From the sequence record MG383452: a stretch of DNA of 64,000 nucleotides. One strand, given 5' to 3'. Below, in pieces: positions 1 through 64,000 of this stretch. The DNA is from Escherichia phage FEC14. Numbering within the stretch: the stretch's first letter is position 1; the number at the start of each line of letters is the position of its first letter. The notes beneath the pieces were generated by a model, which did not search any database, was not told the DNA's origin, and worked only from the letters and a program-made list of their open reading frames with translations. The translations under genes were made by a program, and so were the position numbers.

Positions 1-2742
1 ATGAAAATGCGCAAGTCCGAGCATTTCGTGCGCTCTTCTTCTACCATCGTCGGACAGACATTCAATGTCAAGATGACGGATAAATTATTTGAAACATTAT
101 TTTCAAGTCTCTACAAATATAAAGAGGCGGCGTCTTTGCGTGAGACGTTGTGTAATGGTATAGACTCACATAATATGCGTGATCGCCAACAACGCTGGAT
201 GCCATCGCATTATGCTCCTCTCACTCCTATGCCTCAACGATACAGCAAACATCTTGCCCCCAAGGGAACTCCTGTTGTTGTACATTTACCGGATGTTATG
301 GAACCCTGGCTGGAAATTAAAGATTATGGGGTTGGTCTTCCATTAGAAATGATCATCGGCGAGCCTATTACAGCGCGTGAAGATGAAGTGCTGGTTGAAG
401 GTAATATCGTCGTGAAGGAAGACGAAATCCCTGATAGCACTGCTGTTATTGGTACACCTGGTTATTATAATGGGGTACTGGTATTCCGCGCTGAGGATGG
501 CGAGATCATTCGTGGTCCTGGTTTGTATACAACACTCTTCCATAGTACAAAAGAGGACGACGACGGGCAAATAGGGGCGTTTGGGCTAGGTTCTAAATCC
601 CCATTTGCGGTATCTGATTCATTTACAGTAGAAAGTCGCTATGAAGGGAAACTGTATCGCTTCCTGATGTATCTGAATGCGGACAGAATCCCAACTGTAG
701 ATCTCATTACCAAGGATTTAGATACCCGTGATCCTAAACCGGAAGACACTGATGAGTTCAACGGCCTGACTGTTAAAGTTCCTGTAAAGAATCAGCGTTT
801 TACCGCCTTTGAACAAGAGTTGGTCCGTTTGGGTCGAGTGATGCGACCTTCAATGCGACCGAAGGTTGAAAACGCCAGTTATTCTTTCCGTTGGTCTGAC
901 ATCAACTTCGAAAACCGTGTAGGCAACACATATATCCAACCGAAGTTAGATTCCGACAACATCCACTATGCTGTCATGGGCGGGGTTTCTTACCCGATAG
1001 ATCTCGACCAATTGGACTCTGAAATATGCACCGTGCTGGAAAAATTCCCGAGTTCCTATACCTTCTTCGAACTTGGAGAATTGAATGTTCCTCCATCACG
1101 TGAAGACTTGTCATATGACGAGTTCACCCGTGAAAGCCTGAACCGCGTGTTCAAGCATGTGGCTGACAATATTATGCAGGCGAAGATGTATGAACTTCGC
1201 CAGGCCGAATCTATGGGTCCTCTTATGTTGTATATGAAAAAGACTCAGCTGACTGATATGTTCGGTAGTGGTTTCCGTAAATTGGTCGAACGGGAATTTC
1301 CTGCAGATAACCGTTTCTACAAAGGCACGTTCCGTTATATCGGAGCGCCGGACGTCGTGCGCGATTACTCTTTGGATGCACCTTTCCGGTCTATTGGTAG
1401 TCCTTACGAAATTGAAGTACACGACAACGGTGTAGTACACGACAGCATTTATGTGAACTCTGTCGGAAATTGGTTGAAATCTAAATCAAAAATTGCTGTT
1501 ATTATTGATAACTCGAATCGTGCTCGAAACCTGAAGATACAAACAGCACGCAATAACTTCAATGTCGTTATCGTCGTCAAACCGAATGAAAATTATTTCA
1601 GTAATCGGAATCAGCTGGCGGCACATAAAGAATCATTTACCAACCATGAGGAATTGAAGTCTTATTTTGAATCATGGATCGGTGTACAAGAAACAACGCC
1701 GGACTACCTGGTCTTTGCCGATAAACTGATCGAGGTCTTTGGCGATTTATTCAATCCGGATGAAGTCTATTTCATGCATGAAATGGAATATGTTCGCCCG
1801 ACCGTTGAAAAAGATCCTGGGATGTTTAGTTTCCATTACAATTCATTTAACTTCGACCGCGTTTATGAATTAGATGGAAAAACCGTTTCAGATATTATTG
1901 ATTCGGGCAAAAAGATCGTATATATCGAAGTATCTGGCCGAGAAGGTATCCATAAAATTCATGGTAATACCTTACGACAATCCGCGGCTGGACATTTGCG
2001 TGAAGCGATGGAAAGAACGAAGTTCGGCGAGAATGGAAACGAAAACCTGTTTGATTTGCTGGGAGCACATCCAACAATCGTTCTTGCGCGTCGTAAATCT
2101 GTTCCAATGATGAAGAAATTCCCAGAAGTATTCATCCCCATTGACGCAGTGTTTGATATGTTGCTTGAGCATTATAAAGATGAATTTCAAGCACTTGAAT
2201 CCAAGAAACTTCTGACACTTCGAAAGGGCATAAACATCATGTCTCATCGCATTGATTATGGTGCCAAGCTGTTGATTGATTCCCATGGAAAAGTTACGGA
2301 TGGCTATGCCCATCATCAGCACAGGGTAAAAGCAATCATCAGTTATGCGAAACAACAAATCACTGAAGAAGAATGGAAGATTGTTCGTATGCTGGCCAAA
2401 CGAAATCCGTCTGGATCGGGGTACGGTTATTTCCGCAAGGCTGTTGAGGAATTACATTATCGTATAGAAATGCCTTTCTCAACTACGAGATTTTTCCGCG
2501 CCTGTAACCAGTTAACTCAAGTTGTTGATTTATTGAATGAAAAATTAACTGCTGAAGGATTTGATGAGATAAAGGTCACTAGCACTATATCTCAAAAGCA
2601 AAAGGCCAAAAACCGATACCGAGTTGAATGTCATCGTTTGGTGAAATTCATGATGTCAACATATCAGCCTTCGGCACACAACGCGATTGAAGATGCCACT
2701 AGATTTGTGAAGGCTATTTCAAAACGTATTCTCGGGGCATAA
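1..2742 (+). CDS. rIIA: rIIA-like protein with N-terminal GHKL (Hsp90/GyrB-type) ATPase domain
   Basis: 913-aa ORF. Bergerat-fold motifs visible: N-box 'RETLCNGIDSH', G1 'KDYGVGLP', G2 'IGAFGLGSKSPF'. Followed by a second large ORF and located upstream of the topo II genes, as rIIA/rIIB are in T4. ORF starts at window base 1, so the true 5' end may lie upstream. Confidence 0.5.
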   Translation: MKMRKSEHFVRSSSTIVGQTFNVKMTDKLFETLFSSLYKYKEAASLRETLCNGIDSHNMRDRQQRWMPSHYAPLTPMPQRYSKHLAPKGTPVVVHLPDVMEPWLEIKDYGVGLPLEMIIGEPITAREDEVLVEGNIVVKEDEIPDSTAVIGTPGYYNGVLVFRAEDGEIIRGPGLYTTLFHSTKEDDDGQIGAFGLGSKSPFAVSDSFTVESRYEGKLYRFLMYLNADRIPTVDLITKDLDTRDPKPEDTDEFNGLTVKVPVKNQRFTAFEQELVRLGRVMRPSMRPKVENASYSFRWSDINFENRVGNTYIQPKLDSDNIHYAVMGGVSYPIDLDQLDSEICTVLEKFPSSYTFFELGELNVPPSREDLSYDEFTRESLNRVFKHVADNIMQAKMYELRQAESMGPLMLYMKKTQLTDMFGSGFRKLVEREFPADNRFYKGTFRYIGAPDVVRDYSLDAPFRSIGSPYEIEVHDNGVVHDSIYVNSVGNWLKSKSKIAVIIDNSNRARNLKIQTARNNFNVVIVVKPNENYFSNRNQLAAHKESFTNHEELKSYFESWIGVQETTPDYLVFADKLIEVFGDLFNPDEVYFMHEMEYVRPTVEKDPGMFSFHYNSFNFDRVYELDGKTVSDIIDSGKKIVYIEVSGREGIHKIHGNTLRQSAAGHLREAMERTKFGENGNENLFDLLGAHPTIVLARRKSVPMMKKFPEVFIPIDAVFDMLLEHYKDEFQALESKKLLTLRKGINIMSHRIDYGAKLLIDSHGKVTDGYAHHQHRVKAIISYAKQQITEEEWKIVRMLAKRNPSGSGYGYFRKAVEELHYRIEMPFSTTRFFRACNQLTQVVDLLNEKLTAEGFDEIKVTSTISQKQKAKNRYRVECHRLVKFMMSTYQPSAHNAIEDATRFVKAISKRILGA

Positions 2743-2774
2743 TAGCCCCATTACCCCACAGTGAGAACTACAAG

Positions 2775-4358
2775 ATGAATGCTATAGAAAAACGTATTCT
2801 CAAGCTGTTGAATGAGAACAGAAGTCAAAGTTCAATAGCCAGTGAATTGGGCGTACCGCGCTCAATGATACAACGCGTGTCGGATAAAGAACTGGGAGTG
2901 GATCCGGCTTCGATTAAGTCTCTGACCACTGAACAGATTCAAGAAATACAAACCAAGAGCAGCAAAGGTGAAAGCAATTCTTCTCTGGCATCAGTTTATG
3001 GCGTCAGTGCCAAAACAATTGCCCGCGCCCTGATGGTTCGTATCATCAAAGAATCTAATAACGTGGTCGTGATTTCGCCAATTAAAGAATTGACTGAAGA
3101 AGGGAAAATCCCCGACACCTATGAAGTTCTGGAAGGTTCGGTGTCTGTCGATTCTGAAGGCGAAGAATGGTATGTTGGCCGTTTCCTGGAAAACCAAACA
3201 GTGTTTATCTGTATGCGTTACGATAGCTCTGCTGCTATTCAGGCCAAACTTTTCAGAAGCGAAGAACTGAAACCGTTAGAAACTCGGTCAAGCCGCTTCA
3301 ATGAAGAAAATATTTCTCCGTTGGTCGAATTGGCGACAGCACTGGTTGATGGCGTTACCAAAGTCAATGACGGCGTGGTAATCAGTGTACAACATGACGG
3401 CGAAACATACCCGATGCGCGGTTCCCTTGATGCCCGTCGGCGTGTGGGATACTTTGACGCAATTCTGGGGCGTACACTTCGACTGGCGTTGTCGTCTGTT
3501 GTTTTCTCGGTTAAGACAACGGCTGTTGAGGAAGAGTCTGGCGACAAACAAACTCAAAACTCATTTAAAGAAAAAGATCTGTCAGTGTTCTTGAATGAGC
3601 ACCAGATCATGATTTTACCGGAAAGCATCGTTATCGTTATGGATGGCAAACCGGAAACGATAACCACAAGCCATCAGGCGTATGACCGTATTGTTGAAGC
3701 GATTAAAAATCGTGACGTCAAAACAGCGTACACTCTGATGAAACCGCGTGAAGCCATCAAACAATTCACCACAGGCATGGTTGACCTTTCAGACAATCGT
3801 GTTCGCTGGGGTGGCTATGATATCACCGGAACTTCCGTTGCCAAACGCATTTTGGCTTTGGCATTAAAAGGCGATTATCCAAACTTAGAACGCTTGGGTC
3901 GTTTTCTGGACAAAATGTTCCAAAACCCGAGCGCCGCGCTGGTTCAGTCCGGTCGAATCTATGAATTCATGGCATATTCGGATATCGAAATTCATGAAGA
4001 CGGTGATATCATCCTGTATAAATCCGTTCGCGGTAACTACATGGACAAGCGCACAGGAAAAGTTAGTAATGCTCCTGGCACCATTGTTCGAATGGCTCGC
4101 TCATTCGTGAACGATAACAACAAAGACCTGTGCTCCTATGGTCTTCACGTTTGTTCTCTGGCGTATCTGAAACAATGTTTCGGTAGCCTGGGCCAGCGGG
4201 TTGTGCGTTGTAAGCTGAACCCGAAAGACATCGTGTCTATCACTGATGATTACGGTTCTAGTAAAATCCGCTGCTGTGAATATCTCGTGTTGGATGACTA
4301 TACTACGGAATACAACCGCCAACATAAATCTATTGATGTTGACGGTCTATACAAGTAA
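2775..4358 (+). CDS. rIIB-like partner protein with N-terminal helix-turn-helix-like repeats
   Basis: 527-aa ORF immediately after the rIIA-like gene. N-terminus has two HTH-like segments ('SIASELGVPRSMIQRV', 'LASVYGVSAKTIARAL'). Assignment is by position only. Confidence 0.35.
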   Translation: MNAIEKRILKLLNENRSQSSIASELGVPRSMIQRVSDKELGVDPASIKSLTTEQIQEIQTKSSKGESNSSLASVYGVSAKTIARALMVRIIKESNNVVVISPIKELTEEGKIPDTYEVLEGSVSVDSEGEEWYVGRFLENQTVFICMRYDSSAAIQAKLFRSEELKPLETRSSRFNEENISPLVELATALVDGVTKVNDGVVISVQHDGETYPMRGSLDARRRVGYFDAILGRTLRLALSSVVFSVKTTAVEEESGDKQTQNSFKEKDLSVFLNEHQIMILPESIVIVMDGKPETITTSHQAYDRIVEAIKNRDVKTAYTLMKPREAIKQFTTGMVDLSDNRVRWGGYDITGTSVAKRILALALKGDYPNLERLGRFLDKMFQNPSAALVQSGRIYEFMAYSDIEIHEDGDIILYKSVRGNYMDKRTGKVSNAPGTIVRMARSFVNDNNKDLCSYGLHVCSLAYLKQCFGSLGQRVVRCKLNPKDIVSITDDYGSSKIRCCEYLVLDDYTTEYNRQHKSIDVDGLYK

Positions 4359-4374
4359 CCGCGAACTGACATAA

Positions 4375-4402
4375 AAGAGGGGGCTTCGGCCTCCTTTTCT
4401 TT
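4375..4402 (+). terminator. rho-independent terminator (GC stem, TTCG loop, T-run)
   Basis: 'gagggggcttcggcctcc' followed by 'ttttctttg', 17 nt after the stop of the 2775..4358 gene. Confidence 0.6.
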
Positions 4403-4411
4403 GAGGTTGAT

Positions 4412-4711
4412 ATGGAAACCAGAGATGTTTACTTCGTGTATGAGCAACAGGCATTTGGATCACTGCGCCGAAAAACAAAGTTCCTTGTTGATTCATTCCA
4501 ATTTGAGGGTGAACTCAGAGAATACTCGTTCAGGAATTTTCCTCCTAGAGAAGTCATAGGCGACCAGTTCGTGAAATTATTTTGTCGTTGTGGCGGCTGT
4601 GATTTTAACGACGACGGATATTCCATGCATGTTTATTGCTGCAATTGTTGTGGTAAATATATTACAGTCTATAGGAGAACTGATCATGGCGAAGACACAA
4701 AAGAAAATTGA
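4412..4711 (+). CDS. small cysteine-rich protein
   Basis: 99-aa ORF with GAGG Shine-Dalgarno before the ATG; C-terminal 'CRCGGCDF...CCNCCGKY' cysteine cluster. Overlaps the next ORF start. Confidence 0.4.
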   Translation: METRDVYFVYEQQAFGSLRRKTKFLVDSFQFEGELREYSFRNFPPREVIGDQFVKLFCRCGGCDFNDDGYSMHVYCCNCCGKYITVYRRTDHGEDTKEN

Positions 4712-5099
4712 AAACACCCAAACCATTCAAGAAATCACTGCACAGGAAGAAAATAAACTTCCCAGTTATCTGCAACGCGTGGTGGATAACGTGCCTCAGG
4801 GCGGCGACGGCGGTATTGTCTACGCTGGTGACTACGGTTGGGTGTGTGAATACAAAGACGGCTCTAAGGAGCTTCTAGAGGAACTCACCGGACTTGCCGG
4901 AACTTTGCGCCGTTATGGGTTAGATAAATTCGGTAAGCCGATGAAACCAGGTACTGTGGTATCAACCGATATTACAGTTGAAGTTCTTCTTTTGCTCGAT
5001 ATCAATGATCTTAAAACACTTGCGGAACCCCTGGGTATCGACGCGACTGACCGTAATGAAATAATCTCGCAATTGACTGAAAAACTGCAGATTAAATAA
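4686..5099 (+). CDS. hypothetical protein
   Basis: ORF with 'taggag' SD 8 nt before the internal ATG (MAKTQKK...); the upstream extension in the ORF track lacks an SD. Confidence 0.5.
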   Translation: MAKTQKKIENTQTIQEITAQEENKLPSYLQRVVDNVPQGGDGGIVYAGDYGWVCEYKDGSKELLEELTGLAGTLRRYGLDKFGKPMKPGTVVSTDITVEVLLLLDINDLKTLAEPLGIDATDRNEIISQLTEKLQIK

Positions 5100-5131
5100 T
5101 CCCAGTGTATAACTGCTGATTATAATTCAAT

Positions 5132-5524
5132 ATGGCTATCGTTGACGAAAGCAATTTGATGGAGTACGCTCTAAGACATTATATCACCCCTGGTGTCTCA
5201 AGAGATGATTTGATGGTAGACATTCAGCGAATTTCGCTAATTAATCAATCATTGAAAAGATTTGTGCCAGGGAAAAGTCCTCGCGTACTTATCAATCAAT
5301 TGATTATCCTTTTCAATACCTTTGAAACCGAAGCCGTGTGTCGAATGTTGGTGTTGAAAACGGATAAGAACCAACATCCTCGTCTTAAAGCAGCGCTGTT
5401 GACGTTAGGTGTTTGGCGAGATGATTTATGTTCCGGTTCATACGAACCAGATAACGAGCTGATGATGGCTCTGAACAACGATTTGGATGAGTGGAGGAAA
5501 CCATGCCAACAATCACAGTATTAG
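5132..5524 (+). CDS. hypothetical protein
   Basis: 130-aa ORF, same-strand gene packing. Confidence 0.5.
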   Translation: MAIVDESNLMEYALRHYITPGVSRDDLMVDIQRISLINQSLKRFVPGKSPRVLINQLIILFNTFETEAVCRMLVLKTDKNQHPRLKAALLTLGVWRDDLCSGSYEPDNELMMALNNDLDEWRKPCQQSQY

Positions 5525-6312
5525 TCGCGCCGGAAGTTGTCCGCAACAAACCGGAAACCGAACGCAATCATGTCGTGACGGGTGTTGCAAAGGGTTGGCA
5601 AAAGACCAGCCTCAACCAAGATCCTGATGAGATCCTGACCGAATGTAAAGGTCTTGACGCTCTGCTCACCAAGAGCAATTTACAAGCGGACGGTGTCACC
5701 AAAGTGGATCCCACCAAGCCTATCGGCTTTCAAGTATCTTATGAAATCCACGATCCGAATGCCATTTTAACCACCGGACTTGTGATTACTCCAGCTACAG
5801 CCAGCGGAGAGATCGGACAATTTGTTGAATTGCTAGCGACGGTATCCCCTGCCAATGCCACATATCAAGGCGTTAATTGGTATTCTGGTGATATTACGAA
5901 AGCTGTACATGTCGGTGGTGGTAAATTCAAATTGCTGGCTTCAGGAACTGTAACGGTTTATGGTGTCACGGTTGAAGGGAATCACACAGATTCTACGGTT
6001 ATTACAGTTGCAGGCGCTCTGTCGCTGTCGACTGATTTACCTGCCACCAAAGACGTAACTTCTGGACAAGACGGAACCTTTAGTGTTGTTGCTGCGGGCG
6101 GTACAACTCCATACACTTATGTGTGGCATTTCTCTGATACTCCTGGGGGTGCGGGGTCAGTTATCGATGCTGGCACTAATGCCACCGCCGCCACTGCTAA
6201 CCTGGTTATCACAGCAGTTGAAGCCGCAAATGAAGGCGAATATTGGTGTGTGGTTTCTGATGCAGATGGCCATTCTGTCACGTCTACTCGTTGTGAAATG
6301 GCTGTGGTGTAA
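5503..6312 (+). CDS. Ig-like domain protein (BIG2-like plus Ig-like domain), possible virion decoration protein
   Basis: GGAGG SD before MPTITVL. Beta-rich segments 'GVNWYSGDITKA...TVTVYGVTVEG' and 'GEYWCVVSDADGHSVTSTRCEMAVV' are typical of Ig-like folds. Confidence 0.55.
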   Translation: MPTITVLVAPEVVRNKPETERNHVVTGVAKGWQKTSLNQDPDEILTECKGLDALLTKSNLQADGVTKVDPTKPIGFQVSYEIHDPNAILTTGLVITPATASGEIGQFVELLATVSPANATYQGVNWYSGDITKAVHVGGGKFKLLASGTVTVYGVTVEGNHTDSTVITVAGALSLSTDLPATKDVTSGQDGTFSVVAAGGTTPYTYVWHFSDTPGGAGSVIDAGTNATAATANLVITAVEAANEGEYWCVVSDADGHSVTSTRCEMAVV

Positions 6313-6315
6313 TTT

Positions 6316-6537
6316 ATGAAGAGCTTCCAGGATTTCCTTGAAGACTCTTCTGCTCCGGCAACCACGACCGCCGATGTGGGGAAACCCGAAGGCGGTATGG
6401 TCAAGGAGCCTGTCAAAAAACCAAAAGATCTTGAAGAAGAGTCTGATTTTAAAAAGATCTTTGGCAACATTTTCAAAGATTTGGATTTATCCAAGGCGCG
6501 AAAATGGAATTTCAGGACAGGCCAATACGACGATTAA
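6316..6537 (+). CDS. small protein with capsid-targeting-sequence-like N-terminus (candidate internal head / prohead core protein)
   Basis: N-terminus 'MKSFQDFLED' resembles the T4 internal-protein CTS 'MKTYQEFIAE'; lysine/glutamate-rich 73-aa product. Confidence 0.45.
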   Translation: MKSFQDFLEDSSAPATTTADVGKPEGGMVKEPVKKPKDLEEESDFKKIFGNIFKDLDLSKARKWNFRTGQYDD

Positions 6538-6560
6538 AGAGGCTTCGGCCTCTTTTTCAT
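6538..6560 (+). terminator. rho-independent terminator
   Basis: 'agaggcttcggcctct' followed by 'ttttcattt'. Confidence 0.6.
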
Positions 6561-6624
6561 TTCCAGCATTGGGTGTATAATGAACCCGTTCCCCATGAGC
6601 GGAACCTAACTGAGGATATACCAA

Positions 6625-7134
6625 ATGCAATCTATGATCAAACGTAAAATAGAAATCTCCATGAATGCCCATGTCGATATGATCCAGCAGCTTGTGGCAG
6701 ATGCGTATGAGATACAAAAGGAACGTCAAATTAGGGGAGTGATAGACCCTATTTGCTCCGGCAACATGCTCTACTACAGAATGCTCCGCCAGACCGGACA
6801 TACAGCCGCTCTGAAGAAACTACTTTCTAAAAAGTTTCAGGTCGAAAACGACGCATATGTGTTTGGCGTCTTCCATACTTCTCGTGAACGTGATGCATTC
6901 TTCTATCCTTCCCGCAACCCTCAGACGGGCGAAGAATTACTTATCCCTGATGTCGACAAGAAAGAGAGCACGACGACAATCACCCATTTCATGGGGACCA
7001 GGATCGATAAGGCTAACATAATCGTGTTCTCTGACACTCTACATGATGTAAAACGTTTAGCCGCTGCCCGTGAAATGTTGCAGGATGCTCGGACCAGTCT
7101 CACAAATTTGACTTTAGTAGTGTTTCTGGGCTAG
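6625..7134 (+). CDS. hypothetical protein
   Basis: 169-aa ORF. Confidence 0.5.
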   Translation: MQSMIKRKIEISMNAHVDMIQQLVADAYEIQKERQIRGVIDPICSGNMLYYRMLRQTGHTAALKKLLSKKFQVENDAYVFGVFHTSRERDAFFYPSRNPQTGEELLIPDVDKKESTTTITHFMGTRIDKANIIVFSDTLHDVKRLAAAREMLQDARTSLTNLTLVVFLG

Positions 7135-7181
7135 ATATCTGTGTGGGGAGAGAACTCCCCATTTTGAATCGGAGGTGATTT

Positions 7182-7373
7182 ATGTTACGTTGCAAGAGAG
7201 GTTCCAACTCCTTTAAGTTGGGCATGCTGACTGGAGTAACGTTCATGATTGCTTTAGACAGCCTTGTGGGACTGCTTTCCCTTCCTGATTTCAGGATGGA
7301 ACGATTCATATTGTTAGTTCTATTTGGCGGCGTCTCGGTTATTAGTGCTTTGAAAGCGTACAAAAAGATCTGA
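7182..7373 (+). CDS. small membrane protein
   Basis: GGAGG SD; two hydrophobic segments in 63 aa. Confidence 0.5.
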   Translation: MLRCKRGSNSFKLGMLTGVTFMIALDSLVGLLSLPDFRMERFILLVLFGGVSVISALKAYKKI

Positions 7374-7414
7374 TTTAACTTACACACAGCAATTTTGATT
7401 TGAGACCCTATATC

Positions 7415-7900
7415 ATGCTCCCATTACTCAATGTTCCAAAAGAACGTATGACGCCGGATAGTGAAGGCAAGACCCATTACAACATATACAGTCGAAGCCG
7501 CACAGAACTAGGCAGATTCCTTTCCCATTTTGCATACCATCCCATGGATACTGTTGATGGTAATTTCAATTCGTTAGAAGGCTACTGGTATTGGCTAAAA
7601 TATCGCCACGACGACTTGCGTAGTCTTTATGGGAACGACGCCAAGCAATTTGGACAAACCCTGGCCAAGTCACGCATCGTTGTATTGTCCCCTGATGATC
7701 CCAAATTTAAACGAGACATTATCGCAGCGACGAGTCAAAAATTGCTGACAATGCCATCCAAGTTGAGATTCCAATTGGCCCACAGCCGTCTTCCCCTGAT
7801 TCACGCTTATGAACATCAGGGGAAATACAGTTTTCAAAACTCTATGGATTTTATCATACAGCATATTAACCGCTTCCGTCTAGAAGGATATTTGAAATGA
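7415..7900 (+). CDS. hypothetical protein
   Basis: ORF; first ATG at 7415 (the track start at 7400 is TTG). Confidence 0.45.
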   Translation: MLPLLNVPKERMTPDSEGKTHYNIYSRSRTELGRFLSHFAYHPMDTVDGNFNSLEGYWYWLKYRHDDLRSLYGNDAKQFGQTLAKSRIVVLSPDDPKFKRDIIAATSQKLLTMPSKLRFQLAHSRLPLIHAYEHQGKYSFQNSMDFIIQHINRFRLEGYLK

Positions 7901-8475
7901 ATTTTCTAAAAACTATCTTCAACACATCATATGAACTCAGCCAGCGCGATCCTAATCGTTCTCCTGTGTTTGTATATTGCAAACTCGTGGAAGAGTCTTG
8001 TGAACTATCAGATGTGCTTTATGGAATCGCTGCATCCGAACCCCTGAACGGTGAAGTGGCGGACGTTATCATCTCGGCTCTGGATCTATTATATGTTGTG
8101 GATTATCAACAAGTTCAACAACATGGGTCTATGACCAAAGAAGAAATCTTTGACTCCATGGTGTTTGCTTTGGCTACGGCCAATCACACAACTGATCTCA
8201 GCCAACATACGTTGGAGGATTATTGGTTCTGCAGTGGTGTTGAAACTATAGACAAATATCTTGCGATGGTTAATCATTACAAAGGCCGCATCACTCGTTT
8301 ACTGAACCAACCTCAACGTTCAGAAGATAATATGGTGGACCTGGTTTCAAATCTGATACGCAATACTGCCAAATTGGCGTGTGGATATAATCAAAACCAT
8401 ATCAACACGATCGTTAAAGTGGAACATGCCATAGAACACAAAGTGGAAAAATGGCGCACTAAATTTGGTCTATAA
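7897..8475 (+). CDS. MazG-like all-alpha nucleoside triphosphate pyrophosphohydrolase (putative)
   Basis: 'KLVEESCELSDVL' and 'EVADVIISALDLL' resemble the MazG EExxE...D metal-binding helices. Confidence 0.4.
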   Translation: MNFLKTIFNTSYELSQRDPNRSPVFVYCKLVEESCELSDVLYGIAASEPLNGEVADVIISALDLLYVVDYQQVQQHGSMTKEEIFDSMVFALATANHTTDLSQHTLEDYWFCSGVETIDKYLAMVNHYKGRITRLLNQPQRSEDNMVDLVSNLIRNTAKLACGYNQNHINTIVKVEHAIEHKVEKWRTKFGL

Positions 8476-8524
8476 GCCAACCCCATACATAATCTTGTGT
8501 GTTTACCATTGACGGGATAGGCCG

Positions 8525-10438
8525 ATGTCCAACAAAATTGATATTGAACGCAAATACAAAAAGCTCACTCACATAGAGCATATCCTACTTCGCCCAGAGC
8601 GTCATCTGGGCAGTATCCGTTCGTCTGTGGGGACGGTGTGGGTGTATGACCCAACCAAAGACAAAGTCATCTTCCGTGACAACTTTGAGTACTCCCCTGC
8701 GCTGATCAAACAGTTTGATGAAATCATCACCAACTGTGTTGACCACAGCAAGACCCCTGAGGGTAAAGGCTTGACGGAAATCACCGTCACGGTCTCCCCT
8801 ATGAACGGTCAAATCATCGTTTCTGACAACGGGGGTATCCCTGTGGTCAAGCATGGCGTCACCAATGAGTGGCTCCCTGAGATGTTGTTTGGCTCGCTCT
8901 ATGCGGGCAGCAACTTCAACGATGAGGACGAGGAGTACAACAACCAGAAGTCCGGCGGCCAGAACGGTGAAGGGGCTTCGCTCGTCAACGTGTTCTCAAA
9001 GTGGTTCCGCGTTGCTACCAGTGACGGCAAGAAGTCTTATACTCAGCTGTTTGAAGACAACATGAGCAAGAAGTCCAATCCGGTCATCGGCAATACACCG
9101 AAAGAGTTCGGCACCACTATTGCCTGGATCCCTGATTATGCGCGCCTGGGTGTTAAGGGGCTTGACCAGAACAACCTGCTCATGATTTACCGTCGTGCAT
9201 TCGAAGTGGCGGCATGCAACCCGCGCCTGAAGGTTGTTCTCAACGGCAAGCAAATCCGCATTGATCGATTTGGTCATTTCGTTGATTACTTCTACGCTGG
9301 CTCGGCTGTTGATGAAACGGATGATTGGTCTGTTGCTATCACTCCCTCATCTGGTGCGTTCATGCATGCATCATACGTGAACTCAATCGCCACGCACATC
9401 GGTGGACCTCACGTTGATTATGTTGCTGACCAGATCGTGGCGGCTATACGCCCTCAGCTGGTTAAGAAGTTCAAGACCGAACTGAAGCCAGCGATGATCA
9501 AGAACCACATGTCATTGTTCATCGCCGCCGACATCAACAACCCTCGCTTTGACAGCCAGACCAAGGAGCGCATGACGACTCCTGTGAGCCAGTTTGGTAC
9601 GTCCTACAAGCCCAGCGATAAACTGATTCGCAAGGCGCTTGAGTTCGTGACAGCAGGGCTGAGTAAAGAACTGGCTTCATTACGCAATGAACAAGAAGAT
9701 GCCGAATTTGAAAAGGCGAAGAAGGATATCAGCAAACGGGATTATCGTGAGATTGAGAAGTATTATCCGGCGACCGCCAGAGGCGACCGCAGTGGGTGTT
9801 CGCTGCTACTGACAGAAGGTGATAGCGCATCCAACCCTATCCTGAACGCTCGTGATACCAAGAAAATTGGTTTGTTCCCGCTTCGTGGTAAGTTCATCAA
9901 CTGCCTGAACGCCCCGCGCTCAAAGGTGATGGCGAACGAAGAATTCAAGAATTTATGCACCATTCACGGCGGTGCTGTGCCAGGCCAGCCGCTTGATATC
10001 AGTCGCTATCCACAGACCGTCGTGGCAACAGACGCGGATGACGACGGCATTCATATCCGTGGGTTGTTAATAACTCTGTATTGTACGTTCTGGCCTGAAT
10101 ACGTTCGTCAGGGTAGGCTGAAGCTCCTTCGTACTCCATACATGCGCGTGTGGTGTGGTAATATAATGCACGAATTCATGAACAATGCCGAATATGAGGA
10201 GTTCCTGAAGACACCCGACGCCAAGAAGATCACGAAGAAGAAATATCTGAAAGGTCTTGGCGGTAACAGCACTGAAGACTTCAAGCGTATTCTAAACAAC
10301 CTGGATGCGTATACTACGACGGTCACGCTGGACGATGGATACAAGCAGTCACTGAAGAATGGTTTCGGTGATGAGGCTGCTGATTACCGAAAAACCTGGT
10401 TTAGCGATGTTTGCCTATTTGAAACCGAGGATGAATAA
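8525..10438 (+). CDS. DNA topoisomerase II large subunit (GyrB-like ATPase plus Toprim; gp39/gp60-type fusion)
   Basis: 'HIEHILLRPERHLGS' N-terminus, GHKL motifs, Toprim 'LLLTEGDSA'; 637 aa, consistent with T4 gp39 and gp60 fused. Confidence 0.9.
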   Translation: MSNKIDIERKYKKLTHIEHILLRPERHLGSIRSSVGTVWVYDPTKDKVIFRDNFEYSPALIKQFDEIITNCVDHSKTPEGKGLTEITVTVSPMNGQIIVSDNGGIPVVKHGVTNEWLPEMLFGSLYAGSNFNDEDEEYNNQKSGGQNGEGASLVNVFSKWFRVATSDGKKSYTQLFEDNMSKKSNPVIGNTPKEFGTTIAWIPDYARLGVKGLDQNNLLMIYRRAFEVAACNPRLKVVLNGKQIRIDRFGHFVDYFYAGSAVDETDDWSVAITPSSGAFMHASYVNSIATHIGGPHVDYVADQIVAAIRPQLVKKFKTELKPAMIKNHMSLFIAADINNPRFDSQTKERMTTPVSQFGTSYKPSDKLIRKALEFVTAGLSKELASLRNEQEDAEFEKAKKDISKRDYREIEKYYPATARGDRSGCSLLLTEGDSASNPILNARDTKKIGLFPLRGKFINCLNAPRSKVMANEEFKNLCTIHGGAVPGQPLDISRYPQTVVATDADDDGIHIRGLLITLYCTFWPEYVRQGRLKLLRTPYMRVWCGNIMHEFMNNAEYEEFLKTPDAKKITKKKYLKGLGGNSTEDFKRILNNLDAYTTTVTLDDGYKQSLKNGFGDEAADYRKTWFSDVCLFETEDE

Positions 10439-10439
10439 G

Positions 10440-11771
10440 ATGGTTGCTAAAAGTATTACCGTAACAGAATTTATCAACGGGGATCATAAAGAGTTTTCCG
10501 TGGTTAACAGCATCCGTCAAATCCCTCAGCTGATTGACAGCCTGAAGCCAAGCCAGCGCAAGATACTCTTTGCTGCTCTTGAATACAACAAGGAGGAGAT
10601 TGTTGACCGCCTTGGCATGTTCGCCGCCGCTCGCACGAATTACAAATCCGGTGGTGAGAACATGAGCGGTACGATCGTGAACATGGCTCAGGGGTTCCCA
10701 GGTACGAATAACATCCCATACTTTGACCGCGACGGACAGTTTGGTTCAATCATGGGGCGCGAAGCGTCTTCCGCTCGTTATATTTCAGTGGCAGTGTCTG
10801 AAGTTATCCGTAAGATCTTCCGAAAGGAGGACGATGGGATATTGGAATACAATTATCTTGGGGAAGAGAAACTGGAGCCGAAATTCTTTTTACCCATCCT
10901 GCCCATGTTTCTCGTGAATGGTATCAATGGTATCGGCTCGGGTTATGCCACCGACACCCCATGCCACTGCGTTAAGTCCGTGCTCAGTGCCCTGAGAGCA
11001 CTTCTCCGTGGCGAAGACCCGAAGGACTTAAAACCGTACTGGAATGGTTTCAAAGGAGAGACAGGCTATACTGAGGAAGGAAGAGCATACAGTCGTGGTT
11101 TGTTCACCCGCGTTAATGCAACCACTTTGAACATCACCGAGGTTCCTATTGGTTGGTTCTCTAAAACCTATGAGACCAAAGTGCTGTTGCCTCTGTACAA
11201 GGCGGGTGTCCTCACTGAGTACGCCAACGATACGACCGAAGATGGTTGGGATATCACTGTTGTATTCAAGCGGGGTGAATTGTCTAAGTTGAATGACGAA
11301 CAGGTTGAACAGATGTTCCGTCTCTACTCAGCTAATAAGCCCGTGTGGACAGCTTGGGATGAAGATGGTGTTATTCACCGTTACGATGGTTGGAAAGATA
11401 TGTTGCTTCCATTTTTCAATTATCGCCTGAGTCGCTATGAAGATAGACGTCAGTATCTTATCAAGGAATTGACCGACAAAATACACCGTTTGAACAATCG
11501 TGCCATATTCATTGGGTGGGCTGTCGTTACAGATATGCGCCGGAGCCTCACGGAACTGAAAGCGTTATTCCAGACAGACTATCCTGATTTTGATGGCGAT
11601 CTCGATGATTTATTCAAGATGTCTTTATCATCAATTACACTAGATGCCCGTGAACGTTTGTTGAACCAGATAAAGAATTTAGAAGTTCAACGAGAAGAAT
11701 TAAATAATAAGCAAGACATCGATCTTTATACTGAAGATTTAGATGATCTTGAAAAGGCATTGGGCCTATAA
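10440..11771 (+). CDS. DNA topoisomerase II medium subunit (GyrA-like, gp52-type)
   Basis: Immediately follows the large subunit (stop/start overlap; GAGG SD 9 nt before ATG 10440). GyrA-like N-terminal region. Confidence 0.8.
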   Translation: MVAKSITVTEFINGDHKEFSVVNSIRQIPQLIDSLKPSQRKILFAALEYNKEEIVDRLGMFAAARTNYKSGGENMSGTIVNMAQGFPGTNNIPYFDRDGQFGSIMGREASSARYISVAVSEVIRKIFRKEDDGILEYNYLGEEKLEPKFFLPILPMFLVNGINGIGSGYATDTPCHCVKSVLSALRALLRGEDPKDLKPYWNGFKGETGYTEEGRAYSRGLFTRVNATTLNITEVPIGWFSKTYETKVLLPLYKAGVLTEYANDTTEDGWDITVVFKRGELSKLNDEQVEQMFRLYSANKPVWTAWDEDGVIHRYDGWKDMLLPFFNYRLSRYEDRRQYLIKELTDKIHRLNNRAIFIGWAVVTDMRRSLTELKALFQTDYPDFDGDLDDLFKMSLSSITLDARERLLNQIKNLEVQREELNNKQDIDLYTEDLDDLEKALGL

Positions 11772-11813
11772 ATCCGGAGGGTGAATTCCCTCCAAACAAG
11801 CAAGGGGTTCACC

Positions 11814-12092
11814 ATGTTTGTATATTTCCGCAGTCTCTCATTGCTGACTTTCTTCTATTGGTTGTTCGATATCTTATGCCCTCGTTTTATTAAAGAGGAA
11901 GTTGCTTTTGTCAATCATGAAGGCCAACAAGATTTATGGATACCTCTTTGCGCTCTTTCTGATGTAACCGAATCGGATGAAGTGGGTATGGTTGGCACCA
12001 TGCGTTCATTTAATTTATTTGGATTCGCATTATTCCCTAAGTTAATTGGAGAATTACACCCATACAATCCTGATGAAGAAGTGGAGGCGTGA
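11814..12092 (+). CDS. small membrane protein
   Basis: 'aagggg' SD before ATG; hydrophobic N-terminus 'FVYFRSLSLLTFFYWLFDIL'. Confidence 0.45.
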   Translation: MFVYFRSLSLLTFFYWLFDILCPRFIKEEVAFVNHEGQQDLWIPLCALSDVTESDEVGMVGTMRSFNLFGFALFPKLIGELHPYNPDEEVEA

Positions 12093-12093
12093 T

Positions 12094-12405
12094 ATGTCAA
12101 AATTATTGACTCCAAAATTATTATCAATGGGTGGTTCCATATATTTTCATTGTCCTGGATGTAATATGCTTCATCCTTATCGCATTTCAGGGCAAATGCC
12201 TGGCCCAATATGGCAATGGAATCACGATCTCGAATCACCGACTTTCACTCCTAGTCTGTTGGTGAATCATTCTCATCCGGCGAGTCGTTGTCATTTGTTC
12301 TTGACTGATGGTAAATTACAATTCCTTGGTGACTGTTTCCACGAATTAAAGAATCAAACGGTGGAGATGGTTGATATCCCCGAACCTGAAATATGGATAG
12401 ATTAG
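12094..12405 (+). CDS. small zinc-finger-like protein
   Basis: 'ggagg' SD; 'HCPGCNMLHPY...CHLF...DCFHE' Cys/His cluster. Confidence 0.45.
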   Translation: MSKLLTPKLLSMGGSIYFHCPGCNMLHPYRISGQMPGPIWQWNHDLESPTFTPSLLVNHSHPASRCHLFLTDGKLQFLGDCFHELKNQTVEMVDIPEPEIWID

Positions 12406-12408
12406 ATT

Positions 12409-12822
12409 ATGAAATTACTTGGATATTTTCGTTCTTTACCTACTGGATCTCCTAATGGGTGTCAGTTATACTCTGAAGTGAAAGGGGACGTGAACGACAC
12501 TCACATCGCCTTGTATGCTCGTGATATACCTGACCCAACCAAGTTTGATCGGCGTGTTGTGGCTGCTGCCAACAAATATGGTGATGTGATCGTTGTAAGC
12601 GCCCGACATCACGACAAATTGATGAACACGCAACTCAAACGATTGAAGGAAGCAGGTATTATCGAAACCACCCACACTCGTGAACAAGGGTTTATTGATA
12701 ACTATGGGCAATGGATGTCCCGTGAAGAGGCCGCTGTGGTCGCCCGTGAAGCCGGACAAACTAATCAGGTCCGTTTGAAGAACACTCCTTTCAAAGAACT
12801 CTTTTCCGAAGACCTCTATTGA
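12409..12822 (+). CDS. hypothetical protein
   Basis: 137-aa ORF. Confidence 0.5.
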   Translation: MKLLGYFRSLPTGSPNGCQLYSEVKGDVNDTHIALYARDIPDPTKFDRRVVAAANKYGDVIVVSARHHDKLMNTQLKRLKEAGIIETTHTREQGFIDNYGQWMSREEAAVVAREAGQTNQVRLKNTPFKELFSEDLY

Positions 12823-12871
12823 ATAAATTGGCGGTATAATTGCCGCCTAACCCCATAATGAGACAAATAAC

Positions 12872-13096
12872 ATGGCAAATGAAATTGGTGATATTGCCCA
12901 GTTCCGTGCTATTTCACGCCGCCTGAAATCGTATGGACTCGTCATCGAAGAAATAGATGAAGATGTTCAGGGTGTATTGGAAGGGATGTTTGGGAGTACC
13001 GTTGGAACGGAATTATTTGAACTTTTAAAGATGGCAGCTGATAACCAATTTGTTGAATATATTTCTGAACACGCTATTGATGGCCTGAATAAATGA
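12872..13096 (+). CDS. hypothetical small protein
   Basis: 74-aa ORF. Confidence 0.4.
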   Translation: MANEIGDIAQFRAISRRLKSYGLVIEEIDEDVQGVLEGMFGSTVGTELFELLKMAADNQFVEYISEHAIDGLNK

Positions 13097-13329
13097 ACGA
13101 GTTATATGAATTTGAACGCGTGTATGAGTCCGCTTCAGTTTCAGGATACATGAAACGATTATATCAAGAAATCTGTGTTCGTTTGATGATGCGAGGAATA
13201 TCTGTCAATTGTGTTATGGCACAGACAGACAGTTTTATTATGACACTCACTGACCATCGCCAGAATATGTGTATCATCCAGGTTAGCTGTGTCAACAACG
13301 AAATTATACAATGGAGACGTTACGCATGA
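13093..13329 (+). CDS. hypothetical small protein
   Basis: 78-aa ORF; start overlaps the upstream stop. Confidence 0.4.
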   Translation: MNELYEFERVYESASVSGYMKRLYQEICVRLMMRGISVNCVMAQTDSFIMTLTDHRQNMCIIQVSCVNNEIIQWRRYA

Positions 13330-13931
13330 CCACATATGTTATCACAAACGGCGATTTACTGAAAGCCGCTACGAGTTTTAATCTCATCAATGCTTTCGCT
13401 CATGGCGCAAATTGTTGGTCTGTGATGGGCGCAGGTATCGCCAACCATGTTCGATTGGATTTCCCAGAAATTTACCGCGCCGACCAATTAGATGAACGTG
13501 GTCCGGAACAACGTTTGGGGAACATGTCCTATGCGTTTGATCATGACACTGGTGTCTGGGGATTCAATTTGTATACTCAGTTCTACCCTGGTCCTAACGC
13601 ACGCATGCCTTCCATTATCAGTTCAGTTCAGATTATGTTTGAACAAGTTCACGATATCATTGAGGCAAAAACTGACGAAACAGTCTATGTTGGTTTACCC
13701 GCCATCGGCTGTGGCATCGGTGGATTAAAACTGTTTCACGTGGTGAGTCAGATTAATAAAATCGCGGAGACTATCTTCGAAGATACCAGGCGTCGTGTCG
13801 TACCCGTCTTTTATATCCGACAGGGTGACGGGTTTGAACAAGATTTACAAGAACTTTCCCAGATGGTAGACTACGGAATCTCTGTCGTCGCTAGTGAAGA
13901 AGATATCATCGAAGAGGAAGGTATTGGATGA
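13326..13931 (+). CDS. macro domain protein (ADP-ribose binding / hydrolase-like)
   Basis: Macro signatures: 'VITNGDLLKA...LINAFAHGAN', 'MGAGIANHV', 'GLPAIGCGIGGL'. Confidence 0.65.
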   Translation: MTTYVITNGDLLKAATSFNLINAFAHGANCWSVMGAGIANHVRLDFPEIYRADQLDERGPEQRLGNMSYAFDHDTGVWGFNLYTQFYPGPNARMPSIISSVQIMFEQVHDIIEAKTDETVYVGLPAIGCGIGGLKLFHVVSQINKIAETIFEDTRRRVVPVFYIRQGDGFEQDLQELSQMVDYGISVVASEEDIIEEEGIG

Positions 13932-14272
13932 AGCGTGAAATAACAGAAGAGATGCTCGCCAAAGCCGTTCTTCATCCCAAGGTGCGTTTTGCATTTATCC
14001 CCACACGTTTACACGATGGAAATTGGGTATGGCTGGAGCATTACGTTCGCGCTCCTATCGGCCTATATGCCCAACTCCGTTATGGCGGCGAAGTCGAGTT
14101 AAAACAATATCGCGTCGGCGGGGGATTAGGCGGGTTGGATGACGGGGAATATTTCCCACATCGCAATTTCGCCATGAACGATAATTCATATTTCAAAGTC
14201 GAGTATGCCACCGCTTGTGGGACATATCCTTTGAAACTCCTTTTAGAGAAAGCAGGGGAAACTGATGTATAA
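13928..14272 (+). CDS. hypothetical protein
   Basis: 114-aa ORF overlapping neighbours by 4/8 nt (operon-like). Confidence 0.5.
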   Translation: MKREITEEMLAKAVLHPKVRFAFIPTRLHDGNWVWLEHYVRAPIGLYAQLRYGGEVELKQYRVGGGLGGLDDGEYFPHRNFAMNDNSYFKVEYATACGTYPLKLLLEKAGETDV

Positions 14273-14897
14273 ATCTAATTTCTTGGCCGTCGCTGATAGC
14301 GAAACTCTCGGTCGTTGGGATGATGCTGTCATGTTGTCTTGGGCACAGACTATCGCCGACCTGACCAAGCGTTATACTCTTCAGCAGCTTGTTGTAGAGC
14401 GCACGACATTTATCAAACTGGATGTCAAAGAACAGATTGAACTTGGCCGTGTGAAAGACCAGGGCACTGTGGAATGGTGGCTGGGTACAGGTAAACGCAA
14501 CCCGTGCGACGCCGCCCGAGCTATCAGTCTATATCCGACCGACAAGGATATTTCTATTTTCAAATTGGCCGATGAAATTCGCAAGGGATGCCATCGCCTT
14601 GGGATCGACCCGCGATCGGTTGACTGGTGTGATAGGAATCTGTTTGACCTACGCAAGGCTCAGCACATCATTGAGGTGACGTGTAAGCAAGATTCCAACG
14701 AACCTTGGGACTATCACCACACATTTGACATCGTAAGCTGGCTGAAGGGTATTGGGCAGCAGGATCGATATGCTGGTATCAAGGCGTGGGAACTGGAAGG
14801 TATGATCTATCATGACCCTCGTTATGATGCGGCGCTTGACTGGCTACGCATTCAGAAAACCATGGAAGACCTGATGGGGCTGAAGGTGGAAGGATGA
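14265..14897 (+). CDS. dexA: DEDDh-type 3'-5' exonuclease (DexA-like)
   Basis: Exo I motif 'AVADSETLG' near the N-terminus; Exo III 'YHDPRYDAALD' near the C-terminus; 'TVEWW' resembles T4 DexA as recalled. Confidence 0.55.
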   Translation: MYKSNFLAVADSETLGRWDDAVMLSWAQTIADLTKRYTLQQLVVERTTFIKLDVKEQIELGRVKDQGTVEWWLGTGKRNPCDAARAISLYPTDKDISIFKLADEIRKGCHRLGIDPRSVDWCDRNLFDLRKAQHIIEVTCKQDSNEPWDYHHTFDIVSWLKGIGQQDRYAGIKAWELEGMIYHDPRYDAALDWLRIQKTMEDLMGLKVEG

Positions 14898-14973
14898 ATC
14901 TTTCCTTGTTTCATGGTTGTTTACAATCATAGTTTTCTTCATAGTCTGTGTTCAATATTTTGGAGGTTCTTAA

Positions 14974-15264
14974 ATGTTCTTTCAAATTGTCGGGGTGATC
15001 ACGACCATTGTTTTTGTTGCCATAACGCTTTGGATATTGTATTCTTCATTTATCCATCCGATTTTTCAGGCTCTCAGTATTACGCGTTGGCTCACAGCGT
15101 GTTCTTTGAAATCCGGAAGCGAATGTCCTTCTTTATCGTCCAAATGGAAATTCTTCAAATGGGCGTATGAAGTCGGAGGAGTCCGAACAACCAGATATTC
15201 AAATAATGTGGGGGAATGGTTTAGCATCGGCAATTGGCGTTTGTACGAATCTGAAGACAAATAA
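14974..15264 (+). CDS. membrane protein
   Basis: GGAGG SD; N-terminal TM segment 'IVGVITTIVFVAITLWILY'. Confidence 0.55.
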   Translation: MFFQIVGVITTIVFVAITLWILYSSFIHPIFQALSITRWLTACSLKSGSECPSLSSKWKFFKWAYEVGGVRTTRYSNNVGEWFSIGNWRLYESEDK

Positions 15265-15288
15265 GCCCCGAAAGGGGCTTTTCTATTT
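15263..15288 (+). terminator. rho-independent terminator
   Basis: 'aagccccgaaaggggctt' followed by 'ttctattt'. Confidence 0.6.
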
Positions 15289-15336
15289 GTATAATGTATT
15301 ATCATTGTACCATCATATCTTTATGGCGCACAACAA

Positions 15337-15633
15337 ATGAAAGAGCAAGAAATTATCCAGCATTGTATTCGCTTAGGAACATTAAAACCTCTCTATCAGG
15401 CTTTGCGTTTCAATGCCATTAAATTCAAACCTTTACCAAGAACTATTGCAACGTTCTTTGCCATGCGTTCTGTTGGAAAAACGATTTTCTTTGAGCATGA
15501 CATTTATTTTTATACAAAGATTAATGGCGAAGATTTAGATAAAATGATTTTCGTGAACGACGATAAAAATATGAAGATAAAAGTGGAAAACGAATTGCGC
15601 AGGATAAATGATTCTTTAAGAGGAATATTTTAA
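15337..15633 (+). CDS. hypothetical protein
   Basis: 98-aa ORF. Confidence 0.45.
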   Translation: MKEQEIIQHCIRLGTLKPLYQALRFNAIKFKPLPRTIATFFAMRSVGKTIFFEHDIYFYTKINGEDLDKMIFVNDDKNMKIKVENELRRINDSLRGIF

Positions 15634-16295
15634 TGGAAATTGTTGTCTCAGTATCTGATTGTGATTTTGTATACCGTGTTCTTCAAGGGGATGCTCCATT
15701 GCCGCAGAATAATCAAGAAGTGACGTTGTTCTGGTCTGGTGGGGTGGATAGCACATACATGTTGATTTGGTTGTTATCGAAAGGATATTCAGTTCATACT
15801 GTGTATTGCCACCTCGAAAATAATAAATTTAAATCTAAGCGCGAAAATTGGGCGAGGAATAAAATACACAACTGGATTAATAAAAATGCCCCACTTCTCA
15901 TGTATCGTTGGACACATCATCAAGAACCTATCAGTAGCATCAACGTCCCGAACGGTGGTTTTCGCGCTTGTTTAGCACAAGCCCCGATATGGTTATTAAA
16001 CACGCAATTTAAAGGCAGTGGCTTGCCTTCCACGTATATCTTGGCATATGTTAACGGCGATGACGCAATACACTGGATACCCGCCTTTAATAAAGTCATT
16101 GAAGGGTACAACATGATGACCAGAGACGGGGAAAGACCTATTGAAATTTTATATCCATTGATTAGTCTCAAGAAATCTTGGTTCTATCATCACATGTCCC
16201 CAATACATGACTTAATGACATGGTGTGAATTGCCAATTTTGAAAAAGAATTGTGATTGCCCTGCGTGTGTTCGACATCGCCATGAGTTATCATAG
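15633..16295 (+). CDS. PP-loop ATPase, QueC-like (7-cyano-7-deazaguanine synthase family)
   Basis: PP-loop 'SGGVDS' and a C-terminal 'CDCPACVRHR' cysteine cluster resembling the QueC zinc site; about 220 aa. The N-terminus is ~35 aa longer than canonical QueC, so the start is uncertain. Confidence 0.5.
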   Translation: MEIVVSVSDCDFVYRVLQGDAPLPQNNQEVTLFWSGGVDSTYMLIWLLSKGYSVHTVYCHLENNKFKSKRENWARNKIHNWINKNAPLLMYRWTHHQEPISSINVPNGGFRACLAQAPIWLLNTQFKGSGLPSTYILAYVNGDDAIHWIPAFNKVIEGYNMMTRDGERPIEILYPLISLKKSWFYHHMSPIHDLMTWCELPILKKNCDCPACVRHRHELS

Positions 16296-16297
16296 AG

Positions 16298-16639
16298 ATG
16301 AAATGTTCGGTTGTTGTAAATGACATCACGAGATTGATAAATCTTATCAAAGACGTCTTCCCACAACAGGTGGATGTTGAGTATGTTGGGAAGAACGGAA
16401 AGTGCTATCAGGTTGCTCTGGTTCTGAAGCATGTGTATCCTCAAGCAGAGATCCATTACAGTCAGATCGAAGGTCATGTGTATACTCTGATTGACGGACA
16501 TTACTACGACATCGAAGGCATCCACTTCAGTGTCCCACCAGACACGTGTTTGCTCGAACATAATAGAGGTCACAAACCGCATCGTTGGCATAAAGGGTTT
16601 GTGGACGTGCCGATTTTAGAATGGCTGAGGAAACCATAA
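16298..16639 (+). CDS. hypothetical protein (His-rich)
   Basis: 113-aa ORF. Confidence 0.45.
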
Positions 16640-17222
16640 TGGCGGGAATTGTAAAGCACCTTGGTGACACTCATCTTGGGCATAAGAAGGTCTTTAAACC
16701 GCGTGGATTTGATACACAGGAAGCCCATGACGCTGCGGTCATTGACAGTATCTTTCAGGGGTTGAAGTCTCGGGACGTTCTTGAACTGGCTGGTGATATA
16801 TGCTTCATCGGGGCTGAAGGGTTCATTCGCCTGATGCGGGAGGGTGCCAAGCGAAACATTGATGAGTTTAAGCGACGCCCCGTTCCCGATGACTGGCGTC
16901 CGAACTTTATCATCAAGGTGGCACAAGGCAACCATGACAGCTTTAAGATGTTGTTGTCTCTGTATCTGGACGGCTGGATTAGCTCCTTCGGCGCTATGTA
17001 TGAACGTGACACGCCTGTTGGCCGTGTGTTGACACGCCTGTTGGCCGTGTGTTGACAACACATGTTCCTTATCAATTAGACCGTTGGGCGTATAATATCC
17101 ATGGTCATCTTCACGAAAATATTCGCGAAGAGCGCGAATACCTGAACTGCAGTTGGGAACAATTCAAGCGTCCTGTAACCCTGGCTGAGTTGTTATACAC
17201 AAATTTAGGAATTGTATTATGA
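16639..17222 (+). pseudogene. calcineurin-like metallophosphoesterase, frameshifted by a 23-bp tandem duplication
   Basis: N-terminal part carries 'GDTHLGH', 'GDICF', 'GNHD' motifs and stops at 17053-17055. The 'HGHLHE' motif continues in another frame to a TGA at 17220-17222. Removing one 23-bp copy restores a single ~192-aa ORF. Confidence 0.75.
17008..17053 (+). repeat. perfect 23-bp tandem direct duplication (2 copies) inside the metallophosphoesterase gene
   Basis: 'gacacgcctgttggccgtgtgtt' twice in tandem, followed by a partial 'gaca'. Two track ORFs end in the same 'TRLLAVC*' with stops exactly 23 nt apart (17032, 17055). Confidence 0.9.
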
Positions 17223-17551
17223 AAATATTCTTTCCTGGTCAGAAAGTACCCGAAGAAATAGAAAAGGTCGAGTTATTTGGTTATAAAAGCGGTGATCCGT
17301 TCCTGCGATTTTCTTCACCATGTATCGTGAAGCGCAATCATGAAGGGTATTATGTGCGCCCAATCATTCTCATGGGTTCTATCATGACGCTGAGAGCCAA
17401 AACAGACTCCGTCGTTATTACCGGAAGTCCTAACATACCCAATGGGAAGACCACGCTCAATGGAAAGCCTATCCTGTCGTCTTGGGCGTTAATTGGATTT
17501 CTGTCTATAATCTTGTTTTATCGTTACCTTACCGACTTGGGGATCTTATGA
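17219..17551 (+). CDS. hypothetical protein
   Basis: 110-aa ORF. Confidence 0.45.
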   Translation: MKIFFPGQKVPEEIEKVELFGYKSGDPFLRFSSPCIVKRNHEGYYVRPIILMGSIMTLRAKTDSVVITGSPNIPNGKTTLNGKPILSSWALIGFLSIILFYRYLTDLGIL

Positions 17552-17898
17552 AAAAGCCACGCATCACAGGACATCAACTCTGCGTCCTTTTAGGAATGTT
17601 GAATTTTGAAAAAGGTGAAGCCAGACGCCTTTGTCATTGGTATTTCAATCCCAAATCTTGGACGAACGATAAAGGGAAAACGGTTTGGACTTTTCATGCG
17701 CCACCGATATCTGGCGGGTTTCGTTCTGTAAAGGGTGATCCATGGGATACGCGTTCAGGTCAATCCTTGTTGTCTAAAGGTCTGATCGAACCTGCGTTTA
17801 CAATGGTTCATGACAACTCTGAAGAGTATAAGCATTGGCCGAAGTCTGAAGTAACATTCTATAGACTTACAGACCTCGGTAAAGCATGTACTGAATAA
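17548..17898 (+). CDS. hypothetical protein
   Basis: ORF; internal ATG (MKKPRITGH...) overlaps the upstream stop. Confidence 0.45.
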   Translation: MKKPRITGHQLCVLLGMLNFEKGEARRLCHWYFNPKSWTNDKGKTVWTFHAPPISGGFRSVKGDPWDTRSGQSLLSKGLIEPAFTMVHDNSEEYKHWPKSEVTFYRLTDLGKACTE

Positions 17899-17916
17899 TA
17901 TTTTAGGTTATTGAAG

Positions 17917-17948
17917 AAAGGGGAAGGTATACTTCCCCTTAATTTATT
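17917..17948 (+). terminator. rho-independent terminator
   Basis: 'aaaggggaaggtatacttcccctt' followed by 'aatttatt'. Confidence 0.55.
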
Positions 17949-17961
17949 GGGAGAGACAAAC

Positions 17962-18303
17962 ATGATTTCATTAAAAGAAATGTACGAACGCCTCGAAGAA
18001 CTGAAATCTAAAGAACGTCTGTATTCAGAAGAGAATGCAGAAATGTCAGATCTTATCGAAAAAATTGCGTTGCGTGAAAAGTATCTTCAACGTTATATCA
18101 ATCACCCACCTCACATTGTTGAACGTGTGAACGTTGAACTGGAAAAACTGTCCCCAATCACGTATGACAAATTGGGTATGGATAAAGTCCACACGGCTAT
18201 CTCTGGTGTTGTGAACTCTATGTTGGCGTTGGGACAAGTATTTGGTCGCCAGGACCATGATGATCTTATTTTCTACATTGAGAAAAATGTGGTGGTCAAA
18301 TGA
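17962..18303 (+). CDS. hypothetical protein
   Basis: 'gggagag' SD before ATG (MISLKEMYERL...). Confidence 0.5.
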   Translation: MISLKEMYERLEELKSKERLYSEENAEMSDLIEKIALREKYLQRYINHPPHIVERVNVELEKLSPITYDKLGMDKVHTAISGVVNSMLALGQVFGRQDHDDLIFYIEKNVVVK

Positions 18304-18707
18304 AACGTTATCGCCTGAAGTTTGAGTTAACTCGAAGGGAAGACAACGAACTCATATATGGGGAAATTTTCATATATGATCCTTATGATACGGAATACAC
18401 TGAATGGCTGAAGATAATATTGGCTGGTGAAGTCGATAAAGTATACCGTGCCATTGAAAAGGACGCCAAAGGAGTATTAAGTTTTGGTCATCTTCGAGTC
18501 GCGGCCATGATTGGTTCAGCTTTAGAAATAGTGTCTGAAGCGATAGCCATAGATCTACCAGGGGAACATATCTTCATCCGTGAATCTAAAGTTGATATGG
18601 CAACGAATTATGTGATGAAATTGACCTTGGCAGAAAATATGGAAAATAACAAACCAAGCATTTTCCGCCGTTTCATGAACAAATTAAAGGGTGTTAAAAA
18701 TGATTAA
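18300..18707 (+). CDS. hypothetical protein
   Basis: 135-aa ORF with 4-nt overlaps on both sides. Confidence 0.5.
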   Translation: MKRYRLKFELTRREDNELIYGEIFIYDPYDTEYTEWLKIILAGEVDKVYRAIEKDAKGVLSFGHLRVAAMIGSALEIVSEAIAIDLPGEHIFIRESKVDMATNYVMKLTLAENMENNKPSIFRRFMNKLKGVKND

Positions 18708-19218
18708 ACCACGAATGATGTTCGCCCATATGCGATCAGCTGCAGCATATGGTGTAACCAGTTATGCTCGGCGTCTGCAAGTCGGTTGTGTTATCGTAAA
18801 CCCTGAAACTGATCAGCCTGTGGCTATCGGATGGAACGGAACGCCTCCTGGCATGCCGAATGTTTGTGAGATGGAACAACACGGGCAAATTGTTACAAAC
18901 CCGTGTGTCATTCATGCGGAGGAAAATGCTCTAATGCGTATCCCCGAAAATGCAGATGATTTCACAGGGTTGGTTATGTTTGTGACACATAGCCCATGCC
19001 CTGATTGCACTCAGAAGATCATCGACAACGGCAAGATCGATAAAGTATATTATCAAGAGCCATATCGTATCATGGATGGAATCAAAAGATTGATGAACTC
19101 CGGAATTGAAGTTTACCGGATGGTGGGCGATATGGCAATCCTTAAACACGTTTTCGACGATCAAGGCGAAGTCGGATACGAACAAATCTTATCCAACCCA
19201 GACAAAGTAAGGAATTAA
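18700..19218 (+). CDS. cd: dCMP deaminase (zinc-dependent cytidine/deoxycytidylate deaminase family)
   Basis: 'HAEENAL' and 'PCPDC' zinc-binding motifs; 'aaggg' SD before ATG 18700. Confidence 0.8.
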   Translation: MIKPRMMFAHMRSAAAYGVTSYARRLQVGCVIVNPETDQPVAIGWNGTPPGMPNVCEMEQHGQIVTNPCVIHAEENALMRIPENADDFTGLVMFVTHSPCPDCTQKIIDNGKIDKVYYQEPYRIMDGIKRLMNSGIEVYRMVGDMAILKHVFDDQGEVGYEQILSNPDKVRN

Positions 19219-19219
19219 A

Positions 19220-19627
19220 ATGCGTTATGTAGACCGCATGCTCGGCGAAAATGAACATGTCATCGCTTTCACCCGCCCGACTTGGTGGAGCGGTTTTTGG
19301 ATTTATGTTCTGGTTATTTTAACGATTATCCCAACATTTGGATTCAGTTTGTTATTTCTGATACCAACAATTTTAAATGTATTGACAACTGAATTCGCAG
19401 TCACCAACAAGCGTGTTATTGTCAAACGAGGATTTATTCGTCGTGATGCTGATGAACTCCGTCTTGGTAAAGTAGAAACCATTAAGGTGGACCAGTCTAT
19501 TACAGGCCGTATCCTGAAGTTTTCGACCATCAGTGTTATTGGTACGGGCGGTACTCGCCTGTTGGCTACAGGTTGTTCTAAAGGGAACGAATTCCGTCAA
19601 AAAATTTATGATCATCTGGGTGACTAA
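19220..19627 (+). CDS. membrane protein with bacterial PH-like (bPH_2) domain
   Basis: Two TM helices followed by 'TNKRVIVKRGFIRRDADELRLGKVETIKV'. Confidence 0.45.
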   Translation: MRYVDRMLGENEHVIAFTRPTWWSGFWIYVLVILTIIPTFGFSLLFLIPTILNVLTTEFAVTNKRVIVKRGFIRRDADELRLGKVETIKVDQSITGRILKFSTISVIGTGGTRLLATGCSKGNEFRQKIYDHLGD

Positions 19628-19846
19628 ATGATTACTGCAGGATACACCGTCGATTTGTATTGTGAGTGTGTTGAATGCAAATCTTGTAATTGGGCTTGGG
19701 AAGAACATCACCCCAGATGTGGGATGAAGTCTTATGCTGGTGAATCTTGGGGAGACTGTGCTAGACAAGCCCGTGCTGATGGATGGATGATATGCAGGGA
19801 CAAACAAACTTGCTTTGCCCCTGGACATCCAAGGAAATCAGGGTAG
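19628..19846 (+). CDS. small cysteine-rich protein
   Basis: 'CECVECKSCNWAWEEHHPRCG...C...C' in 72 aa. Confidence 0.4.
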   Translation: MITAGYTVDLYCECVECKSCNWAWEEHHPRCGMKSYAGESWGDCARQARADGWMICRDKQTCFAPGHPRKSG

Positions 19847-20458
19847 TAACAAACCATCATCTTCCGATTGCGTTGGTTGTTTATTAGCAGTTTCCTTCTT
19901 CATTTGCTCTTTCAACGCATTAATCCTTTGAGCGCGGCGTCGATCTTCCATTTCGACTTCGCGCTTTTTCTTAGAACGAAGAGCAAATTGTTTTTTAACT
20001 TCTGGGTCTTCACCTGGCACCAAATGTTCTTCTGTCCAGATAATGAATTTCCAACCCACCTTTGCACAATGTTCTTTAGTTGCTGTCCACTTTGCCTGAT
20101 TTACCAACCAAGTGCGCATTGAATTATTGAATGTTGATTCCTTCATCGTTTTAGTTTTGCGAGGTTCTTTAATCTGGTCTTTGGGTTTTATTTCAATAAG
20201 AGTAATTTGTAATTCATCGGAATCCTGCCGACGAGTCCAAACCTTCAAATCCATGAAATAACGATGGGCGCGGCCATCAACCGGAGATATGTAAGGGATT
20301 ACAGTTTCTTCTGAAGACCAATAGACGATAGCAGGATTCATATCACAAAATTTAAAGGCGACAAGTTCTAGCGAAGAACGAAATACTATTTTGTTCACGT
20401 CGCCTTTATATTTCTTGGGATTTACGGGAACATACTTCCCCTGCAAATACATAGCCAT
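19838..20458 (-). CDS. PD-(D/E)xK nuclease-fold-like protein with lysine-rich C-terminus
   Basis: 'RYFMDLKV...ITLIEIKPK' resembles a D...ExK core. Function not established. Confidence 0.35.
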   Translation of the reverse strand: MAMYLQGKYVPVNPKKYKGDVNKIVFRSSLELVAFKFCDMNPAIVYWSSEETVIPYISPVDGRAHRYFMDLKVWTRRQDSDELQITLIEIKPKDQIKEPRKTKTMKESTFNNSMRTWLVNQAKWTATKEHCAKVGWKFIIWTEEHLVPGEDPEVKKQFALRSKKKREVEMEDRRRAQRINALKEQMKKETANKQPTQSEDDGLLLP

Positions 20459-20511
20459 ATTCTAGTCCTAAATAGTGTCATCACTCTATTCTAATTAAAG
20501 GGCTTCAGACC

Positions 20512-21480
20512 ATGGCGAATTTCAAGTCGACCATCGATAAGATCAAAGTTCTGAACACAAAAGGCTTGGCCAAGTCTCAGAAGCAATTGGTCTATCCATT
20601 AGACATAACAGGGGGTAAAACCCTCGGCCATTATGTTCTATTCAACATCAACCGAATATCTGGTTCTTCATATGGGGACACCACAACCCAAACCGTCGAA
20701 AATCCGATACAAAATCCATTGGGTAAGACTCCTGTGGTTTATGGTTCTAAATCGGGTTCTATTAGCAAATATGCTTGGGCGCGTCATGTCCGCTCTAACG
20801 AGTCAATTGTGTTGTGTATGCCCGAATCCATTACAACCAACTATGGCGTTGGCTGGAACGGCTCCGAGTTGGGATTAGCAGGTATGGGTGCCCAATTCTT
20901 ATCACGCGCCGCCCAAGATATGAGTCAATTCAAACTTGGGGATGCTTTGAATGTTGGGAAAGAAATGGGGAGATTTGCGGCGACAAAGGCCATCCAATCT
21001 GCTTCGGAAGCAATTCCTTTCTTGCCGACAATTAATGCTCATGATACATTAGAATTGTTTACAGGTACGATGACCAACCCGTATGTGGAAATGATTTTCC
21101 AAGGGGTGCGCAACCGAGAAATCCCGTTCACATTCAAATTCACTCCAAGATCGCAAAAAGAGGCGAAAATGGTGCGGGAGATTATCCGTTTATTCAAGAT
21201 GCACATGTATCCAGAATACAAATACAACAAGAATTCCAGCGCATTCTATCTTCATCCATCCACGTTTGATATCACGTTCATGGTCCAGGGAGAACGCAAC
21301 AAATGGTTGCATCGGATATCGACTTGCGTCCTATCAAATATGTTTGTCAACGAGACGCCTGACTCTTCATATGCTGTACACAAAGATGACAGCATCGTGT
21401 CGACACAAATCGACATGACGTTTATAGAACTAGAACCGTTGCACAAAGGCCGCTTTGATACCGAAGGCGACAGCTTCTAA
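20512..21480 (+). CDS. putative baseplate/tail module protein
   Basis: 322-aa ORF opening a co-oriented block that ends with the gp29-like gene; assignment by context only. Confidence 0.3.
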   Translation: MANFKSTIDKIKVLNTKGLAKSQKQLVYPLDITGGKTLGHYVLFNINRISGSSYGDTTTQTVENPIQNPLGKTPVVYGSKSGSISKYAWARHVRSNESIVLCMPESITTNYGVGWNGSELGLAGMGAQFLSRAAQDMSQFKLGDALNVGKEMGRFAATKAIQSASEAIPFLPTINAHDTLELFTGTMTNPYVEMIFQGVRNREIPFTFKFTPRSQKEAKMVREIIRLFKMHMYPEYKYNKNSSAFYLHPSTFDITFMVQGERNKWLHRISTCVLSNMFVNETPDSSYAVHKDDSIVSTQIDMTFIELEPLHKGRFDTEGDSF

Positions 21481-21492
21481 GGAGAAGATGCC

Positions 21493-22050
21493 ATGAAATA
21501 TTTTGAGAAATTTCCACTCGTATGGCATCAACTAATTGGTGTCAAAGAGGATGACCAAGTCCTGTTGCAGAACTTAACACGACGGGTTATGGTTGTTAAG
21601 AAAATTAGGGACATAGAAGGGCTTCTCCTGCCGTATACTGTTTTTGATGGGGAAACCCCAAGGTCTTTTACCGAACGCGTCTACGGTTCCTTCGAGCTGT
21701 TTTGGATCCCATGTCTTATCAATGGTATCATGGACATCGCAGAGGACTGGCCGAAACCGGAGCGCCGTATCATTGAAGAACTGACTGCTCGATACGGCCT
21801 TGACGGAATGTGGGATGTGAAATACTATGTTGACGAATTCGGTCATGAAACAGATCCTAGAGCAATACGTTTAGCATATGGCCTTGGTTCTATGGATGAT
21901 TCCACGATTATCGCCAACTATGGTCTGACAGGTATTACATATCATGATGATGCTATAAACAAAAACGAAGCCAAACGGAATATTCAGGTTCTAGACCCAG
22001 ATTATGTTTCTTCCTTTGTTAATCAGCTGGAACAGGAGCTGACCAAATGA
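21493..22050 (+). CDS. putative baseplate hub module protein
   Basis: 185-aa ORF, translationally coupled to the next gene. Confidence 0.3.
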   Translation: MKYFEKFPLVWHQLIGVKEDDQVLLQNLTRRVMVVKKIRDIEGLLLPYTVFDGETPRSFTERVYGSFELFWIPCLINGIMDIAEDWPKPERRIIEELTARYGLDGMWDVKYYVDEFGHETDPRAIRLAYGLGSMDDSTIIANYGLTGITYHDDAINKNEAKRNIQVLDPDYVSSFVNQLEQELTK

Positions 22051-23435
22051 TCGAAAATAAAGAATCCCAGGACGGAATTTTAACTCCGTCCACAACATTT
22101 GATTTGAAATATATGGCGATATTACCGCACACACCTGAAGGCGGTACTCCCAAGCCTTATGACCTTTCATCGTTGTTTCAAGAATTCAACGTATATCAGG
22201 ATCTTGGTCTGGAAGGGAATGCTTCACCGTCGCTGACAGCTAATATTCTGATCAAAGAAGGCTGGGATATATTGGATACAATGCCAATCCTCGGAGGTGA
22301 GGAAGTAGTGGTATCGTTCAAATCACCTGCGGCTTCCGACTACACTACGCTTTCATTGCGAGTCAGTCGGGTGGGGAGAGTTGCTGACGAATCGAACTCT
22401 TCTTCGAAAAAGGCATTCTGGTTGCACTTGGTGACAACAGACGCGTATCGAGATAGCATGTTGCGTAAATCTGTTGGATTAAGCGGTTCTTATTCTGAGA
22501 TGGCAGCTAAAATCTTTGAGCAACTGAATTCACGCACCAAATTTGAAGACATAGATCCTTCATATGGGATACAAGAAAGGTTCGCTACCCCTCTTTGGCC
22601 TGTACTCCGCTCCATAGATTATATGGCCAGCCGTGCATATGACGAATTATTCATGCCATTCGTTTTCTATGAAGACTTTACGGGTTATCACTTCAAAAGC
22701 ATGACGACGTTGTTCAACCAGGGCAACCAGTCTATGACTGCTGAAGAGAAGCAAGAGGCTTCTATTGAAAAGAAATTCTTCCGAGACCCTCAAGACGCGC
22801 CGTTGATGCAGGATAACAATTTCAACTCAGAACGTTTCATGCGGACTATCATCAAGGCTGAAAAGAAACTGGCGCGTGATCAGTACATGGCGAACTATCG
22901 GGATATATTGGCTGTAAACGAACGTGTCTATGATTTCAGTACAAAATCCACTACAGCAACGCAACGCATTTATTCGGAATGGTTTGATAGCACGGCTCAC
23001 CTTGATCCGTTCCCTTTGTTCTCTGATCAATTCGACCGCGAGAACGTTAGGTACATTGAAGCGCAACCGGATGGTGCCGAACAAATAGATTACGCACGAC
23101 GCGTTATAGAATTCAGCCTCGCGTCAACGGTTATGCGTTTACTGGTCGTGGGGGATAACCGTCTGAATGTTGGGCAGGTTTATTATATTGAAGATTTGTC
23201 GAACCGCCCGAAATCTAATGAAAACATTGCCGAGTTAAGTAAGTTATCAACAGGCCATTATATCGTCACAAAGATACGCCACAAGATTTCACGCCTGACA
23301 AATGATTATCAATGCGTCGCCGAGATTGCCAAAGATAGTATGATCCAGAAGGTCTTACCGCCTCAGACTGGTCAAACTGTGGCTTCTACACCAACTCCGA
23401 CGCCAATAGAGAAAGGACAAGCCCAGAAGGTCTGA
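22047..23435 (+). CDS. putative baseplate hub module protein
   Basis: 462-aa ORF within the same operon-like block. Confidence 0.3.
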   Translation: MIENKESQDGILTPSTTFDLKYMAILPHTPEGGTPKPYDLSSLFQEFNVYQDLGLEGNASPSLTANILIKEGWDILDTMPILGGEEVVVSFKSPAASDYTTLSLRVSRVGRVADESNSSSKKAFWLHLVTTDAYRDSMLRKSVGLSGSYSEMAAKIFEQLNSRTKFEDIDPSYGIQERFATPLWPVLRSIDYMASRAYDELFMPFVFYEDFTGYHFKSMTTLFNQGNQSMTAEEKQEASIEKKFFRDPQDAPLMQDNNFNSERFMRTIIKAEKKLARDQYMANYRDILAVNERVYDFSTKSTTATQRIYSEWFDSTAHLDPFPLFSDQFDRENVRYIEAQPDGAEQIDYARRVIEFSLASTVMRLLVVGDNRLNVGQVYYIEDLSNRPKSNENIAELSKLSTGHYIVTKIRHKISRLTNDYQCVAEIAKDSMIQKVLPPQTGQTVASTPTPTPIEKGQAQKV

Positions 23436-23445
23436 GAGGTGACAA

Positions 23446-25386
23446 ATGGCAGATAACAATCAACCGACACCAGGGCAGCAAGACATCGTCAAGGTTTTGG
23501 ATAAAATCAAAAAAGAAATGATGGAGCGCAAGCAATTGCGCGCCCAATCCGAGACGAATAAACAGCTCGCAGATGTCAACAAACAACTGCAATCTCTGAA
23601 GACACGCCAGGCGTCTAATCAGGAGCAGAAAGTCCCGCCAATTAAATTCCCATCGGTGAATGATATTGTTGGTGGGTTTGTCCGCGTCAGTCCTATTTTC
23701 ACAAGGGATTACAGCACTTGGATGAAAGACACCGTCAGTCTTTCCAAGGACGGAAATGAAGAACTGATGCGAATCGCAACCAAAATAGAAAAATTTGGCG
23801 AAGCGGCGAATGGTCCGGTTGACGACATGTCAGTTGAATATCTTGACATGATATCAGATCAATTGGGCGCGGCCAACGAAGATAGTCTTGAACGCCTTGA
23901 TGGATTAAAGGATAAGCTGGCGTTGGTCGGAGGGGAGATCGTAAACCTGACTGACATAATGCTTCAAACGCATAAGGACACGCTGGATTTCAATAAAGAT
24001 GCCAGTAACGAAACTGTTACCCGCCTCGACAGCATTGATGACAAATTGGGATACATGAACGAAGATCTTAATGATACTCTGACACGTATCTATGAAAGTG
24101 ATCAAAAATATAGAGAAGAAGAGAAATTCCGTCGTGGCGAAGAAGGTAAGGAAAACAAGAACAACCCAGAGGCTGGTTCTATCCCTCCGTCTGAGCCTAA
24201 ACAAGATGGTCAATCTTCTGGGTTAGGCGCGGCGCTGGGGGCACTCCTTGGACTGGGTGCGTTAAAACTCCTGATGTCCCCATTAAAACTTGTTGGTGGC
24301 TTCATTAAATTATTCATGGGGTTTGGTGCTGGGATCGGCGGGTTACTTGCGCCTCTGAAAGCAGCAACCAAGATGCTTCGAGTTGGACCTCTGGCGTTAA
24401 TAACATCTGTATTTGAATTCGGTAAAGGTTTCTTTAATGCTAAAGAAATCCTTGGTAAAGCGCAAGTATCGATCGTTGATCGGGTTCAGGCAGGGATAAC
24501 AGAGCTGGTCGGTAGTTTCGGGGATCTCGCTGATTGGGTTGCTGAAATATTCGGATGGAACAATGCTGGGTTTGGAAAGGCGTTCCGTGAACAAGTGCTG
24601 AAAATGACCGAAGCGCCCGTGCGTTGGTTGAACTCGATTGTTGATTGGGTCACCAACGATTTGTTTGCGGGTATCGGGAAGAGTACATCACTGACCGAAA
24701 TCCCTGGTAAACTTGCAGACAACTTACAAGGCCAATTGATAAAATTGGTTGATTGGGTAACGGGCGGGATATCGGGATTGATTGATGATGGCATGGCGGC
24801 TGCAAATAAAGTCGTTGAAGATATGAAGAAAGGATTTGCGGAAAACGTGAAGAAACCATTCTTTAATATGTTGAATGCCATAACCAATGCCATGTTTGAT
24901 ATCGTGGATAAATTCGTGAGTATCATACCTGATGCTCTGGGTGGTGAAGCAGCCAGGAACAAAATGGCGGAAGCAAGACAGTCTATGCTAATCAGCCAAG
25001 ACGATAAGGCTCCTGAGAATGCGTCTACGCCGCCAAGCAGCCAATCACCAGCACAACCCAATGCCAATATCAGCACGTTAACTCCAATGCCTTCTGGGGT
25101 GTCCTCAGACGCTGTCAACGTTACGGATAGAACTTCACAATTGAAAGACGCATACGCAGGGATTGGGGGAGGTACTCTGGGCGGGGCTTATCCGGTTCAA
25201 GGAAGAGCAGCCAATAACATCGAAGAAGTTAAATCCGCCTATGCTAACCCGCCAGCCAGTGTTGTGGTTCCAGTACAACAAAATGTGGACAACTCGAAGA
25301 AAGTCAGTACGACGAACAACTTCAATAGTTCACAGTTGGAGCCGTCCAACCGTACTGATACAGGGCGCATTCTCTGGGATTGGTAA
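23446..25386 (+). CDS. gp29-like baseplate hub / tail-length determining protein (putative)
   Basis: 646 aa; N-terminal coiled-coil; central Gly/Ala/Leu-rich hydrophobic segment 'GLGAALGALLGLGALKLL...GFGAGIGGLLAPL'; size close to T4 gp29. Confidence 0.4.
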   Translation: MADNNQPTPGQQDIVKVLDKIKKEMMERKQLRAQSETNKQLADVNKQLQSLKTRQASNQEQKVPPIKFPSVNDIVGGFVRVSPIFTRDYSTWMKDTVSLSKDGNEELMRIATKIEKFGEAANGPVDDMSVEYLDMISDQLGAANEDSLERLDGLKDKLALVGGEIVNLTDIMLQTHKDTLDFNKDASNETVTRLDSIDDKLGYMNEDLNDTLTRIYESDQKYREEEKFRRGEEGKENKNNPEAGSIPPSEPKQDGQSSGLGAALGALLGLGALKLLMSPLKLVGGFIKLFMGFGAGIGGLLAPLKAATKMLRVGPLALITSVFEFGKGFFNAKEILGKAQVSIVDRVQAGITELVGSFGDLADWVAEIFGWNNAGFGKAFREQVLKMTEAPVRWLNSIVDWVTNDLFAGIGKSTSLTEIPGKLADNLQGQLIKLVDWVTGGISGLIDDGMAAANKVVEDMKKGFAENVKKPFFNMLNAITNAMFDIVDKFVSIIPDALGGEAARNKMAEARQSMLISQDDKAPENASTPPSSQSPAQPNANISTLTPMPSGVSSDAVNVTDRTSQLKDAYAGIGGGTLGGAYPVQGRAANNIEEVKSAYANPPASVVVPVQQNVDNSKKVSTTNNFNSSQLEPSNRTDTGRILWDW

Positions 25387-26049
25387 TCAAATTCCGTGGG
25401 CAAGGATTAGCTCACGGAGTTTTCCTTTTGTGTATTCTGTGTTTTCATCAGGAACAACTGAATTGGTTTTCTTTAATAAAAAAGACTCAGAGTTCCAATA
25501 GATGTCATCCTTGAGTATTGTATCATATAAATGGATGAACCCCACTACTTTATTCAATCCAACGAGAAACCAAATTGGATAGCGTTTAACAATAATATCT
25601 GTCAGTAAAGGTGGATGCCCATTACCATTTCCTTTGATATATTGGATAAAATTCACGCCTCTTTCTTTTATCTCAGGGATCATATATCTCTCAAAATGTT
25701 CAAGAAAATTATATGAGAAGTTGTCATACAGGCGGCGATATTCATTATAATTTTCTTGGGCCTGTCTTGTAAGTAATGTTGTCACCCATGTTTTTGGTGA
25801 TTTAACAAAGTTGGCGATGATATAATTTTCCACCACTTCACCCTGGGAAGATTCAAACCGACGAGCAAGTTTGGCAAATTGTTTGGCCACACCCTGTTTA
25901 GAATAGAACGTTTCAAACTTGTAATTGTTCATCGGCCCATACAGGCCATAATCAAAGTCTTTTGTGGTGAAATGCAATTTGATCGCCATATAGATGCAAT
26001 AAACGTTGAATGCCCTTTCATATTGCATTTTCTCCCACTCAGTTATCAT
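25387..26049 (-). CDS. gp59-like helicase loader (putative)
   Basis: 220 aa. Local resemblance to T4 gp59 as recalled ('VENYIIANFV' vs 'ALIFISNLVAN'); adjacent to ligase. Confidence 0.45.
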   Translation of the reverse strand: MITEWEKMQYERAFNVYCIYMAIKLHFTTKDFDYGLYGPMNNYKFETFYSKQGVAKQFAKLARRFESSQGEVVENYIIANFVKSPKTWVTTLLTRQAQENYNEYRRLYDNFSYNFLEHFERYMIPEIKERGVNFIQYIKGNGNGHPPLLTDIIVKRYPIWFLVGLNKVVGFIHLYDTILKDDIYWNSESFLLKKTNSVVPDENTEYTKGKLRELILAHGI

Positions 26050-26192
26050 GGCGTTTCTCCCTGCTTTTCTGTTTCTGTAATCTGCGGCGTTCAGAACAGA
26101 ACTGATTGAACTCCGTCACCAAGCCTTTCTCCTTTATAAAGAGAATGGCGTTTCGAAAAGCAATTCCAATCTTGGCATATGACGGCGGATTT

Positions 26193-26456
26193 TTACCAAC
26201 CACGTGATCTCTCCTCTGTGCGAACGAAACGTTGAAACTCTTCTGTCTTCCCTTGTCGGTGAATAAAAACCAACGCCAGAATAAAACGCCGAAAAGATTT
26301 TGGGATAAGACGATAACCGTTTGTCCAATTATAGACAACGTCAGAACAATTCATCATCTTCATCATCTGTAATTCAGAAACTCCCAATTCCCTCATAATG
26401 TTTATGAGATTAAGAGAATCATTGTCTTTCCTTGGTTTCTTATCAATAAGTTTCAT
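26193..26456 (-). CDS. small HTH-like DNA-binding protein (putative)
   Basis: 87-aa ORF; overlaps a second same-strand ORF (26039..26338) in another frame, so the gene model is uncertain. Confidence 0.35.
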   Translation of the reverse strand: MKLIDKKPRKDNDSLNLINIMRELGVSELQMMKMMNCSDVVYNWTNGYRLIPKSFRRFILALVFIHRQGKTEEFQRFVRTEERSRGW

Positions 26457-26533
26457 AATAACACCTGGTAATGATTTCTTGGAATTATACTGCTACTGTC
26501 TTTATTGAATGGGGTTCCGAAGAACCCCAATTT

Positions 26534-27961
26534 TCATGCCGCTTCCAACAACACCAAAATATTTTCGATATATGCTTTCTGGATAGCATAGACTTCAGCC
26601 AGTGTATTAGCGACTTTCTTGTCTGTGCGTACTTCAACGAGACGTGGAAGGAATAGAGACTTCATGGCGTCATCGGTTTTATCCTGTACGCCATTAGAGA
26701 GCACGGCGGCAATCTTACCAATGAAGTCCTCTTGGTTTTCCCACATTCGTAGTCTCAACTCATCCGAGATCCCCGATACGCCAACAACTAAGAGGCTATC
26801 AGAGGTCTTGCAGAGGAGAGATCCAAATGTCTTGGCGTGCTTCCCTTTCTTATCGGCCTCGTTGAAGCCAACGATTTCAAGGTCACATTCTACTTCCATT
26901 TTTAGCTTTAACCCTTCAGATGATGTTCCATCTTCCCAAGGCATATCTGCGGCCTTACAAATCGTGCCTTCTTCCCGACGAGACAAAGCGTCTTTGAAGT
27001 GTTCGACAGCTTCTTCAAATGAATGAACAACACGGGTTTCTTGAACCTGAACCAGTCCGTCATCCCCTTCGAACAACTGTTGTATGATATCAAAACGGCG
27101 CTCATATGGGGTGTCCACACGCTGAGCATTGAACCAATTATCATACGGCACAACGTCCCATACCCGATAGATCACCTTGTAACGATCTTCCAGGGGTTCA
27201 CCCGTTTGGATAACACTGTTGAGCTTACCATTGCCGATAGCCCGAGGCAACACTGTATTCGTTTTCAGATCAATGACGAGCAGTTCACCATGGAAGACGC
27301 TTTCACCAATCCCCGCATCGTAGATCAGGTCTTTGAAAACCAATGATAGGTTATCAACGGAACCACCCGCAATAAGAGAACCGGAACGAGAACGAATCTC
27401 TGGGTCTCTTCCATAACGACAGATGATGTTGGCAAACATGCCATCTGACTTCAGCTGGCTGAAGACGCCGCGCTTGAAGTCCATCTTCTTCAGCAAGTCA
27501 ATCGTCATGTTATCATAACGGTGATATGGAAGGATATTAATCAGACGCCCTGTACCACCTGCTGCGTTGAATGCTGCGTTTATACCTTTTTCGGCAATTC
27601 CCGCTTTGATGTCTCTGTCGAGTATAATTTGTATCAGGGTATGGTAATCCGGATGGATGTTGGTCGCGGCCTTCGCAAGTTCTTGATCTGCCTTCATCCC
27701 ACCGATCTTGCGTTCGGCCATCATATCGAGAACATCATAAACCTGATCCCAGCTACCGACAACGCCGCGCGAGAGCATGCGAGGGAATGCATTCAGATTG
27801 AATTGAGTGCGGTAATAAGAACGCATCGGGTCGTAGACGTATTGAAGGAAATCAACCAGTTCCGGATTGGTTCTGAACGCTTCGGTCAACACGGCTTTCT
27901 TAGCATTAGTGCCTTTGGTATCACGAAGATTTTGGATTATTTCTAAGAGAGGAAGCATCAT
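26534..27961 (-). CDS. ATP-dependent DNA ligase
   Basis: N-terminus 'MMLPLLEIIQNLRDTKGTNAKKAVL...YVYDP' parallels T4 gp30; adenylation motif 'FSQLKSDG' (KxDG). Confidence 0.85.
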   Translation of the reverse strand: MMLPLLEIIQNLRDTKGTNAKKAVLTEAFRTNPELVDFLQYVYDPMRSYYRTQFNLNAFPRMLSRGVVGSWDQVYDVLDMMAERKIGGMKADQELAKAATNIHPDYHTLIQIILDRDIKAGIAEKGINAAFNAAGGTGRLINILPYHRYDNMTIDLLKKMDFKRGVFSQLKSDGMFANIICRYGRDPEIRSRSGSLIAGGSVDNLSLVFKDLIYDAGIGESVFHGELLVIDLKTNTVLPRAIGNGKLNSVIQTGEPLEDRYKVIYRVWDVVPYDNWFNAQRVDTPYERRFDIIQQLFEGDDGLVQVQETRVVHSFEEAVEHFKDALSRREEGTICKAADMPWEDGTSSEGLKLKMEVECDLEIVGFNEADKKGKHAKTFGSLLCKTSDSLLVVGVSGISDELRLRMWENQEDFIGKIAAVLSNGVQDKTDDAMKSLFLPRLVEVRTDKKVANTLAEVYAIQKAYIENILVLLEAA

Positions 27962-28014
27962 GTGTCTCCAGGGTTATTCGTCTTGTTATTATAACCCCAG
28001 AGACTTCAATAGAT

Positions 28015-28197
28015 TTATTTGCTGCGTCTTTTTCTAGCCTTATCTACAATCTGAAGAACATCCACTCCATATTTGCGCATTCTTCTATTATTGATCCATT
28101 CGGCCCAAAACGGTTGAAAAAGAATAATCAAGATCCCGAAAAATAATATTGCAGACCAAATATAAAATGAAATATCTTTCATATGTCTTCCTTCCAA
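28015..28197 (-). CDS. small membrane protein
   Basis: 60 aa with one TM helix 'IWSAILFFGILIILF' and a basic C-terminus. Confidence 0.4.
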   Translation of the reverse strand: MEGRHMKDISFYIWSAILFFGILIILFQPFWAEWINNRRMRKYGVDVLQIVDKARKRRSK

Positions 28198-28757
28198 ACA
28201 AATCCATACTTGGAAAGATAATCTGGTTTCGTTCCATTACGAGTTCGAGCACGATACACGATAGATTCTACAGTTTCTGCCTTGTGAATAGGGACATTTC
28301 CGTTGTTCATATACTCTTTAAACAACCTGTGAAGATATATCAAAAATTGTTTATTGTGAGTGTCGTTGTAATTCCAAAACCATACAACCTGATATTCATC
28401 TTTACGTGCTATTTTCGCATAAAAACCATTTGATTTTGATTTTAATTCACACGATTCTATGAACGGCCAACCCAAACCTTTCATGAAATATTGAAAATAT
28501 TCTTCAGGAGTAGTGTCTGGGTCTTTGTGTTCTAAGTTGAAATCATCTATGCTCGGAACCAAACTTTTGGACACACGACTACTCAGAATAAGTTTTATGT
28601 CTTTAACATTTTTCGTGGTATTTTCTGGTTGTAAATCTGAGGAGACGGCCTCAACAACCCGTTTTCCCAAAGATTTTTTGATTCTCATAACGAGAACACA
28701 GACCCCAACCATACTAAGAACAGCAATCAAAATATCTGTTGAGTCAATAATGACCAT
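28179..28757 (-). CDS. membrane-anchored protein
   Basis: Internal ATG with 'GGGGGA' SD, placed after the intercistronic hairpin; N-terminal signal-anchor 'ILIAVLSMVGVCVLV'. The longer track ORF (to 28901) reads through the hairpin and overlaps the upstream gene. Confidence 0.45.
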   Translation of the reverse strand: MVIIDSTDILIAVLSMVGVCVLVMRIKKSLGKRVVEAVSSDLQPENTTKNVKDIKLILSSRVSKSLVPSIDDFNLEHKDPDTTPEEYFQYFMKGLGWPFIESCELKSKSNGFYAKIARKDEYQVVWFWNYNDTHNKQFLIYLHRLFKEYMNNGNVPIHKAETVESIVYRARTRNGTKPDYLSKYGFVWKEDI

Positions 28758-28770
28758 AAATCCCCCAAAT

Positions 28771-28790
28771 GAAGGGGCATATGCCCCTTC
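28771..28790 (-). terminator. perfect 20-bp palindrome (intercistronic hairpin / possible terminator)
   Basis: 'gaaggggcatatgccccttc', 5 nt past the stop of the PspA-like gene and directly upstream of the next SD. Confidence 0.45.
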
Positions 28791-28794
28791 TATA

Positions 28795-29403
28795 TTATTT
28801 TGATAAACTTGCCAGATAATTGTCCGCTTCTGTTGATGAAGGGCTATTGGTAGAATAATTGGAATCAGCGATTTCAGCTTCCCGCAGGATAGCATCAACA
28901 TCTACATTAATCATTCCAGCCGCGTAATCGATGTCTTCCGGTAAAGTTAACCCAAGATCATTTGATTCTTTCTGAATTCGGACCAATTCGAGATTAGACT
29001 TAACAGCGTCCAGTTTGTCACCTAATTCAACAATTGCCGAATTCAATTTCACGCTGCCAGATTCGATCTCTTTGACTTTATCCAGCAGAGCTTCACCAAT
29101 ACGACGACGGTGGAGTATGATCAAGGCTTCAGCGCGGGTAGGAGTTACTCCGCGAGCGATCGCATCTTTCAAAATGGTTTCTCGCTTGATGGCTTCAGCC
29201 AGATTTTCATCAGCGGTCTTCTTCATCTTAACGCCATGGTGGACATTGGTTACACGGGCTTCTTCTAAACGCCGGATTTCATCAGATAGTTTCCGTGCAG
29301 CCAGATTCAAACGCTTCTCAGTATCTGTGAGTTTATCCAAACCTGCAGTTAAATTGGCCTCGACAGTGCTGAACAGGCGGTTTAAAAAGGTTTTCAGTGA
29401 CAT
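28795..29403 (-). CDS. PspA/IM30 (phage-shock protein A)-like coiled-coil protein (putative)
   Basis: 'gaggaa' SD before ATG 29403. N-terminal amphipathic helix 'MSLKTFLNRLFSTVEANLTAGLDKL' and a long coiled-coil resembling PspA. Confidence 0.45.
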   Translation of the reverse strand: MSLKTFLNRLFSTVEANLTAGLDKLTDTEKRLNLAARKLSDEIRRLEEARVTNVHHGVKMKKTADENLAEAIKRETILKDAIARGVTPTRAEALIILHRRRIGEALLDKVKEIESGSVKLNSAIVELGDKLDAVKSNLELVRIQKESNDLGLTLPEDIDYAAGMINVDVDAILREAEIADSNYSTNSPSSTEADNYLASLSK

Positions 29404-29418
29404 TAATATATTCCTCAA

Positions 29419-29760
29419 TTATTTCTTAGGTGGTGTGACAGAGGTGAAGGATTCCTTCCAACTCTTGAATTTTTCAATCAGGGATTCTTTCCCCATCTCG
29501 CCGTTGGAAACATCATGGATATAAGCAAATGCGTCATACCCATATCCTGGTAAAGCAGAACAGATTCGAAGGTGAACCAAAGATTCTCCCACAGAAACCA
29601 AATAATGATCGCGACGATCATTCAGAGCATAATGATTGTCGTGAAACTTGTCGATGATGGTGCAGTTTTTAGGCTCAACATCAATCGCTAACCCATTGGC
29701 CTCAGAGCCGCCGCGCCCAAGCGTACAACCTGGGAATAATGTTTCTACGAGTGTGGGCAT
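29419..29760 (-). CDS. hypothetical protein
   Basis: 113-aa ORF. Confidence 0.45.
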   Translation of the reverse strand: MPTLVETLFPGCTLGRGGSEANGLAIDVEPKNCTIIDKFHDNHYALNDRRDHYLVSVGESLVHLRICSALPGYGYDAFAYIHDVSNGEMGKESLIEKFKSWKESFTSVTPPKK

Positions 29761-29814
29761 TGTTTATTCCTTCTGTTTAATTCCCATGTATTATATGGGT
29801 AAACGTTTATTGAA

Positions 29815-30162
29815 TTATTTGTTGTGATAGCCAAGAGCTTTGCGGACTTTTTCACGGTCATATGTATCGACCTGAATTGCTTCACGATTAATCCGACGCC
29901 TGTGATGTCGGGTGAGCGCTTTATACACGGCCTTGGCCTCATGGTATGGCAGACAATCGAAACAAAAACCGATATCGACTCTATACCCTGCGCTGCTATT
30001 GACTGTATATGCACATACCCTTACGCCGTTATAGATGACAGCATCGATACCGACAAAGCGTTCACCATTCCATTCAACGTCATCAGCGTCGACAGCATCA
30101 ATAAGACAACGGATTTCGACGCTTAGGGGTTTCCCCAACAACCAGTTAAAATATTTGCGCAT
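29815..30162 (-). CDS. hypothetical protein
   Basis: 115-aa ORF. Confidence 0.45.
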   Translation of the reverse strand: MRKYFNWLLGKPLSVEIRCLIDAVDADDVEWNGERFVGIDAVIYNGVRVCAYTVNSSAGYRVDIGFCFDCLPYHEAKAVYKALTRHHRRRINREAIQVDTYDREKVRKALGYHNK

Positions 30163-30163
30163 G

Positions 30164-30376
30164 TCATTTACTCATCAGTGAAAGAAGATTGACTTTATCT
30201 GAACGTGCGTTTGGTGAGTAATGCACGTCCTGAGAGTGCCTCTTACAGCACGGACAATCCTTGGTGGCAATTACACAGGGAGCCTTATCCACGGCATATC
30301 CGGCTTCTTCGGCTTCCTTCACGGTGTTAAATGGCAAGTATGCACTTGTGCCTTGCCCTCCGCATGAACATTCCAT
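30164..30376 (-). CDS. small cysteine-rich protein
   Basis: 'MECSCGG...CPCCKRH' in 70 aa. Confidence 0.4.
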   Translation of the reverse strand: MECSCGGQGTSAYLPFNTVKEAEEAGYAVDKAPCVIATKDCPCCKRHSQDVHYSPNARSDKVNLLSLMSK

Positions 30377-30576
30377 TAGAAATCCTCCTTGGTAATGAAG
30401 AGCAAATCAGATTTCAGATTTTGGCGCTTGACACGGCGGACATGTCGATGCTCCTTTTTAATACCGTCTGAACGTTTTGATTTAGAGCGGCGATTTTTGT
30501 ATGTGTCCGCTGGGTACTTGTCATGGCCTGGACAACAAGATCCAGGGTAGTAAACATCCAAGATTTCCCGTTTCAT
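30376..30576 (-). CDS. small basic protein
   Basis: 66-aa Lys/Arg-rich ORF. Confidence 0.35.
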   Translation of the reverse strand: MKREILDVYYPGSCCPGHDKYPADTYKNRRSKSKRSDGIKKEHRHVRRVKRQNLKSDLLFITKEDF

Positions 30577-30688
30577 TAACGTTTCCTCTTAAATGGGATG
30601 ATCAGGGCTATGATTAACAGCATAGCTGTGATCACTCCGCATGCGATAAGACCGAATGCAAATGCTTTCAAAACAAATTGTAAAAGAA

Positions 30689-31882
30689 TCATAATTTCCT
30701 CAGTTTTGCCCTTGTAATCTGAGTTTGTTTAATACCTTTGAATTCGGTCAATTCTTTGACACGACCTCGAATGATCATATCGCCTTCTAAAAACTCGGTT
30801 TCCATATAGGAAGTCTTCCATGTAATGGTATTGCCTTCCTTGGTTTTGAAAGTATACAGATACGTGTCACCATAATCAGATGAATACAGGAAAATCCTTG
30901 CTTCAAATTTGACCTGTGCTTCTAACATTTCACCAACTTCACCAACCCAATTTGATACAGTGCGCGTTTGGCGGGGGGTGTGGATATAATCATAATACTT
31001 TGCTGCTCCCCAACGAACTGTTGTTGAGTCTTTAACAAGGTGATAACCAGGTTCGCACATACGTTTCAGCCGGACGTTGAAATCGTTATTTTCAGACAAC
31101 GATGCGATGAAAAGCATCATATGATACATCTCTGATTGAGCATCTTCACGGGCTTTAACAGCCTTGTTATAGAATATATCAATGTCAGAACCTTTCTCCG
31201 GACGAGTCCCGCTAGAGATATGACCAAGAACTCGACCAAAATCATCACTTTTAATGCTCATGCCCGACAGCAAAACCTGAAAGCATTTACACAAATATCC
31301 TTCTGTGTCAACATAATCTGGTTCATTAACCCGATAAATCCCTTCTGGGTCATCTTCATCGGGGGTAAACATTTCGTGAATAGACATGTAATAAGACATA
31401 ACCGCATCAAGGGATTTCTGATGCGGGACATAATGATGCATACAGCTGCTACCCACGAGCATCTGTGCGCCAGATTGTTCGTTACGAACGACATATGTGT
31501 TATGACGACGCACAGATTTGTTGCAATGCTCGCACCAAGATACGTTTTCAGCTTCAAATCTTTGAACGAAATTTGGGTGGATGTCATCTGACAGTTTATT
31601 CAGAATGACTTTTGGATACTGGTGGTTGAATTGTCCAATAATGCTCCACCCGCCGTAGGAAACGGGGCGGTCGATGCCTTCACCAGTGAGTGTACAATCC
31701 TGCCACCACCGATAGAATTTTTCACCAGTGATAGAATCGCGGTGTTGTGTTTTGTATGGTTCACTGAACTCAACAAGAGGGAACTCGAGTTTCAGGCGGT
31801 TTGCCGTTCTTTCAAGTTTGGCAAGACGTTCCTTGACACGACCAATGTTATCAATTGGGATGCTGAAGGTCTTGGCTTTCAT
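30689..31882 (-). CDS. hypothetical protein
   Basis: 397-aa ORF with 'GAGAGG' SD; central 'SWCEHCNKS...H' Cys/His segment. Confidence 0.6.
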   Translation of the reverse strand: MKAKTFSIPIDNIGRVKERLAKLERTANRLKLEFPLVEFSEPYKTQHRDSITGEKFYRWWQDCTLTGEGIDRPVSYGGWSIIGQFNHQYPKVILNKLSDDIHPNFVQRFEAENVSWCEHCNKSVRRHNTYVVRNEQSGAQMLVGSSCMHHYVPHQKSLDAVMSYYMSIHEMFTPDEDDPEGIYRVNEPDYVDTEGYLCKCFQVLLSGMSIKSDDFGRVLGHISSGTRPEKGSDIDIFYNKAVKAREDAQSEMYHMMLFIASLSENNDFNVRLKRMCEPGYHLVKDSTTVRWGAAKYYDYIHTPRQTRTVSNWVGEVGEMLEAQVKFEARIFLYSSDYGDTYLYTFKTKEGNTITWKTSYMETEFLEGDMIIRGRVKELTEFKGIKQTQITRAKLRKL

Positions 31883-31919
31883 TTTTGCCTCTCATGATGT
31901 AGTGAAACTTTTCAATGTA

Positions 31920-31970
31920 GGTTAAATGATAGCCGCAAGTTTTATTGAAGTAAAGTTTTATTGAAGTAAA
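31920..31970 (-). promoter_or_regulatory. putative T4-early-type promoter with duplicated -35 region (coordinates approximate)
   Basis: Minus strand reads 'CTTTACTTCAATAAAAC' x2, then 17 nt, then 'TATCAT', upstream of the 30689..31882 gene. Confidence 0.4.
31938..31969 (-). repeat. perfect 16-bp tandem direct repeat (2 copies)
   Basis: 'agttttattgaagtaa' twice in tandem, directly abutting the hairpin 'aaagcccaacaaatgttgggcttt' (31967-31990). Confidence 0.85.
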
Positions 31971-31999
31971 GCCCAACAAATGTTGGGCTTTAACCGATA

Positions 32000-32302
32000 T
32001 TATTCATCCGTGCGATCAGGCGCGGCGTTAGGATACAGCGACTCATAAAGATCTTGGTATTTGGCGCTGGTCTCGATGGTCTTGGTATAAGTTCCACCAG
32101 CGCGATCGGTAACGACTTTGCGCAGATCAACGGCTTTGATGCCTGTTTCTTTTGCCAATTCAGCCAGGGCTTCGGTAACAAAGGTCTGTTCAGACTTGAT
32201 ACGGATCTGGGCGGCGCGACAATTTTCTAAAGTCTGCATCATCTTTTGACGCAGTTTTGGATCAGAAGGGAGTTGATAAAAACCAATTTGTTCAACTGAC
32301 AT
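32000..32302 (-). CDS. hypothetical protein
   Basis: 100-aa ORF. Confidence 0.45.
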   Translation of the reverse strand: MSVEQIGFYQLPSDPKLRQKMMQTLENCRAAQIRIKSEQTFVTEALAELAKETGIKAVDLRKVVTDRAGGTYTKTIETSAKYQDLYESLYPNAAPDRTDE

Positions 32303-32314
32303 AATATATCCTCA

Positions 32315-32647
32315 TTAATGACGAGAACCGAGTGGACCGATACTGGTTCCCAAACGGCGCAGGAAGAAATAAACGATACTGTGAAAACCAAACTTAGGAA
32401 TAATATCAACGCCTTCAACATTGTAATATTCCTGAGTGTTGGTCTGTACTGGCAACGGAAAAGACGGAAGATCAAGCTGAACCAATTCACCTGGTTCGCA
32501 ATGTATCTTGACATTCTTACCCCAATGCCGACGATTCTTATAAAATTCTAGAGTCTGCTCTGTAGTGAGTTTGAGACTGGTTTCTCCAGACTGGCACACC
32601 TGTTGTGCCGCCCGAATCAGGTCAGCTATAAATGCAACATCCGACAT
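32315..32647 (-). CDS. hypothetical protein
   Basis: 110-aa ORF. Confidence 0.45.
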   Translation of the reverse strand: MSDVAFIADLIRAAQQVCQSGETSLKLTTEQTLEFYKNRRHWGKNVKIHCEPGELVQLDLPSFPLPVQTNTQEYYNVEGVDIIPKFGFHSIVYFFLRRLGTSIGPLGSRH

Positions 32648-32710
32648 GATGTGCTCCTGGGTTAATATTCAGATCATAGAGATTATACCCTATGATCACC
32701 ATTATTGAAG

Positions 32711-34141
32711 TTAACCGAAATTCCAATTATTCACGGTCTCGGCTTTCTTGACATCATTTACGTCGCCTGTTTTGTTTAAGTCATGTTTGATATGAACATT
32801 CTCAACATAACGGGCTTCCTCTTCTGTCAGGTCTCGCTTGACTTCATTCCAATCCAAGTCAAACAATATCTGTTTATCTTGATCCATACCGAACAAGAAC
32901 GATTTGAGTTTCTGTTTATTGGCATAACGGTTTTTCAAGATAGACGCTCGGGCTTTCTTAACAGCCGCCAGTTCATCAGGGGCATAGAACGCCATGATGA
33001 AGTCTGCAACCTTCGGAATACCGATAGCATCTGCCAGGTCGCTAATATTACCATCAGTCGCCGATTGTTTTTCACGGATAAATTGCATACCTGTCCATAC
33101 AGGGCAATCAAATTCAAATCCAAGCGCACGGAATTCACGCGCCACCGACGTATAATACACGTTGGTGTTCTGCATTAAATGGGCAGGAAGGCGAGAAGAC
33201 GCTGATTCACCCAAGTAGTCTATAATAATGACGTCCGGCGTAATTCCCGTGGATGTCGCATAATCAAGGATATCGCGGCGATATAGTCCTGTATGCCCAG
33301 CGCCTGAAGGATATTCCTTGATAACAATATCACCCTTCATGGAACCGTCTTGACGAGTTCGCAACTTTTGTATCGTGGCGACATATTCATGTCGTGAGAG
33401 CTTCTCTAAGGACTCGAAGTCCCTGCGCATCATACGGGCATCAAGGCGGTGACGCCAGACGTTCTCAGCCACTTCTAGGGTGAATACGAATACGTTCAAC
33501 CCTTGCTCGGAGTAACCAGCAGCCAAATCAATCAGAGTTGTTGTCTTACCCGCATTAATTGCACCCGTCACGATGTTCAGCGTTTTCTTACCAACACCAC
33601 CACGAGTCGCTTTGTTGAATATCTCTACAGCGAAAGGAATCTTCGCTTCATTAGAGTTCATGTGGTCGTATTGTTGTTCAGCCATTTCCCAATAGATATG
33701 GCCAAGATAAGAATCAAAACTTATCGCCAACGCCTCTTGTAGGAGAGTTGGAATCGTGTTCATCTCATCTTTACGTTTCTCATCACCATAGATGTTGACG
33801 GCGTGTTTGATCGCATTATGAACAGCTTTCTGCCGCGCCCAACTTTCTGTTTCTTTTACAAGCCATTCCTGATGGAATGTGTTGTCATTGATATTCTCAA
33901 GAGCAGAAATAGCTTGTTCAAATACGTGTTCGTTGAGCGAAGTCTTTTCCAGCATAATAGACAACGCTTCAACCGAAGGACGAGCATTATATTCGCAAGT
34001 GTAATGGTCAATGAGACCGAATATAATTTTCTCGCCTTCGTTATCGAAATAATCGGCTTTCAAATACGGCTGGATCTTTCTTTGATATTCTTCGTTATAG
34101 ATTAATTGGGAAAGCACGACAGATTCGAGTAACATTGGCAA
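32711..34141 (-). CDS. replicative DNA helicase (DnaB family, gp41-like)
   Basis: Walker A 'GAINAGKTT'; N-terminus 'VLSQLIYNEEYQ' and 'WLVKETE' parallel T4 gp41; 476 aa. Confidence 0.85.
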   Translation of the reverse strand: MPMLLESVVLSQLIYNEEYQRKIQPYLKADYFDNEGEKIIFGLIDHYTCEYNARPSVEALSIMLEKTSLNEHVFEQAISALENINDNTFHQEWLVKETESWARQKAVHNAIKHAVNIYGDEKRKDEMNTIPTLLQEALAISFDSYLGHIYWEMAEQQYDHMNSNEAKIPFAVEIFNKATRGGVGKKTLNIVTGAINAGKTTTLIDLAAGYSEQGLNVFVFTLEVAENVWRHRLDARMMRRDFESLEKLSRHEYVATIQKLRTRQDGSMKGDIVIKEYPSGAGHTGLYRRDILDYATSTGITPDVIIIDYLGESASSRLPAHLMQNTNVYYTSVAREFRALGFEFDCPVWTGMQFIREKQSATDGNISDLADAIGIPKVADFIMAFYAPDELAAVKKARASILKNRYANKQKLKSFLFGMDQDKQILFDLDWNEVKRDLTEEEARYVENVHIKHDLNKTGDVNDVKKAETVNNWNFG

Positions 34142-34471
34142 CTACCCCACCAAAATTTTGTTGTAATCCTGAGCATTTTGCTGTATCAGATCAACTAAGA
34201 TATCCCCAGACACCACAGTGAACAAGTCATTTTCTTTCAAATTAACAAATAACAAACGCCATGGTTTCTTCAATATATCTGTTGTAAAGGATAACCGAGG
34301 CTCTCCATTGTCTAAATGGACACCCACTTTCCCTATACGAAATTGAACGCCACGGAATTTGCCTTCCGTTATTTCGATTATTGCTAACTGATCAGAACCA
34401 GGGTCGATGATTTTGTAATTAACGGGGGAGTCTCCTCCCCCTGCAATATTACTCGGTTGTTTTGATGACAT
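34142..34471 (-). CDS. hypothetical protein
   Basis: 109-aa ORF between uvsX and the helicase gene. Confidence 0.45.
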   Translation of the reverse strand: MSSKQPSNIAGGGDSPVNYKIIDPGSDQLAIIEITEGKFRGVQFRIGKVGVHLDNGEPRLSFTTDILKKPWRLLFVNLKENDLFTVVSGDILVDLIQQNAQDYNKILVG

Positions 34472-35534
34472 TATCGAGGCGCTCCAGCATATCTGCAGGC
34501 ATAACCGAACTCTGAGAGATACCGAACATGTTGTTCACATCGTCAACAAAGTCTGGGTTTTCCAGCAGCGGATACCAGAAGTCATCCCCCAGCTCTGCCT
34601 TACGATATTTCTTTTCTTTTTCTGGATCAAACCCGCCTTTGGCAGTGCGTTGATACCAAGAACCACTCACCAAATCCACATACCCCAGCATGCGCGCAAT
34701 TTCTAACATACCGGACCAACGGTCAATACCGCCTTCATACAACACAGTGACAGGGAACTTGGCTTTTTCACGGACAAAGCGGCCTTTCATAATGTTGACT
34801 GTAAACTGCCATCCCAAAAGGTCTTTGTCTTCTTTAACTTGAGAACGCGTGATGAACCACAATTGGTTAGAAGACAGGAACCCCTGTTTACCGCCTTTGA
34901 TGTTCGGCTCGGCGTATTGGTTCCCGATTTCATCATAGTACGAGTTGATCCATACCAAAACGAATTTCTTTTCAGTGACCAACGGGGTGATAACACGCCA
35001 AAAACTATTGAGAGCGCGAGCGCGGGTCATATCTTGTGTGTCTTTGCCCGCGATGGCATCATCAACTTCTTTGGTAGACGGCAACTGGCTGATTGAGTCA
35101 ATGAATACGATGATCTTGTCACCTTTCTGTGCATCGTTCAGAAGCTGTGTCAGCTTGATCTTCGTCTTTTCAACGTTTTCAATTGGCAGATACAAGACAC
35201 GGTCCATGTCAATACCCATAGATGTCCAGTAGTTTTCATTCGCACCGCCTTCTGAATCCGCGAAGATACAAATTGCATCAGGAAACTTATCCATGTAAGC
35301 CTTAACATCCACCAGCCCAAACATGGTTTTGAATGTACGAGAATCCCCCACCAACTGTTTGATGCCTGATATCAGACCACCATCAATACGACCGGACCAG
35401 GCCAAATTCAGAATAGGAATACCCGTACTGCAAATAATGTCAGGCTTCAGCGCATCGGTCTTTGACAGCACTTCGGCATTCGGGTCCAGTTTCTTTGCTG
35501 TCTTGAGCATGCGAGCCATCAATGAATCGGCCAT
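34449..35534 (-). CDS. uvsX: RecA-like recombinase UvsX
   Basis: 'PILNLAWSGRIDGGL', 'VFIDSISQL' and 'DMTRARAL' parallel T4 UvsX. Confidence 0.85.
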   Translation of the reverse strand: MADSLMARMLKTAKKLDPNAEVLSKTDALKPDIICSTGIPILNLAWSGRIDGGLISGIKQLVGDSRTFKTMFGLVDVKAYMDKFPDAICIFADSEGGANENYWTSMGIDMDRVLYLPIENVEKTKIKLTQLLNDAQKGDKIIVFIDSISQLPSTKEVDDAIAGKDTQDMTRARALNSFWRVITPLVTEKKFVLVWINSYYDEIGNQYAEPNIKGGKQGFLSSNQLWFITRSQVKEDKDLLGWQFTVNIMKGRFVREKAKFPVTVLYEGGIDRWSGMLEIARMLGYVDLVSGSWYQRTAKGGFDPEKEKKYRKAELGDDFWYPLLENPDFVDDVNNMFGISQSSVMPADMLERLDNVIKTTE

Positions 35535-36049
35535 TTCGTTTCCTCTTGCTTGTTGATCGTAATTAATAAATCGGTGCCCAAGACTTTCTTGGACAATATA
35601 TTGATTGCTTCGTGAATCGCCATTATTGACGGGAGTTTTTCATCGTTAATTTCGGAACCCCCGCGTTCTGTTAAATACATATTACGCAGACGATTGTGCT
35701 GTGCCCTGTTGACACAAGAAACATTCAATGCGATATTCAGGATATACATCATTTGTTCAGTTGTAACATCCTTTGGAATAGCATGAACATAATATATCGC
35801 ATCTTCAAAATAGATATGCTGTAATGACTCTGGAATTTCTTCCCCGCCAAAAGCAAAATCTTCAATGCGTTTAAATAGTGTTTCCGGCTCTGGTGTTGTA
35901 ATATGTTGTGTTACAGTAGCCGCACCATCTGGCTCTTTCTTGAAATTGGTCGCAATAACGACATGACCGCCTGGTTTAATAAACTCAGCGAAGTTCTCTG
36001 CCATGTACGGGGCATGTTCCGCATAATATGATACGACAACTGTAAACAT
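35519..36049 (-). CDS. hypothetical protein
   Basis: 176-aa ORF in the nucleotide-metabolism operon. Confidence 0.5.
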   Translation of the reverse strand: MFTVVVSYYAEHAPYMAENFAEFIKPGGHVVIATNFKKEPDGAATVTQHITTPEPETLFKRIEDFAFGGEEIPESLQHIYFEDAIYYVHAIPKDVTTEQMMYILNIALNVSCVNRAQHNRLRNMYLTERGGSEINDEKLPSIMAIHEAINILSKKVLGTDLLITINKQEETKWPIH

Positions 36050-36600
36050 TAGAACTCCAGAGTCAGAGGGGTTTCGGCAGACTTGTCATAGTTCGCACCG
36101 CCAGCAGCACGTAGACGATTGCGATCGTTCTTGCGCTTGTGGGCCAGCATATAGGTTTCGGTGTCCAGATCCAAATAACCACAAGCCTTTGATAAAAACC
36201 GCACAAAACGGATAACATCTGGTTGAACCATAAATGACGTAAAACATTCTGTGACCGATTCCAGATTGGCCGATTTGTCTATCACTCGTCCGTCCTTGAA
36301 GAAAAGGTCAATCTGCATTTCAACTGGGAAAGCAGAACCAAATCCAGATAAAATGGAAGACAACATAAAATGTACCACGTCCACCAATTCGTAGACAGCT
36401 GCTTCTCGGTCATATTGTATCCCACCGCCATAGATTTTCCAGTCCTGGGTTGTTTCGTCAAGAAACTCTGCCCACTCACGATAGATGGAGTTCACCACCG
36501 CCACATGAGTCCAATGTTTACGCCACTCTTCCCCAAAATAGGCCACGTTGGTGGCCTTTTGAAGTTCGAGCAGACTTTTGATATGCTCTGCTGTGATCAT
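36049..36600 (-). CDS. all-alpha NTP pyrophosphatase-like protein (MazG / dimeric dUTPase-dCTPase-like, putative)
   Basis: 'REWAEFLDETTQD' and 'ELVDVVHFMLS' helices resemble the all-alpha NTP-PPase fold. Confidence 0.35.
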   Translation of the reverse strand: MITAEHIKSLLELQKATNVAYFGEEWRKHWTHVAVVNSIYREWAEFLDETTQDWKIYGGGIQYDREAAVYELVDVVHFMLSSILSGFGSAFPVEMQIDLFFKDGRVIDKSANLESVTECFTSFMVQPDVIRFVRFLSKACGYLDLDTETYMLAHKRKNDRNRLRAAGGANYDKSAETPLTLEF

Positions 36601-37166
36601 TTCCGTTCCCTATAAAATTTGACGAATGGTTGCCAACCTTCAAATGGGTTAACAAATTCATAATCAACTTTCATCTCATCAATGAAAGCCTCTATGTCGT
36701 CCTCTATGATACCGCCGCGATCTGCCTTTGAAATGCGGGTGATGGGACATTTAGTGCTCAGCGCCCATTCATATTCTTGAGGCGTCCGTAGATCACTCAC
36801 AATATAATGAATGTTAGGATTCTGTTCAACTAATGGGAGTTGGTAACGCTTAAAGAAAGACAAAAACAGATCCGGTTGGACATAACGAAGCCCCGTATCG
36901 CTGCCGAGATGAAGCCAGATCTGCCTTGGGGTTAATCCCTTGGGGTTATCTGGGTGAACATATGGCAAGTCCTTGATATCGTCCTCTACTTCCTCTGGCA
37001 ACCAAGGATAGATGTAATGAGCCACCCGACGCAACTCGTCCGAGAAAGATAAGCGCTGGATGTCCATATCACCCTGTAAATGGTGATAGCTGATGAGGGA
37101 CTCCAAACAGAAGTCCTTGCCGGAGCGCTTGCGCCCCGTAAAGAATTCAAGGTTCGGATACATCAT
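36597..37166 (-). CDS. deoxynucleoside monophosphate kinase (gp1-like)
   Basis: P-loop 'FTGRKRSGKD' matches T4 gp1 'LSGVKRSGKD'. Confidence 0.7.
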   Translation of the reverse strand: MMYPNLEFFTGRKRSGKDFCLESLISYHHLQGDMDIQRLSFSDELRRVAHYIYPWLPEEVEDDIKDLPYVHPDNPKGLTPRQIWLHLGSDTGLRYVQPDLFLSFFKRYQLPLVEQNPNIHYIVSDLRTPQEYEWALSTKCPITRISKADRGGIIEDDIEAFIDEMKVDYEFVNPFEGWQPFVKFYRERK

Positions 37167-38212
37167 ACTGCACCTTCCAAGAACTTGGGATCAACGATCT
37201 TGCGGTCAATCGGAGAATGGGCGAGCGCGATGTTCAAACCATGATCCTGAATCAGGTTCATGTTGATGAGCTTGTCGTTCAGTTTGCAGTACAGGCAGTA
37301 CGCCATCTGCACGATCAGGCCGCGATCCGCGCCGTACTCCTTCAGGTGAGCGACAACAGTTTCCCACGGGCTGCCGATATCACAGTGATGAAGCACACCA
37401 GTGAACAGATTGCGGATATGGTTCTGGTTGGTCACGTTCGTGAAGTAGATCATGGAGTTGATGAAACCACCAGTGACTTTTGTGTCTTTGGTGATCTTGC
37501 CAAGCTGCTTCTGGCTGACTTCATTGTTGTAGTAATGAAGATTGTTAGAGAATAGCTTGTACTGACCGACATCAACATCTAACACCTGAGCAATCACTTC
37601 CTGAAGAATAGAGAACTCAATGAAGTTGATTGAACTCATCCCCCACAGAACATCCTGTGAGCGGTTGATGACCGTCAGGTTCAGACGACCTTCAACGATG
37701 GCGAACAACAGAGCCAGGTTACACACCATGTCCTTAGTCTTTGCTTCGCCGCTCTCGCTGAACTTCGCCAGACCAGCATCCGAATCTAGAGCCGGATCAT
37801 AGATGGTGAGGTACGCTTGACGAGTATTTGGGTTCTTGCGTAGGCGGTTGATAACGCTATCCAGCTGGCCATGGGCGTACAGACGCGGACCATAAGCGGC
37901 TCGCCATGTATGGCCATTATCAGAGAAGTTGGCGGCGCGAGGGAGGACACGGGACAAGAAGCGCACATCATCGCGCCCAGACAGAACCCAGAAGGTCTCG
38001 CCGATGGCAGCAATAGCCGATGAGTTGCGTCCTTCAACAGACAGCCAACGGTCGCGGATGTCAGAGACGGTGATCGTCACGCCATCAATAAAACGAGTGC
38101 CGTCTGTGTTGATCTCCGCGTTACCAGGGTCAGATTCAATCCCGTGCTCACGGATAGCCAAGACAGCCTGTTTCAGCATGTCGTTGTTGTTAATTGCTTT
38201 GATTTCCATCAA
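37163..38212 (-). CDS. thymidylate synthase-family enzyme (ThyA-like or pyrimidine hydroxymethylase) with C-terminal extension
   Basis: TS-fold motifs 'AYGPRLYAHG', 'NPNTRQAYLTIYDP', Cys-containing 'DMVCNLALLF', 'LTVINRSQDVLWGMSSINF'; 349 aa, longer than ThyA (~264-286) or T4 gp42 (246). Confidence 0.65.
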   Translation of the reverse strand: MMEIKAINNNDMLKQAVLAIREHGIESDPGNAEINTDGTRFIDGVTITVSDIRDRWLSVEGRNSSAIAAIGETFWVLSGRDDVRFLSRVLPRAANFSDNGHTWRAAYGPRLYAHGQLDSVINRLRKNPNTRQAYLTIYDPALDSDAGLAKFSESGEAKTKDMVCNLALLFAIVEGRLNLTVINRSQDVLWGMSSINFIEFSILQEVIAQVLDVDVGQYKLFSNNLHYYNNEVSQKQLGKITKDTKVTGGFINSMIYFTNVTNQNHIRNLFTGVLHHCDIGSPWETVVAHLKEYGADRGLIVQMAYCLYCKLNDKLINMNLIQDHGLNIALAHSPIDRKIVDPKFLEGAV

Positions 38213-38883
38213 TAAATACTCCCAAAATCACGATTGAGAAACGCAAAAACAGCCTGCTCTACAGTCAGGCCATCGGACTTCATCATACCTGCGGGAACGG
38301 TAGGGAACAAGCCTTTATGCCGTTGACGATGATCATGAACTCTCTCCCACTTCTCGACCACCAGACTTTCATTGAAGTCTGCGCCACCGTTACGCGATTT
38401 GACACGGGCAATACAGGTTTCAAGAGGGGTATCCATAAAGAGGACGACCAATTCACGTGGTGGGCGTGTCAGGCGGGGAATCCAAGAACTCAATAATGTA
38501 GACGGAATGATGCCTTCGAAAATCACATCATATTTCAGGTATTCTGGTTGGTCAGCAATAGACAACGCGAACAACATCTGCTCAGTATCCTTCAGAGAAT
38601 CAACCCCTTTGGACTTAGACTTGTCATATTTACCGACACAGACAATATTGTAAGATGGACAAACCGTGAGCATGATCTTACTGTTATGGGTTACGACATA
38701 CGCCTGAGGATCATTCTCCGCCAAATAAGAGGGCACAGTAGACTTACCACTACCATTGGAGCCTTTAATGTAATACAACTCTCCTCGTGCCGAATATTCC
38801 CCTTCTACAGTAGGTGGTTTGACAAACAAATGCACAGGGCGCTTCAACAGCCCTTTGAGCGAATAAGACATGACATGCTCCAA
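38209..38883 (-). CDS. P-loop kinase-like protein
   Basis: Walker A 'GSNGSGKST'; 4-nt overlap with the TS-family gene. Confidence 0.5.
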   Translation of the reverse strand: MEHVMSYSLKGLLKRPVHLFVKPPTVEGEYSARGELYYIKGSNGSGKSTVPSYLAENDPQAYVVTHNSKIMLTVCPSYNIVCVGKYDKSKSKGVDSLKDTEQMLFALSIADQPEYLKYDVIFEGIIPSTLLSSWIPRLTRPPRELVVLFMDTPLETCIARVKSRNGGADFNESLVVEKWERVHDHRQRHKGLFPTVPAGMMKSDGLTVEQAVFAFLNRDFGSIY

Positions 38884-38943
38884 TAAACAAAAGGAGCTGC
38901 TATTATAGCAGCCCCTTTATCTATTGAACGCTTCTGAATTAAA

Positions 38944-39903
38944 TTACGCAGCAGCTTTCGCTTCGGCCAACGCCTGAGGCAACCATTCATTGATTGCTTT
39001 CACCAGAGATTCGGCATCAGTTTCTTTGATTTTCTGGCGTTTGGTGAATGATTTACCATTCACATACAGACTGAACCCCCAGCCGCCGGAAACGATCGGC
39101 GCCAGATCAACATAAGTATTGGTGCGGGCGTGTGGATTGGCTTCATCTGCCAGTTCGGTAACAGGGAACTGGAACCAGCGCATATCCGGATTCACATAGC
39201 TCAAATAAACCCCAGGCACAACCCCTGATTCAACCGCAGCCAGGATAGGACCATAATTGGATGCGCGAGCCGCTTCAACCATTTCTTCACGCTTGTTATG
39301 ACGACGCTTGCGTTCTTCGGTAGAAGATGCAGGGCGCATTTCAGAAGATTTCTTGGCCAGAACCGCCTTCGCGTTCGCTAAAGCCTGATCATCCTTCGGA
39401 TTTTCAACGTCGGCGATTGCTTCAGCAACGGTTGTGCCCAGCATACGACGGCGAACTTCTTCAGCACGGGCTTGCGCTTCTTCGTCAAGAACTTCTTCGC
39501 CTTCAACTACCAGGGAAATGGAACCGTCTTTGTTGACTTCAAGAGAACCGTCTTCGACGGTCTGGGAATTTTGATCACCGACAGGTTGCCCAACCGTTTC
39601 TTCGGCGTCAATCACCGGATTTGATTCACCGTCGCCCTGTTTAACCCCCGCATCTTCGGTCGGTTTAACTTTTTCGGCTTCAGCGCGGTCAAGAGCTTCG
39701 AGAGTCTCTTCTTTCTCTTCCTGGCTCAGACCTTCGATGAGTTCAAAGCCATTGGCTGACTGGAGGACGCCTTCCATCATACGGCGTAACGTGACGTTGC
39801 CGATGATAAGGTCTGCACCTTTGATTTCTGCTTGAAGATCAGCAGCGGTTTTACCATCAATTTCAAATTTCAGGCCGGACTCGATATGAAGAATATAGGA
39901 CAT
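38944..39903 (-). CDS. hypothetical acidic protein
   Basis: 319-aa ORF with a long Glu/Asp-rich central region; early-type promoter upstream. Confidence 0.55.
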   Translation of the reverse strand: MSYILHIESGLKFEIDGKTAADLQAEIKGADLIIGNVTLRRMMEGVLQSANGFELIEGLSQEEKEETLEALDRAEAEKVKPTEDAGVKQGDGESNPVIDAEETVGQPVGDQNSQTVEDGSLEVNKDGSISLVVEGEEVLDEEAQARAEEVRRRMLGTTVAEAIADVENPKDDQALANAKAVLAKKSSEMRPASSTEERKRRHNKREEMVEAARASNYGPILAAVESGVVPGVYLSYVNPDMRWFQFPVTELADEANPHARTNTYVDLAPIVSGGWGFSLYVNGKSFTKRQKIKETDAESLVKAINEWLPQALAEAKAAA

Positions 39904-39964
39904 AATAAAAACCCTTTTGTGTAGTAACCTTCTTTGGCAGTTTAATGTTCAACTGTGCGTCTGG

Positions 39965-40000
39965 AACATTAATATACTGCCTTTTTAGAAGATGTAAACC
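39965..40000 (-). promoter_or_regulatory. putative T4-early-type promoter (coordinates approximate)
   Basis: Minus strand reads 'GTTTACA', 16-17 nt, 'TATATT', preceded by A/T-rich 'ttcaataaaaa'. Confidence 0.45.
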
Positions 40001-40076
40001 ACTTTTTATTGAAAAGTTGGTTAACACTTCTGTGTTAGACAACGGAACGCTGTATCAGCGCGGACTGGCGTGAATA

Positions 40077-40364
40077 TTAACTTTGTATATCAATATTGAA
40101 AACTGTTTCAGGTGGCCACATGGCAGACAACTCGATTTGTGTGAATTTGGGTTGAACATACTGGTCCAAAACTTCGTCCCAGAGAGCATGTTCTATGTTG
40201 GCAATCAACAATTCGTCGTCCACTATTTCGACGGAATGAACCACTATCCGGTGGTCATAAGTCAAAGCATCGCTCACATGATCATTTTCTGCTCTCAGGT
40301 GCTGCATTATGAAATATTCGATTACAGATTCCAGTACCGTGTTCAGGCGAACATATTTCTTCAT
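40077..40364 (-). CDS. hypothetical protein
   Basis: 95-aa ORF. Confidence 0.4.
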   Translation of the reverse strand: MKKYVRLNTVLESVIEYFIMQHLRAENDHVSDALTYDHRIVVHSVEIVDDELLIANIEHALWDEVLDQYVQPKFTQIELSAMWPPETVFNIDIQS

Positions 40365-40381
40365 ACAGCCCCCTGCTTGTG

Positions 40382-41128
40382 CTACAGATAGAAATTAGGG
40401 ATTTCGCCGGATTCACAACCAAACCCGTTAAAATTCTGCTCAACGTGTAAGCGAATTTTATTCACCACTACCTGACGATGCTCTTCTTCCATACAACGTT
40501 CAATCAAAGAATACGCTGTATATGACAGACTGTTGAACAATCTGGAAATAACAAGGCAATTCTCTTCATTGTAAACGACTTCAGTATGGATTGCGAAAGC
40601 GTGGTCTTCGTCGGTAAGAATTTTACAGCCTTTGACCACAAATGGTTTTTCAAAGAAATCACGAGCTGAATCAGTGCCAGATTCTGGCATTAAACGGAAA
40701 TCGCCTTCTTCGCCGAAAACCGCTTTCAGATTTTCTTTACTGAATTCCGCTTCCATCTGTATACGTTTGTCGGCAAGATATTTCGCCGCAAAGTAGAATT
40801 TACCCACTGCATCATTAGCAGCGCGGCGGTTCGTAGCGGCTTGGGTATAACCAGAAACGAAGTCTTCAATGAATTCCAATGCTTCTGGTTTGCCAAAACG
40901 AATTTCGTCGCCCAGATCCAAGCTGGCTTCGGAATCAAGTTCAATACCCATAACCTTAAGAAGATCCGTTTCATTCAGCCTGTGCTGATTAAACAATTGT
41001 TCCTTGGAATATCCCAACTGGCTACCGAGTTCATATCCGGTTTTACCACCCGAATCTTTATGGGTGCGATCATATCGAACGCAATTAGAACTGAATTCAA
41101 TACCAAAAATACGATGTAGCTGTGACAT
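40382..41128 (-). CDS. hypothetical protein
   Basis: 248-aa ORF. Confidence 0.5.
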   Translation of the reverse strand: MSQLHRIFGIEFSSNCVRYDRTHKDSGGKTGYELGSQLGYSKEQLFNQHRLNETDLLKVMGIELDSEASLDLGDEIRFGKPEALEFIEDFVSGYTQAATNRRAANDAVGKFYFAAKYLADKRIQMEAEFSKENLKAVFGEEGDFRLMPESGTDSARDFFEKPFVVKGCKILTDEDHAFAIHTEVVYNEENCLVISRLFNSLSYTAYSLIERCMEEEHRQVVVNKIRLHVEQNFNGFGCESGEIPNFYL

Positions 41129-41189
41129 ATCATAACCTCATGTTTATAGAAAGCCGTTCGCGAATTATCACGTAGAACGGCTTTTAGAA

Positions 41190-41894
41190 CTAACCATTTT
41201 TGTGTTTACGACGTGCGTCCTTCCAAACAGACATCTGACTCTGTTTCTGGAATCGAGCAGTACGCATAAACAAAACGACCTCCCAATATTGCGGTTCAAT
41301 TTCATAAAGTTGTGAACGAAATTGATCTGCGCGGTATAATTTGACACAATGATTGTACAAAGGGTGATTCGCAAACCGCTTTAGCGCATCCCAGGTAAGT
41401 CTCAAACGTGTTTTAGAACGATATGCCCGTTCATTTCTCAATTTAATGAGATCTTCAAATACCAACAATCTGAGTTTAGGCGGTAAATAATGGAGGTTTA
41501 GGCCATAAAGATAGGTCACACCACGTTCACCGAATTTCACCCCATCCCCCTTCACAAAATTGAAGAAGAACACCAGAGGATACATATCCCAATACGGGAG
41601 TTCATCTTTAGTCAGCGCATCATATTTGAAATAATACATGCGACCAACAATATAACGCACACCCTGAACAGGACGTTTATTTTCAGCGAATGCTTTCATC
41701 ATGTGATTCGGAGATAAGTTAGCATCTTTCGACACGCGCTCCATAAACCACACATGAGAACGACGGATATTACGCTTCGCTTCCGGCCCAAAATGTTGAC
41801 GATATTTGCGGATGTAACGCTTGACCAGTTCTGGGGCGTCCATCTCGGCGGGAAGCAACAACGGGTCTTCTTCACCCATAGCGTTCTTAGCCAT
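41190..41894 (-). CDS. hypothetical protein
   Basis: 234-aa ORF. Confidence 0.5.
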   Translation of the reverse strand: MAKNAMGEEDPLLLPAEMDAPELVKRYIRKYRQHFGPEAKRNIRRSHVWFMERVSKDANLSPNHMMKAFAENKRPVQGVRYIVGRMYYFKYDALTKDELPYWDMYPLVFFFNFVKGDGVKFGERGVTYLYGLNLHYLPPKLRLLVFEDLIKLRNERAYRSKTRLRLTWDALKRFANHPLYNHCVKLYRADQFRSQLYEIEPQYWEVVLFMRTARFQKQSQMSVWKDARRKHKNG

Positions 41895-41906
41895 TTGTCA
41901 ACTCCT

Positions 41907-41914
41907 TATAAATA
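41907..41914 (+). promoter_or_regulatory. T4-type late promoter box TATAAATA
   Basis: Exact 'tataaata' about 35 nt upstream of the 41949 start. Confidence 0.45.
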
Positions 41915-41948
41915 TCAACAGATATATTATTTAAATGGAGTCCTCATC

Positions 41949-42893
41949 GTGGAAGACTATCGCAATTTTCTAACGCAACTGCTTCAACGGGGTATTTCCC
42001 GCAAGAACAGATTTCGTGTTACAATTCCGTTGCCGCCTGGGATATTTGATTCCAATGCAACACTAGCAAATGATGGGAACGCGTATCCTTCATCTTCATC
42101 ATTTGGGGATCTGTTCAAACAAAGCGCCCGTATTGTAAACGCATTCTTTGGAGGGACAAACCAAACATCTCGTTCCCTGCAAATGATGTGTATGGTCGCA
42201 TCTTTACCTGGTACAGGGATTGACACTACTCCCATGACCAACAACGGCAACCACATTAAAATGCCGAACAACAAGACGAACATTGATCTGGAGTTGTCGT
42301 TCCTCCTCGCCAACGATTATTATGAAAAGTCGGTCATGGACAAATGGAAGAATCTGATATTCGACCCATACACAACCAAGATGGGTTATTATGAAGATTT
42401 CGTGACCGATATTTGTATAGAACAAATGGATACAGAAGATCAGGTTGTTCATCGCGTTTATGTGACTGAGGCTCACCCCATCAACTTCAGTTCTATAGAT
42501 CTGGATAAAAGCGCCGCCGATCAATTTAATCAGTACAACATTTCCTTTTCTTATAACAAAGTATTATCGGAGACTGAATATGAAACGCGCAGCCTCGCCA
42601 GCGATTTTCTTCCTTTGGGTATTACTGATGCTCTTGCTTCCGGAGACTGGGAAACCGCTGCGTCAAAAGCCGGACAGCTGTATAAAAAGATCAAAGAAGG
42701 AAACTTCACAGGTGAAGCCCTGCTGGCTTATAAGCAACTCGATCAGCTTGTAAACAATCTGGCTGGTATCAGCCTGGCTGATTTCGAAAGGATCTCTATC
42801 GGCATCCAGAGGGATATCTTAGGCAATGATAACCTGACGGCGTCTGAGAAGAGTAGTCTGTTGGGATTGTTACAGGATGTTGTCAAAAACTAA
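41949..42893 (+). CDS. hypothetical late protein (GTG start)
   Basis: 'GGAG' SD 8 nt before GTG 41949; the track ORF start (41754) lies inside the opposing gene; late promoter box upstream. Confidence 0.45.
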   Translation: MEDYRNFLTQLLQRGISRKNRFRVTIPLPPGIFDSNATLANDGNAYPSSSSFGDLFKQSARIVNAFFGGTNQTSRSLQMMCMVASLPGTGIDTTPMTNNGNHIKMPNNKTNIDLELSFLLANDYYEKSVMDKWKNLIFDPYTTKMGYYEDFVTDICIEQMDTEDQVVHRVYVTEAHPINFSSIDLDKSAADQFNQYNISFSYNKVLSETEYETRSLASDFLPLGITDALASGDWETAASKAGQLYKKIKEGNFTGEALLAYKQLDQLVNNLAGISLADFERISIGIQRDILGNDNLTASEKSSLLGLLQDVVKN

Positions 42894-42912
42894 AAAGCCC
42901 CCGAAGGGGCTT
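42893..42912. terminator. bidirectional rho-independent terminator between convergent genes
   Basis: 'aaagcccccgaaggggcttt' between the 42893 stop (+) and the 42921 stop (-). Confidence 0.6.
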
Positions 42913-42920
42913 TAGCGAAA

Positions 42921-43952
42921 TTAGTCTTGCTTCAGGAACTGCTCGAACTCATCAATGGAAGCCGTCTGTTTCGCATCGGCACCACCATTATTGGCTGGAA
43001 CAGATTGCTGTGCATTAGAAGGCTGAGATTGTTGTTGGTTCAGACTTTCCTGCGCTGTTGGGCGCTGTGGTTCCTGAGACTGGGTAGGCGCATGTGCCAT
43101 AGTAGAAGCACCACCTTCAACCAGAGGCTGATTATCAGGGATGGCCAGAACTTTGCGCAAACGTTTTTCCAGATCTTCGTACGATTTGAAGTTGGCCGGA
43201 TTAAAGAACTCAAACAAGCTGTGCTCTTTTTCCCAGATCTCTTCAATGTATTCGTCTGTCCCCAAAGGTGCCGGAGTATCCCACTTCACATTGGTGAAGT
43301 TGGCCACCAGGCCTTTCCAGTTTCCGAACTCTTTCTCTTCGCCGTACAGATTCAGAATCAGATTCGCGCCTTCCCACATATCGAACGGGTCGAATTTCGG
43401 GTCAGTTGAGAACTTAGGATTCTGAGCCGAATCCAGGATTTTCTTGACGGCATTACCGAACTCAAGCAAGAAGACCTTGCCGTTGTTTTCCGGATTGTTG
43501 CCATCTTTGATCACCAGGATGTTGGCGTAGTATTTGGTGTCCGGCAGACGTTTTTTGAGAACTGTTTTCAGCTTTTCATCATTCGTTTCTTTCTGTTGTG
43601 CCCACAGAGGACGGTCATGGTCACGAACAGGATCATCGTTACCGAAAGTCTGAGGAGAGTTTTCGATATACCAACCACCAGCACCCTGGAATGCGTGTTT
43701 CATGATCATGGCACACGGAGTTAACACAGCATCTTCAGGGATGGTGCCTTCTTCTTTAGCCTTCATGTCCACCAAAGGGATCGACAGGAAACGAATGATG
43801 TTTTCAGAAGTACCCTTATCATTCCAGGTCCACTTCCAGATGCGTGGGTCACGACCGCCACCAACACGCTGGCCTTGCTGAGCGAGTCGCTGTTGCATAG
43901 CTTCGGCTTGTTGGCCACGAGATTGTTTAAGACGATCAAATAAATTACCCAT
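42921..43952 (-). CDS. single-stranded DNA-binding protein (gp32-like)
   Basis: 'IIRFL', 'YANILVIKDGNNPENNGKVFLLEFG' and 'WEGANLILNL' parallel T4 gp32; acidic/Gln-rich C-terminus. Confidence 0.8.
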   Translation of the reverse strand: MGNLFDRLKQSRGQQAEAMQQRLAQQGQRVGGGRDPRIWKWTWNDKGTSENIIRFLSIPLVDMKAKEEGTIPEDAVLTPCAMIMKHAFQGAGGWYIENSPQTFGNDDPVRDHDRPLWAQQKETNDEKLKTVLKKRLPDTKYYANILVIKDGNNPENNGKVFLLEFGNAVKKILDSAQNPKFSTDPKFDPFDMWEGANLILNLYGEEKEFGNWKGLVANFTNVKWDTPAPLGTDEYIEEIWEKEHSLFEFFNPANFKSYEDLEKRLRKVLAIPDNQPLVEGGASTMAHAPTQSQEPQRPTAQESLNQQQSQPSNAQQSVPANNGGADAKQTASIDEFEQFLKQD

Positions 43953-44048
43953 TTTAATATTCCTCTATAATCCGCCCCTTCGGGCTATTCTGTAAATGTA
44001 TTTGTCAATTATTCCGACGGTGTAATTATACTGCGTTTTGCTATTGAG

Positions 44049-44288
44049 TTAACCCGCAATCATTTGTTTTGCTGGGTCTATTTCAATAATGTCGTACACA
44101 TCCGAGAAGGTTTTGTGTCCTTCCAAGAATGTATGGTATTCGATGACATAGGATTTACCTTCCGGCGTCGTGTAACGTACACGATCCATATCATCAGCAT
44201 GTTCATTGAGGCTACCGTGACGCCAGCGGATAGAACCTGGCAGATACTCTTGCGCCTTCAACATTTTATAGATTTGCTCTTTGCTCAT
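44049..44288 (-). CDS. hypothetical protein
   Basis: 79-aa ORF. Confidence 0.45.
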   Translation of the reverse strand: MSKEQIYKMLKAQEYLPGSIRWRHGSLNEHADDMDRVRYTTPEGKSYVIEYHTFLEGHKTFSDVYDIIEIDPAKQMIAG

Positions 44289-44297
44289 GTTACAACC

Positions 44298-44540
44298 TTA
44301 AATGAGTTTTTTAGATTTCAATTCACCCTTCAACAACCGAGCATCAGAACATTCAGCTGTTAGCCTTGACAGAAGAGGAGGCGTGATCAATTTTTTGACC
44401 TTTGCTTCTTCGATGTCATACTCTTCACAAACACTGGCCATCGTTTCAAGGATTGATTCCTTGCGTTGGCTTGCTCTCATCAACACCAATTCGGAAAAAG
44501 AATCTGGTGTGAGCACTTGTGCTATTTGTTGATCAGACAT
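44298..44540 (-). CDS. hypothetical protein
   Basis: Internal ATG (MSDQQIAQ...) chosen to give an 8-nt overlap with the FmdB-like gene. Confidence 0.4.
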   Translation of the reverse strand: MSDQQIAQVLTPDSFSELVLMRASQRKESILETMASVCEEYDIEEAKVKKLITPPLLSRLTAECSDARLLKGELKSKKLI

Positions 44541-44778
44541 CGATTGTATTCCCCTTCCCTGATTGCTTCTTAATATGACGCAAAACGTCTTTGAAGCCAT
44601 CAGGCGCGGACTGAGGACCACGAACACCAGATACGATCTTTGGTGCTCCGATAATCATTTTTATTTCGCCGCCACATTCAGAACATGGCTCTAATTCAGG
44701 CGTGTGACGTTCAGCACAAGATTTTCGAGCACTAAACGAATTTCCACAACCTGTACAGGCATAATCATAAAACGGCAT
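44533..44778 (-). CDS. FmdB-family zinc-ribbon protein
   Basis: 'MPFYDYACTGCGNSF...CSECGG' matches the FmdB 'MPxYxYxCxxCG' pattern; 'GGAGG' SD. Confidence 0.6.
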   Translation of the reverse strand: MPFYDYACTGCGNSFSARKSCAERHTPELEPCSECGGEIKMIIGAPKIVSGVRGPQSAPDGFKDVLRHIKKQSGKGNTIDV

Positions 44779-45061
44779 GAATCGCCTCCAATACGTGTCG
44801 TAGAAATATAATAACTGCTCCCACCAGCGTAGAAAACAGGACAATCCTGCTTGCTTTATCACGCAGCAAAACATATTCGGCCAACATATCAGATTGATTT
44901 GCAGCTCTTACATTGACGTCACTATGTGGTGAAACCGCATAGAAAGATACCATGGCACTTAATGAATGAAGGAATGTCAAGAATCCCTTAATCCAAACAA
45001 ACGCCGTCATCAACAGCAAGGCGAAAAGCAGTATATCTGCCAGCAGCCAGTAGTTAATCAT
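44765..45061 (-). CDS. membrane protein
   Basis: 98 aa with 2-3 hydrophobic helices. Confidence 0.4.
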   Translation of the reverse strand: MINYWLLADILLFALLLMTAFVWIKGFLTFLHSLSAMVSFYAVSPHSDVNVRAANQSDMLAEYVLLRDKASRIVLFSTLVGAVIIFLRHVLEAIHAVL

Positions 45062-45665
45062 TTCTTACACCTCTATTGAAATCAGGATAATTTTCTATGA
45101 AGTAAGGACCAGAAACCATATTTGCAAACGAATCCACGAGGTCATCGATTGGCTTTGGATCCTTCACATCCAACATGTCCATTATACCGCGCATCTTAAC
45201 GTTGAACAGCTTCTCAAAGTGATCTATCATGACCAATTTGTCGGCATTTCCTTTACCACAAAAATGTTTCTTAACAAAAGACGGGGTAACAATCTGAAAT
45301 TCCATATTGTTACGGCGCATCGCTTGTTTCAATAGAGATGTGTTCTCGGCGGTTTGGCATATGTTGTTGGAGTTTTTTGAATTCCCCATAGCATAGCCTT
45401 CTAGGGTGATGAAATCCGGCTTCTCTGTAAGAAGTACGGCTTCAGCCCATTTGGAAATGTTATAAAACCGTTCTTCGGGGGATTCATATTTGGGTTGACG
45501 TAAAATAAGAATATTGTGTCGCACTTGACGACAGTGCTTCTCAACGGTATGATGTGCATAGAAATGAAGATGATCAAAATCCAGAGGATCTTTGTCGTCC
45601 CAGAAGCACATGGCTGGACAGCCGTAAGAATAGTCGATTCCGCAAAATTTCATAAAAATACCCAT
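45054..45665 (-). CDS. RNase H-fold (RuvC/YqgF-like) nuclease (putative)
   Basis: N-terminal 'KFCGIDYSYGCPAMCF' resembles the hGhDxG motif of RuvC-like resolvases. Weak evidence. Confidence 0.3.
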   Translation of the reverse strand: MGIFMKFCGIDYSYGCPAMCFWDDKDPLDFDHLHFYAHHTVEKHCRQVRHNILILRQPKYESPEERFYNISKWAEAVLLTEKPDFITLEGYAMGNSKNSNNICQTAENTSLLKQAMRRNNMEFQIVTPSFVKKHFCGKGNADKLVMIDHFEKLFNVKMRGIMDMLDVKDPKPIDDLVDSFANMVSGPYFIENYPDFNRGVRND

Positions 45666-45702
45666 AACGAAGTTTCATTGTGTTATGGGTATTTAGACCG
45701 GA

Positions 45703-46188
45703 TTATCTGGTGACGATTTTGCTTTCCGGTAAAATCAGGCGAGGTTTGGAGTCCATTTCTTCTTGCATCTGACGTATCTGTTGCAGTAATGCAGAAGTGT
45801 CCACATGACGTTTGATCCCCCGCGCTTCATCACCATATGACACATGGCCGTTGGCGTCCACATAATGCGCGGTGCAAACCATCAAAACATAACCCAACTC
45901 ACCGACGGCAACTGTCAGATCGACCACTTCGGAAGCCAAAGACTCACCATCAACACTGAGATTGGGAGAATAATGGATTTTACCATCAGCCATAAATTCG
46001 CTATTCAGCATAATCATGCCAGCGATCGTTTGTACAACGGGGTTCCCCTGATCATCAGCAACGAAACCGTCGAATGCGCCTTCAAACCCTGGCGCAATTT
46101 CTCCCTTTTCATTTGTGATCACAGCGCGAAGGCGTTGAAGGATGACGTCTTGTACCTGCTGAATATCAGCGCGTTCTACGTTTGGCAT
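45703..46188 (-). CDS. hypothetical protein
   Basis: Internal ATG with 'GGAGAACAATA' upstream selected to avoid a 92-nt overlap with the upstream gene. Confidence 0.4.
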   Translation of the reverse strand: MPNVERADIQQVQDVILQRLRAVITNEKGEIAPGFEGAFDGFVADDQGNPVVQTIAGMIMLNSEFMADGKIHYSPNLSVDGESLASEVVDLTVAVGELGYVLMVCTAHYVDANGHVSYGDEARGIKRHVDTSALLQQIRQMQEEMDSKPRLILPESKIVTR

Positions 46189-46690
46189 TATTGTTCTCCA
46201 GTTCATAATCCCGTTCTTTAACATATTCATAAAGACGAGAAGTAATTCGGTCGGCATTGCCTGTGGTATTCTTCACAACCCAACCGCTCGTAAGGACATC
46301 CATTTTATATCCGTCATCGCTATCTTGAAAATAACTTTTAATTGATTCAAGCCGACGACGTTTATGAAAATATGGTATTAATTCGCCAATGATGACACAC
46401 TCGGGATAATGCTTATCCAGAGTGTTTATGTCTCGTTGTACCCAAACCGGAATAACATCATCCTCTTCAATTGGGCTGTACGTTGGATCAACGATAATCA
46501 CATTGAATCCATAATTCAATAAATCTTTAACTCCCAGCCACCCGAATTTCATATCGGACACGGTCATGGCGACATTCTTTATCCCCAATTTATTTGCAAA
46601 ATCTGTGAGTAATACAAAAAAGTCCGTGTTTGCATCCGGATAATTAATTGCGAGTTGCTCCCCCACTTTACTGAAACAGAACGCGTGCAT
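46166..46690 (-). CDS. hypothetical protein
   Basis: 174-aa ORF. Confidence 0.45.
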   Translation of the reverse strand: MHAFCFSKVGEQLAINYPDANTDFFVLLTDFANKLGIKNVAMTVSDMKFGWLGVKDLLNYGFNVIIVDPTYSPIEEDDVIPVWVQRDINTLDKHYPECVIIGELIPYFHKRRRLESIKSYFQDSDDGYKMDVLTSGWVVKNTTGNADRITSRLYEYVKERDYELENNNAKRRTR

Positions 46691-46703
46691 TTTCAGTCCT
46701 CGT

Positions 46704-46711
46704 TATAAATA
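46704..46711 (+). promoter_or_regulatory. T4-type late promoter box TATAAATA
   Basis: Exact 'tataaata' about 30 nt upstream of ATG 46740. Confidence 0.45.
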
Positions 46712-46739
46712 CAATTACAATATACCGTGGAGATACATT

Positions 46740-47546
46740 ATGAATTTACCATCATTGCCCAAAACTGAGAGAACACATAAAAGTGATTTCTGGCCGACTG
46801 TGATCAAATACCGCGCCTTTACAGCAGGGCAACAGACCATGTTACTTCAGGTTGCTGATCCGAACACTCCTATGAGTGAGCGCGTGGCAACATTGGAGCA
46901 ACTATTTGACAGTTGTGTTGATGCTGGCGTTCCCTTTAGTAAACTGCCAATCGGTGTTACTGAAGAAGTATTTTTAAAGATGCGCTGTATATCTATCGGC
47001 GAGGTCATGAAGATACGTTACAAATGTAATAACAAAGTTCAAGCCGAAACCAATGAAGGTGGTGAAGAACCAGTTTCTGGCCTTAAAGATTGTGGTCAAG
47101 AGCTTGTGTTACCGATCCCGCTCAATCAAGTAAAATGCGTGTCCCCAGAAGGCTTCAGGGAGACGTTTGATCTACCAGGTGGTTATCATATAAAGATGCG
47201 CCAGCCGTCCTTCTCGGATGCCTCAGTGCTTAATGAAGCATCCTCTGTTGAACAAATGATTGCCACCTTTATCGATTGTCTGTATGACGACGATGGTCAG
47301 GTTTGGAAGGTGGAAAATCCGGCTGAACCTGGTATCGATCCAGAAGTTGCTAAAGAACGCCAACGCATTAAGGATGAATTTGTCAAATGGGTTGGGGACA
47401 ATATTGAATCCGAGATTGTTCAGGACATTTCGAATGATTTCTTTAAAAAGATTCCGCGTATTCGTTACGCGACAAAAATTAAATGCCCTTCGTGTGGGAA
47501 AGAACACGAAGTCAAATTTAACAGTGTCACTGAGATTTTCATTTAA
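46740..47546 (+). CDS. late protein with C-terminal zinc ribbon (possible baseplate assembly protein)
   Basis: 268 aa; C-terminal 'KCPSCGKEHE'; late promoter box upstream; 'GGAGATACATT' before ATG. Confidence 0.5.
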   Translation: MNLPSLPKTERTHKSDFWPTVIKYRAFTAGQQTMLLQVADPNTPMSERVATLEQLFDSCVDAGVPFSKLPIGVTEEVFLKMRCISIGEVMKIRYKCNNKVQAETNEGGEEPVSGLKDCGQELVLPIPLNQVKCVSPEGFRETFDLPGGYHIKMRQPSFSDASVLNEASSVEQMIATFIDCLYDDDGQVWKVENPAEPGIDPEVAKERQRIKDEFVKWVGDNIESEIVQDISNDFFKKIPRIRYATKIKCPSCGKEHEVKFNSVTEIFI

Positions 47547-47694
47547 TTTTTGAAATTGATTTACTCTCCTATTTTGTGATGTGTGACGAATTAAAGGCAC
47601 ACGGCTATAGCATATTTGAAATCAGTGAATCGATGCCGTGGCATCTTGATTTGCTTACCGAGACACTGAAAATTAGATTGTCTAAGAAATCTTC

Positions 47695-47722
47695 CAACCC
47701 CACGTAATGTGGGGTTTTCTTT
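47695..47722 (+). terminator. rho-independent terminator
   Basis: 'aaccccacgtaatgtggggtt' followed by 'ttctttg'. Confidence 0.6.
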
Positions 47723-48064
47723 GCTTACCTGTATTACCGTTTAAGAAAGGATTGTTTAACCCGAAATTGCTATAACACCATTGTTCCTGATATGAATGTT
47801 GTGTAAATCTGTTTTGAATTTGTTTTGAAACAAAAATAATGCTTTTCTACGCATGTTCTGAGGTGTACAGTATTTTCCTCGCCTTTATGCCTCCATGGCA
47901 TTGGAATGGGACTGCCTGTCAAGGCGGTGTTACGAGCTTCAGCGAGTAGGAACGAAAAGAATAAAGGTTGAACGGAAGCAGAGCTTCCTATAATATATTA
48001 TTCGACAGATTTCAAATCCCCGCCATAAATATCACATGATTCTAATTGACTAATGGGTTTCAAT

Positions 48065-49678
48065 ATGTTAGACAACTTGCGTTGGTTTTACGGGCGCGTT
48101 GAAGACGTGAATGATCCCGATCAAAACGGGCGCGTCGCAGTACGCATCTATGGGGTACACACGGAGGATACCACTCTCCTGCCTACCGAATTATTGCCTT
48201 GGGGTAAAATGCTTATGCCAGCATCTAACGCCTCCTCGGCAGGTTTAGGCTGGTCTCCGACGGGTATCACTGTCGGCTCTGACGTTATGGGGTTTGCTTT
48301 GGATGAAGCATATCAGAACATCCGTATTGCATGGGTATGGCCAGCAGCAACACCAACAGATGGGTCAGATACAAACCCATTGGCGCTGGGTCAGGTCGTT
48401 CAATCTATAGAAAGGCAGAAGTATAATGCCGTCGAGAATGTTCCTGTTAAGATTGAGGATGAACCACAACCGGATCCACAACCACCAGTAGACGGATATG
48501 ATCCTGAGAAGTGGATGACCGTGGCTCGTGGGGAATTGGGTGTCAAAGAATATTCTGGTAAGTTCAATAACAACCCAAGGATATTGGAATATCATAAGAC
48601 AACTTCCCTGGGGGCTTCAGAAGATGAAGTTAGTTGGTGCGCGTCGTTTGTCGGATGGGTTCTGATACAGGCCGGATATACATCAACACGTTCTGCTTTG
48701 GCTCGTTCATATTTACAATGGGGATCTCCTCTGTCAGAACCACGTTACGGCGCTGTTGTTGTATTCCGGCGTGGGAACAACCCAACATTTGGTCACGTCG
48801 CATTCGTTCAGAAATTTGACGCCAACTACGTCTGGTGTATCGGGGGAAACCAATCCGATTCTGTGAAGGTGAGTCGCTTCAGCCGCTCATCTGTGTTGGG
48901 TTATCGTTGGCCTGGTCCTGCTACGACAGCATCGGCGGCTCCTGCGCAACAAAATGGTAAATGGTCTGAGCCAATCCCTGATCGTACACCAAAAGTTCAG
49001 GAAACTCCGCCTCCTTCTGGCCGTGTTCAGGATATTGACAACACAGGAGAGGTATCGGTTCCTTCGGCTGGAGGGTCTCGTTATCCATACAACAATGTTA
49101 TGGCTTCTCGAGCTGGGCATATTATGGAGGTCGATGACACTCCAGGCGGGGAACGTTTGCATTGGATGCACTCTTCTGGGTCTTACAAGCAAATGCTTCC
49201 TGACGGTGATGTTGTTAATAAATCAGTCAAAGATCATTATGACCTGACGATGTTCGACAAACGTTATTATGTGGGGGGTGATCATAACCTGACAATTGGT
49301 GGGACTGAAGTACAGCGCAAGAAAGGAGAAGTTTACCACTTACACTCTTCTAACTATTCCAATGTGGTCGCTGGAACAGCGTTGATGAAATTTTCCCAAT
49401 TGGCTGAGATACAGGCACAGAACGTGTTGCGTCTCATCTGTGAAATGTTGGAAGTTTCCAATACTTTGAAAGTGCCTAAAATACTGGCTAGTGAAATAGT
49501 TTGTGATAAGTTGTCGGTGGCGCAGACTATTGAAGGCAACATCAAATATGCTGAAGGCGCTGGTCGCGCCGCCTCACGTGCGGGGGCAACTCCTGTAACA
49601 ACTACAGGCCCAGGTCCAATTGATATAAAACCGGAGTTAGAGGATAACGGTGGCAATTTTGGTGGTAAAGGCGCATGA
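48065..49678 (+). CDS. baseplate hub/central spike protein (gp5-like) with CHAP peptidoglycan hydrolase domain
   Basis: N-terminus 'MLDNLRWFYGRVEDVNDPDQNGRVAVRIYGVHTED' parallels the T4 gp5 OB domain; CHAP-like 'SWCASFVGWVL...GHVAFV'. Confidence 0.65.
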   Translation: MLDNLRWFYGRVEDVNDPDQNGRVAVRIYGVHTEDTTLLPTELLPWGKMLMPASNASSAGLGWSPTGITVGSDVMGFALDEAYQNIRIAWVWPAATPTDGSDTNPLALGQVVQSIERQKYNAVENVPVKIEDEPQPDPQPPVDGYDPEKWMTVARGELGVKEYSGKFNNNPRILEYHKTTSLGASEDEVSWCASFVGWVLIQAGYTSTRSALARSYLQWGSPLSEPRYGAVVVFRRGNNPTFGHVAFVQKFDANYVWCIGGNQSDSVKVSRFSRSSVLGYRWPGPATTASAAPAQQNGKWSEPIPDRTPKVQETPPPSGRVQDIDNTGEVSVPSAGGSRYPYNNVMASRAGHIMEVDDTPGGERLHWMHSSGSYKQMLPDGDVVNKSVKDHYDLTMFDKRYYVGGDHNLTIGGTEVQRKKGEVYHLHSSNYSNVVAGTALMKFSQLAEIQAQNVLRLICEMLEVSNTLKVPKILASEIVCDKLSVAQTIEGNIKYAEGAGRAASRAGATPVTTTGPGPIDIKPELEDNGGNFGGKGA

Positions 49679-49742
49679 TTACGCTGGTGAGGGCAGATAA
49701 TGCCCTCTCGTGCTGGAGAGGCAATATCCAAAGGGGTTTAAC

Positions 49743-50123
49743 ATGAAAGAGTACAAGGACATTGACCTGAAGTTTGGCATGCATCCGGTCACCAAAGATG
49801 TCACTAAGAAAACAGGCATTTATGCTGTACTACAATCTGTGCGTAATATAGTGATGTCGACGGTAGGTGATTGGCCGACGTATCCGAGTATTGGGGCGGG
49901 GTTGTATACCATGCTGGGAGAAAACACAAATCCCACGATACAGGTCGACGTGAAGAACAAAGTTGAAGATGCCATTGCTCTTTTTGAGCCAAGAGCTGAA
50001 TTGCAATCTGTTGATGTATCATTGTCGGACGATTATCATTCTCTGGGCGTAACCATCACGTTCTATGTGGTCAACAACCCAGAGCCGATAACAGACACCA
50101 TATGGTTGAAACGGACAAATTGA
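49743..50123 (+). CDS. baseplate wedge protein (gp25 / GPW family)
   Basis: 'aagggg' SD; pattern 'LFEPRAELQSVDV...VTITFYVVNNPE' parallels T4 gp25 'NYEPRIDKLAVNV...IVEIRFSVIDNPD'. Confidence 0.7.
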   Translation: MKEYKDIDLKFGMHPVTKDVTKKTGIYAVLQSVRNIVMSTVGDWPTYPSIGAGLYTMLGENTNPTIQVDVKNKVEDAIALFEPRAELQSVDVSLSDDYHSLGVTITFYVVNNPEPITDTIWLKRTN

Positions 50124-50462
50124 TTAAAGAACGTCCGTGGCAGAGCATTTTGTCACCAACTCAAAATGAGTTAATAAACGATATAATATTTTCCCACCCG
50201 TTCTGTGGACTATGGTGGTTGGTTTCAGATTAACCACCATACCGTCCAGATTACCTGTCAACACAAATGTCAGACGGATGCGTAAGACGTTGGTGCCTTC
50301 AGAACGCATTATTTGGCAGTCATGGCTATATCCTATTTGCTTTCCCTTTAGAACCAGAGGGATACGGACATTTTCCTTTAACAGAATATCCAAATTTTCA
50401 AATAATGGACCTTCCTTTTTGTGAACAGAGTACACTGTTTCTAATATCGGGAATTTGTACAT
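50124..50462 (-). CDS. hypothetical protein (weak gene model)
   Basis: 112-aa ORF whose stop abuts the gp25-like stop and whose start sits 1 nt from the upstream ORF stop in another frame. Confidence 0.3.
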   Translation of the reverse strand: MYKFPILETVYSVHKKEGPLFENLDILLKENVRIPLVLKGKQIGYSHDCQIMRSEGTNVLRIRLTFVLTGNLDGMVVNLKPTTIVHRTGGKILYRLLTHFELVTKCSATDVL

Positions 50463-50463
50463 A

Positions 50464-50925
50464 TCACGGCACCAAAGTAATGACGATCATATTGAGTACT
50501 GTATCAACCGCGACACCAGAATCTTCTTCATGGATAGTTGATGCACGTAAATGAATGTCAGAAATATAATTGTCTATATGCATCGACGTCAAATAAGGAC
50601 GGTGTTGATACACAGGACGGTTGACCTGAACATATTCACGCAGAATGCTGAATGAAAAGTCTTCACATTGAGTGGTGTCAATGCGCAAAAATCTTTGAGC
50701 ATGGCAGGTCTTTAACTCGGTCACTTTCCCCAAATAATGGAGGTCTCCGGATGAACCGATGCGGAACATCACGTCTACTTCAGATTTGAAAATTTCGCGT
50801 TCAATAAGGGTCGCTGGTGCCCAACAAACTTCTTCCTTGTCTTCAGCAAACAACGTGTCTATCACTTCTGGTAATTGGATATAACCAAAGTTGTGGCGGG
50901 GGTTGGTGAGTAATTTGTTGGACAT
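50464..50925 (-). CDS. hypothetical protein
   Basis: 153-aa ORF. Confidence 0.45.
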   Translation of the reverse strand: MSNKLLTNPRHNFGYIQLPEVIDTLFAEDKEEVCWAPATLIEREIFKSEVDVMFRIGSSGDLHYLGKVTELKTCHAQRFLRIDTTQCEDFSFSILREYVQVNRPVYQHRPYLTSMHIDNYISDIHLRASTIHEEDSGVAVDTVLNMIVITLVP

Positions 50926-50926
50926 G

Positions 50927-51160
50927 TTATGCTCCTATTACGTGCTGTTTGGCTTGTTCATAGGCTGTGCGGAGTTCAAGATAAGAATCTGCCAACAACG
51001 GTGATTTGTCGTTTTTCCGATTCATGATTATTTGGTGGTTAACGACAGCACGGCGTAATCTGAGTTCTGCCACCCAGAATGCTTTTTGTTTTGCGTGTCC
51101 TGGACGGGCGCGTAGGTCGTGATAATGCATAGAAGCATGATATATTTCAGAGTTGGTCAT
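50927..51160 (-). CDS. hypothetical small protein
   Basis: ATG preceded by 'AGCAGGAACTATATC'. Confidence 0.45.
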   Translation of the reverse strand: MTNSEIYHASMHYHDLRARPGHAKQKAFWVAELRLRRAVVNHQIIMNRKNDKSPLLADSYLELRTAYEQAKQHVIGA

Positions 51161-51237
51161 GATATAGTTCCTGCTATTCAATTTGTGGCGTTTGCCAATA
51201 AATTACTGGGAAGTATAGGCGGAAAGGTTTCAAAAGT

Positions 51238-51260
51238 AAAGCCCCTCATTGAGGGGCTTT
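51238..51260. terminator. rho-independent terminator
   Basis: 'aaagcccctcattgaggggcttt', 7 nt downstream of the glutaredoxin gene stop. Confidence 0.6.
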
Positions 51261-51266
51261 GAAAGA

Positions 51267-51491
51267 TCAGCGTTTCAAACTTGCGGCGAGTCCAGTAACG
51301 TCGGTCACGGTTTGATCAGCCAGGACAATCACGGGCATAGACATGCGCTGTTTACCAGTGATTTTCTGTAATTCTTCCAGCTTGTAATCTTTGTCTAGCT
51401 TCAGAATTTGGTGTTCAATACCGCGAATGCGACAGATGTTTTCAGCTTGTAAACATTGCGCACAACCTTGTTTGGAATAAATCGTAATCAT
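51267..51491 (-). CDS. glutaredoxin/thioredoxin-like protein (NrdC/NrdH-type)
   Basis: 74 aa, 'CAQC' redox motif near the N-terminus; adjacent to nrdB. Confidence 0.65.
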   Translation of the reverse strand: MITIYSKQGCAQCLQAENICRIRGIEHQILKLDKDYKLEELQKITGKQRMSMPVIVLADQTVTDVTGLAASLKR

Positions 51492-51500
51492 TTCTCACCT

Positions 51501-52604
51501 TTAGGCAAATTTCAGACCGTCGGAGACTGATCCAGTAAGGACACCAGTCAGATAATCAGGGGCTTCCGCTTCCTGTAATGCATATTGCATTGTTTTATTA
51601 TCTAGCCACTCATTTATCCATGGCACCGGATTGTCTTTACGGGCTTGTCCTGGATATGGGTGGCCAATGGCTCCCATACGGTGTGTTGCCAACCAGTCCA
51701 CCATTTGATGAAGGATATTTGCATTCAGTCCCAGCATTGAGCCGTCTTTGAACAGATAATTCGCCCATTCTTTTTCTTGGTTGACAACGTCGACATACAT
51801 CTGGGTCATTTCGCCGCGCAGTTCTTCTCTAATAATGGCAAAATCAGGGTCCATCAGTGGCAGACGGTTCAGGAAAGTCTGGGTCAGGATGAGGTGATCT
51901 TGCTCATCACGAGCAATCTGACGGATGATTTTAGCGTTGCCTTCCATTTTGTTGAGGAATTGCATGAAAGCCCAAGAACACGCGAATGAAACATAGAAAC
52001 GAACGCCTTCGAGGGAGTTAGCAGCAAACAGAGCACGCCAGAATGCACGCTTGGCGTTCATGATGTCTTCACGGGTGAACGCGCGTCCAGCCATACGCAT
52101 CCCGCTGTAACGCACCATGTCGTCGTAGTATACGCTGATCTGTCCGGCGCAATCGACGATCTCCTGAACGTCCAGAACATGGTCAAAAACGATACCAGGA
52201 TCATTCACTGTGTTACGAAGGATATGCGTGTAAGATAGTGAGTGGATGGCTTCTTGGCGCGTCCACTCCAGAATAGCAAATTGCGCTTCTGGTGTTGATG
52301 CCCATGGGCCAAACGCTTCGAACGGAGCAGCACCCTGGATAGAATCCAGCATGGTCTGTCGTTTCAGGTTGCTGAAGTAGATGTGTTGTTCCGCAGCGGA
52401 TAGAGTGGCAAAGTCTGCTTTGTCTTTGGTGACATCCACTTCTTCCGGACGCCAGAATTGGCTGAGGCCTTTTTCATACCATTTTTGAACAAAAGGCCAA
52501 GCCACTTTGTCATAACGCTGGATACTTACAGGGTCGCCAAAGAATGGCAGTCCTGTATTATTTGAAGATGGATCGAATACTGAGAATTGCTTTTGTTCGT
52601 TCAT
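51501..52604 (-). CDS. nrdB: ribonucleotide reductase small (beta) subunit
   Basis: 367 aa; di-iron/tyrosyl-radical family features (e.g. 'EAIHSLSY', 'FAANSLEGVRFYVSFACSWAF'); directly downstream of nrdA. Confidence 0.85.
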   Translation of the reverse strand: MNEQKQFSVFDPSSNNTGLPFFGDPVSIQRYDKVAWPFVQKWYEKGLSQFWRPEEVDVTKDKADFATLSAAEQHIYFSNLKRQTMLDSIQGAAPFEAFGPWASTPEAQFAILEWTRQEAIHSLSYTHILRNTVNDPGIVFDHVLDVQEIVDCAGQISVYYDDMVRYSGMRMAGRAFTREDIMNAKRAFWRALFAANSLEGVRFYVSFACSWAFMQFLNKMEGNAKIIRQIARDEQDHLILTQTFLNRLPLMDPDFAIIREELRGEMTQMYVDVVNQEKEWANYLFKDGSMLGLNANILHQMVDWLATHRMGAIGHPYPGQARKDNPVPWINEWLDNKTMQYALQEAEAPDYLTGVLTGSVSDGLKFA

Positions 52605-52623
52605 GTTTCTTTCCTGATGAATA

Positions 52624-52643
52624 AGGGGTGACGAATCACCCCT
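52624..52643 (-). other. intercistronic hairpin between nrdA and nrdB
   Basis: 'aggggtgacgaatcacccct' lying between the nrdA stop and the nrdB SD. Confidence 0.5.
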
Positions 52644-52674
52644 GATATTAAACGTTTGTGTTGTATAGACCTAA

Positions 52675-54951
52675 TCAAACAACACAGGTATCACAAATTT
52701 CTTCAACTTGTTTCAACTCTTCATCTTCCTTGGAGTCTTTGTTGGTGTTGTAATACAGAGTTTTACCACCCCACATGTAGAAAGACAGAATATCCTGCAT
52801 CATAAGAGAGCGCGGGATCTTGCCTTCTGGATATTTCTCTGGGTCATACCATGTGTTGGTGCTGATAGATTGATCTACCCAACGTTGTATGACCGCAGCC
52901 GTCTTCAGGTATTCAATACAATCCAGATTCCATTTCAGGTCATATAGAGGACCAAGGGTTTCTACATCCGGAACGATCTGTTTATAGACGCCGTCCTTGC
53001 TGCCTTTGATGCTGATGAGACCTTTTGGTGGCTCTATACCGTTCGTTGCGTTCAGCACCTGAGAGGAGCTTTCAGTTGGTGCTACGGCTAACAACGTGGC
53101 GTTACGGATCCCATACTCGGATAGGTTCTGCTTAAGACCTTCCCAGTCAAGACCATAGGCTTGCCCAACAGGCTTTTTGCCATTGGGTAGGATGTCCAGC
53201 GGGAGAGGCTGAAGGTCGGCTGTTACAAATCCGGAATCATGGATAGTTGATTTCTTACAAGATCCGAAACGCATGGCCAGACGGTTGGACGCTTTGACCA
53301 AGTAGAAATGAAGATGCGCCATCCACTTGTCTAGAAGTTCTAATCCGATAGGCGATCCATAACCCGTGAAATTCTTGGCCAGGAAATGTGCGACGTTGAC
53401 GATACCGATACCCAGAGGACGATATTCTTCTACGGCCAAACGGGCTTGGCGAGCTGGGTAGTCCTGATATTCCAACAACATATCCAAAGCTGAAACCAGA
53501 ACGAAAGCAACATCTTCCATTTCTGTTGGATCTTCAAATGCCGTCAGGTTAAATGATGCGAGTGTACACAGGGCAATGCGACCATCTTCATCATCATACT
53601 GTTGGAACTCACGAGTCGGGAGCGCGATTTCTAAACACAGATTAGAGCTATAAATCGTGTCCAAATTGAACGGACTATACTCGTTCATGTGATCAACGAA
53701 TGCGATGTAGATCCGTCCAGTGTCAGAACGCTGGTCTAGTAGCATTTGGAACACTTCTTCAGCTTGCAGCTTTTTGGAACGACATAACCCGGCGTCGGCG
53801 GCCTTGATCATATTGTCGTACATTTCGCGGAATTTATTGACGTCTGCGAAAAATGCTTCATACATTTCGCGGTTGTCTTTTGGATCAAACAGGTATAGAG
53901 GCTGTTTGTTCACCAGGCGCTCGAACATGACGCGGTTAATCTGAATCCCATAGTCGATACGGCGTTCACGGTTCTCTTCCAATCCACGGTTGTTTTTGAG
54001 AACAACGACATCATCAAATTGATAATGCCAGATGGGAACATAGCATGTTGCCGATCCACCACGGATACCGCCTTGAGAGCAAGACTTCAGGGCACCAGTC
54101 AAATACTTGATGAATGGAACCAGACCTGTATGGACCATTTCCCCTTTACGGATAGGGCTACCGATGCCACGAATTGCTCCAACATCGAATCCGATGCCAG
54201 CACGTTTGGAAACATAATCCACGATGCTTTTCGCAGTGGCATTAATTGAGTCCAATGTATCACCAGTTTTGATCAATACACAAGAGCTGAACTGTCGGGT
54301 CGGGGTGCGGACGCCGGACATAATAGGTGTTGGAAGACTGAATTTGCCTGTACTGGCGTATTCATAGAACTTCTTCACCATTGTCAGTCTGCTTTCTTTA
54401 TCCCACGCTGAGAATAATGCCATAGCGATTGCCATGTACATGACTTGAGGGGTTTCATAATACACTTTGCTGTCAGAAGAACGATCACGCAAAAGATATT
54501 TTTGAGTCAGCTGGCCCATTGCTGCCCAAGTGAAATTCTTGTCGCGTTTGTGGTTGATGACTGTGTTAAGTTCTTCGAATTCTTCTTTAGAGTAAAGTTC
54601 GAGGAATTCGCGGTCATAAACACCCAGCTTGGTGTTCTTTGCAAAGATATCCAGCAAATGAGGTGGCTTGTACTGACCATAGACAACCTTGCGCAGGTCA
54701 TACGACTTCAGGCGGGCAGCAACATATTGATAATTGGGTTTATCAACAGAAATTAAGGTGGCCGCAGCTTGGATAATGATATCCTGAATGCGTTCGGTTT
54801 TCATGTTATCGGTGAATTGAATCTTCGATGCAGCTTCCACCTCAGACACTGATACTCCTTCAAGGCCGTCACATGCTCGTTCAATAACGGTATGGAGTTT
54901 TTCAATGTCAAAGGGGACAGAAGATCCGTCCCGCTTTATGATGTTAATCAT
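52675..54951 (-). CDS. nrdA: ribonucleotide reductase large (alpha) subunit, class I
   Basis: ATG with 'GAGGA' SD gives 'MINIIKRDGSSVPFD' (ATP-cone N-terminus); about 758 aa. Confidence 0.85.
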   Translation of the reverse strand: MINIIKRDGSSVPFDIEKLHTVIERACDGLEGVSVSEVEAASKIQFTDNMKTERIQDIIIQAAATLISVDKPNYQYVAARLKSYDLRKVVYGQYKPPHLLDIFAKNTKLGVYDREFLELYSKEEFEELNTVINHKRDKNFTWAAMGQLTQKYLLRDRSSDSKVYYETPQVMYMAIAMALFSAWDKESRLTMVKKFYEYASTGKFSLPTPIMSGVRTPTRQFSSCVLIKTGDTLDSINATAKSIVDYVSKRAGIGFDVGAIRGIGSPIRKGEMVHTGLVPFIKYLTGALKSCSQGGIRGGSATCYVPIWHYQFDDVVVLKNNRGLEENRERRIDYGIQINRVMFERLVNKQPLYLFDPKDNREMYEAFFADVNKFREMYDNMIKAADAGLCRSKKLQAEEVFQMLLDQRSDTGRIYIAFVDHMNEYSPFNLDTIYSSNLCLEIALPTREFQQYDDEDGRIALCTLASFNLTAFEDPTEMEDVAFVLVSALDMLLEYQDYPARQARLAVEEYRPLGIGIVNVAHFLAKNFTGYGSPIGLELLDKWMAHLHFYLVKASNRLAMRFGSCKKSTIHDSGFVTADLQPLPLDILPNGKKPVGQAYGLDWEGLKQNLSEYGIRNATLLAVAPTESSSQVLNATNGIEPPKGLISIKGSKDGVYKQIVPDVETLGPLYDLKWNLDCIEYLKTAAVIQRWVDQSISTNTWYDPEKYPEGKIPRSLMMQDILSFYMWGGKTLYYNTNKDSKEDEELKQVEEICDTCVV

Positions 54952-54990
54952 AGCGATCCTCGGTTTGTGTTTATGCAGGCTGTTATTATA

Positions 54991-55017
54991 CACCGCCTCC
55001 ATGGATTGAAGGCGGTG
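54991..55017 (-). terminator. hairpin (possible terminator) between phoH and nrdA
   Basis: 'caccgcctccatggattgaaggcggtg'; on the minus strand it is followed by 'TATAAT'. Confidence 0.4.
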
Positions 55018-55035
55018 GGGAAGTTCGTGTGGTAT

Positions 55036-55875
55036 TTAAATGTTGTACAGGTCGTTAATTTCTAACATTAGGCGGGTGAAGTTGCCGCGACCATTACGAT
55101 CAGACTTATCGAATTCGATGATGCTGAATGGTTGAACCCACTCTGGATATTCATCTCCGATTTCTACGCCGTCAATTTGCAAGGAACCTGTTTCCAGCTT
55201 GTTGTTGAAGTCTTTAAAGGAATCCACATACGTCTGTAACGCACTATCACGCAGTCTCTTGTTAGACTGTTTGATATCTCCATTCACGAAGATGTACGAA
55301 GAATCTGAAGCACGGGTCAGTAAGTTCTTCAGCTGCTCCATATCGCATTCCTGCGCCTCTTCGATAATCAGGAAACAATCATCGAAAGTCATCCCTTTTA
55401 CAGTTTCAAGGTCTTGAATTTCTATGATGCGTTTCTCCCACAGATAGTTGAAGAAACCGTCGGAACCCGTATCTGTTTTGAGAACCTTTTTAAATGTCTG
55501 TATGAGCGGCATCAAATAAGGCATCAGCTTTTCATATGTGTCACCAGGCCGGAACCCTGCTGTGGTGCCAGTTGGAAGGGGAGAACGTGTGATGATGATC
55601 TTGTTGATTGTTTTGTCTATCAGATGTTTTGCTGCAGCAGATGCACCACAATAGGATTTGCCTGTACCTGCCGGACCGATAGCGATAGTGAGGTGTTCGT
55701 TTAATGCGGATTGATATGCGAGGTTCTGATTTTCTGAGAGGCCATTGAACGGAGCAATTTTGAAATCACCTTTAGAAAATTTCATCCAGTCTTCTTCCTT
55801 CTGGATGGTGTCTTTCTTACGAGCAGATTTTGTCTTCGCTGGCTTCATGGATACAACTTTAGACGCAGATTGCAT
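55036..55875 (-). CDS. phoH: PhoH-family ATPase
   Basis: Walker A 'GPAGTGKSY'; 'aggaagg' SD before ATG 55875. Confidence 0.75.
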   Translation of the reverse strand: MQSASKVVSMKPAKTKSARKKDTIQKEEDWMKFSKGDFKIAPFNGLSENQNLAYQSALNEHLTIAIGPAGTGKSYCGASAAAKHLIDKTINKIIITRSPLPTGTTAGFRPGDTYEKLMPYLMPLIQTFKKVLKTDTGSDGFFNYLWEKRIIEIQDLETVKGMTFDDCFLIIEEAQECDMEQLKNLLTRASDSSYIFVNGDIKQSNKRLRDSALQTYVDSFKDFNNKLETGSLQIDGVEIGDEYPEWVQPFSIIEFDKSDRNGRGNFTRLMLEINDLYNI

Positions 55876-55954
55876 GTTGAACCTTCCTATATCTACAGGG
55901 GTTGTCGACACCTTTAATTAAGCGACACGCCCAGCATACCTGTATATCAGATAA

Positions 55955-55978
55955 AGAAAAAGGCCGTTTCCGGCCTTG
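55955..55978 (-). terminator. rho-independent terminator
   Basis: Minus strand 'aggccggaaacggcct' followed by 'ttttctttat', just past the endolysin stop. Confidence 0.6.
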
Positions 55979-55982
55979 AGGA

Positions 55983-56777
55983 TTAGCAGAAACTCTTGTA
56001 TGCTGCCGCCAGTTTAGTATCATACTGGTTTTTCGCATATGCCGGACCATTGTACCGACGAGCAAACTCGGCCCAATTCTTGTTCTTCAGGGCTTTCCAC
56101 ATATTGGCATCAGCCTTGATGAACTTGACAAATGCCAGAAGATGAGCGCGTTCACCAGTCAGGAAATCAGTGAACATCTCTTTGGCATTTGAATAGCCAC
56201 AGATTTGGCAGTTGAACCCCATGATCTGGAATAGGCCGTAGGAAGCACTCTCGTAAGCGCAGTCCTCGTCAAGGGCGATTGCACCCTGAAGGCGTTCCAA
56301 CTCCGCGTCTCCGCCGATATACCCGCCAGAATTGGGGTTAACCAATGTTGGGTAGAGTTGGTACAGAGCATTGGCTCTTGCTTGCCCGAATTTGGCCGTC
56401 ACCTTTTTGTACATGATGTGGCGCTCAAACAGAGTTTTGATCTTGCCAGTTTTGGTAAAACCCGTGCCACGGGATTCTACCTGGTTCACCGCTTTCATAC
56501 TGGCCAGCTCAACACCAAGTTCACGTGCTGCGTCAACCAAGTCCGCTTCGGTCAGATGTTCCTGGTGAGCGTCTCCAGCGTTGCGGATAGCATAGAAGGT
56601 CTTTGGCCCAGCAATACCATCAATAACCAATCCAGCACCTGCCTGAACGGATTTGACGGCATTCTCTGTTGCCTTACCAAATATGCCATCGGCTGTAAGA
56701 GAGAAACCGATTTTGTTGAGGCTTTGTTGAAGTGCTTTGACTTCAGAACCTCGGTTGCCAAGTTTTAGAATGGCCAT
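55983..56777 (-). CDS. endolysin: peptidoglycan-binding domain plus N-acetylmuramidase-like catalytic domain
   Basis: N-terminal PG-binding repeat 'LKLGNRGSEVKALQQSLNKIGF...DGIFGKATENAVKSVQ'; C-terminal 'ASYGLFQIMGFN' muramidase-like motif. Confidence 0.65.
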   Translation of the reverse strand: MAILKLGNRGSEVKALQQSLNKIGFSLTADGIFGKATENAVKSVQAGAGLVIDGIAGPKTFYAIRNAGDAHQEHLTEADLVDAARELGVELASMKAVNQVESRGTGFTKTGKIKTLFERHIMYKKVTAKFGQARANALYQLYPTLVNPNSGGYIGGDAELERLQGAIALDEDCAYESASYGLFQIMGFNCQICGYSNAKEMFTDFLTGERAHLLAFVKFIKADANMWKALKNKNWAEFARRYNGPAYAKNQYDTKLAAAYKSFC

Positions 56778-56846
56778 AAGAAAATACCTCCGCAATGTAT
56801 GCGAAGGTATTTAAAGTGAAAGTCGAACTTGAGGATTTAGTGTCGA

Positions 56847-57035
56847 TTATCTGACTACGACGATAGGCATGATTTCTTTGAAGGAAGTCCTAACTTCGGA
56901 ATCATACCCATATTTTTCAAATATTTTCAACATCGCTTGTTCCAGTTCCTCTTGGAACTGAGGAAAGTGCGCGTTGGGAATTCGGTCGGCAACCCATAGA
57001 GCGCCAGGAGAGGCTTGGATAATTGCTCTACTCAT
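56847..57035 (-). CDS. hypothetical small protein
   Basis: 62-aa ORF. Confidence 0.4.
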   Translation of the reverse strand: MSRAIIQASPGALWVADRIPNAHFPQFQEELEQAMLKIFEKYGYDSEVRTSFKEIMPIVVVR

Positions 57036-57065
57036 GTCTCATTCTCCTACCAAAACTTTGAAAGG

Positions 57066-57086
57066 GGGAGGTTTCCCCCTTGCGGT
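57066..57086 (-). terminator. rho-independent terminator
   Basis: 'agggggaggtttccccct' at the 3' end of the 57086..57574 gene. Confidence 0.5.
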
Positions 57087-57574
57087 TAAGCCAGTTTGTT
57101 CACCAGAGTTTCTACTGCGTCGGCGCTCAGTTTACCCATTTTGACATACTGGGATTTCGCTTCACCGCCAGCGGCTTTCACGATATCGCTGTTGTCATAA
57201 CCCTTTTTCGGGAATACCATCACGGAGAAGGTTCCGTTGTTCAGCGGGTTCAGCTGAATGCGACCTTTACCGACTACGATGGTGCCGTAAGTTTCGGTGT
57301 TCGCTTCGACAACGTGGATGTCATGGCCCAGGTCTTTCAGCATGCCAACCTTGTCAGCAGTCTTGGCAACCACGGCTTTGTCTACGACAACCTGCTCTAC
57401 CAGGGTGAAGCCGTTGGTCGCTTTCACTTTGCCGTTCAGCAGATTCATGAAGGAAGTTTTGCCACCAGTGAAGCCAGCTGCCTGAGCGATGCGGAACATT
57501 TCAACTTTTGCAACTTCGGTGTTCAGTTCAAAAGAGATGGTGCCGTTGGTGATCAGAGTTTTGGTAGTAGCCAT
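57086..57574 (-). CDS. hypothetical protein
   Basis: ATG with 'GAGGAATTACATC' upstream; early-type promoter ('CTTTACT', 17 nt, 'TATTAT') about 60 nt upstream. Confidence 0.55.
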   Translation of the reverse strand: MATTKTLITNGTISFELNTEVAKVEMFRIAQAAGFTGGKTSFMNLLNGKVKATNGFTLVEQVVVDKAVVAKTADKVGMLKDLGHDIHVVEANTETYGTIVVGKGRIQLNPLNNGTFSVMVFPKKGYDNSDIVKAAGGEAKSQYVKMGKLSADAVETLVNKLA

Positions 57575-57724
57575 GATGTAATTCCTCATAATGTAGTTGG
57601 GTCGTTTCACTTTTCATTCGGCGGGGTGTTGTGTACCGCCCTATGTGAACTATAATAGTGCATGATTATTGAAGAGTAAAGTCTTTTTCAATAAATTTTT
57701 AAATTATTTTTGAAGTATTTTAAA

Positions 57725-57747
57725 AGGCCTCGTAGAATGAGGCCTAG
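57725..57747 (-). terminator. rho-independent terminator
   Basis: 'aaggcctcgtagaatgaggcct'; on the minus strand followed by 'tttt'. Confidence 0.55.
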
Positions 57748-57773
57748 AGAGAAGGTTTTTGAGTTAAAAAGTT

Positions 57774-57983
57774 TTAGGTCGGCTTCTTTTTCAAATACTG
57801 GCGAGCCAAATTCATTTGTTCTTCAGTGATAGGACAACCGCCGAAGTCCACCATTCCGTTCCTCCAACCATGGATGAAACTCTTAGATTCTAAACCAGAT
57901 AGGACATATCCTTCACGGGCTTGCATATACCCGCGAAGAATCTCTTCATCGTCCATACTATTCAGTTCTTTCAAATCCATCAT
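57774..57983 (-). CDS. hypothetical small protein
   Basis: 69-aa ORF overlapping the primase stop by 4 nt. Confidence 0.45.
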   Translation of the reverse strand: MMDLKELNSMDDEEILRGYMQAREGYVLSGLESKSFIHGWRNGMVDFGGCPITEEQMNLARQYLKKKPT

Positions 57984-59044
57984 ATCTTCCTCAAGTCAGA
58001 AAATCGTAAGGACGCCGACAGTCCCTGATATACGTTCTTGGCTATGATCTGAAGCAGATCCCGTATCGGGATATTTCCCTTGTCGGGGCGAACCATATCA
58101 TTGATATCCTTCCACGGTATTTCCGGTGGAAACAGAACGACTTTGACTCCGCTGTCTATCATCTTCTGTATACCGTCACAAACTTGTTTGTTCCTGTATT
58201 GGTTATCGGGGATATAGATGTCTCCCTTAGCACTTAATAAGTCGGCATCGGCAGTCGCAAGACAATTAGGTAGAAACAAGCTATCAATTGGACCTTCTAC
58301 TACCAACTTTGTTTTGTTCCAAATGATGCGCTCTTCCCCGTAGATTTTAGTGTCTTCGTTCTTAGGCTTGACAGTGGCATACCGTAATACCCCATCAGGA
58401 AGGTTATCGCCGAATGCGCGCCCCTGAACTATCTTCATGCGCCCGTCTTGGGTCCAGAATGGGATTACCAGCCGCTCATCTTCGGGTATCTTCTTTTGCT
58501 TCTCAACATCCGTTTCGAAACTCAGAAGATCTTGACGAAAATTCCTGCTGTAATACAACAAAGATAACGTGCTCTCCGGCATTCCCCTGCCTTCAACGTA
58601 ACGACGGGCGATATGATCACGGTCAAGAAGATCAAGGCGTATCATATTCCCAAGGTGCTCTTCATCTCGTTTGGCGACCTGAGAACCGATACGCGCTGTC
58701 TGGGTCAGGCGCTGTAGTGGTTTGAGTTTTTGTAACGGGCGGGAACTGGTATCCCCCATGATCCTGAATTTTTCAAGGTTGTATTCATTATACAGACGCT
58801 CGTCAAACTTCTTCAACCAGAATTCAAACGCCCAACCGCTCATTTCATTACAGTTGTGGCACTTGAAACGAAACACATCGTCATCACGATCATAAAAGAA
58901 GTGACCACGACGCTTGTTGGCACTCTTCTTAGAATCCCCGCATAATGGGCAACGAAATTTGGCGACAGCGCCAACACGTTCCCAGCTGAATTTATCAAGT
59001 CGGGGGGCGAGAAAATTGATGTATTGTTCGTCCAAGAATTTCAT
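57980..59044 (-). CDS. DNA primase (gp61-like)
   Basis: Zinc ribbon 'FRCPLCGDSKKS...CHNC'; 'KIYGEERI', 'EGPIDSLFLP' and 'WKDINDM' parallel T4 gp61. Confidence 0.85.
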   Translation of the reverse strand: MKFLDEQYINFLAPRLDKFSWERVGAVAKFRCPLCGDSKKSANKRRGHFFYDRDDDVFRFKCHNCNEMSGWAFEFWLKKFDERLYNEYNLEKFRIMGDTSSRPLQKLKPLQRLTQTARIGSQVAKRDEEHLGNMIRLDLLDRDHIARRYVEGRGMPESTLSLLYYSRNFRQDLLSFETDVEKQKKIPEDERLVIPFWTQDGRMKIVQGRAFGDNLPDGVLRYATVKPKNEDTKIYGEERIIWNKTKLVVEGPIDSLFLPNCLATADADLLSAKGDIYIPDNQYRNKQVCDGIQKMIDSGVKVVLFPPEIPWKDINDMVRPDKGNIPIRDLLQIIAKNVYQGLSASLRFSDLRKI

Positions 59045-59661
59045 TAGATATTTGGCCTCTGGAACACTTCTGTCACATTATAATCCACCCCGCGACTTTG
59101 AGCTATGCAAAGCTGTCGCCAAGCCCCATACAGAATATTTTGTTCCGCAACCTGATTGCGTTCAAAGTGGGCGAATTCTTCCAGCATCTGTTTGTACCCT
59201 AATAGATAATGAGGGATATCTGTAGGACTTCTTTTGCCCAAAGATTTAGACAAATATGATGCATAATGTTCCGGTGAAGACAAAGAGGAATATTGCATAT
59301 TTGGAACGTGAACGGGCTTCAAAGATTTTCTAGGGGTGAAGTACAACAAACCCCATTTGGGAGGGAGGTCTTCAATTTTAATAACATCTGCTGGGCAAAC
59401 ATAGAAACGATATGCTCCCATGCCTATGGAAGGATTCATGCGATGAGGTTTCTTTTTGTCTGTCAGGAAGTCGGCGCGGGAGACTTTAACTTCCATTAAT
59501 ATAGAACAACCCCCAGGTCTGAACCCGATGGCGTCAGGGGATTCACGATTATCGAATGAATTTGGTTCTACGAACACAGCACCACAATTCATTTGTTTGT
59601 GTAGAAATTTTGCAGCGATTTGACAACCTTCTGAGTGAGAAGGTATAAAGATTTTGCCCAT
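59044..59661 (-). CDS. PD-(D/E)xK nuclease-like protein (putative)
   Basis: 'PDAIGFRPGG...LMEVKVS' resembles the D...ExK catalytic core. Confidence 0.35.
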   Translation of the reverse strand: MGKIFIPSHSEGCQIAAKFLHKQMNCGAVFVEPNSFDNRESPDAIGFRPGGCSILMEVKVSRADFLTDKKKPHRMNPSIGMGAYRFYVCPADVIKIEDLPPKWGLLYFTPRKSLKPVHVPNMQYSSLSSPEHYASYLSKSLGKRSPTDIPHYLLGYKQMLEEFAHFERNQVAEQNILYGAWRQLCIAQSRGVDYNVTEVFQRPNI

Positions 59662-59724
59662 TGTTATCTGTATCCTATTGATGACGAATGGGCAAAATTA
59701 TAACCTGACGATGATCCTATTGAG

Positions 59725-60078
59725 TTAGGACAATTGCTTCAGTTTGTAAATCGTTTGATAGCACAAAGTTTTGATTTCGTCAAGCGTGTTTTGTAAATGG
59801 CTATCACACTGATTGTAGATCCCATTAACGTCGATGACCACGCTGTTGATATACGATATCGGTTCAGGATTGTATAATTTGATGTTCTCGAATCCTGGAA
59901 TGTATATACCACCCGCACCAATATACGCTTCCGTAAAGGTGTCTAGCAAGTCCTCCAGTTCCCCGTAGAACTCCCCGAGTGCCTTGTGCTTGGCGTAGGA
60001 CGTTGTAACGAAGTGCAGGGCATGAGAGTGGGCTATAGCAAGCAGTCCACGGTTGATGAAAATACTCGCGTTAACCAT
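59725..60078 (-). CDS. hypothetical protein
   Basis: 117-aa ORF. Confidence 0.45.
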   Translation of the reverse strand: MVNASIFINRGLLAIAHSHALHFVTTSYAKHKALGEFYGELEDLLDTFTEAYIGAGGIYIPGFENIKLYNPEPISYINSVVIDVNGIYNQCDSHLQNTLDEIKTLCYQTIYKLKQLS

Positions 60079-60167
60079 GATTTGTTTCCTGTATTGTGAA
60101 CCATCTAGTATTTAGTGTTAATGGGTTCATGAGGTACTATATAGAATAATATAACTGGAGAAAGAAA

Positions 60168-60773
60168 ATGAAAACTTTTCAAGACTTTTTGACCGAAGCC
60201 GCGCCGCCGATGTCTGTTCATATCAAGGCAGACAAGATCGGCAAATCCACCGAAGACAATATCGGTACTTTCTTGCGAGTTAGTGTTAGTGGCGACAAAG
60301 CCACCTTTGAAACCCCTGATGGTCGTAAGATAATCCTGACGGGTGCCAGAGACATCATTTCCGCATCTGGTCTGAAAGATGGACAGTTTGCCAGTGCCCA
60401 GATGATTGACAAGGTTGATACTGACACCGCTGTCAAGTACAACAAATCAGGCAAATATATTGACTTGTTGGATGTCAAATCAGGTATGGGCAATTCCTTT
60501 ATCTCCATTGACGGCAACAAGCAATGGAAAGAAATGACTGAAGGTGGTTGGTATGCGTATAAAGGCGGTCGCCCCGGCTTGGCTCGTTATAAGATCGCCA
60601 TGGTTATGGGACCTCATGCGGGTATGCCATCTCCTGGGGAAGATATTGAATACGAGTTACCGAATGGCGGCAAAGAACGCGGAACCGTCATGAAACTGAA
60701 TGGTGCATCCAAGCTGATGGACGTCAAAAACGAAAAAGGTAAGAAAGTACAAGTCAGTATGTATGTGAAATAA
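60168..60773 (+). CDS. protein with capsid-targeting-sequence-like N-terminus (candidate internal head protein)
   Basis: N-terminus 'MKTFQDFLTEA' closely resembles the T4 CTS 'MKTYQEFIAEA'; 201 aa. Confidence 0.55.
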   Translation: MKTFQDFLTEAAPPMSVHIKADKIGKSTEDNIGTFLRVSVSGDKATFETPDGRKIILTGARDIISASGLKDGQFASAQMIDKVDTDTAVKYNKSGKYIDLLDVKSGMGNSFISIDGNKQWKEMTEGGWYAYKGGRPGLARYKIAMVMGPHAGMPSPGEDIEYELPNGGKERGTVMKLNGASKLMDVKNEKGKKVQVSMYVK

Positions 60774-60775
60774 CA

Positions 60776-60798
60776 AAACCCCGCGAAAGCGGGGTTTC
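60776..60798. terminator. bidirectional rho-independent terminator
   Basis: 'aaaaccccgcgaaagcggggttt' followed by 'cttttat', between convergent genes. Confidence 0.6.
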
Positions 60799-60800
60799 TT

Positions 60801-61040
60801 TTATGGCTTGACCAGAGTCATCTTGACGGTTTCACCCGTGTCGGTGTCTGTCAGGGTCATGACGTCTTGTGCGTTCACAGACTTCACTTTCCCCTGCCGC
60901 TTGTCGCCGTTGCGGTTGTAGTAGTCGATCAGTTCGCCTTTGGTTGGGCGGCCAACATCGGTGATGTCATACTGACCGCGCTTCCCCAGCGCCCGATGGT
61001 CTGTTGCTTCCTTCAGCAGGAAGTCCTGGAACCCTTTCAT
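60801..61040 (-). CDS. small protein with capsid-targeting-sequence-like N-terminus
   Basis: N-terminus 'MKGFQDFLLKEA'; 79 aa. Confidence 0.5.
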   Translation of the reverse strand: MKGFQDFLLKEATDHRALGKRGQYDITDVGRPTKGELIDYYNRNGDKRQGKVKSVNAQDVMTLTDTDTGETVKMTLVKP

Positions 61041-61048
61041 ACATCCCC

Positions 61049-61618
61049 CTAGACAGGCTTAACGCCGAGGAACTTGGCGATATCAGCAGCCAGGTTTTTA
61101 CCCTTGCTGATGTCCTGCTCTTTGCCGTTGCAGGTGACGATCACATATGGGTCGTCTTCGCCGCCGAAGTTCACGGTGATCGCCTTGCCGATGCCTGGGA
61201 TACCAGAGTATTCGAACTCAGTGCGACCACTTTTGCGGGACTTGCCAACACCCAGTGCTTTACCGATCATCTTGTCCATGTTCGCCAGTTCCTGAGCATA
61301 GGCTTCGGTCACCTGGCCTTTGTCAGCAGACTTGCCAAAGAAGAATTCGAAACCGTCATGGACAGCAACGACTTCCTGACCTTGGGAGATACCGTGAGTC
61401 TGGTCTGGGGTTAGTTTGACTTTTGCTGTGTTACCGTCAGTGAGTTCCAGGTTGTAGACATCCGCCTGATTGTCAGGGGTGATCTGGGTGATGACAGCTC
61501 CAGAGCACCACAATGTTCCATCAGCTTGGCTTTTGATGGATATACTCTTGCCCTGGATGCCAGCATGGGTCTGAGGCTGAGCGGCTTGTTCTTTGAAATA
61601 TTGAAGGAACGGTTTCAT
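61049..61618 (-). CDS. protein with CTS-like N-terminus (candidate internal head protein)
   Basis: N-terminus 'MKPFLQYFKEQA'; 189 aa. Confidence 0.45.
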   Translation of the reverse strand: MKPFLQYFKEQAAQPQTHAGIQGKSISIKSQADGTLWCSGAVITQITPDNQADVYNLELTDGNTAKVKLTPDQTHGISQGQEVVAVHDGFEFFFGKSADKGQVTEAYAQELANMDKMIGKALGVGKSRKSGRTEFEYSGIPGIGKAITVNFGGEDDPYVIVTCNGKEQDISKGKNLAADIAKFLGVKPV

Positions 61619-61649
61619 CTTAATCTCCTCGGGGATTTCAGTTATTTAT

Positions 61650-61667
61650 AAGCCCCCGAAGGGGCTT
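61650..61667 (-). terminator. rho-independent terminator
   Basis: 'aagcccccgaaggggctt', 8 nt past the stop of the 638-aa gene. Confidence 0.55.
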
Positions 61668-61674
61668 TCGATGA

Positions 61675-63591
61675 TCAGATCTTAATCTGCATATTGCCGC
61701 CCAGGGACTGCTCGTACTCGCTGTACGCGCTTTCCCCGTTGCTTGCAGCCCATTCGTCAGACTGCTGAGCGCGAGACAGAGTCATCAGGTTTGGTTCAGT
61801 CGGGTTGTATCCCTTGGACTTAGCATCCTGGTACAGAGTCTGCAGGTACTGGTTAGCGCGATCGATTTGAGCCTTGAACTCGCGATATGCACCTTCGGTT
61901 GTGTTACGACGGAAGGTGATATCCCAGTCCACGTTCAGAGTCTGACCATCACGGCTTGCATAGATCTGCCAATCCAGGTCGCGACCTTTTGGAGCGTTGT
62001 CGCGGATGGAGCCTGCATATGTTGCCAGGTCTACACCAGTCTTTTTAGCGGTCGCTAAAACCAAGGGTGCCAAGCGATCAATAGCGGTTTGCACTATTGC
62101 GGTCAGTTTGGACGGTTTGGTGATGTCGATGTCTCGGATGACGATAGGCTGGCCGATGGTCTTCCCATTCGGTCCATATTCGGTAATTGCTTTGACAGTC
62201 AGCACAATAGGATCACTTCCTTTGGTGATACCACGGTTGATCGTCGCTGTTACAGCCCCTTTCGCGCCAAAAGAGACACTACCGGAGGCCATCGTAGAAG
62301 AAGACACACCACGAAGTTCATTTACTTTGTAGAATGCGTTCACCAGAGCACGCCAGCGGTCTGTTGTGAGTTCGGCTGCCGTGGTTTGAGCAGGAGCCAC
62401 AGCCCCAACGCCAAATTCAACATAAGCCACAATCTTGCCACCCGACTTCAGTTCCCAACCCATACCCTGACGGTCAGAAGCCGCCATGAGTTTACGATCC
62501 ACTTCCCCACGACCAACATATTCTTTGTTGAATACGGTCACCTGAGCGATAGATTGGGAGCGGGCAATCTTCGCCATTGCGCCATCTTTGACCATGATGG
62601 CCAGATCATTGGAACTCAGAGTCACGTCGTTGGCACCGACTACCTTCACAACAGAACTGAAGATGCCGTTGGATTTCGCCATGACGGAAATGTTCCAGTC
62701 AGGGTTGGCATCACTGGTCGGGAAGTTAATTTCACGCCAGTCTTTGACGCGTTGGTTGAAATTATTGAGCAGATCCGAAGGAGGAACAGGAACACCAAAT
62801 TCACGACAAATATCTTCTACGGTCGGTTCTACCACCTGCTTTCTACCGTTCTGACCAACGAGGACATCGGCCTCACTCAGGCTTGGGGTAATGTCCAAGT
62901 CAAATGTGCCACGCTGATAATAGTTGATGCGAGGAGGCTGACCGATCTTACCACGCCATGACCAGGTTGCGGGATTGTTGGTAGTAGCGCCAACATTAGT
63001 GTCTTGAGTATCGTTCTGAACCGGAACGTCGCCGACCTTGTCTGGATCATCCCATGTGACACCTTTCATTTTCGGACCATCGAATACCTGAGCAGGATCC
63101 TTACCTTTACGCACAACCCATACGAATGCACGATCAGGGATAGGGGTATACGTCAGGTCCATGACATTGAGCTTCTGCTTCAGGCCGGACTGACGGATGA
63201 TCTTCGGCAGGAGGGTAACACCACGTTCCAATGCTTTCTTGGAGAAGTTAATTGCAAAGCCGTCAATGGTTTTCCCCAAAGGCGTCGCCATGAATTGCTT
63301 TGTTGCTTCGATCATGGATGCGATGACACGCATTGGGTTTTTGAAACGACCGATTGCGTCTGGATAGGTCGAACCACGTTTCTGGCCTATGAAGACCTGA
63401 CGAACGTTCTTGCCCAGCCCCTGCGGGGTATAAAATTGGATGCGGAATTCTTTTTCGTCTTCATCAACAAATGTGAAGAAAATGTCACCAGCGTTCTTCT
63501 TACCGAATGTCAATTCATACGGGGATGAGTTAAACGCTTCGTCTAATTGTTTAGACTCTTCAAGAAAGTTCAAGAAAGATGGGATGGCCAT
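61675..63591 (-). CDS. large protein with CTS-like N-terminus (candidate packaged protein, Alt-like size)
   Basis: 638 aa; N-terminus 'MAIPSFLNFLEES' has the hydrophobic-x-Glu pattern of gp21-cleaved CTS. No catalytic motif identified. Confidence 0.45.
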   Translation of the reverse strand: MAIPSFLNFLEESKQLDEAFNSSPYELTFGKKNAGDIFFTFVDEDEKEFRIQFYTPQGLGKNVRQVFIGQKRGSTYPDAIGRFKNPMRVIASMIEATKQFMATPLGKTIDGFAINFSKKALERGVTLLPKIIRQSGLKQKLNVMDLTYTPIPDRAFVWVVRKGKDPAQVFDGPKMKGVTWDDPDKVGDVPVQNDTQDTNVGATTNNPATWSWRGKIGQPPRINYYQRGTFDLDITPSLSEADVLVGQNGRKQVVEPTVEDICREFGVPVPPSDLLNNFNQRVKDWREINFPTSDANPDWNISVMAKSNGIFSSVVKVVGANDVTLSSNDLAIMVKDGAMAKIARSQSIAQVTVFNKEYVGRGEVDRKLMAASDRQGMGWELKSGGKIVAYVEFGVGAVAPAQTTAAELTTDRWRALVNAFYKVNELRGVSSSTMASGSVSFGAKGAVTATINRGITKGSDPIVLTVKAITEYGPNGKTIGQPIVIRDIDITKPSKLTAIVQTAIDRLAPLVLATAKKTGVDLATYAGSIRDNAPKGRDLDWQIYASRDGQTLNVDWDITFRRNTTEGAYREFKAQIDRANQYLQTLYQDAKSKGYNPTEPNLMTLSRAQQSDEWAASNGESAYSEYEQSLGGNMQIKI

Positions 63592-63669
63592 TGTAATTCT
63601 CCTGATTATAAAATCGGTGCGGTTTCCCTTAATTAGCGAAAAGAAAGGGATGCTAACACCCCTTTATTC

Positions 63670-63945
63670 TTAACGACGGAACGGGCGAGACGCGTTTTGG
63701 CGATTGTTGTAATTCTTATCAAATTGTGCCAACGCCGCCGGACTCCATTCGCGTTCCCATTCTTTGTCAACTTCGGTTTGGTTGGCAGGTTCAATCATTT
63801 CAGCAGTAGGAAAATCGCGTTTCATAATTTCACGCAATTGTTCAGAAGGGGCGGTTTGGGCGTGGACTAATTCTTCACCGTCGTAAACTTTGGCCATCAA
63901 CCATTTGCTGCCGTAACGGATATATGCGTCGAGGATGATTTTCAT
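63670..63945 (-). CDS. hypothetical small protein
   Basis: ATG preceded by 'AGCAGGAACTACATT'. Confidence 0.45.
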   Translation of the reverse strand: MKIILDAYIRYGSKWLMAKVYDGEELVHAQTAPSEQLREIMKRDFPTAEMIEPANQTEVDKEWEREWSPAALAQFDKNYNNRQNASRPFRR

Positions 63946-64000
63946 AATGTAGTTCCTGCTTTTCAAGTTGGTGTCGTACTGCTTATGTTTAGAATTATAC

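Follow-up and report, generated by a model that had tools for sequence, protein, structure and literature searches.

The gene at positions 15633-16295 of the window, which is the whole 64,000-nt stretch of DNA analysed here, encodes a member of PHROG 1550, and this family is a large branch of the QueC superfamily found almost exclusively in phages. Cap9 is the closest solved relative of the protein by every method used, followed by QueC. With slightly better than even confidence, we propose that the product would be an adenylating ligase or amidotransferase of the QueC superfamily, stabilised by Zn, that neither synthesises preQ0 nor takes part in the deazaguanine-DNA pathway. Its substrate would most likely be a different small molecule, handled unlike CDG (7-carboxy-7-deazaguanine) in QueC, and is probably base- or nucleotide-like.

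The PP-loop gene and its family

The source of the window was found to be a Salmonella/E. coli Kuttervirus (CBA120/ViI-like, Ackermannviridae), and the window covers the first 64 kb of its genome. The gene under study is as follows.

15633-16295, plus strand: PP-loop gene, QueC/Cap9-superfamily ATP pyrophosphatase, 220 aa (open reading frame and PHROG 1550 match)

The open reading frame starts with ATG and includes its stop codon within these coordinates. Its orthologue in CBA120 (orf028/gp024) is 98% identical, with unchanged coordinates. The 220-aa protein gave a full-length profile match to PHROG 1550 (aa 1-219, E 4.2e-82), the gene is present in 194 phage records, and the family comprises 1,139 clusters at 50% identity (E<=1e-3). 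Thus, the reading frame is not a chance one. The original prediction of a QueC-like PP-loop protein at this position was borne out in its three elements: the reading frame, the S35GGVDS40 motif and the C-terminal Cys cluster.

We sampled 41 members of the family, and all of them (41/41) matched PHROG 1550. The proteins are single-domain, with a median length of about 220 aa and a core of about 190 aa. We scanned one genome each for 185,579 bacterial and archaeal species and found one full-length cellular relative (L069), which sits between IS transposases and a WD40 protein.

Hutinet et al. 2019 noted 'singleton QueC-like' phage proteins in Escherichia phage ECML-4 (YP_009101458) and Mycobacterium phage Muddy. 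These singletons belong to the same family as the protein described here and show no difference in kind; ECML-4 is itself a Kuttervirus, and its gene matches family member P0034 by tblastn. In the literature we found no functional study of the PHROG 1550 family, and that remark is its sole direct mention. The family size, the restriction to phages, the proximity to Cap9, the motif signature and the genomic contexts reported here are new beyond it.

The orthologues carry the RefSeq label 'QueC-like queuosine biosynthesis'. This label stands in hundreds of phage genomes, including those of therapeutic and biocontrol Kutterviruses, and from it a reader may wrongly conclude that these phages make precursors of queuosine or DNA with deazaguanine.

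Comparison with profile and structure libraries

Among Pfam models QueC (PF06508) matched best; it scored 23.9 bits, its gathering score being 22, and covered aa 33-64 alone. The Pfam ThiI model barely passed as well (22.3 bits vs 20.5), in the N-terminal PP-loop region alone, and the PP-loop is the sole stretch matched by the QueC, ThiI and other classical models. The NCBIfam QueC equivalog TIGR00364 scored 18.5 bits against a cutoff of 150.3, and the NCBIfam models for tRNA-modifying PP-loop families (ThiI, MnmA, TilS, TtuA) scored 11-20 bits, far under their cutoffs. PADLOC returned a weak match to its generic QueC model (E 1.6e-6, aa 25-82). Since all these matches cover the PP-loop region only, Pfam, NCBIfam and PADLOC cannot separate the PP-loop families.

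A PDB search with the single sequence returned nothing significant, and a family profile was required. The profile built from 41 members matched QueC 3bl5 (E 7.5e-9) and Cap9 9nto_B (E 2.9e-8) over the full length. Using a profile of 167 family sequences, hhalign gave 99.2% probability (E 1e-18) for the Cap9 profile and 97.9% (E 2e-12) for the QueC profile. The AF2 model of the 220-aa protein (pLDDT 83, pTM 0.85) had Cap9 as its top structural match. The best profile matches remain QueC-type models, and the QueC-likeness first noted was not refuted. The original prediction had also allowed for a different PP-loop enzyme. This part stands in the sense that profiles and structure set the family apart as a phage-restricted branch within the QueC superfamily, one that is closer to Cap9 than to QueC; it does not stand in the sense of another classical family such as TilS, ThiI or PAPS reductase. 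The Erwinia amylovora PP-loop enzyme YcfA (PDB 9kq6 and 9kq9, GTP bound) has only 11% sequence identity to the phage protein, in which nothing points to thiolation chemistry or a guanine-nucleotide substrate.

The phage protein and QueC, the 7-cyano-7-deazaguanine synthase (PF06508 cluster 1), are remote homologues over the full length and similarly long; both have a Rossmann-like PP-loop fold, an SGGxDS motif and a Zn motif that begins with C-x8-C. Their common chemistry is presumably an adenylation step, after which a nitrogen nucleophile attacks. Cap9, the protein-deazaguanylating ligase of type IV CBASS (PDB 9nto_B), and the phage protein are both minimal single-domain proteins, 180-220 aa long. 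Each has a PP-loop, four Cys at the C-terminal end in a site starting with 'CE', and the P-[FL]-x4-K motif. The phage protein agrees with Cap9 in the minimal QueC fold (about 185 aa in Cap9) and in a site of the 'CE...CxxCxxC' kind; its own Cys spacing has CxC where Cap9 has CxxC.

Conserved motifs and loss of the QueC substrate residues

We identified six elements in the protein, listed here in gene order.

15633-15716, plus strand: N-terminal extension (aa 1-28, ~25 aa) with a helix at 9-17, preceding the first strand of the Rossmann-like fold
15735-15752, plus strand: PP-loop S35-G-G-V-D-S40, pyrophosphate-binding motif (read from the sequence)
15813-15845, plus strand: L61-x-N63-N64-x2-K67-x2-R70-E71, at the place of QueC YxQxHxxE (aligned to QueC and Cap9 by HMM and HH methods)
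16047-16076, plus strand: Y139-V-N-G-D143-D144-A-I-H-W148, where QueC has YPDC and Cap9 has YxDC (hhalign against the Cap9 profile)
16152-16175, plus strand: Y174-P175-L176-x3-K180-K181, equivalent of Cap9 PF(x)4K and of a conserved QueC Lys (aligned to QueC and Cap9)
16224-16268, plus strand: C198-E199-x7-C207-x-C209-xx-C212, four-Cys site of the QueC/Cap9 type, presumed to bind Zn (sequence, invariance and alignment)

The PP-loop and all four Cys are invariant in the Ackermannviridae-type homologues (19/19) and near-invariant across 147 distant family representatives. A family-specific residue, W34, lies directly before the PP-loop. In the alignments, C198, C207, C209 and C212 coincide with the cysteines of the Zn sites in QueC 3bl5 and Cap9 9nto, with a spacing of C-x8-C-x-C-xx-C in the phage protein vs C-x8-C-xx-C-xx-C in QueC. 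The metal is presumably Zn, an Fe-S cluster being a further possibility. In the Y174-K181 segment, P175 is kept in 145 and K181 in 146 of the 147 distant members.

The N-terminus before the PP-loop had been described as atypical, and we confirmed this. The phage protein has 34 residues before SGG, whereas the 147 distant family members have a median of 9 and QueC about 10, indicating that the extension is real and specific to the clade. Its residues V13 and V16 do not vary among the Ackermannviridae-type homologues, and the extension is modelled with high confidence (pLDDT 88-95, AF2).

The substrate motifs of QueC, YxQxHxxE, VPxRN and YPDC, are not conserved in the phage family, in which only E71 and D143-D144 are kept. 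E71 is the sole residue common to YxQxHxxE and the L61-E71 segment, and it is found in 145/147 distant members, next to N63 in 132/147 and N64 in 137/147. The position of the YxQxHxxE Tyr is occupied by I or L in 120/147. The VPxRN positions are variable across the family or, depending on the alignment, correspond to Q116, and the residues F110-R111 are confined to the Ackermannviridae clade. For YPDC, the Asp alone is conserved (D143, 147/147), followed by D (112/147) or C (22/147) at position 144, and the alignment based on Cap9 has a deletion in place of Tyr-Pro. Y139 is kept in 143/147. In the middle loops, the alignment to QueC differs by a few residues from the one to Cap9, so that equivalences such as those of R111 and Y139 are uncertain.

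Libby et al. 2026 found by mutagenesis that Y35, R99 and Y131 in the motifs of E. coli QueC are required, Ala mutants abolishing function (PMC13329287). The absence of these Tyr, Arg and Tyr residues from the phage family suggests a substrate different from that of QueC. A comparable case is QatC of the QatABCD system, in which the QueC substrate motifs are remodelled and the PP-loop and four-Cys site are kept. QatC does not complement a queC deletion, and such motif remodelling therefore accompanies functional change. [quoted passage not shown]

Deazaguanine partners and virion DNA

To examine the pathway context, proteins of phage 9g (DpdA, FolE, QueD, QueE, gp07 and Gat-QueC) were searched by tblastn against the window and the CBA120 genome, and the best match had an E-value of 0.078. 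This bears out the earlier observation that the window holds no QueD, QueE or TGT-like gene. No FolE, QueD, QueE or DpdA/TGT is annotated in the whole 157-kb CBA120 genome. The suggestion that the partners lie outside the window was rejected, because this near-identical complete genome is without any of them. In about 45 distant viral loci, no queD, queE, folE or dpdA was seen among the neighbour clusters that recur.

Published LC-MS of virion DNA from ViI and CBA120 found dA, dG, dC and dT, with 5-NeOmdU as the sole extra nucleoside (PMC5889632). These virion-DNA data count against a role in deazaguanine modification of DNA. That host enzymes would supply deazaguanine for the phage DNA, as had also been suggested, is very unlikely in view of the missing DpdA-type transglycosylase, the normal dG (PMC5889632) and the lost QueC substrate residues. 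Taken together, the PP-loop protein almost certainly makes no deazaguanine DNA.

We also considered thymidine hypermodification. The 5-NeOmdU pathway has been rebuilt from ViI gp67, gp160, gp226, gp243 and gp247 without the PP-loop protein (PMC8989533). A role in this pathway was rejected, since these five other ViI proteins suffice (PMC8989533). M6-like phages, which have related hypermodification pathways, were absent from the tblastn matches.

Another reading is that the protein is a working QueC, converting CDG made by the host FolE, QueD and QueE to preQ0 during infection, for example so that phage and host tRNAs with GUN anticodons stay completely modified with queuosine. Its Zn-type Cys cluster and overall fold are QueC-like, and the Pfam QueC model is the best Pfam match, just above the gathering score. 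CBA120 encodes a tRNA-Asn(GTT), Kutterviruses carry tRNA-Asn(GUU), and in one distant viral contig, L018, genes for tRNA-Tyr, tRNA-Lys, tRNA-Tyr and tRNA-Asp are found just upstream of the family gene. However, tRNA genes occur within 6 kb of the family gene in only 3/37 loci. The score against TIGR00364 is far under the equivalog cutoff, and the equivalents of Y35, R99 and Y131, residues whose mutants were studied in PMC13329287, are hydrophobic, variable or deleted. The likewise remodelled QatC failed queC complementation. Canonical phage QueC genes co-occur with queD, queE, folE and dpdA (PMC6884629), whereas the family gene never does. A phage QueC would moreover be redundant, because the host already has QueC. 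We therefore judge a preQ0-forming role to be highly improbable.

Proposed mechanism and relation to Cap9

For the adenylating ligase or amidotransferase that we favour, the following steps are inferred from the family chemistry of QueC and Cap9. The PP-loop would grip the beta- and gamma-phosphates of ATP. A carboxylate or activated carbonyl of the substrate would then attack the alpha-phosphate, giving an acyl- or enol-adenylate and PPi, and a nitrogen nucleophile (ammonia or an amine) would displace AMP. The four-Cys site, presumably binding Zn, would have a structural role and close the substrate pocket. In Cap9, D117 hydrogen-bonds the deazaguanine base (bioRxiv 10.1101/2025.04.06.647259). 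The invariant D143 aligns with this base-binding Asp in the hhalign comparison with the Cap9 profile, which leaves room for a deazaguanine-like substrate.

In a rival reading, PHROG 1550 proteins would be phage-borne counterparts of Cap9 or QatC: ligases that adenylate host CDG or a related carboxylated nucleobase and couple it to an amine, for instance the N-terminus of a protein. CDG is made by the E. coli and Salmonella hosts, which would thus supply the substrate. The aim could be the modification of a protein, from phage or host, or the disruption of deazaguanylation-dependent defences (type IV CBASS, QatABCD), for example by consuming CDG or by mis-modifying defence substrates. Scaffolds of the QueC family have several times been turned to modifying proteins (PMC13279940, PMC13329287), and Cap9, the closest solved relative, has in common with the phage protein the 'CE' start of the Cys motif, the aligned Asp and, in the 22 members with Cys at position 144, the last two residues of YxDC.

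However, the Cap9 signatures Y/FxQ(x)5E, RN and H(x)4YxDC are lost in the phage family, in which only E71 and D143-(D/C)144 align. The loop with the stacking residue Y115 is deleted, and neither the equivalent of R86, the other stacking residue, nor the F/YxQ motif is conserved. The Ackermannviridae-type clade has in addition the extra N-terminal helix. Cap9 belongs to a defence operon, whereas the present protein is encoded by phages, and the CBA120 annotation holds no CD-NTase, Cap10 (TGT-like) or QatA-, QatB- or QatD-like gene. N-termini of the form M(G/S)G(G/S)G, as in Cap9 substrates, were not found at any credible gene start in the window and CBA120 positions 40,001-157,304, where the matches were internal or implausible only. 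The small ORFs adjoining the PP-loop gene differ between genera, even inside the Ackermannviridae. The PADLOC match is weak and to the generic QueC model, and the wide spread in phages and the position in replication modules are unlike those of a narrow counter-defence gene. Thus, we consider it unlikely that the family consists of such Cap9 counterparts. If it did, the enzyme could act on the N-terminus of a protein of the phage replication machinery or could sabotage host immunity, and in either case viruses would have a new use for joining nucleobases to proteins.

Identifying the substrate of PHROG 1550 could bring to light a new reaction of phages, in metabolism or in protein modification, and would add a fourth functional branch of the QueC scaffold, beside QueC, Cap9 and QatC. 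For Cap9, the nearest relative, recent work has demonstrated the coupling of a nucleobase to a protein.

Genomic neighbourhood

In distant viral contigs, the family gene adjoins genes for DNA polymerase, SNF2 or DnaB-type helicases, UvsX, FEN-type nuclease, Nudix and dCMP deaminase. Because the gene often sits in the replication and nucleotide-metabolism modules of unrelated phages, its product appears to act alongside early and replication functions. We clustered the ORFs from 60 viral loci and found no partner conserved across the family, and replication genes recur among the neighbours. The replication-module context may reflect mere co-expression of early and middle genes.

This location in many phages is consistent with an enzyme that modifies bases within nucleic acid, in the manner of ThiI, MnmA, TtuA/NcsA or TilS, by thiolation or lysidine-like amination of tRNA or by acting on replicating phage DNA. 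Kutterviruses also carry a tRNA with a CAU anticodon, and some family members have Lys/Arg-rich C-terminal tails. However, the proteins have no THUMP, TilS-type or other RNA- or DNA-binding domain, and the extensions of ten long members (300-435 aa), including those at the C-terminus, match no Pfam domain and are mutually unrelated by eye. A conserved Cys for persulfide chemistry is missing outside the four-Cys site, C59 being conserved in the Ackermannviridae clade alone. Virion DNA of ViI and CBA120 has no additional major nucleoside (PMC5889632), tRNA genes are seldom close by, and the homology to the free-base enzymes QueC and Cap9 is far stronger than that to tRNA enzymes. This reading is accordingly quite improbable in our view. 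The single-domain architecture, the lack of an RNA-binding module and the median pI of 6.6 argue for a small-molecule (or peptide) substrate over a polymer for the proposed ligase or amidotransferase.

In Ackermannviridae, the PP-loop gene lies between an exonuclease gene and the phosphoesterase and dCMP deaminase genes. Its neighbours in the window are as follows.

15337-15633, plus strand: upstream ORF of 98 aa, whose stop overlaps the start of the PP-loop gene (TAATG), without a family match
16298-16639, plus strand: downstream gene of 113 aa, 'Phage YunG-like' (Pfam PF24591, E 1.2e-43)
16621-17222, plus strand: calcineurin-like metallophosphoesterase ('Ser/Thr phosphatase') gene (synteny and CBA120 annotation)

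The upstream ORF is not conserved across the genera of Ackermannviridae, and relatives of the Klebsiella/Serratia type have another small ORF there. The YunG-like gene is present in most, not all, Ackermannviridae loci. In each of the 14 Ackermannviridae-type loci (14/14), the metallophosphoesterase gene follows the PP-loop gene, either directly or after 1-2 small ORFs. In the FEC14 window, alignment showed that the metallophosphoesterase gene is split by a 23-bp duplication.

Assignment of the phage protein to the QueC superfamily

Escherichia phage vB_EcoM_JN03 matches the stretch at 15000-17000 with 100% identity. The remaining 19 of the best Kuttervirus matches (family Ackermannviridae) reach at least 99.3%, and they include Salmonella phages moki, ST-W77, PhiSH19 and SFP10. 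Since the window's coordinates are nearly in register with the CBA120 genome, it corresponds to about the first 64 kb of a CBA120-like genome. The ORF at 15633-16295 is a real gene, present in 194 phage records and already annotated in RefSeq, and its product is listed in a proteomic analysis of a Vi01-like phage (PMC10892097).

Features of the PP-loop locus
15633-16295, + strand: PP-loop gene, 220 aa; its counterpart is CBA120 orf028/gp024, 98% identical
16298-16639, directly downstream of the PP-loop gene: YunG-like gene, Pfam PF24591 'Phage YunG-like protein', E 1.2e-43

The original prediction of a PP-loop SGGVDS, a C-terminal Cys cluster and an atypical N-terminus of about 35 aa agrees with the protein. 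The PP-loop is S35GGVDS40, the cluster is C198-x8-C207-x-C209-xx-C212, and 34 residues precede the PP-loop, where distant relatives have a median of 9. It had also called the protein QueC-like and proposed a profile search. We found that classical profile models match the PP-loop stretch only: Pfam QueC scored 23.9 bits (gathering score 22, aa 33-64), and the ThiI, MnmA and argininosuccinate synthase models scored nearly as high on the same stretch. The NCBIfam QueC equivalog scored 18.5 bits, far below its cutoff of 150.3. PHROG 1550 ('QueC-like queuosine biosynthesis') matched the protein over its full length (E 4e-82), as well as 41/41 sampled family members. An exhaustive search of 1.84 billion representative proteins with the family profile returned 1,139 clusters at E<=1e-3, of which 473 reached E<=1e-10, the majority 190-280 aa long and the majority beginning a few residues ahead of the PP-loop.

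Homology of the family profile to the QueC clade spans the whole protein. In an hmmsearch against PDB sequences, QueC 3bl5 (E 7.5e-9) and Cap9 9nto_B (E 2.9e-8), the protein-deazaguanylating ligase of type IV CBASS, were both matched at full length, followed by TtuA (E 1.8e-4). Profile-profile comparison favoured Cap9 (99.2%, E 1e-18) over QueC (97.9%, E 2e-12).

Loss of the QueC substrate motifs

The canonical QueC signature was defined by Libby et al. 2026: E. coli QueC requires Y35 (YxQxHxxE), R99 (VPxRN) and Y131 (YPDC), and QatC, the QueC-family component of QatABCD defence, has lost these motifs and fails to complement a strain deleted for queC (PMC13329287). The phage family carries Ile or Leu at the Tyr35 position, an Asn-Asn pair instead of the Gln of YxQxHxxE together with a three-residue insertion, unconserved RN positions of VPxRN, and no Tyr-Pro of YPDC. 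Whole-length homology would suit a genuine QueC activity dependent on host enzymes, and with these substrate motifs lost we consider it very improbable.

The ATP-binding and Cys4 elements are conserved. E71 is kept in 145/147 members and D143 in 147/147, the next residue being Asp (112/147) or Cys (22/147), and the lysine of P-L-x4-K is retained. The family has its own signature, [VI]-L-W-S-G-G-x-D-S-T ... Y-x-x-[IL]-x-N-N-x-x-K-x-x-R-E ... L-x-Q-x-P-x-W, continuing ... Y-V-[ML]-[NG]-D-[DC]-A-x-S-[YFW] ... F-P-L-x4-K ... W-C-E-x(n)-C-x-C-x-x-C-x-[RK].

The family shares with Cap9 the 'CE' opening of the Cys4 site, and D143 aligns with Cap9 D117, the residue hydrogen-bonding the deazaguanine. 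However, the Cap9 stacking residues Y115 and R86 are without a conserved counterpart, and a search of the window and of CBA120 40,001-157,304 for ORFs with a Cap9-substrate-like Gly-rich N-terminus found none at a credible gene start. A Cap9-like conjugation using host 7-carboxy-7-deazaguanine, perhaps aimed at or working against immunity that depends on deazaguanylation, therefore appears unlikely.

Because homology covers the whole protein, the substrate motifs are lost and the Cap9 stacking residues are unmatched, we assign the protein by sequence comparison to the QueC superfamily, whose fold and membership are established, and not as an orthologue of QueC, Cap9 or QatC. The QueC-like label thus holds for the superfamily and fails for orthology. 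Taken together, this protein is a real, uncharacterised version of a known enzyme scaffold.

Deazaguanine partners and virion DNA

The suggestion that deazaguanine partners lie outside the window was not borne out. Across all 157 kb of CBA120, RefSeq annotates no FolE, QueD, QueE, TGT/DpdA or second QueC, and when phage 9g DpdA, FolE, QueD, QueE, gp07 and Gat-QueC were run as tblastn queries on the window and on complete CBA120, the best E was only 0.078. The proposed LC-MS check of virion DNA had already been published, and revealed no deazaguanine: ViI, CBA120, CBA6 and 1.255.O contain dA, dG, dC, dT and just one further nucleoside peak, 5-(2-aminoethoxy)methyl-dU at 301 Da (PMC5889632). This nucleoside was reconstituted with ViI gp67, gp160, gp226, gp243 and gp247, the PP-loop protein being unneeded (PMC8989533). 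With no partner genes, the published LC-MS and this reconstitution, there is no support for a role in 7-deazaguanine DNA modification, the HPLC trace leaving room for trace-level modifications. The PP-loop gene is no evidence for deazaguanine DNA in phage FEC14.

Distribution and possible function

The family is essentially viral: it occurs on a diverse set of about 45 viral contigs (5-358 kb), and among named phages it is carried by Vibrio phage YC, Pseudomonas phages Noxifer and phiLBG22, Ralstonia RSL2, Burkholderia FLC6/8 and Mycobacterium phage Maco2, for example. Scanning 185,579 bacterial/archaeal species (one genome each) revealed a single full-length cellular relative, on a 4.2-Mb metagenome-assembled chromosome (OW818669.1; L069 1886-11564). 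Its neighbours are a WD40-repeat protein of 1,087 aa and a pair of rve-family IS transposases that look identical; the setting is mobile or island-like rather than a que operon. Two records, 'Enterococcus phage Efm 3-10' and 'Pseudomonas phage Pa-sanjiao' (OR844942.1, MN871475.1), carry the gene at 98.6-99.5% protein identity and are probably mislabelled or contaminated with Kuttervirus sequence.

On distant viral contigs the gene occurs in at least three different replication-module layouts. In one, an SNF2-type helicase and a small ORF precede the PP-loop gene, and DNA polymerase and Nudix follow it; in another, UvsX, a FEN-type nuclease and a DnaB-type helicase come before it in that order; in a third it adjoins dCMP deaminase. 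These neighbour functions come from sequence reading rather than profile search and are less secure than the other results. Hutinet et al. (2019) had already remarked on singleton QueC-like phage proteins of this family, and the 2026 survey of PF06508 left this phage clade untreated; new here are a large, almost exclusively viral family, nearer Cap9 than QueC, with its own signature and its genes placed in replication modules.

Family proteins are single-domain and not consistently basic (median pI 6.6), so a small-molecule or peptide substrate fits better than tRNA or DNA. C-terminal extensions of longer members contain no Pfam domain and look mutually unrelated by eye. In the most likely mechanism, proposed by homology, the PP-loop would bind ATP and a substrate carboxylate or carbonyl would be adenylated with release of PPi; ammonia or an amine would then displace AMP, while the Cys4 site, presumably Zn-binding, would brace the pocket. 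The substrate is most likely a small molecule, probably base- or nucleotide-like and tied to DNA-precursor or replication functions. Base modification of nucleic acid by this protein would also fit replication modules, and is quite unlikely given these protein properties and tRNA genes close by in only 3/37 loci.

In one of these 37 loci (L018, 3416-5630), a tRNA-Tyr(GTA), tRNA-Lys(CTT), tRNA-Tyr(GTA), tRNA-Asp(GTC) cluster stops about 370 bp short of the family gene on its upstream side; the cluster's Tyr and Asp tRNAs are queuosine-type, a single case. The window contains no tRNA genes. The Kuttervirus set, outside it (CBA120 136807-138162; L066 46807-48162), comprises Met(CAT), Asn(GTT), Ile(GAT) and Ser(GCT); the tRNA-Asn(GUU) is queuosine-type and the CAT tRNA could be lysidine-dependent tRNA-Ile2. 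Four viral contigs (L019, L021-L023, about 6440-8575) carry, directly downstream of the family gene, an ATPase gene whose P-loop, as read from sequence, has an apparent intein-like insertion (GPPGC ... VHHN, then SGKT).

Gene neighbourhood in the Ackermannviridae

The conserved order is exonuclease, 96-aa membrane protein, variable small ORF, PP-loop gene, usually YunG-like gene, and metallophosphoesterase, with dCMP deaminase a few genes further on. The ORFs touching the PP-loop gene vary between genera, indicating no obligate adjacent partner. The PP-loop gene's start codon shares bases with the stop codon of the preceding 98-aa ORF (TAATG). Two strong terminator-like hairpins, 15263-15280 (symmetrical, called on both strands) and 17918-17940, bracket six + strand ORFs (98-aa ORF, PP-loop gene, YunG-like gene, phosphoesterase, 110-aa ORF, 138-aa ORF), which suggests a single transcription unit. 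Terminator-like sites in 12500-19500 numbered 12, against 6.1 expected.

In seven Kutterviruses (ST-W77, SPHG3, PhiSH19, Se_AO1, PMBT18, KE28, KE30), the 2,001-bp query (15000-17000) aligns in two pieces spanning 2,449-2,450 bp; these phages must therefore have about 448 bp inserted at some point in the stretch, sequence that is absent from the window. The metallophosphoesterase ('Ser/Thr phosphatase') gene at 16621-17222 contains a 23-bp direct tandem duplication (tgacacgcctgttggccgtgtgt x2, 17007-17052). CBA120 has an intact copy of 186 aa; in the window the duplication splits the gene into 144-aa and 57-aa ORFs, representing either a frameshift/pseudogene or a sequencing/assembly artefact.

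Follow-up and report, generated by a model that had tools for sequence, protein, structure and literature searches.

In the 64-kb window analyzed here, a 64,000-nucleotide stretch of the Escherichia phage FEC14 genome (MG383452) in whose coordinates all positions are given, a metallophosphoesterase gene is broken by a perfect 23-bp tandem duplication. The conserved accessory gene probably lost its function recently and in this isolate only, through slippage during replication, and the resulting allele can revert but is very unlikely to be a programmed switch. The 23-mer GACACGCCTGTTGGCCGTGTGTT occupies 17008 to 17030 and recurs without a single difference at 17031 to 17053. The perfect back-to-back duplication claimed for 17008 to 17053 was thus borne out both by direct positions and by Tandem Repeats Finder (17007 to 17057, period 23, 2.2 copies, 100% match, score 102). 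The period-23 identity reaches T17007 on one side and GACA at 17054 to 17057 on the other, giving a 5-bp direct repeat, TGACA, at the unit ends (17007 to 17011, 17030 to 17034, and 17053 to 17057); the flanking microhomology had been described as gaca, which is present, but its true length is 5 bp and not 4. Features of the locus are listed in Table 1.

Table 1. Coordinates of the duplication and of the genes and gene fragments around it
Feature	Coordinates	Strand	Description
Perfect tandem array	17007..17057	.	Period 23, 2.2 copies
Truncated metallophosphoesterase ORF	16639..17055	+	138 aa; native residues 1 to 132, then RLLAVC and a stop
Motifs kept in the truncated ORF	16639..17055	+	GDTHLGH (D10, H12), GDICF (D53), GNHD (N98, H99)
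Premature TGA	17053..17055	+	Inside copy 2; in frame through the +23-nt shift
Out-of-frame C-terminal remnant	17049..17222	+	-1 frame; native residues 130 to 186; native stop TGA at 17220 to 17222
Downstream gene	17219..17551	+	Cba120 orf034 ortholog; L004 ortholog matches Pfam DUF7618

Only two perfect tandem duplications with a period of at least 12 exist in the 64-kb window, the 23-mer being one. The other, AAGTTTTATTGAAGTA, is intergenic (31937 to 31971, period 16, 2.2 copies) and is directly followed by a terminator-like hairpin, AAGCCCAACAAATGTTGGGCTT, which extends up to ~31990. Its 35-mer is found unchanged in Salmonella phage SFP10 at 31915; this repeat is therefore conserved, unlike the 23-mer, and may be regulatory.

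The broken locus is the ortholog of Cba120 orf033 and SFP10 SFP_0025, encoding a protein of 186 aa annotated as a "putative serine/threonine protein phosphatase." Its start codon, ATG 16639, lies 7 nt downstream of a Shine-Dalgarno sequence (GAGGA, 16627 to 16631), shares bases with the TAA that ends the preceding gene, and is the start annotated for Cba120 and SFP10, and MAGIV begins all homologs; this evidence favors it over ATG 16621, from which the 192-aa version would be read. The frame opened at 16639 is normal through residue 132 (...GRVLT), and the C-terminal remnant carries motif IV (TTHVP, with H134) and HGHLHE (H147, H149, and H151) in residues MLTTHVPYQ...HGHLHE.... The stop at 17053 to 17055 and the remnant in the -1 frame uphold the claim that a frameshift splits the gene, and on re-inspection the downstream frame does contain HGHLHE and does continue to the stop at 17220 to 17222. 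Removal of one copy in silico restores a single 561-nt ORF whose protein matches those of SFP10, allotria, and LPEK22 at 100% identity; the original prediction was right that deleting one copy leaves an uninterrupted frame, whereas the length it gave, about 192 aa, should read 186 aa.

The ATG of the downstream gene overlaps the native phosphoesterase stop (ATGA, 17219 to 17222), and this gene has an AGGA of its own at 17207 to 17210. Since termination in the two-copy allele is moved 164 nt upstream, translational coupling to the downstream gene may weaken, and its loss is possible. On the other side, the genes at 15633 to 16295 and 16298 to 16639 are annotated in Cba120 and SFP10 as hypothetical proteins only. 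For the former, the L005 ortholog has a faint QueC match in Pfam, and the window protein contains an SGGxDS-type motif (WSGGVDSTY); for the latter, the L005 ortholog is Phage_YunG-like in Pfam. Two minus-strand ORFs called mechanically, 16570 to 17061 and 16755 to 17075, were rejected, as nothing supports them independently and they overlap the conserved gene on the plus strand.

The protein belongs to the metallophosphoesterases by several lines of evidence. It matched PHROG 547, "phosphoesterase," at an E value of 2.5e-42, and an alignment of 13 family members with 51 to 95% identity keeps D10, H12, D53, N98, H99, H134, H147, H149, and H151 without exception. These D, H, and N residues are the predicted canonical metal-ligand positions in canonical order. 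Motif I (D10-x-H12), motif II (G52-D53), and motif III (G97-N98-H99-D100) follow each other in the order of the superfamily, and all three lie upstream of the duplication and are therefore retained in the truncated product, whereas the C-terminal histidine ligands H134, H147, H149, and H151 are present in the repaired ORF but out of frame past the stop in the window. The motifs had been given in slightly different form: GNHD stands upstream of the duplication as stated, but motif I is GDTHLGH (GDxHxG) instead of GDxHG, and motif II is GDICF, with GD only, instead of GDxxD.

Direct searches were largely silent. The repaired, truncated, and remnant proteins had no Metallophos match in Pfam even at E values up to 1, NCBIfam returned nothing beyond a PdeM hit below threshold (E = 0.0019; 17.7 bits versus a cutoff of 150), and the PDB sequence search found nothing significant with the single sequence and E = 0.034 to 1xm7 with a profile. 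The family assignment consequently rests on PHROGs, transitive Pfam matches, and the fold. A profile search of 1.84 billion representatives collected 2,155 relatives at E values of 1e-3 or lower, and among 10 distant members reached through the family profile, 9 score above the cutoff of Pfam PF00149 (21.5 bits); homologs occur in T5-like phages at ~28% identity. An AlphaFold2 model, made from the 95%-identical ortholog P0001 and not from the repaired window protein, has a two-sheet beta-sandwich fold (pLDDT 90.4, pTM 0.88). Its best Foldseek match in the PDB is 1xm7 (E = 1.3e-6, TM-score 0.59), followed by MJ0936 (1s3l), LpxH, GpdQ, Mre11, and Vps29, and almost all of the top 50 are metallophosphoesterases. 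The protein is thus predicted to adopt the calcineurin-like metallophosphoesterase fold with PDB 1xm7 nearest, and PHROG 547, PF00149 on the distant members, and the modeled fold together sustain the metallophosphoesterase assignment of the original prediction. It shares its fold, a length of ~165 to 195 aa, and the order of metal-ligand motifs with 1xm7, an Aquifex aeolicus protein of unknown function, and with the MJ0936 phosphodiesterase, but identity to them is ~19%, and the phage family differs in having a long helical insert at residues 59 to 78 and conserved DRW and NxSWEQ motifs.

The annotated name of the gene is a separate matter. Bacteriophage lambda Ser/Thr phosphatase, a PPP enzyme, belongs to the same superfamily and has the DxH, GD, and GNH[DE] motifs; it differs from the phage protein studied here in motif II, GDxVDRG instead of GDICF, and this protein has no direct Pfam Metallophos match. 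A PPP-type Ser/Thr protein phosphatase was rejected on the basis of motif I (GDTHLGH), motif II (GDICF), and the lack of DRG, and neither PPP nor lambda phosphatase appeared in the sequence matches or in the top 50 fold matches. The evidence gives no support to the "Ser/Thr phosphatase" label, and "putative serine/threonine protein phosphatase" likely originated from lambda phosphatase. The literature collection searched contained nothing on this phosphoesterase gene in Kuttervirus or Cba120.

In the P0001 model, the truncation falls within core beta-strand 128 to 133 of the beta-sandwich, right before H134. The 138-aa product lacks the final third of the beta-sandwich, losing H134, H147, H149, and H151, the last two strands, and two helices, and the missing histidines include the C-terminal metal ligands. 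Without these ligands, the product would be catalytically dead and is almost certainly inactive, which would make the two-copy gene a null allele and the gene dispensable under the conditions of isolation and propagation. This suggests that the phage can form plaques on its isolation host without a conserved Kuttervirus phosphoesterase.

Could the two-copy gene nevertheless still work? A functional protein might be made by -1 ribosomal frameshifting within the repeat, with an 8-aa insertion, or by reinitiation, with fragments 1 to 132 and 130 to 186 assembling afterward. The layout has some features of this kind, since the downstream frame is the -1 frame relative to the upstream one and is open from ~17010, and GTG 17049 and TTG 17052 overlap the new TGA (GTG-TTG-A, 17049 to 17055) in the manner of translationally coupled genes. 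However, 16960 to 17056 lacks both an X XXY YYZ slippery heptamer and any homopolymer of at least 5 nt, for which programmed -1 frameshifting was rejected; no Shine-Dalgarno-like motif precedes the two restart codons; and the break lies in a modeled core strand that adjoins ligand H134. Together with the finding of this arrangement in no other genome, these observations make continued function extremely improbable.

Kuttervirus genomes (Ackermannviridae; Cba120, SFP10, PhaxI, and others), from a well-known group of Salmonella and E. coli phages, are collinear with the window over their first ~63.5 kb. Among the 50,697 genomes of the phage collection, none is identical to the window. Identity to SFP10, the closest relative over the first 25 kb, is 98.5% across 1 to 60081 of the window. 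Nine gap openings separate the two genomes over ~60 kb, among which the 23-bp one is the sole frameshifting indel; all others are intergenic, in frame, or compensated, and the harmlessness of these remaining eight to reading frames indicates that the assembly is otherwise clean. One compensated case is a pair of +1 and -1 indels 11 nt apart (50339 and 50350) inside the SFP_0073 ortholog, where ~3 residues are changed; it may be a real pair or an error in one of the records. Beyond 60081, collinearity with SFP10 is lost up to 63006, with no alignment or 77% identity (61302 to 62046). The equivalent part of SFP10 (60711 to 63092) encodes the large hypothetical protein SFP_0088, and the stretch looks like a mosaic or replaced segment within an otherwise 98.5%-identical genome. 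Closer to the phosphoesterase gene, several Kutterviruses, among them PhiSH19 (JN126049), ST-W77 (KX765865), and 3384-D8 (OP828573), match 16300 to 17600 in two pieces spanning 1,646 or 1,727 bp versus 1,278 bp, and carry near the gene an additional insertion of ~368 or ~449 bp annotated as a hypothetical protein.

All phage records that match the site with a junction-spanning query (130 of 130) hold the 28-bp single-copy version, and the best relatives align with 16300 to 17600 over 1,278 bp, which is 1,301 minus 23. The single-copy versions that the original prediction had proposed looking for in related phages were therefore found in abundance, with intact 186-aa ORFs. Conversely, searches of IMG/VR, JGI metagenomes, and GTDB genomes for the 24-mer across the two-copy junction found no occurrence, and exact look-up of the 138-aa and 144-aa truncated products in an index of 153 billion genes retrieved none on record. 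Homologs are encoded in 523 phage records, nearly full length in one place in 514 of them, and all 60 evenly sampled homolog rows are a single unbroken match. Besides the 23 nt, the gene differs by two substitutions from Cba120 and by two from SFP10, with no secondary decay. Compared with the diverged L005 lineage, 79 synonymous and 16 nonsynonymous differences give a dN/dS of about 0.025, and by this measure the gene family is under strong purifying selection across the genus. Because the two-copy state was found nowhere else and its copies are identical, we infer that the allele arose recently and is restricted to this genome.

A few contigs hold this gene in other damaged forms. L004 (Logan ERR10643166, 108 to 500) and L005 (Logan SRR31712300, 1500 to 1892) have independent 1-nt deletions, each leading to a 130-aa frameshifted product, and hold the 23-mer in single copy; P0004, an ENA contig, has a 15-aa in-frame deletion. 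Each lesion comes from a single short contig and may be a sequencing error or a real loss, so that together they at most point to tolerance of gene loss.

How might a bacteriophage gene acquire an exact second copy of 23 nt? The single-copy sequence TGACA-CGCCTGTTGGCCGTGTGT-TGACA (28 bp, TGACA-N18-TGACA) is present in SFP10, Cba120, and the Logan contigs L004 and L005. The ancestor would accordingly have had two TGACA pentamers with starts 23 nt apart. During replication, a nascent strand ending in the second TGACA may have re-paired with the first, and 23 nt would then have been copied twice; replication slippage or template switching would be the source of this microhomology-mediated tandem duplication. 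The added 23 nt shift the frame and bring it to a stop at the TGA in the second copy, and the tandem duplication could collapse back to one copy. Over all possible 23-bp duplications in the reconstructed single-copy window, only 0.44% are bounded by a direct repeat of at least 5 bp (P = 0.0044), indicating that the endpoints are not arbitrary. With this ancestral microhomology, undiverged copies, and no secondary decay, the option of a recent slipped-strand duplication that inactivated the gene, one of three that the original prediction had left side by side, is favored. The hairpin of the unit is imperfect and modestly stable (-8.2 kcal/mol, z = -1.7), offering no strong structural reason for preference of this site, and a hairpin-driven hotspot was rejected on account of this unremarkable fold. 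The TGACA pair is 1 of 40 microhomology pairs of at least 5 bp in the gene, and nothing marks the site as designed.

The same endpoints bear on the possibility that the duplication exists in the deposited record only, the real phage having one copy and an intact gene. Such an error could have entered as an untrimmed k-mer overlap when a circular contig was re-oriented, or as a primer-length join that was doubled in finishing; a k-mer or a primer could well be 23 nt long, none of the collections searched holds a second instance of the two-copy state, and the gene is otherwise perfectly intact and under purifying selection. An arbitrary join, however, would rarely be bounded by so long a direct repeat, whereas the endpoints observed fall exactly on the ancestral TGACA...TGACA. 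The site is also mid-gene, ~17 kb from the start of the record, in a window where other frameshifting indels relative to SFP10 are absent. An assembly or editing artifact is therefore considered unlikely.

A replication slip in a lytic phage has precedents. Streisinger reportedly described slipped-strand frameshift and duplication mutants of phage T4, in the rII and lysozyme genes, which were selected in the laboratory and had their reversion measured. The allele described here likewise concerns a lytic phage of Enterobacteria, one with replication proteins of its own (topoisomerase II, primase-helicase, and UvsX), and a spontaneous, frame-shifting duplication between short direct repeats. In contrast to the T4 mutants, it comes from a deposited genome and is known by its sequence alone. 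Microhomology-mediated tandem duplications are a documented class of mutations that cause frameshifts and revert readily and precisely (Dan et al., PNAS 2021, PMC8639346), with forward and reversion rates of ~8e-7 and ~1e-4 in Schizosaccharomyces pombe; that work used S. pombe, with some E. coli data, and not phage. The 23-bp duplication resembles this class in being exact, in ending on a short direct repeat of the wild type, and in inactivating a gene by frameshift, and reversion to the exact wild type would be expected here. Unlike the mutations of Dan et al., it is a single fixed instance in one consensus sequence.

Another intriguing question is whether reversibility of this kind is put to use. 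In an adaptive on/off switch, the phosphoesterase would be silenced with a benefit on some hosts, for example by escape from a defense that senses the enzyme or its product, or by shedding of a cost on the laboratory host, and would be regained through frequent collapse of the repeat. In S. pombe, the reversion rate of this class of duplications exceeds the forward rate ~100-fold (PMC8639346), and the disrupted alleles of L004, L005, and P0004 hint that gene loss is tolerated or sometimes favored. Those alleles, however, are different and nonreversible lesions in single short contigs with possible sequencing errors, and the TGACA site is one of many ordinary microhomology pairs in the gene, with no conserved repeat tract. 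Neither the two-copy state nor a longer array is present in any of the more than 130 relatives or in any metagenome searched, for which the on/off switch, also among the options of the original prediction, is without support and is regarded as very unlikely. Phase-variable contingency loci have many copies of units of 1 to 7 nt in conserved tracts, with copy numbers that vary between strains. The phosphoesterase gene resembles them in that a change in repeat copy number shifts it in or out of frame, but its 23-nt unit is doubled in a single genome and occurs once in every other. As a slippage-made loss-of-function allele, the duplication is an ordinary recent copying-slip mutation, a fresh instance of a well-known kind of mutation and no new biological system.

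For annotation and quality control of the record, the ORFs 16639 to 17055 and 17049 to 17222 should be read as one broken gene. With a length difference of 23 bp, the one-copy and two-copy alleles can easily be told apart by PCR, and the locus is a possible marker for measuring how often slippage and reversion occur in an Ackermannviridae phage. If the allele were a selected, reversible knockout, it would exemplify, in nature and in a lytic phage, the use of a microhomology-mediated tandem duplication as a contingency mechanism. The two-copy phage would provide a natural knockout for studying an uncharacterized and widespread phage enzyme.

Follow-up and report, generated by a model that had tools for sequence, protein, structure and literature searches.

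Escherichia phage FEC14 encodes a 202-aa protein that, as judged by profile comparisons and structure prediction, is a genuine but diverged member of the PspA/IM30 (Vipp1) family within the ESCRT-III superfamily and an orthologue of the e.6 protein of phage T4. In the reading that is favored here with moderate confidence, this protein guards the membrane and the proton-motive force of the infected cell, two membrane proteins encoded downstream (d1 and d2) may serve as its anchors, and an RNA stem-loop separates the first two cistrons. The window, i.e. the whole stretch of 64,000 nucleotides that was analyzed (record MG383452), shares 99.3% identity with aagejoakim, a Salmonella phage of the Kuttervirus group (Ackermannviridae), and contains the following features:

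28795-29403, minus strand: PspA/IM30-like protein, T4 e.6 orthologue (phrog_1203), 202 aa from ATG
28771-28790, minus strand: predicted intercistronic RNA stem-loop, a perfect 20-nt DNA palindrome, GAAGGGGCATATGCCCCTTC
28761-28766, minus strand: Shine-Dalgarno sequence GGGGGA of d1, 3 nt 5' of the ATG (28757), read from the sequence
28179-28757, minus strand: d1, 192 aa, N-terminal TM anchor (hydrophobic residues 8-26), phrog_11433
28015-28182, minus strand: d2, 55 aa, single TM segment (hydrophobic residues 4-22), basic C-terminal tail, phrog_37830
28036-29422, no strand assigned: cassette of 1,387 bp (e.6-like gene, hairpin, d1 and d2), present or absent among Kutterviruses
29419-29760, minus strand: conserved upstream neighbor of 113 aa, phrog_5022, outside the cassette

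The longest open reading frame of the PspA-like gene has a TTG start at 29418. The order described in the sequence-only reading, with the PspA-like gene followed on the same strand by the palindrome and the genes for two membrane proteins, agrees with these coordinates, all of them on the minus strand.

Relationship to PspA and Vipp1

The Pfam profile PF04012 (PspA_IM30) matches the 202-aa protein with an E-value of 3.7e-8, whereby residues 7-146 correspond to profile positions 3-143; with 33.7 bits, this match lies 0.2 bits under the gathering cutoff of 33.9 bits. The same match is precomputed for most of the close homologues, one of which has been named 'PspA/IM30 family protein' by NCBI. 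Among 35 diverse members of the phage family, seven match PF04012 at E <= 0.01 (best value 8.9e-10); the 18 further families in the list have only one matching member each. A profile of the phage family retrieved structures from the PDB with E-values from 1.2e-5 for Vipp1 to 3.5e-4 for E. coli PspA, all in register and covering residues 1-146. Alignment of the phage family with Vipp1/PspA by hhalign resulted in a probability of 94% and an E-value of 1.4e-7, compared with at most 1.6% probability for reversed and shuffled Vipp1 controls. A single-sequence search of the PDB found nothing, and none of the proteins had an NCBIfam match.

The AF2 model of the 202-aa protein (pLDDT 75.7) consists of helices at residues 3-83 and 90-149 and predicts the long antiparallel α1/α2-3 helical hairpin. 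In the alignments with PspA and Vipp1 (reference structures PDB 4whe, 6zvr, 7o3w, and 8qfv), the tips of the hairpins coincide and the register is the same from residue 1 onward, at an identity of 13-22% in structural and profile alignments. Foldseek searches with the model against the PDB yielded exclusively Vipp1 structures as top matches, and a search against BFVD returned members of its own family first; next came a phage entry named 'PspA/IM30 family protein' and an entry for Snf7. The α0 region is also predicted to be helical and is aligned to α0 of Vipp1, with pLDDT below 50 at residues 7-18. The amphipathicity of this N-terminal helix is no more than moderate (µH 0.40-0.44, compared with 0.61 in Vipp1), and the tested value of 0.40 is reached by 239 of 2000 shuffles (12%).

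The C-terminal part is different. No alignment with PspA or Vipp1 extends past residue ~147, and no similarity to α4-5 of PspA, the helices by which subunits contact each other in polymers of the ESCRT-III type, was detected in the last ~50 residues. In the AF2 model, this tail comprises only two short helices (169-176 and 190-201) of low confidence, and its conservation is confined to the phage family. The protein has kept the α1/α2-3 hairpin and a predicted α0 helix, and the C-terminal helices of PspA have been exchanged for a family-specific tail of ~50 aa, which distinguishes it from bacterial PspA and Vipp1; it is also shorter than the Vipp1 chains in the PDB, which have 258-277 aa. The resemblance of a ~200-aa protein to PspA, which had been proposed from the sequence alone, is borne out by the profile match and the predicted coiled-coil hairpin. 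The lack of both a PspA/IM30 profile match and a coiled-coil prediction had been set beforehand as the refuting outcome, which did not occur.

The T4 e.6 family

The 202-aa protein matches phrog_1203 with an E-value of 2.6e-67 over residues 4-201, and T4 e.6 matches it at 8e-88. In a direct comparison by BLASTP, both proteins share 24% identity over 194 residues (E 1e-13). T4 e.6 (NP_049742, 197 aa, 'conserved hypothetical protein') is a full-length homologue of similar length with the C-terminal end 'D/E-x-Y-L-x-S-L' in common; searched alone against Pfam, it has no PspA_IM30 match. The family is broadly distributed in Straboviridae and Ackermannviridae, i.e. in large virulent myoviruses, with 392 phage records. 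T4 e.6 has been classified as early RNA and middle protein (PMC9697503 supplement).

In T4, e.6 has e.5 and e.7 as neighbors, neither of which is related to d1 or d2. Gene e.5 was considered as a counterpart of d1 and was ruled out by comparison, and a search with a d1 profile was negative for four T4-like loci as well as for the rest of the window. Because d1 and d2 are absent beside e.6 in T4-like phages, any partnership with the PspA-like protein is not general to the family.

The membrane proteins d1 and d2

The genes for d1 and d2 overlap by ATGA. For d1, there is no match in Pfam or NCBIfam, and neither d1 nor d2 matches PspB or PspC or has similarity to LiaI in these databases. The AF2 model of d1, which is based on an alignment of six close sequences, has a pLDDT of 37. 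In Kuttervirus, Agtrevirus, and other Ackermannviridae, d1 orthologues are encoded immediately 3' of the e.6-like gene. The small single-TM protein noticed in the sequence-only reading corresponds to d2, of which zero to three paralogous copies occur in other Ackermannviridae.

The N-terminal tails of d1 and d2 are acidic and the stretch after the TM segment is basic, so that the C-terminal parts of both proteins are probably cytoplasmic (N-out/C-in). This positive-inside charge pattern is found in 16 of 16 membrane proteins examined. Of the earlier description of d1 as signal-anchored, the membrane anchor can be retained, but the periplasmic domain that this suggests is at odds with the charge distribution, which would place the C-terminus in the cytoplasm. 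A newly described detail is the IVxxARxR motif that d1 and d2 have in common at their C-termini. In d2, the C-terminal end is formed by the motif IVDKARKRRSK, and [IV][IV]xxARxR is located at the end of every examined copy of the d2 paralogues.

The intercistronic stem-loop

The stop codon TAA of the PspA-like gene (28797-28795) is followed by 37 intergenic nucleotides, consisting of TATA, the palindrome, ATTT, GGGGGA, and TTT, before the ATG of d1. The palindrome at 28771-28790 is, as had been claimed, exact over 20 nt; the chance expectation for such an element is about 64000 x 4^-10, i.e. ~0.06 per window. As RNA, it is predicted to fold into a GC-rich stem of 8 bp with a 4-nt AUAU loop and a ΔG of -14.6 kcal/mol. 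GC-rich hairpins of the same type with perfect stems occur 18 times as distinct elements in the window, this one included, compared with a mean of 2.4 in shuffles. No Rfam family was found anywhere in the window, including the hairpin.

Eight lineages of Ackermannviridae have a stem-loop at the equivalent position; the loops differ, and the stems show some compensatory changes. This conservation of the stem across the family with a variable loop, which is apparent from sequence comparison, is another newly described detail. The CATATG core mentioned in the sequence-only reading is thus incidental: the orthologous hairpins keep the stem with other loops. A protein-binding palindrome at the DNA level with this core was rejected for the same reason, as the orthologues keep the stem but neither the loop nor the palindromic symmetry.

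Regarding an intrinsic terminator, there is no U-run after the stem on the coding strand, where the tail is AUUUGGGGGAUUU. A consensus terminator scan called the 8-bp hairpin solely on the antisense (plus) strand, and the only minus-strand call at this site is a weak alternative 5-bp pairing of CCCCT with GGGGG. Most orthologous hairpins also lack a U-run, with the exception of KNP4, which has a canonical terminator at that site. In the intercistronic region, the palindrome may function as a stem-loop in the RNA, probably a 3' stabilizer or weak attenuator that would insulate or tune the translation of d1. The 3' arm of the hairpin is complementary to the Shine-Dalgarno sequence of d1, with which it pairs with a ΔG of -10.5 kcal/mol when the 5' arm is removed. 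This pairing may have a regulatory role.

Distribution and loss of the cassette

The PspA-like gene is surrounded by replication genes encoding a primase-helicase, a ligase, and a helicase loader. The three genes of the cassette have been kept together across several Ackermannviridae genera, and in a Kuttervirus subclade all three are gone in one deletion. In a BLASTN comparison with the cassette-free phage PhaxI, homology extends up to position 28035 of the window and resumes at 29423. The 113-aa neighbor, which is 80% identical in Ag3, is retained in PhaxI, where gp010 consists of this upstream gene joined to the final six codons of d2 (RKRRSK*). At the DNA level, the full PspA-like gene was found in 29 phage records, and a match to the flank only was found in 63.

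This clean deletion of the cassette in many Kutterviruses, as deduced from the aligned genomes, is a further newly described detail. It indicates that the whole cassette is dispensable and that these phages can do without it in many situations. The term 'module', which had been applied to the PspA-like gene and its neighbors, is appropriate insofar as the genes are co-kept and co-lost in Ackermannviridae. It does not hold for T4-like phages, in which the neighbors of e.6 are unrelated, nor for a relationship to PspB or PspC, which d1 and d2 do not match.

Proposed function and alternative explanations

According to the favored reading, the PspA-like protein would be made in the early to middle stage of infection and would reside on the cytoplasmic side of the inner membrane. 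There, it would bind to stressed membrane and oligomerize on it, which would reduce ion leakage and preserve the proton-motive force through the latent period. The importance of this protection would lie in the possible inability of the infected host to switch on the sigma54-dependent psp operon. In Ackermannviridae, the PspA-like protein may be recruited or anchored by d1 and d2, much as PspA is by PspB/C or LiaH by LiaI. PspA with PspB/PspC in enterobacteria and LiaH with LiaI in Bacillus are pairs of an effector and a membrane anchor. As in these pairs, genes for small single-TM proteins with predicted cytoplasmic soluble parts lie 3' of a gene of the PspA family in the same orientation; unlike in these pairs, the gene pairing with d1 and d2 is confined to Ackermannviridae.

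If this function holds, large virulent phages bring along their own membrane-maintenance protein of the ESCRT-III type, which would replace a host stress response that phages themselves may disable. It would bear on the energy state of infected cells until lysis, on phage resistance to membrane-targeting abortive-infection systems, and on how far the ESCRT-III superfamily has spread into bacterial viruses in evolution. It would also provide a function for T4 e.6, an expressed but uncharacterized gene of a model phage, and account for a difference in accessory genes between therapeutic Kutterviruses. A more specific proposal, which is put forward only tentatively, is that the e.6/phrog_1203 proteins are a phage-specific 'minimal ESCRT-III' that polymerizes on the inner membrane of the host, keeps it sealed and energized during infection, and in Ackermannviridae is recruited by a dedicated set of membrane-anchored proteins via IVxxARxR docking. 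Phages would then possess a complete membrane-repair system of their own, separate from host Psp, with T4 e.6 as a genetic model and the natural Kutterviruses with and without the cassette as near-isogenic controls.

A specialized anti-defense protein, which counters Abi effectors that depolarize or perforate the inner membrane (Rex-like proteins, TM effectors of CBASS, and similar), is possible but rather unlikely. Such a role has been published as a hypothesis for the PspA homologue of phage SeF3a (PMC9409062), and it is consistent with the early to middle expression of T4 e.6 and with the patchy occurrence among near-identical Kutterviruses that is typical of accessory counter-defense genes. 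However, a general physiological role fits at least equally well to a family that is as broad as this one in phage families and records. The anti-defense role is itself a narrower version of membrane protection.

In E. coli, PspA has an effector function and in addition negatively regulates PspF, on which it acts via its N-terminal helical domains. The phage protein could mimic this regulation by binding to PspF or another PspA partner, thereby silencing or hijacking the host psp response with no action on the membrane. It is exactly the N-terminal region 1-146 that is conserved, and the PspA-like C-terminus has been lost. This explanation is nevertheless improbable, as identity to PspA/Vipp1 is low (about 20%) and host transcription is probably shut off by the phage anyway, which would make the repression of a single operon of little value.

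It had also been suggested that the proteins modulate lysis timing, in which case the PspA-like protein together with d1 and d2 would delay or tune holin triggering in an antiholin-like manner. Both membrane proteins are indeed small with a single TM segment, and in T4 the lysozyme gene e is located near e.6, but six other genes separate e.6 and e, and the cassette lies within the replication gene cluster and not in a lysis cassette. Because of this early/middle gene environment and because T4 e.6 is present as early RNA and middle protein and not late, lysis timing is very improbable and the least likely of the three roles considered in the sequence-only reading, the others being membrane stabilization and an expression ratio set by the hairpin. 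A merely compositional resemblance of a generic coiled-coil with a function unrelated to membranes, such as a scaffolding or structural role as implied by some GenBank labels (e.g. 'tail completion protein'), has the lowest probability and is largely refuted by the loss of the hhalign match in the reversed and shuffled controls. The shared register and matched hairpin tips in all PspA/Vipp1 matches are also evidence against it, and the early/middle expression speaks against a virion role.

Previous work and comparison with other phage proteins

The PspA identity of the gene is already known as a published prediction. Gp_125 of SeF3a ('shock protein A', phrog_1203) was reported as a PspA homologue in 2022 by comparison with pdb70, and the gene was regarded as a peculiarity of SeF3a, shared by 4 of 15 Kutterviruses (PMC9409062). 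This Salmonella phage carries essentially the same gene, with 97.5% DNA identity over positions 28700-29500 of the window. In the respective paper, neither 'e.6' nor 'T4' is tied to the family, and the deletion cassette, the membrane-protein neighbors, and the hairpin are not described. No literature linking T4 e.6 with PspA was found. A paper on CBASS that names PspA homologues was set aside, as its subject is host PspA and not a phage protein.

In contrast to the bacterial systems, the phage gene is encoded by virulent phages and has no psp operon context, i.e. no PspF, PspB, or PspC. Another PspA/IM30 protein of phage origin is the 229-aa protein of Acinetobacter phage vB_AbaM_ME3. It belongs to the same fold class (Foldseek probability 1.00, TM about 0.6) and is only 14% identical to the 202-aa protein when the structures are aligned. 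Whereas the ME3 protein can be recognized directly as PspA/IM30, the e.6 family represents a phage lineage of its own that has diverged much further.

Gene order of the PspA-like locus

The segment belongs to a Kuttervirus (Ackermannviridae), and its region 27000-30500 is 99.3% identical to Salmonella phage aagejoakim and 98.3% identical to SFP10. The sequence-only reading had described a PspA-like gene followed on the same strand by two membrane protein genes across a perfect palindrome. Every gene concerned is indeed encoded on the minus strand, and the description holds for the coordinates, for the palindrome (28771-28790, perfect over 20 nt) and for the hydrophobic N-terminal ends of the two downstream proteins, d1 and d2. 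The features are, in order of transcription:

29760-29419 (-), 113-aa gene, first in the order and upstream of the 202-aa gene
29403-28795 (-), 202-aa PspA-like protein, second in the order
37-nt spacer (-) between the 202-aa gene and d1, TAA-TATA-GAAGGGGCATATGCCCCTTC-ATTT-GGGGGA-TTT-ATG
28757-28179 (-), d1, 192 aa, hydrophobic N-terminus
28182-28015 (-), d2, 55 aa, ATGA overlap with d1, hydrophobic N-terminus
27961-26534 (-), ATP-dependent DNA ligase, downstream of d2

Homology of the 202-aa protein to PspA and Vipp1

The proposed resemblance to PspA was upheld by several lines of evidence (Pfam, family profile, hhalign, AlphaFold and Foldseek), though the protein is diverged. Residues 7-146 match positions 3-143 of the Pfam profile PspA_IM30 (PF04012) with an E-value of 3.7e-8 and 33.7 bits, which is 0.2 bits below the curated cutoff. 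For most of the close homologues a PF04012 match is precomputed, and one has been named 'PspA/IM30 family protein' by NCBI. A profile was searched exhaustively against 1.84 billion representatives and retrieved only 39 relatives, almost all of them about 200 aa long and matching over their full length, so that the family is compact. When 35 diverse members were combined into a family profile, it matched Vipp1 (E 1.2e-5) and residues 1-144 of E. coli PspA (E 3.5e-4); both alignments start at residue 1, stay in register to about residue 146 and match hairpin tip to hairpin tip.

As coiled-coil composition might by itself produce such matches, the hhalign comparison of the family profile with Vipp1 1-147 (94% probability, E 1.4e-7) was repeated with controls; the probability fell to 0.1% with reversed Vipp1 and did not exceed 1.6% in any of 20 shuffles. 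This makes the match sequence-specific, and its loss in these controls disfavors a generic coiled-coil protein. AlphaFold predicts two long helices (3-83 and 90-149) with pLDDT values of 83-97 over most of the hairpin, for which the best Foldseek matches in the PDB are Vipp1 without exception. In a viral structure library, family members rank first, followed by one phage 'PspA/IM30 family protein' and one giant-virus Snf7. In two respects the resemblance is incomplete. Amphipathicity of the N-terminal helix is only moderate (muH 0.40-0.44 versus 0.61 in Vipp1), and for the last ~50 residues, which are conserved inside the phage family (LG-x-LPEDI, VDVD, D/E-x-YL-x-SL), no counterpart was found in PspA or Vipp1. 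Sequence comparison shows homology of the 202-aa protein to the PspA/Vipp1 core.

The PspA/IM30-like identification is supported, yet it has already been published for a near-identical phage. In a 2022 study of Salmonella phages (PMC9409062), comparison with pdb70 revealed PspA homology of Gp_125 of the Kuttervirus SeF3a, a member of phrog_1203; the annotation 'phage_shock_protein_A' was proposed for this family, and an anti-abortive-infection role was hypothesized for the protein. The SeF3a gene, deposited as 'shock protein A', shares 97.5% DNA identity with the gene in the window, and the core finding was therefore already known as a prediction. Added here are an explicit tie to T4 e.6, the description of a deletion cassette, the predicted cytoplasmic topology and the common motif of the membrane proteins, and, for the palindrome, the demonstration of an ordinary, conserved RNA stem-loop.

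Relationship to T4 e.6

The 202-aa protein matches phrog_1203 with an E-value of 2.6e-67, as does T4 e.6 (197 aa) with 8e-88; the two proteins share 24% identity over 194 residues (E 1e-13), and the orthologue in Shigella phage Ag3 is called 'e.6' in its record. These similarities identify the 202-aa protein as an orthologue of T4 e.6 and phrog_1203 as the T4 e.6 family. In tblastn searches, the family was found in 392 phage records comprising Ackermannviridae and many Straboviridae, the latter infecting Klebsiella, Aeromonas, Enterobacter, Serratia, Escherichia and other hosts. When T4 e.6 (5313-5906 (-) of the T4 locus L006) was searched alone in Pfam, PspA_IM30 was not matched, which probably accounts for its continued listing as hypothetical; the link to PspA is visible only via members from Ackermannviridae or Pseudotevenvirus or via a family profile. 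The RB18 notes seem to have 'e.6' and 'e.7' interchanged with respect to T4.

At the head of the gene run in the window stands an uncharacterized, cysteine-rich protein of 397 aa (30689-31882 (-)). It is another gene common to Ackermannviridae and T4-like phages: in the record of Ag3, it is noted as similar to KVP40.0369 (Vibrio phage KVP40).

A cassette present or absent among Kutterviruses

The three genes behave as a cassette. In Escherichia phage PhaxI, homology is unbroken to window position 28035 and resumes at 29423, and the absent 1,387 bp (28036-29422) comprise the e.6-like gene, the hairpin, d1 and d2. PhaxI gp010 consists of the 113-aa upstream protein fused in frame to the final six codons of d2 (RKRRSK*), so that the short form derives from the longer one by deletion. 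The deletion is clean and occurs in PhaxI-type Kutterviruses. Both of its breakpoints in the window carry short TTTCT(T)AG-like sequences; the PhaxI junction lies around position 3000 of its locus (L016). At megablast level, the gene is present in 29 records, and 63 Kutterviruses have the flank only, which agrees with '4 of 15' Kutterviruses carrying the gene in PMC9409062.

In other Ackermannviridae lineages, sampled with Ag3 and five IMG/VR genomes (e.6-like protein identity down to 48%), the order e.6-like gene, hairpin, d1, zero to three small TM genes and ligase is kept. Between Kuttervirus and Ag3, d1 diverges much faster than the PspA-like protein (32% versus 80% identity), and Serratia phage KNP4 has two copies of the d1-like domain, both soluble. 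The neighbors of e.6 in T4-like phages are unrelated to those in Ackermannviridae; thus, the linkage is a family-level trait that is not universal to e.6 genes.

The 53-nt spacer upstream of the ligase gene (27962-28014 (-)) contains TTGAAG...GGGGTTATAATAA, whose TATAAT-like element might be a promoter and is kept in cassette-less genomes.

A conserved RNA stem-loop between the cistrons

As RNA, the palindrome is predicted to fold into a stem of 8 bp closed by an AUAU loop (dG -14.6 kcal/mol). Eight Ackermannviridae lineages have a stem-loop at the equivalent position (-12.6 to -16.0 kcal/mol) with a largely conserved GAGGGGC/GCCCCUC stem core, compensatory changes in two lineages (GAGGGGU/ACCCCUC and GGGGGAC/GUCCCC) and varying loops (AUAU, GAAA, AAA, AUA, AUAA, UUAU, UUCG), and therefore selection acts on the RNA stem. 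This comparison shows a conserved RNA stem-loop between the cistrons. Of the original description, the 20-nt symmetry stands, whereas the CATATG core and the symmetry at DNA level are incidental, since orthologous loops differ.

A canonical terminator was rejected because the coding strand has no U-tract behind the stem; the hairpin likely serves as 3'-end stabilizer, partial attenuator or translational insulator. The 3' arm could also pair with the Shine-Dalgarno sequence of d1 when the 5' arm is occupied (-10.5 kcal/mol), which would be compatible with the suggestion that the hairpin sets the expression ratio of the genes.

About 18 GC-rich perfect-stem hairpins occur in the window, compared to a mean of 2.4 in shuffles. 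The 17 further ones (7144, 8592, 15263, 17918, 26510, 31967, 34424, 36540, 42894, 47696, 49689, 51238, 52624, 55960, 57062, 60776, 61650), of which 26510 and 31967 lie near the ends of the cassette's gene run, probably punctuate the genome as terminators or as elements that stabilize RNA. Many have a GGGG/CCCC core with AAA...TTT flanks, e.g. AAAGCCCCCGAAGGGGCTTT. No Rfam family matches the window's hairpins.

Membrane proteins d1, d2 and their paralogues

All 16 examined sequences of d1, d2 and paralogues have a short neutral or acidic N-tail and a single TM segment with a mostly basic flank behind it. From this charge pattern and the positive-inside rule, the topology is predicted as N-out/C-in, which would place the soluble parts in the same compartment as the PspA-like protein, the cytoplasm. 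The small TM proteins encoded between the e.6-like gene and the ligase in Ackermannviridae (copy number 0 to 3) all end in [IV][IV]xxARxR, e.g. IVDKARKRRSK, IVHNARKRRK and IISQARSRTRQ, and d1 has the same motif (ESIVxRAR) near its C-terminus. TM proteins with the motif are encoded at:

28015-28182 (-) and 28179-28757 (-), window
3694-4192, Ackermannviridae locus L004
4199-4381, Ackermannviridae locus L010
4203-4728, Ackermannviridae locus L012
4179-4334, Ackermannviridae locus L014

Judged by these features, the small proteins resemble a d1 reduced to its TM segment and tail. A function of the motif as docking element is speculation. Searches of d1 and d2 against Pfam and NCBIfam gave no match to PspB, PspC or any other family.

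Possible role during infection

The PspA-like protein would bind the inner membrane on its cytoplasmic side and oligomerize there, limiting leakage and keeping the proton-motive force during infection; in Ackermannviridae, the co-encoded membrane anchors may recruit it. The dedicated anti-Abi role hypothesized in PMC9409062 is compatible with this membrane-protective reading and narrower. A rival explanation would be a regulatory mimic that binds PspF. A role in lysis timing, also suggested from the sequence, is disfavored by genomic location and by expression timing in T4: time-resolved omics assigned T4 e.6 RNA to the early class and detected its protein in the middle class (PMC9697503, supplementary files 4 and 6). 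No experimental work on the PspA-like phage gene was found in the literature.

Public labels for the small genes of this region and for e.6 homologues are unreliable. Several records call the 113-aa gene (29419-29760 (-)) a 'DNA ligase', the 55-aa TM protein (28015-28182 (-)) is a '1-acyl-sn-glycerol-3-phosphate acyltransferase' in the STP55 and ISTP3 annotations, and a 38-aa ORF (30576-30692 (-)) carries the label 'homing endonuclease' or 'HNH endonuclease'. Elsewhere, homologues of the e.6-like gene (28795-29403 (-)) are annotated as 'tail completion protein' or as 'host specificity protein'.

Follow-up and report, generated by a model that had tools for sequence, protein, structure and literature searches.

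A tandemly repeated 16-bp unit within a conserved putative terminator-promoter cassette of Kuttervirus phages

A 16-bp tandem repeat upstream of a 397-aa gene of Escherichia phage FEC14 (MG383452) appears, from comparison of sequences, to be an old, fixed and lineage-wide part of a conserved terminator-promoter cassette. It was analysed within a stretch of 64,000 nucleotides of this phage, hereafter the window. In the preferred reading, held with a probability of about 0.6, the repeat is a fixed part of the cassette, its proximal unit provides the -35 region of the promoter, and its distal unit, of single origin, would provide the upstream flank and a shortened U-tract for the preceding terminator. 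The sequence-only reading of this DNA had described the repeat as a slippage-type duplication of an early promoter; its observation was confirmed, and its interpretation partly supported.

Results

The repeat and its genomic setting

Tandem Repeats Finder reported the region 31937-31971 with a period of 16, 2.2 copies, 100% matches and a score of 70, and a repeat search returned two identical 16-mers at 31937-31952 and 31953-31968. When only perfect tandem duplications with a period of 10-50 and at least two full copies were counted, the window contained three, against a mean of 0.08 across 100 dinucleotide shuffles. These results bear out the 16-bp tandem duplication, which is real and far above chance.

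On the minus strand, the distal unit TTTACTTCAATAAAAC (31955..31970) fills promoter positions from about -51 to -36 and doubles as the terminator tail, while the proximal unit TTTACTTCAATAAAAC (31939..31954) carries the -35 hexamer TTTACT at 31954-31949. A TTCAAT box is present within each unit, at 31965-31960 (distal) and 31949-31944 (proximal). The stop codon of the 100-aa gene (32002-32000) is followed, in minus-strand order, by the hairpin (31992-31967), the distal unit, the proximal unit, TTGCGGC, TATCAT, a 43-nt leader and the ATG at 31882.

The window can be assigned by its sequence to a CBA120/SFP10-like Kuttervirus of the Ackermannviridae, and the 1.1 kb around the repeat shares 98.5-99.2% identity with the Salmonella/Escherichia phages Se-B, S117, SFP10 and CBA120. 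The cassette sits between a two-gene unit (110-aa and 100-aa) and the 397-aa gene in a replication/recombination cluster, with uvsX and gp41 helicase homologues upstream and a DNA ligase homologue downstream. A promoter-like TTCAAT-N16-TATAAT (32682..32709, minus strand) precedes the gene pair closed by the hairpin, giving a local layout of promoter-like site, two genes, hairpin, promoter and 397-aa gene. A promoter or gene on the plus strand was ruled out, as every gene from about 25.4 to 41.1 kb is on the minus strand and the promoter scan showed no plus-strand site in 31900-32000.

The 100-aa gene (32000..32302, minus strand) belongs to phrog_639, labelled 'transcriptional regulator' (E 4e-30). 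A precomputed PF11126 hit is present in about 13/32 homologues of its product, and one of 21 family members reaches PF11126, at E 0.008. The label rests on a weak similarity to T4 DsbA. The 397-aa gene (30689..31882, minus strand) belongs to phrog_2319 (E 4e-171), whose function is unknown. Its product has a CxxC...CxH motif in which C117, C120 and C147 are invariant and H149 is nearly so. The best matches of its predicted structure (pLDDT 84) are OB-fold ssDNA-binding proteins, all of them weak (E at least 2e-3), and the model points weakly to an SSB-like OB fold. Since phage pertopsoe lacks the 397-aa gene and the match in Mansal is truncated in the same way, this gene is dispensable. Searches of Pfam gave no hit for the 397-aa or 110-aa protein and, for the 100-aa protein, only DUF4078 at a sub-threshold E of 0.004; NCBIfam gave no hit for any of the three, and a PDB sequence search found no significant match for the 397-aa or 100-aa protein.

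The proximal unit as part of a probable promoter

The TTTACT-N17-TATCAT geometry that had been proposed for the 397-aa gene is indeed present at 31954-31926, with the -10 hexamer TATCAT (31926..31931, minus strand) 17 nt downstream of TTTACT. The two hexamers match sigma70 at 4/6 (TTTACT) and 5/6 (TATCAT) positions; their 17-nt spacer falls in the 16-18-nt range of sigma70-type promoters, and the -10 has A at -11 and T at -7. This 9/12 match alone is at chance level, with 37 such sites in 15 kb versus 27.8 +/- 5.7 in shuffled sequence. The weight lies on the comparison of relatives. Three lineages, Kuttervirus, Taipeivirus and Aglimvirinae, retain TTTACT-N17-TA..AT despite divergence in the 3' half of the spacer. 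The orthologous -10 hexamers, all at the identical 17-nt spacing, are TATCAT, TATATT, TAATAT and TATTAT, and the proximal TTTACT is found in all lineages examined except SilasIsHot (TTTAAT). The conservation of hexamers and spacing across lineages makes the proximal copy a credible -35 region, and the proximal unit very probably supplies the -35 of a single promoter of the host sigma70 type, from which the 397-aa gene would be transcribed. From standard sigma70 geometry, transcription is predicted to start near 31918. The 43-nt leader (31883..31925, minus strand) contains a Shine-Dalgarno sequence GAGAGG at 31893-31888 and a pattern, ATTGAA..GTT..CT..ATCATG.G, that is kept across subfamilies.

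Variation among nine duplication-carrying phages was counted in the intergenic region and at third codon positions. Variable sites amounted to 9/116 in the former against 72/321 (22%) in the latter (Fisher P 0.0003). The proximal unit (0/16) and the rest of the spacer with the -10 (0/13) had no variable site in a total of 29, and the leader had one in 43. The distal unit varied at two of 16 positions, a rate indistinguishable from neutral, and only at 31966 (C/A/T) and 31965 (T/C), which are positions 5-6 of its hexamer.

A search of the literature found no transcriptome and no start-site or termination mapping for any member of the Ackermannviridae. According to Kutter et al., informatics could not reveal the early promoters of CBA120 (PMC3184105), and the AG3 paper gives no promoter for the homologue of the 397-aa gene (PMC3121705).

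The terminator-type hairpin

The hairpin UAAAGCCCAACA-UU-UGUUGGGCUUUA (DNA TAAAGCCCAACA-TT-TGTTGGGCTTTA; 31967..31992, minus strand) is of the terminator type. Its 12-nt arms (31967-31978 and 31981-31992) are 100% complementary, with a G+C core in which 31988-31982 pairs with 31977-31971, and the RNA fold has an energy of -16.9 kcal/mol (z -6.0). Of its pairs, 11 are consensus pairs, and compensatory changes from A-U to G-C and from C-G to U-A occur in Aglimvirinae. The element thus has the stable, G+C-rich and compensated hairpin of an intrinsic terminator. It had been described as directly abutting the repeat; the hairpin is real, but the distal unit shares its first 3-4 bases with the 3' arm. 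The homologous hairpin is listed as terminator Torf057 in phage AG3 (PMC3121705), and its homologues are annotated as terminators in Mutine, Magnus and KWBSE43-6.

The U-tail is UUUACUUCA in the window (5 U in 9) versus UUUUUAUUU in Mutine. With d'Aubenton-Carafa-type weights, the T-tail score was 2.93 in the window, the lowest among the orthologues, versus 4.55 in Mutine and 3.4-4.2 in the others. A consensus terminator scan did not report the window hairpin because three of the U's pair with the upstream AAA. Rfam gave a single, chance-level hit on the cassette (E 0.69; 11.8 bits versus a gathering score of 40).

Distribution and copy number

An 81-bp query spanning the hairpin, both units and the -10 matched at full length in 122 phage records, 81 of them at a level of at least 99%, which over 81 nt means identical; the region in CBA120 and kage is identical to that of the window. 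A 34-nt segment is already carried as a repeat_region in the GenBank records of kage, moki, heyday, aagejoakim, bering and dinky. Synthetic one-unit and three-unit queries run against 50,697 phage records gave no match free of a 16-nt gap, and exact-pattern scans of IMG/VR found no one-copy and no three-copy contig and the two-copy form in five. The copy number is always two, and most CBA120/SFP10/Det7-like phages, like the window, have two identical units. A comparison of copy number with related phages had been proposed as a check, with a single copy as the outcome that would speak against the duplication; two copies were found throughout. As a description of a recent or unstable event, the slippage claim fails on the same evidence: 122 records, 81 of them identical, a repeat_region already annotated, and no one-copy or three-copy form. 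Flanking sequences within the duplication clade diverge by up to 5-7%. No paper discussing the 16-bp repeat was found in the literature searched.

Another tandem duplication, of 23 bp, is present at 17007-17057. It is absent from all 128 relatives found and truncates a Ser/Thr phosphatase gene. The 16-bp repeat had been called the second slippage-type duplication of the window; the private state fits the 23-bp duplication, while the 16-bp repeat is neither private nor unstable.

The ancestral state and the proposed origin of the distal unit

The Mutine/KE27 lineage (Kuttervirus, about 90% identity) has TTTTTATTTGAAACC after the hairpin, next to a single TTTACTTCAATAAAAC with one TTCAAT box. 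The slot of the distal unit is occupied by TTTCTTA(T/C)TTTCAAAACC in Taipeivirus and by TTTT(T)AAYTTCAATAAC in Aglimvirinae (Ag3, YX22, Ds25CZ). From the stem to the -35 there are 16 nt in the window, 15 in Mutine/KE27, 18 in Taipeivirus and 16-17 in Aglimvirinae. Since the hairpin-to--35 length is conserved, a T-rich segment of 15-18 nt was replaced by the distal copy and no 16 bp were gained, which rules out a simple 16-bp insertion.

Coding flanks of about 980 nt were used for a neighbour-joining tree, which placed all phages with a near-perfect repeat in one clade, sister to Mutine/KE27. The repeat would then have arisen once, in the common ancestor of the main lineage of Kuttervirus, when Mutine/KE27 had already split off. 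A copy of the -35 region would have overwritten the T-rich segment that previously separated the hairpin from the -35, probably through slippage (in two steps) or a template switch at the CTTT microhomologies GGGCTTT / AACCTTT. Alternatively, an older imperfect tandem repeat may have been re-homogenised at the base of the clade. The Aglimvirinae slot is an imperfect copy of the next unit (13/16; P about 0.005 versus shuffles, range 0.005-0.03), while in Mutine and Taipeivirus the tandem resemblance of the slot to the next unit was not significant versus shuffles; an ancient tandem repeat in all lineages is thus supported only in part. A paralogous cassette of SFP10, at about 79.6 kb, consists of a hairpin, TTTTTACTTTCAAAGGC, TTTACTTGAATAAAC, N8 and TATTAT and contains two TTTAC units. 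Given the Aglimvirinae and SFP10 cassettes, the tandem layout may predate the single event proposed here.

The distal hexamer is TTTACT in the window, CBA120, kage and PMBT18, TTTAAT in GG32, SJ3, PM10, dinky and phage 38, TTTATT in bering, and TTTACC in STML-13-1, N6 and SeSz-1. These states do not sort along the flank tree, which points to recurrent mutation or recombination, and the tree does not resolve the order of TTTACT and TTTAAT.

Sister promoters and the TTCAAT motif

A second, similar promoter that had been noted near 57.6 kb is present as TTTACT-CTTCAATAATCATGCAC-TATTAT (57652..57680, minus strand; TTTACTCTTCAATAATCATGCACTATTAT at 57680-57652). It is flanked by the inverted repeat TTATTGAA/TTCAATAA and preceded by phased A-tracts (Tandem Repeats Finder 57695-57726, period 11). 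In the window and the rest of SFP10, TTTACT(N0-2)TTCAATAA occurs at four loci only. Each is a minus-strand site in front of a gene and has its -10 at a spacing of 16-17 nt. The sister promoters have AAAATTTATTGAAAAAG in the slot that matches the distal unit.

TTCAATA/TCAATAA was the top 7-mer of the intergenic regions of this genome, found in 17/100 oriented regions with 19 occurrences versus 2.5 expected, and it outranked the late-promoter motif ACTAAAT/CTAAATA. The arrangement TTCAAT-N12-16-TATAAT occurs five times in the window versus 0.05 expected, on the minus strand in every case; in this genome the spacing ranges from N12 to N16 and has its mode at N14. At the N14 spacing, no sigma70-like -35 is present at 17 nt. 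The TTCAAT motif probably goes back to the 2012 'Viunalikevirus' paper in Arch Virol. TTCAAT[N14]TATAAT is published as a 'unique regulatory motif' of these phages (PMC7283392).

Discussion

Role of the distal unit

The duplication had been thought to alter the architecture of the promoter. This holds in so far as the proximal copy is a credible -35 region, but neither an additional 16 bp nor a second promoter was found. In the preferred reading, the distal unit would act as the upstream flank of the promoter, with its A-tract at about -43 to -37, in the position of an UP element. It would also shorten the U-tract from UUUUUAUUU to UUUACUUCA, cutting it to UUUA. The shorter tract would weaken termination and allow more read-through from the 110-aa/100-aa unit into the 397-aa gene. 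On balance, a single promoter whose upstream flank is altered, together with increased read-through, would be the most likely result.

The main rival to this flank and read-through reading is that the distal unit is a neutral relic, left by one ancestral duplication or replacement that was fixed by drift or hitch-hiking, and has no effect. We consider it improbable, but it has the 2/16 variation of the distal unit on its side, a level that cannot be told apart from the 22% at third codon positions, and the Mutine/KE27 and Taipeivirus cassettes presumably work with a quite different sequence in the slot. What counts against a neutral relic is that the length of the slot is held at 15-18 nt in all lineages, that 10 of the 16 distal positions (TCAATAAAAC) are invariant, a weakly significant result, and that the lack of any copy change in more than 120 genomes suggests selection against loss or gain.

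A less probable explanation takes the two TTCAAT boxes as tandem sites for a phage or host factor, such as an activator of the type of T4 MotA at middle promoters or an operator protein. The duplication would then double a regulatory site in addition to a -35. The excess of TTCAATA/TCAATAA and of TTCAAT-N12-16-TATAAT, the publication of TTCAAT[N14]TATAAT as a regulatory motif (PMC7283392), the N14 class without a sigma70-like -35, and the TTATTGAA/TTCAATAA inverted repeats around the -35 of the sister promoters would all fit such sites. The boxes of the repeat, however, lie 12 nt (proximal) and 28 nt (distal) from the -10 rather than 14, Mutine/KE27 has a single box, MotA/AsiA homologues are not known in these phages (PMC3184105), and the neighbouring 'regulator' is a weak DsbA-like protein. 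Moreover, the spacer box is degenerate (TTCAAG) in Aglimvirinae although TTTACT-N17 is retained, so that the conserved feature here is the sigma70-type geometry and not the box. An extended form of this idea, which we regard as similarly doubtful, is that TTCAAT(AA) might be the factor site of a promoter class with non-sigma70 spacing, comparable to a MotA box, that the four TTTACT+TTCAATAA promoters, among them the present one with its two boxes, might be dual early/middle switches, and that the TTATTGAA...TTCAATAA palindromes around the -35 of the sister promoters might be dimer operators. If true, it would open the way to the early/middle transcription programme, which the informatics of Kutter et al. 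(2011) could not reveal.

It is very unlikely that the distal unit is a second -35, giving tandem promoters with starts about 16 nt apart for the 397-aa gene. In 81 records the distal and proximal hexamers are both TTTACT, but the hexamers 16, 17 and 18 nt downstream of the distal one are TCAATA, CAATAA and AATAAA, none with T at -7, and the promoter scan reported the proximal site only. The distal hexamer is also the mutable part of the promoter region (TTTAAT, TTTATT, TTTACC), while the proximal one is invariant. With no -10 at 16-18 nt and a variable hexamer, this candidate was rejected.

The repeat might also be a product of recent slippage, an artefact of assembly or a hypervariable repeat of the contingency type found in this genome only. 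Such an origin would suit the perfect identity of the units and the truly private 23-bp duplication elsewhere in the window, but the chance of it is negligible, the two-unit sequence being shared by five IMG/VR contigs and by 122 independent records obtained in many laboratories and on many platforms, with flanks diverged by 5-7% within the clade and no one-copy or three-copy form among the matches to the synthetic queries.

Comparison with known systems

The cassette resembles T4 early promoters, which depend on sigma70, in its TTTAC -35 core, 17-nt spacer, TATNAT -10, A-tract upstream of the -35 and position before a gene of the replication cluster. Liebig and Ruger reportedly defined the T4 early consensus in 1989 as a GTTTAC-type -35, a TATAAT -10 and an A-rich tract near -42. 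The CTTTACT, TATCAT and upstream AATAAAAC of the cassette resemble this consensus in an unscored comparison. The cassette differs in its TATCAT -10, and the TTCAATAA box of the spacer is no feature of T4. The earlier term 'T4-early-like' therefore holds as a resemblance, but the promoter carries a TTCAAT box (PMC7283392), and Kutter et al. reported CBA120 to be without T4-type early/middle regulators, with no homologues of Alt, Mod, MotA and AsiA (PMC3184105).

With the Ackermannviridae motif the repeat shares the TTCAAT box in each 16-nt unit, and one copy of the motif stands a gene pair upstream (32709-32682). The repeat differs from it in that its -10 is TATCAT and its canonically spaced TTTACT overlaps TTCAAT by one base. 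The proximal distance of 12 nt is at the edge of the range of the motif, and the distal one is far from 14 nt at 28.

UP elements of strong sigma70 promoters, of the rrnB P1 type, are contacted by alpha-CTD at -40 to -60 and have the consensus AAAWWTWTTTTnnnAAA at -38 to -59. In the distal unit, which spans -51 to -36, T's occupy -51 to -49 and A's occupy -43/-42 and -40 to -37. The match, made by eye against the consensus, is partial and moderate, and the segment doubles as a terminator tail.

Compact terminator-promoter cassettes, with a G+C hairpin followed by a -35 within 0-18 nt, are another likeness. A similar design is found at 51245 of the window (GGGGC|TTTACT-N17-TATACT) and at about 79.6 kb of SFP10, and the AG3 paper gives the hairpins of such cassettes as terminators (PMC3121705). 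The duplication clade differs in that the copied -35 region leaves UUUA as the U-tract.

The phase-variable promoter repeats of Haemophilus and Neisseria, which lie in the spacer or upstream, also consist of identical head-to-tail units within a promoter, and the CTTT microhomology would fit an origin by slippage. Here, in contrast, there are only two long units of 16 nt, and copy number does not vary among close relatives but is constant in more than 120 genomes; the repeat is therefore not a contingency locus. Taken together, these comparisons suggest that the region functions as a compact phage cassette of terminator and sigma70-type promoter that belongs fully to neither the T4-early nor the TTCAAT class.

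Significance

The 16-bp repeat alone matters little, being small, fixed, present in a well-sampled genus and already flagged in GenBank. The Kuttervirus lineages offer a natural experiment of modest value: hairpin and -35 are conserved, and the sole difference lies in the intervening 15-18 nt, a slot that is filled by a perfect copy of the -35 region, by a copy changed at hexamer position 5 or 6, or by a T-rich tract. The analysis also yields a testable set of candidate host-type promoters for the ViI-like phages, whose early promoters were reported as unidentifiable in 2011.

Promoters related to the cassette promoter

The probable promoter of the 397-aa gene belongs to a TTTACT+TTCAATAA family that is found at other loci (window 57652-57730; 30680-30770 and 34200-34290 in the SFP10 genome segments L020 and L019, respectively). 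In these sister promoters, an inverted repeat TTATTGAA...TTCAATAA, with arms of 8-11 nt, spans the -35 element. The sister promoter at about 98.2 kb of SFP10 is made of a 22-nt imperfect direct repeat, in which TTTACT and TATACT occupy equivalent positions, and phased A-tracts (TRF period 11, 57695-57726) lie upstream of the 57.7-kb promoter.

At further genomic loci, the TTTAC -35 element directly abuts terminator hairpins. Examples are the window fusion GAGGGGC|TTTACT-N17-TATACT at 51245 (region 51212-51245) and a locus at about 79.6 kb of SFP10 (L019 15590-15660), where two TTTAC units come after a hairpin. Joining a terminator to a promoter in this way, with TTTAC at the edge of the stem, is therefore a recurrent design.

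TTCAAT-TATAAT motifs

The top recurrent 7-mer of the oriented intergenic regions (window plus L019 and L020) was TTCAATA/TCAATAA, detected in 17 of 100 regions (7.6-fold enrichment). The pattern TTCAAT-N12-16-TATAAT matched five times in the window against 0.05 expected, always on the minus strand (26509, 29814, 32709, 38928 and 55010). This motif has already been published for these phages (PMC7283392). Sites with the modal N14 spacing lack a sigma70-like -35 element, and the position of their TTCAAT box recalls that of the T4 MotA box.

A 23-bp duplication in a phosphatase gene

A 23-bp tandem duplication was observed at 17007-17057 (2.2 copies, 100% identity). SFP10 and 127/127 other matching records have one copy of the unit, a 161-nt query over the region aligning to 138 nt in them; the duplication is private to the window genome. 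It frameshifts SFP_0025, the gene of a 186-aa Ser/Thr phosphatase, the ORF stopping at 17055. Either the mutation is genuine and inactivates the gene, or the duplication arose as an error of sequencing or assembly.

In the phage database, 'Enterococcus phage Efm 3-10' (OR844942) and 'Pseudomonas phage Pa-sanjiao' (MN871475) showed 98.7-98.8% identity to the Kuttervirus region around the cassette. Both are probably mislabelled or contaminated submissions.

Variation at the cassette locus

The 397-aa protein (phrog_2319, 30689-31882) has invariant Cys117, Cys120 and Cys147 and a nearly invariant His149, a pattern that looks zinc-binding-like. Its predicted OB-fold gave weak matches to the SSB-type proteins PrgE, hSSB1 and RPA70. 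A possible role for the protein is accessory ssDNA binding within the replication cluster.

Some Kutterviruses have ATTT as the loop of the cassette hairpin (31978-31981 and orthologues), and others (bering, PM10, dinky, phage 38 and SeSz-1) have the reverse complement, AAAT; Mutine and KE27 differ from each other by a similar pair. This distribution is discordant with the flank tree and suggests that the loop of the palindrome has inverted repeatedly (flip-flop).

The Kutterviruses pertopsoe and Mansal lack the 397-aa gene and the entire repeat/promoter cassette; in their place, the 100-aa gene is followed by another hairpin and by a putative HNH homing endonuclease (pertopsoe segment L010, 2076-2478). 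In SilasIsHot and Ds25CZ, a homing endonuclease lies immediately upstream of the cassette. The cassette locus seems to be a hot spot of endonuclease traffic.
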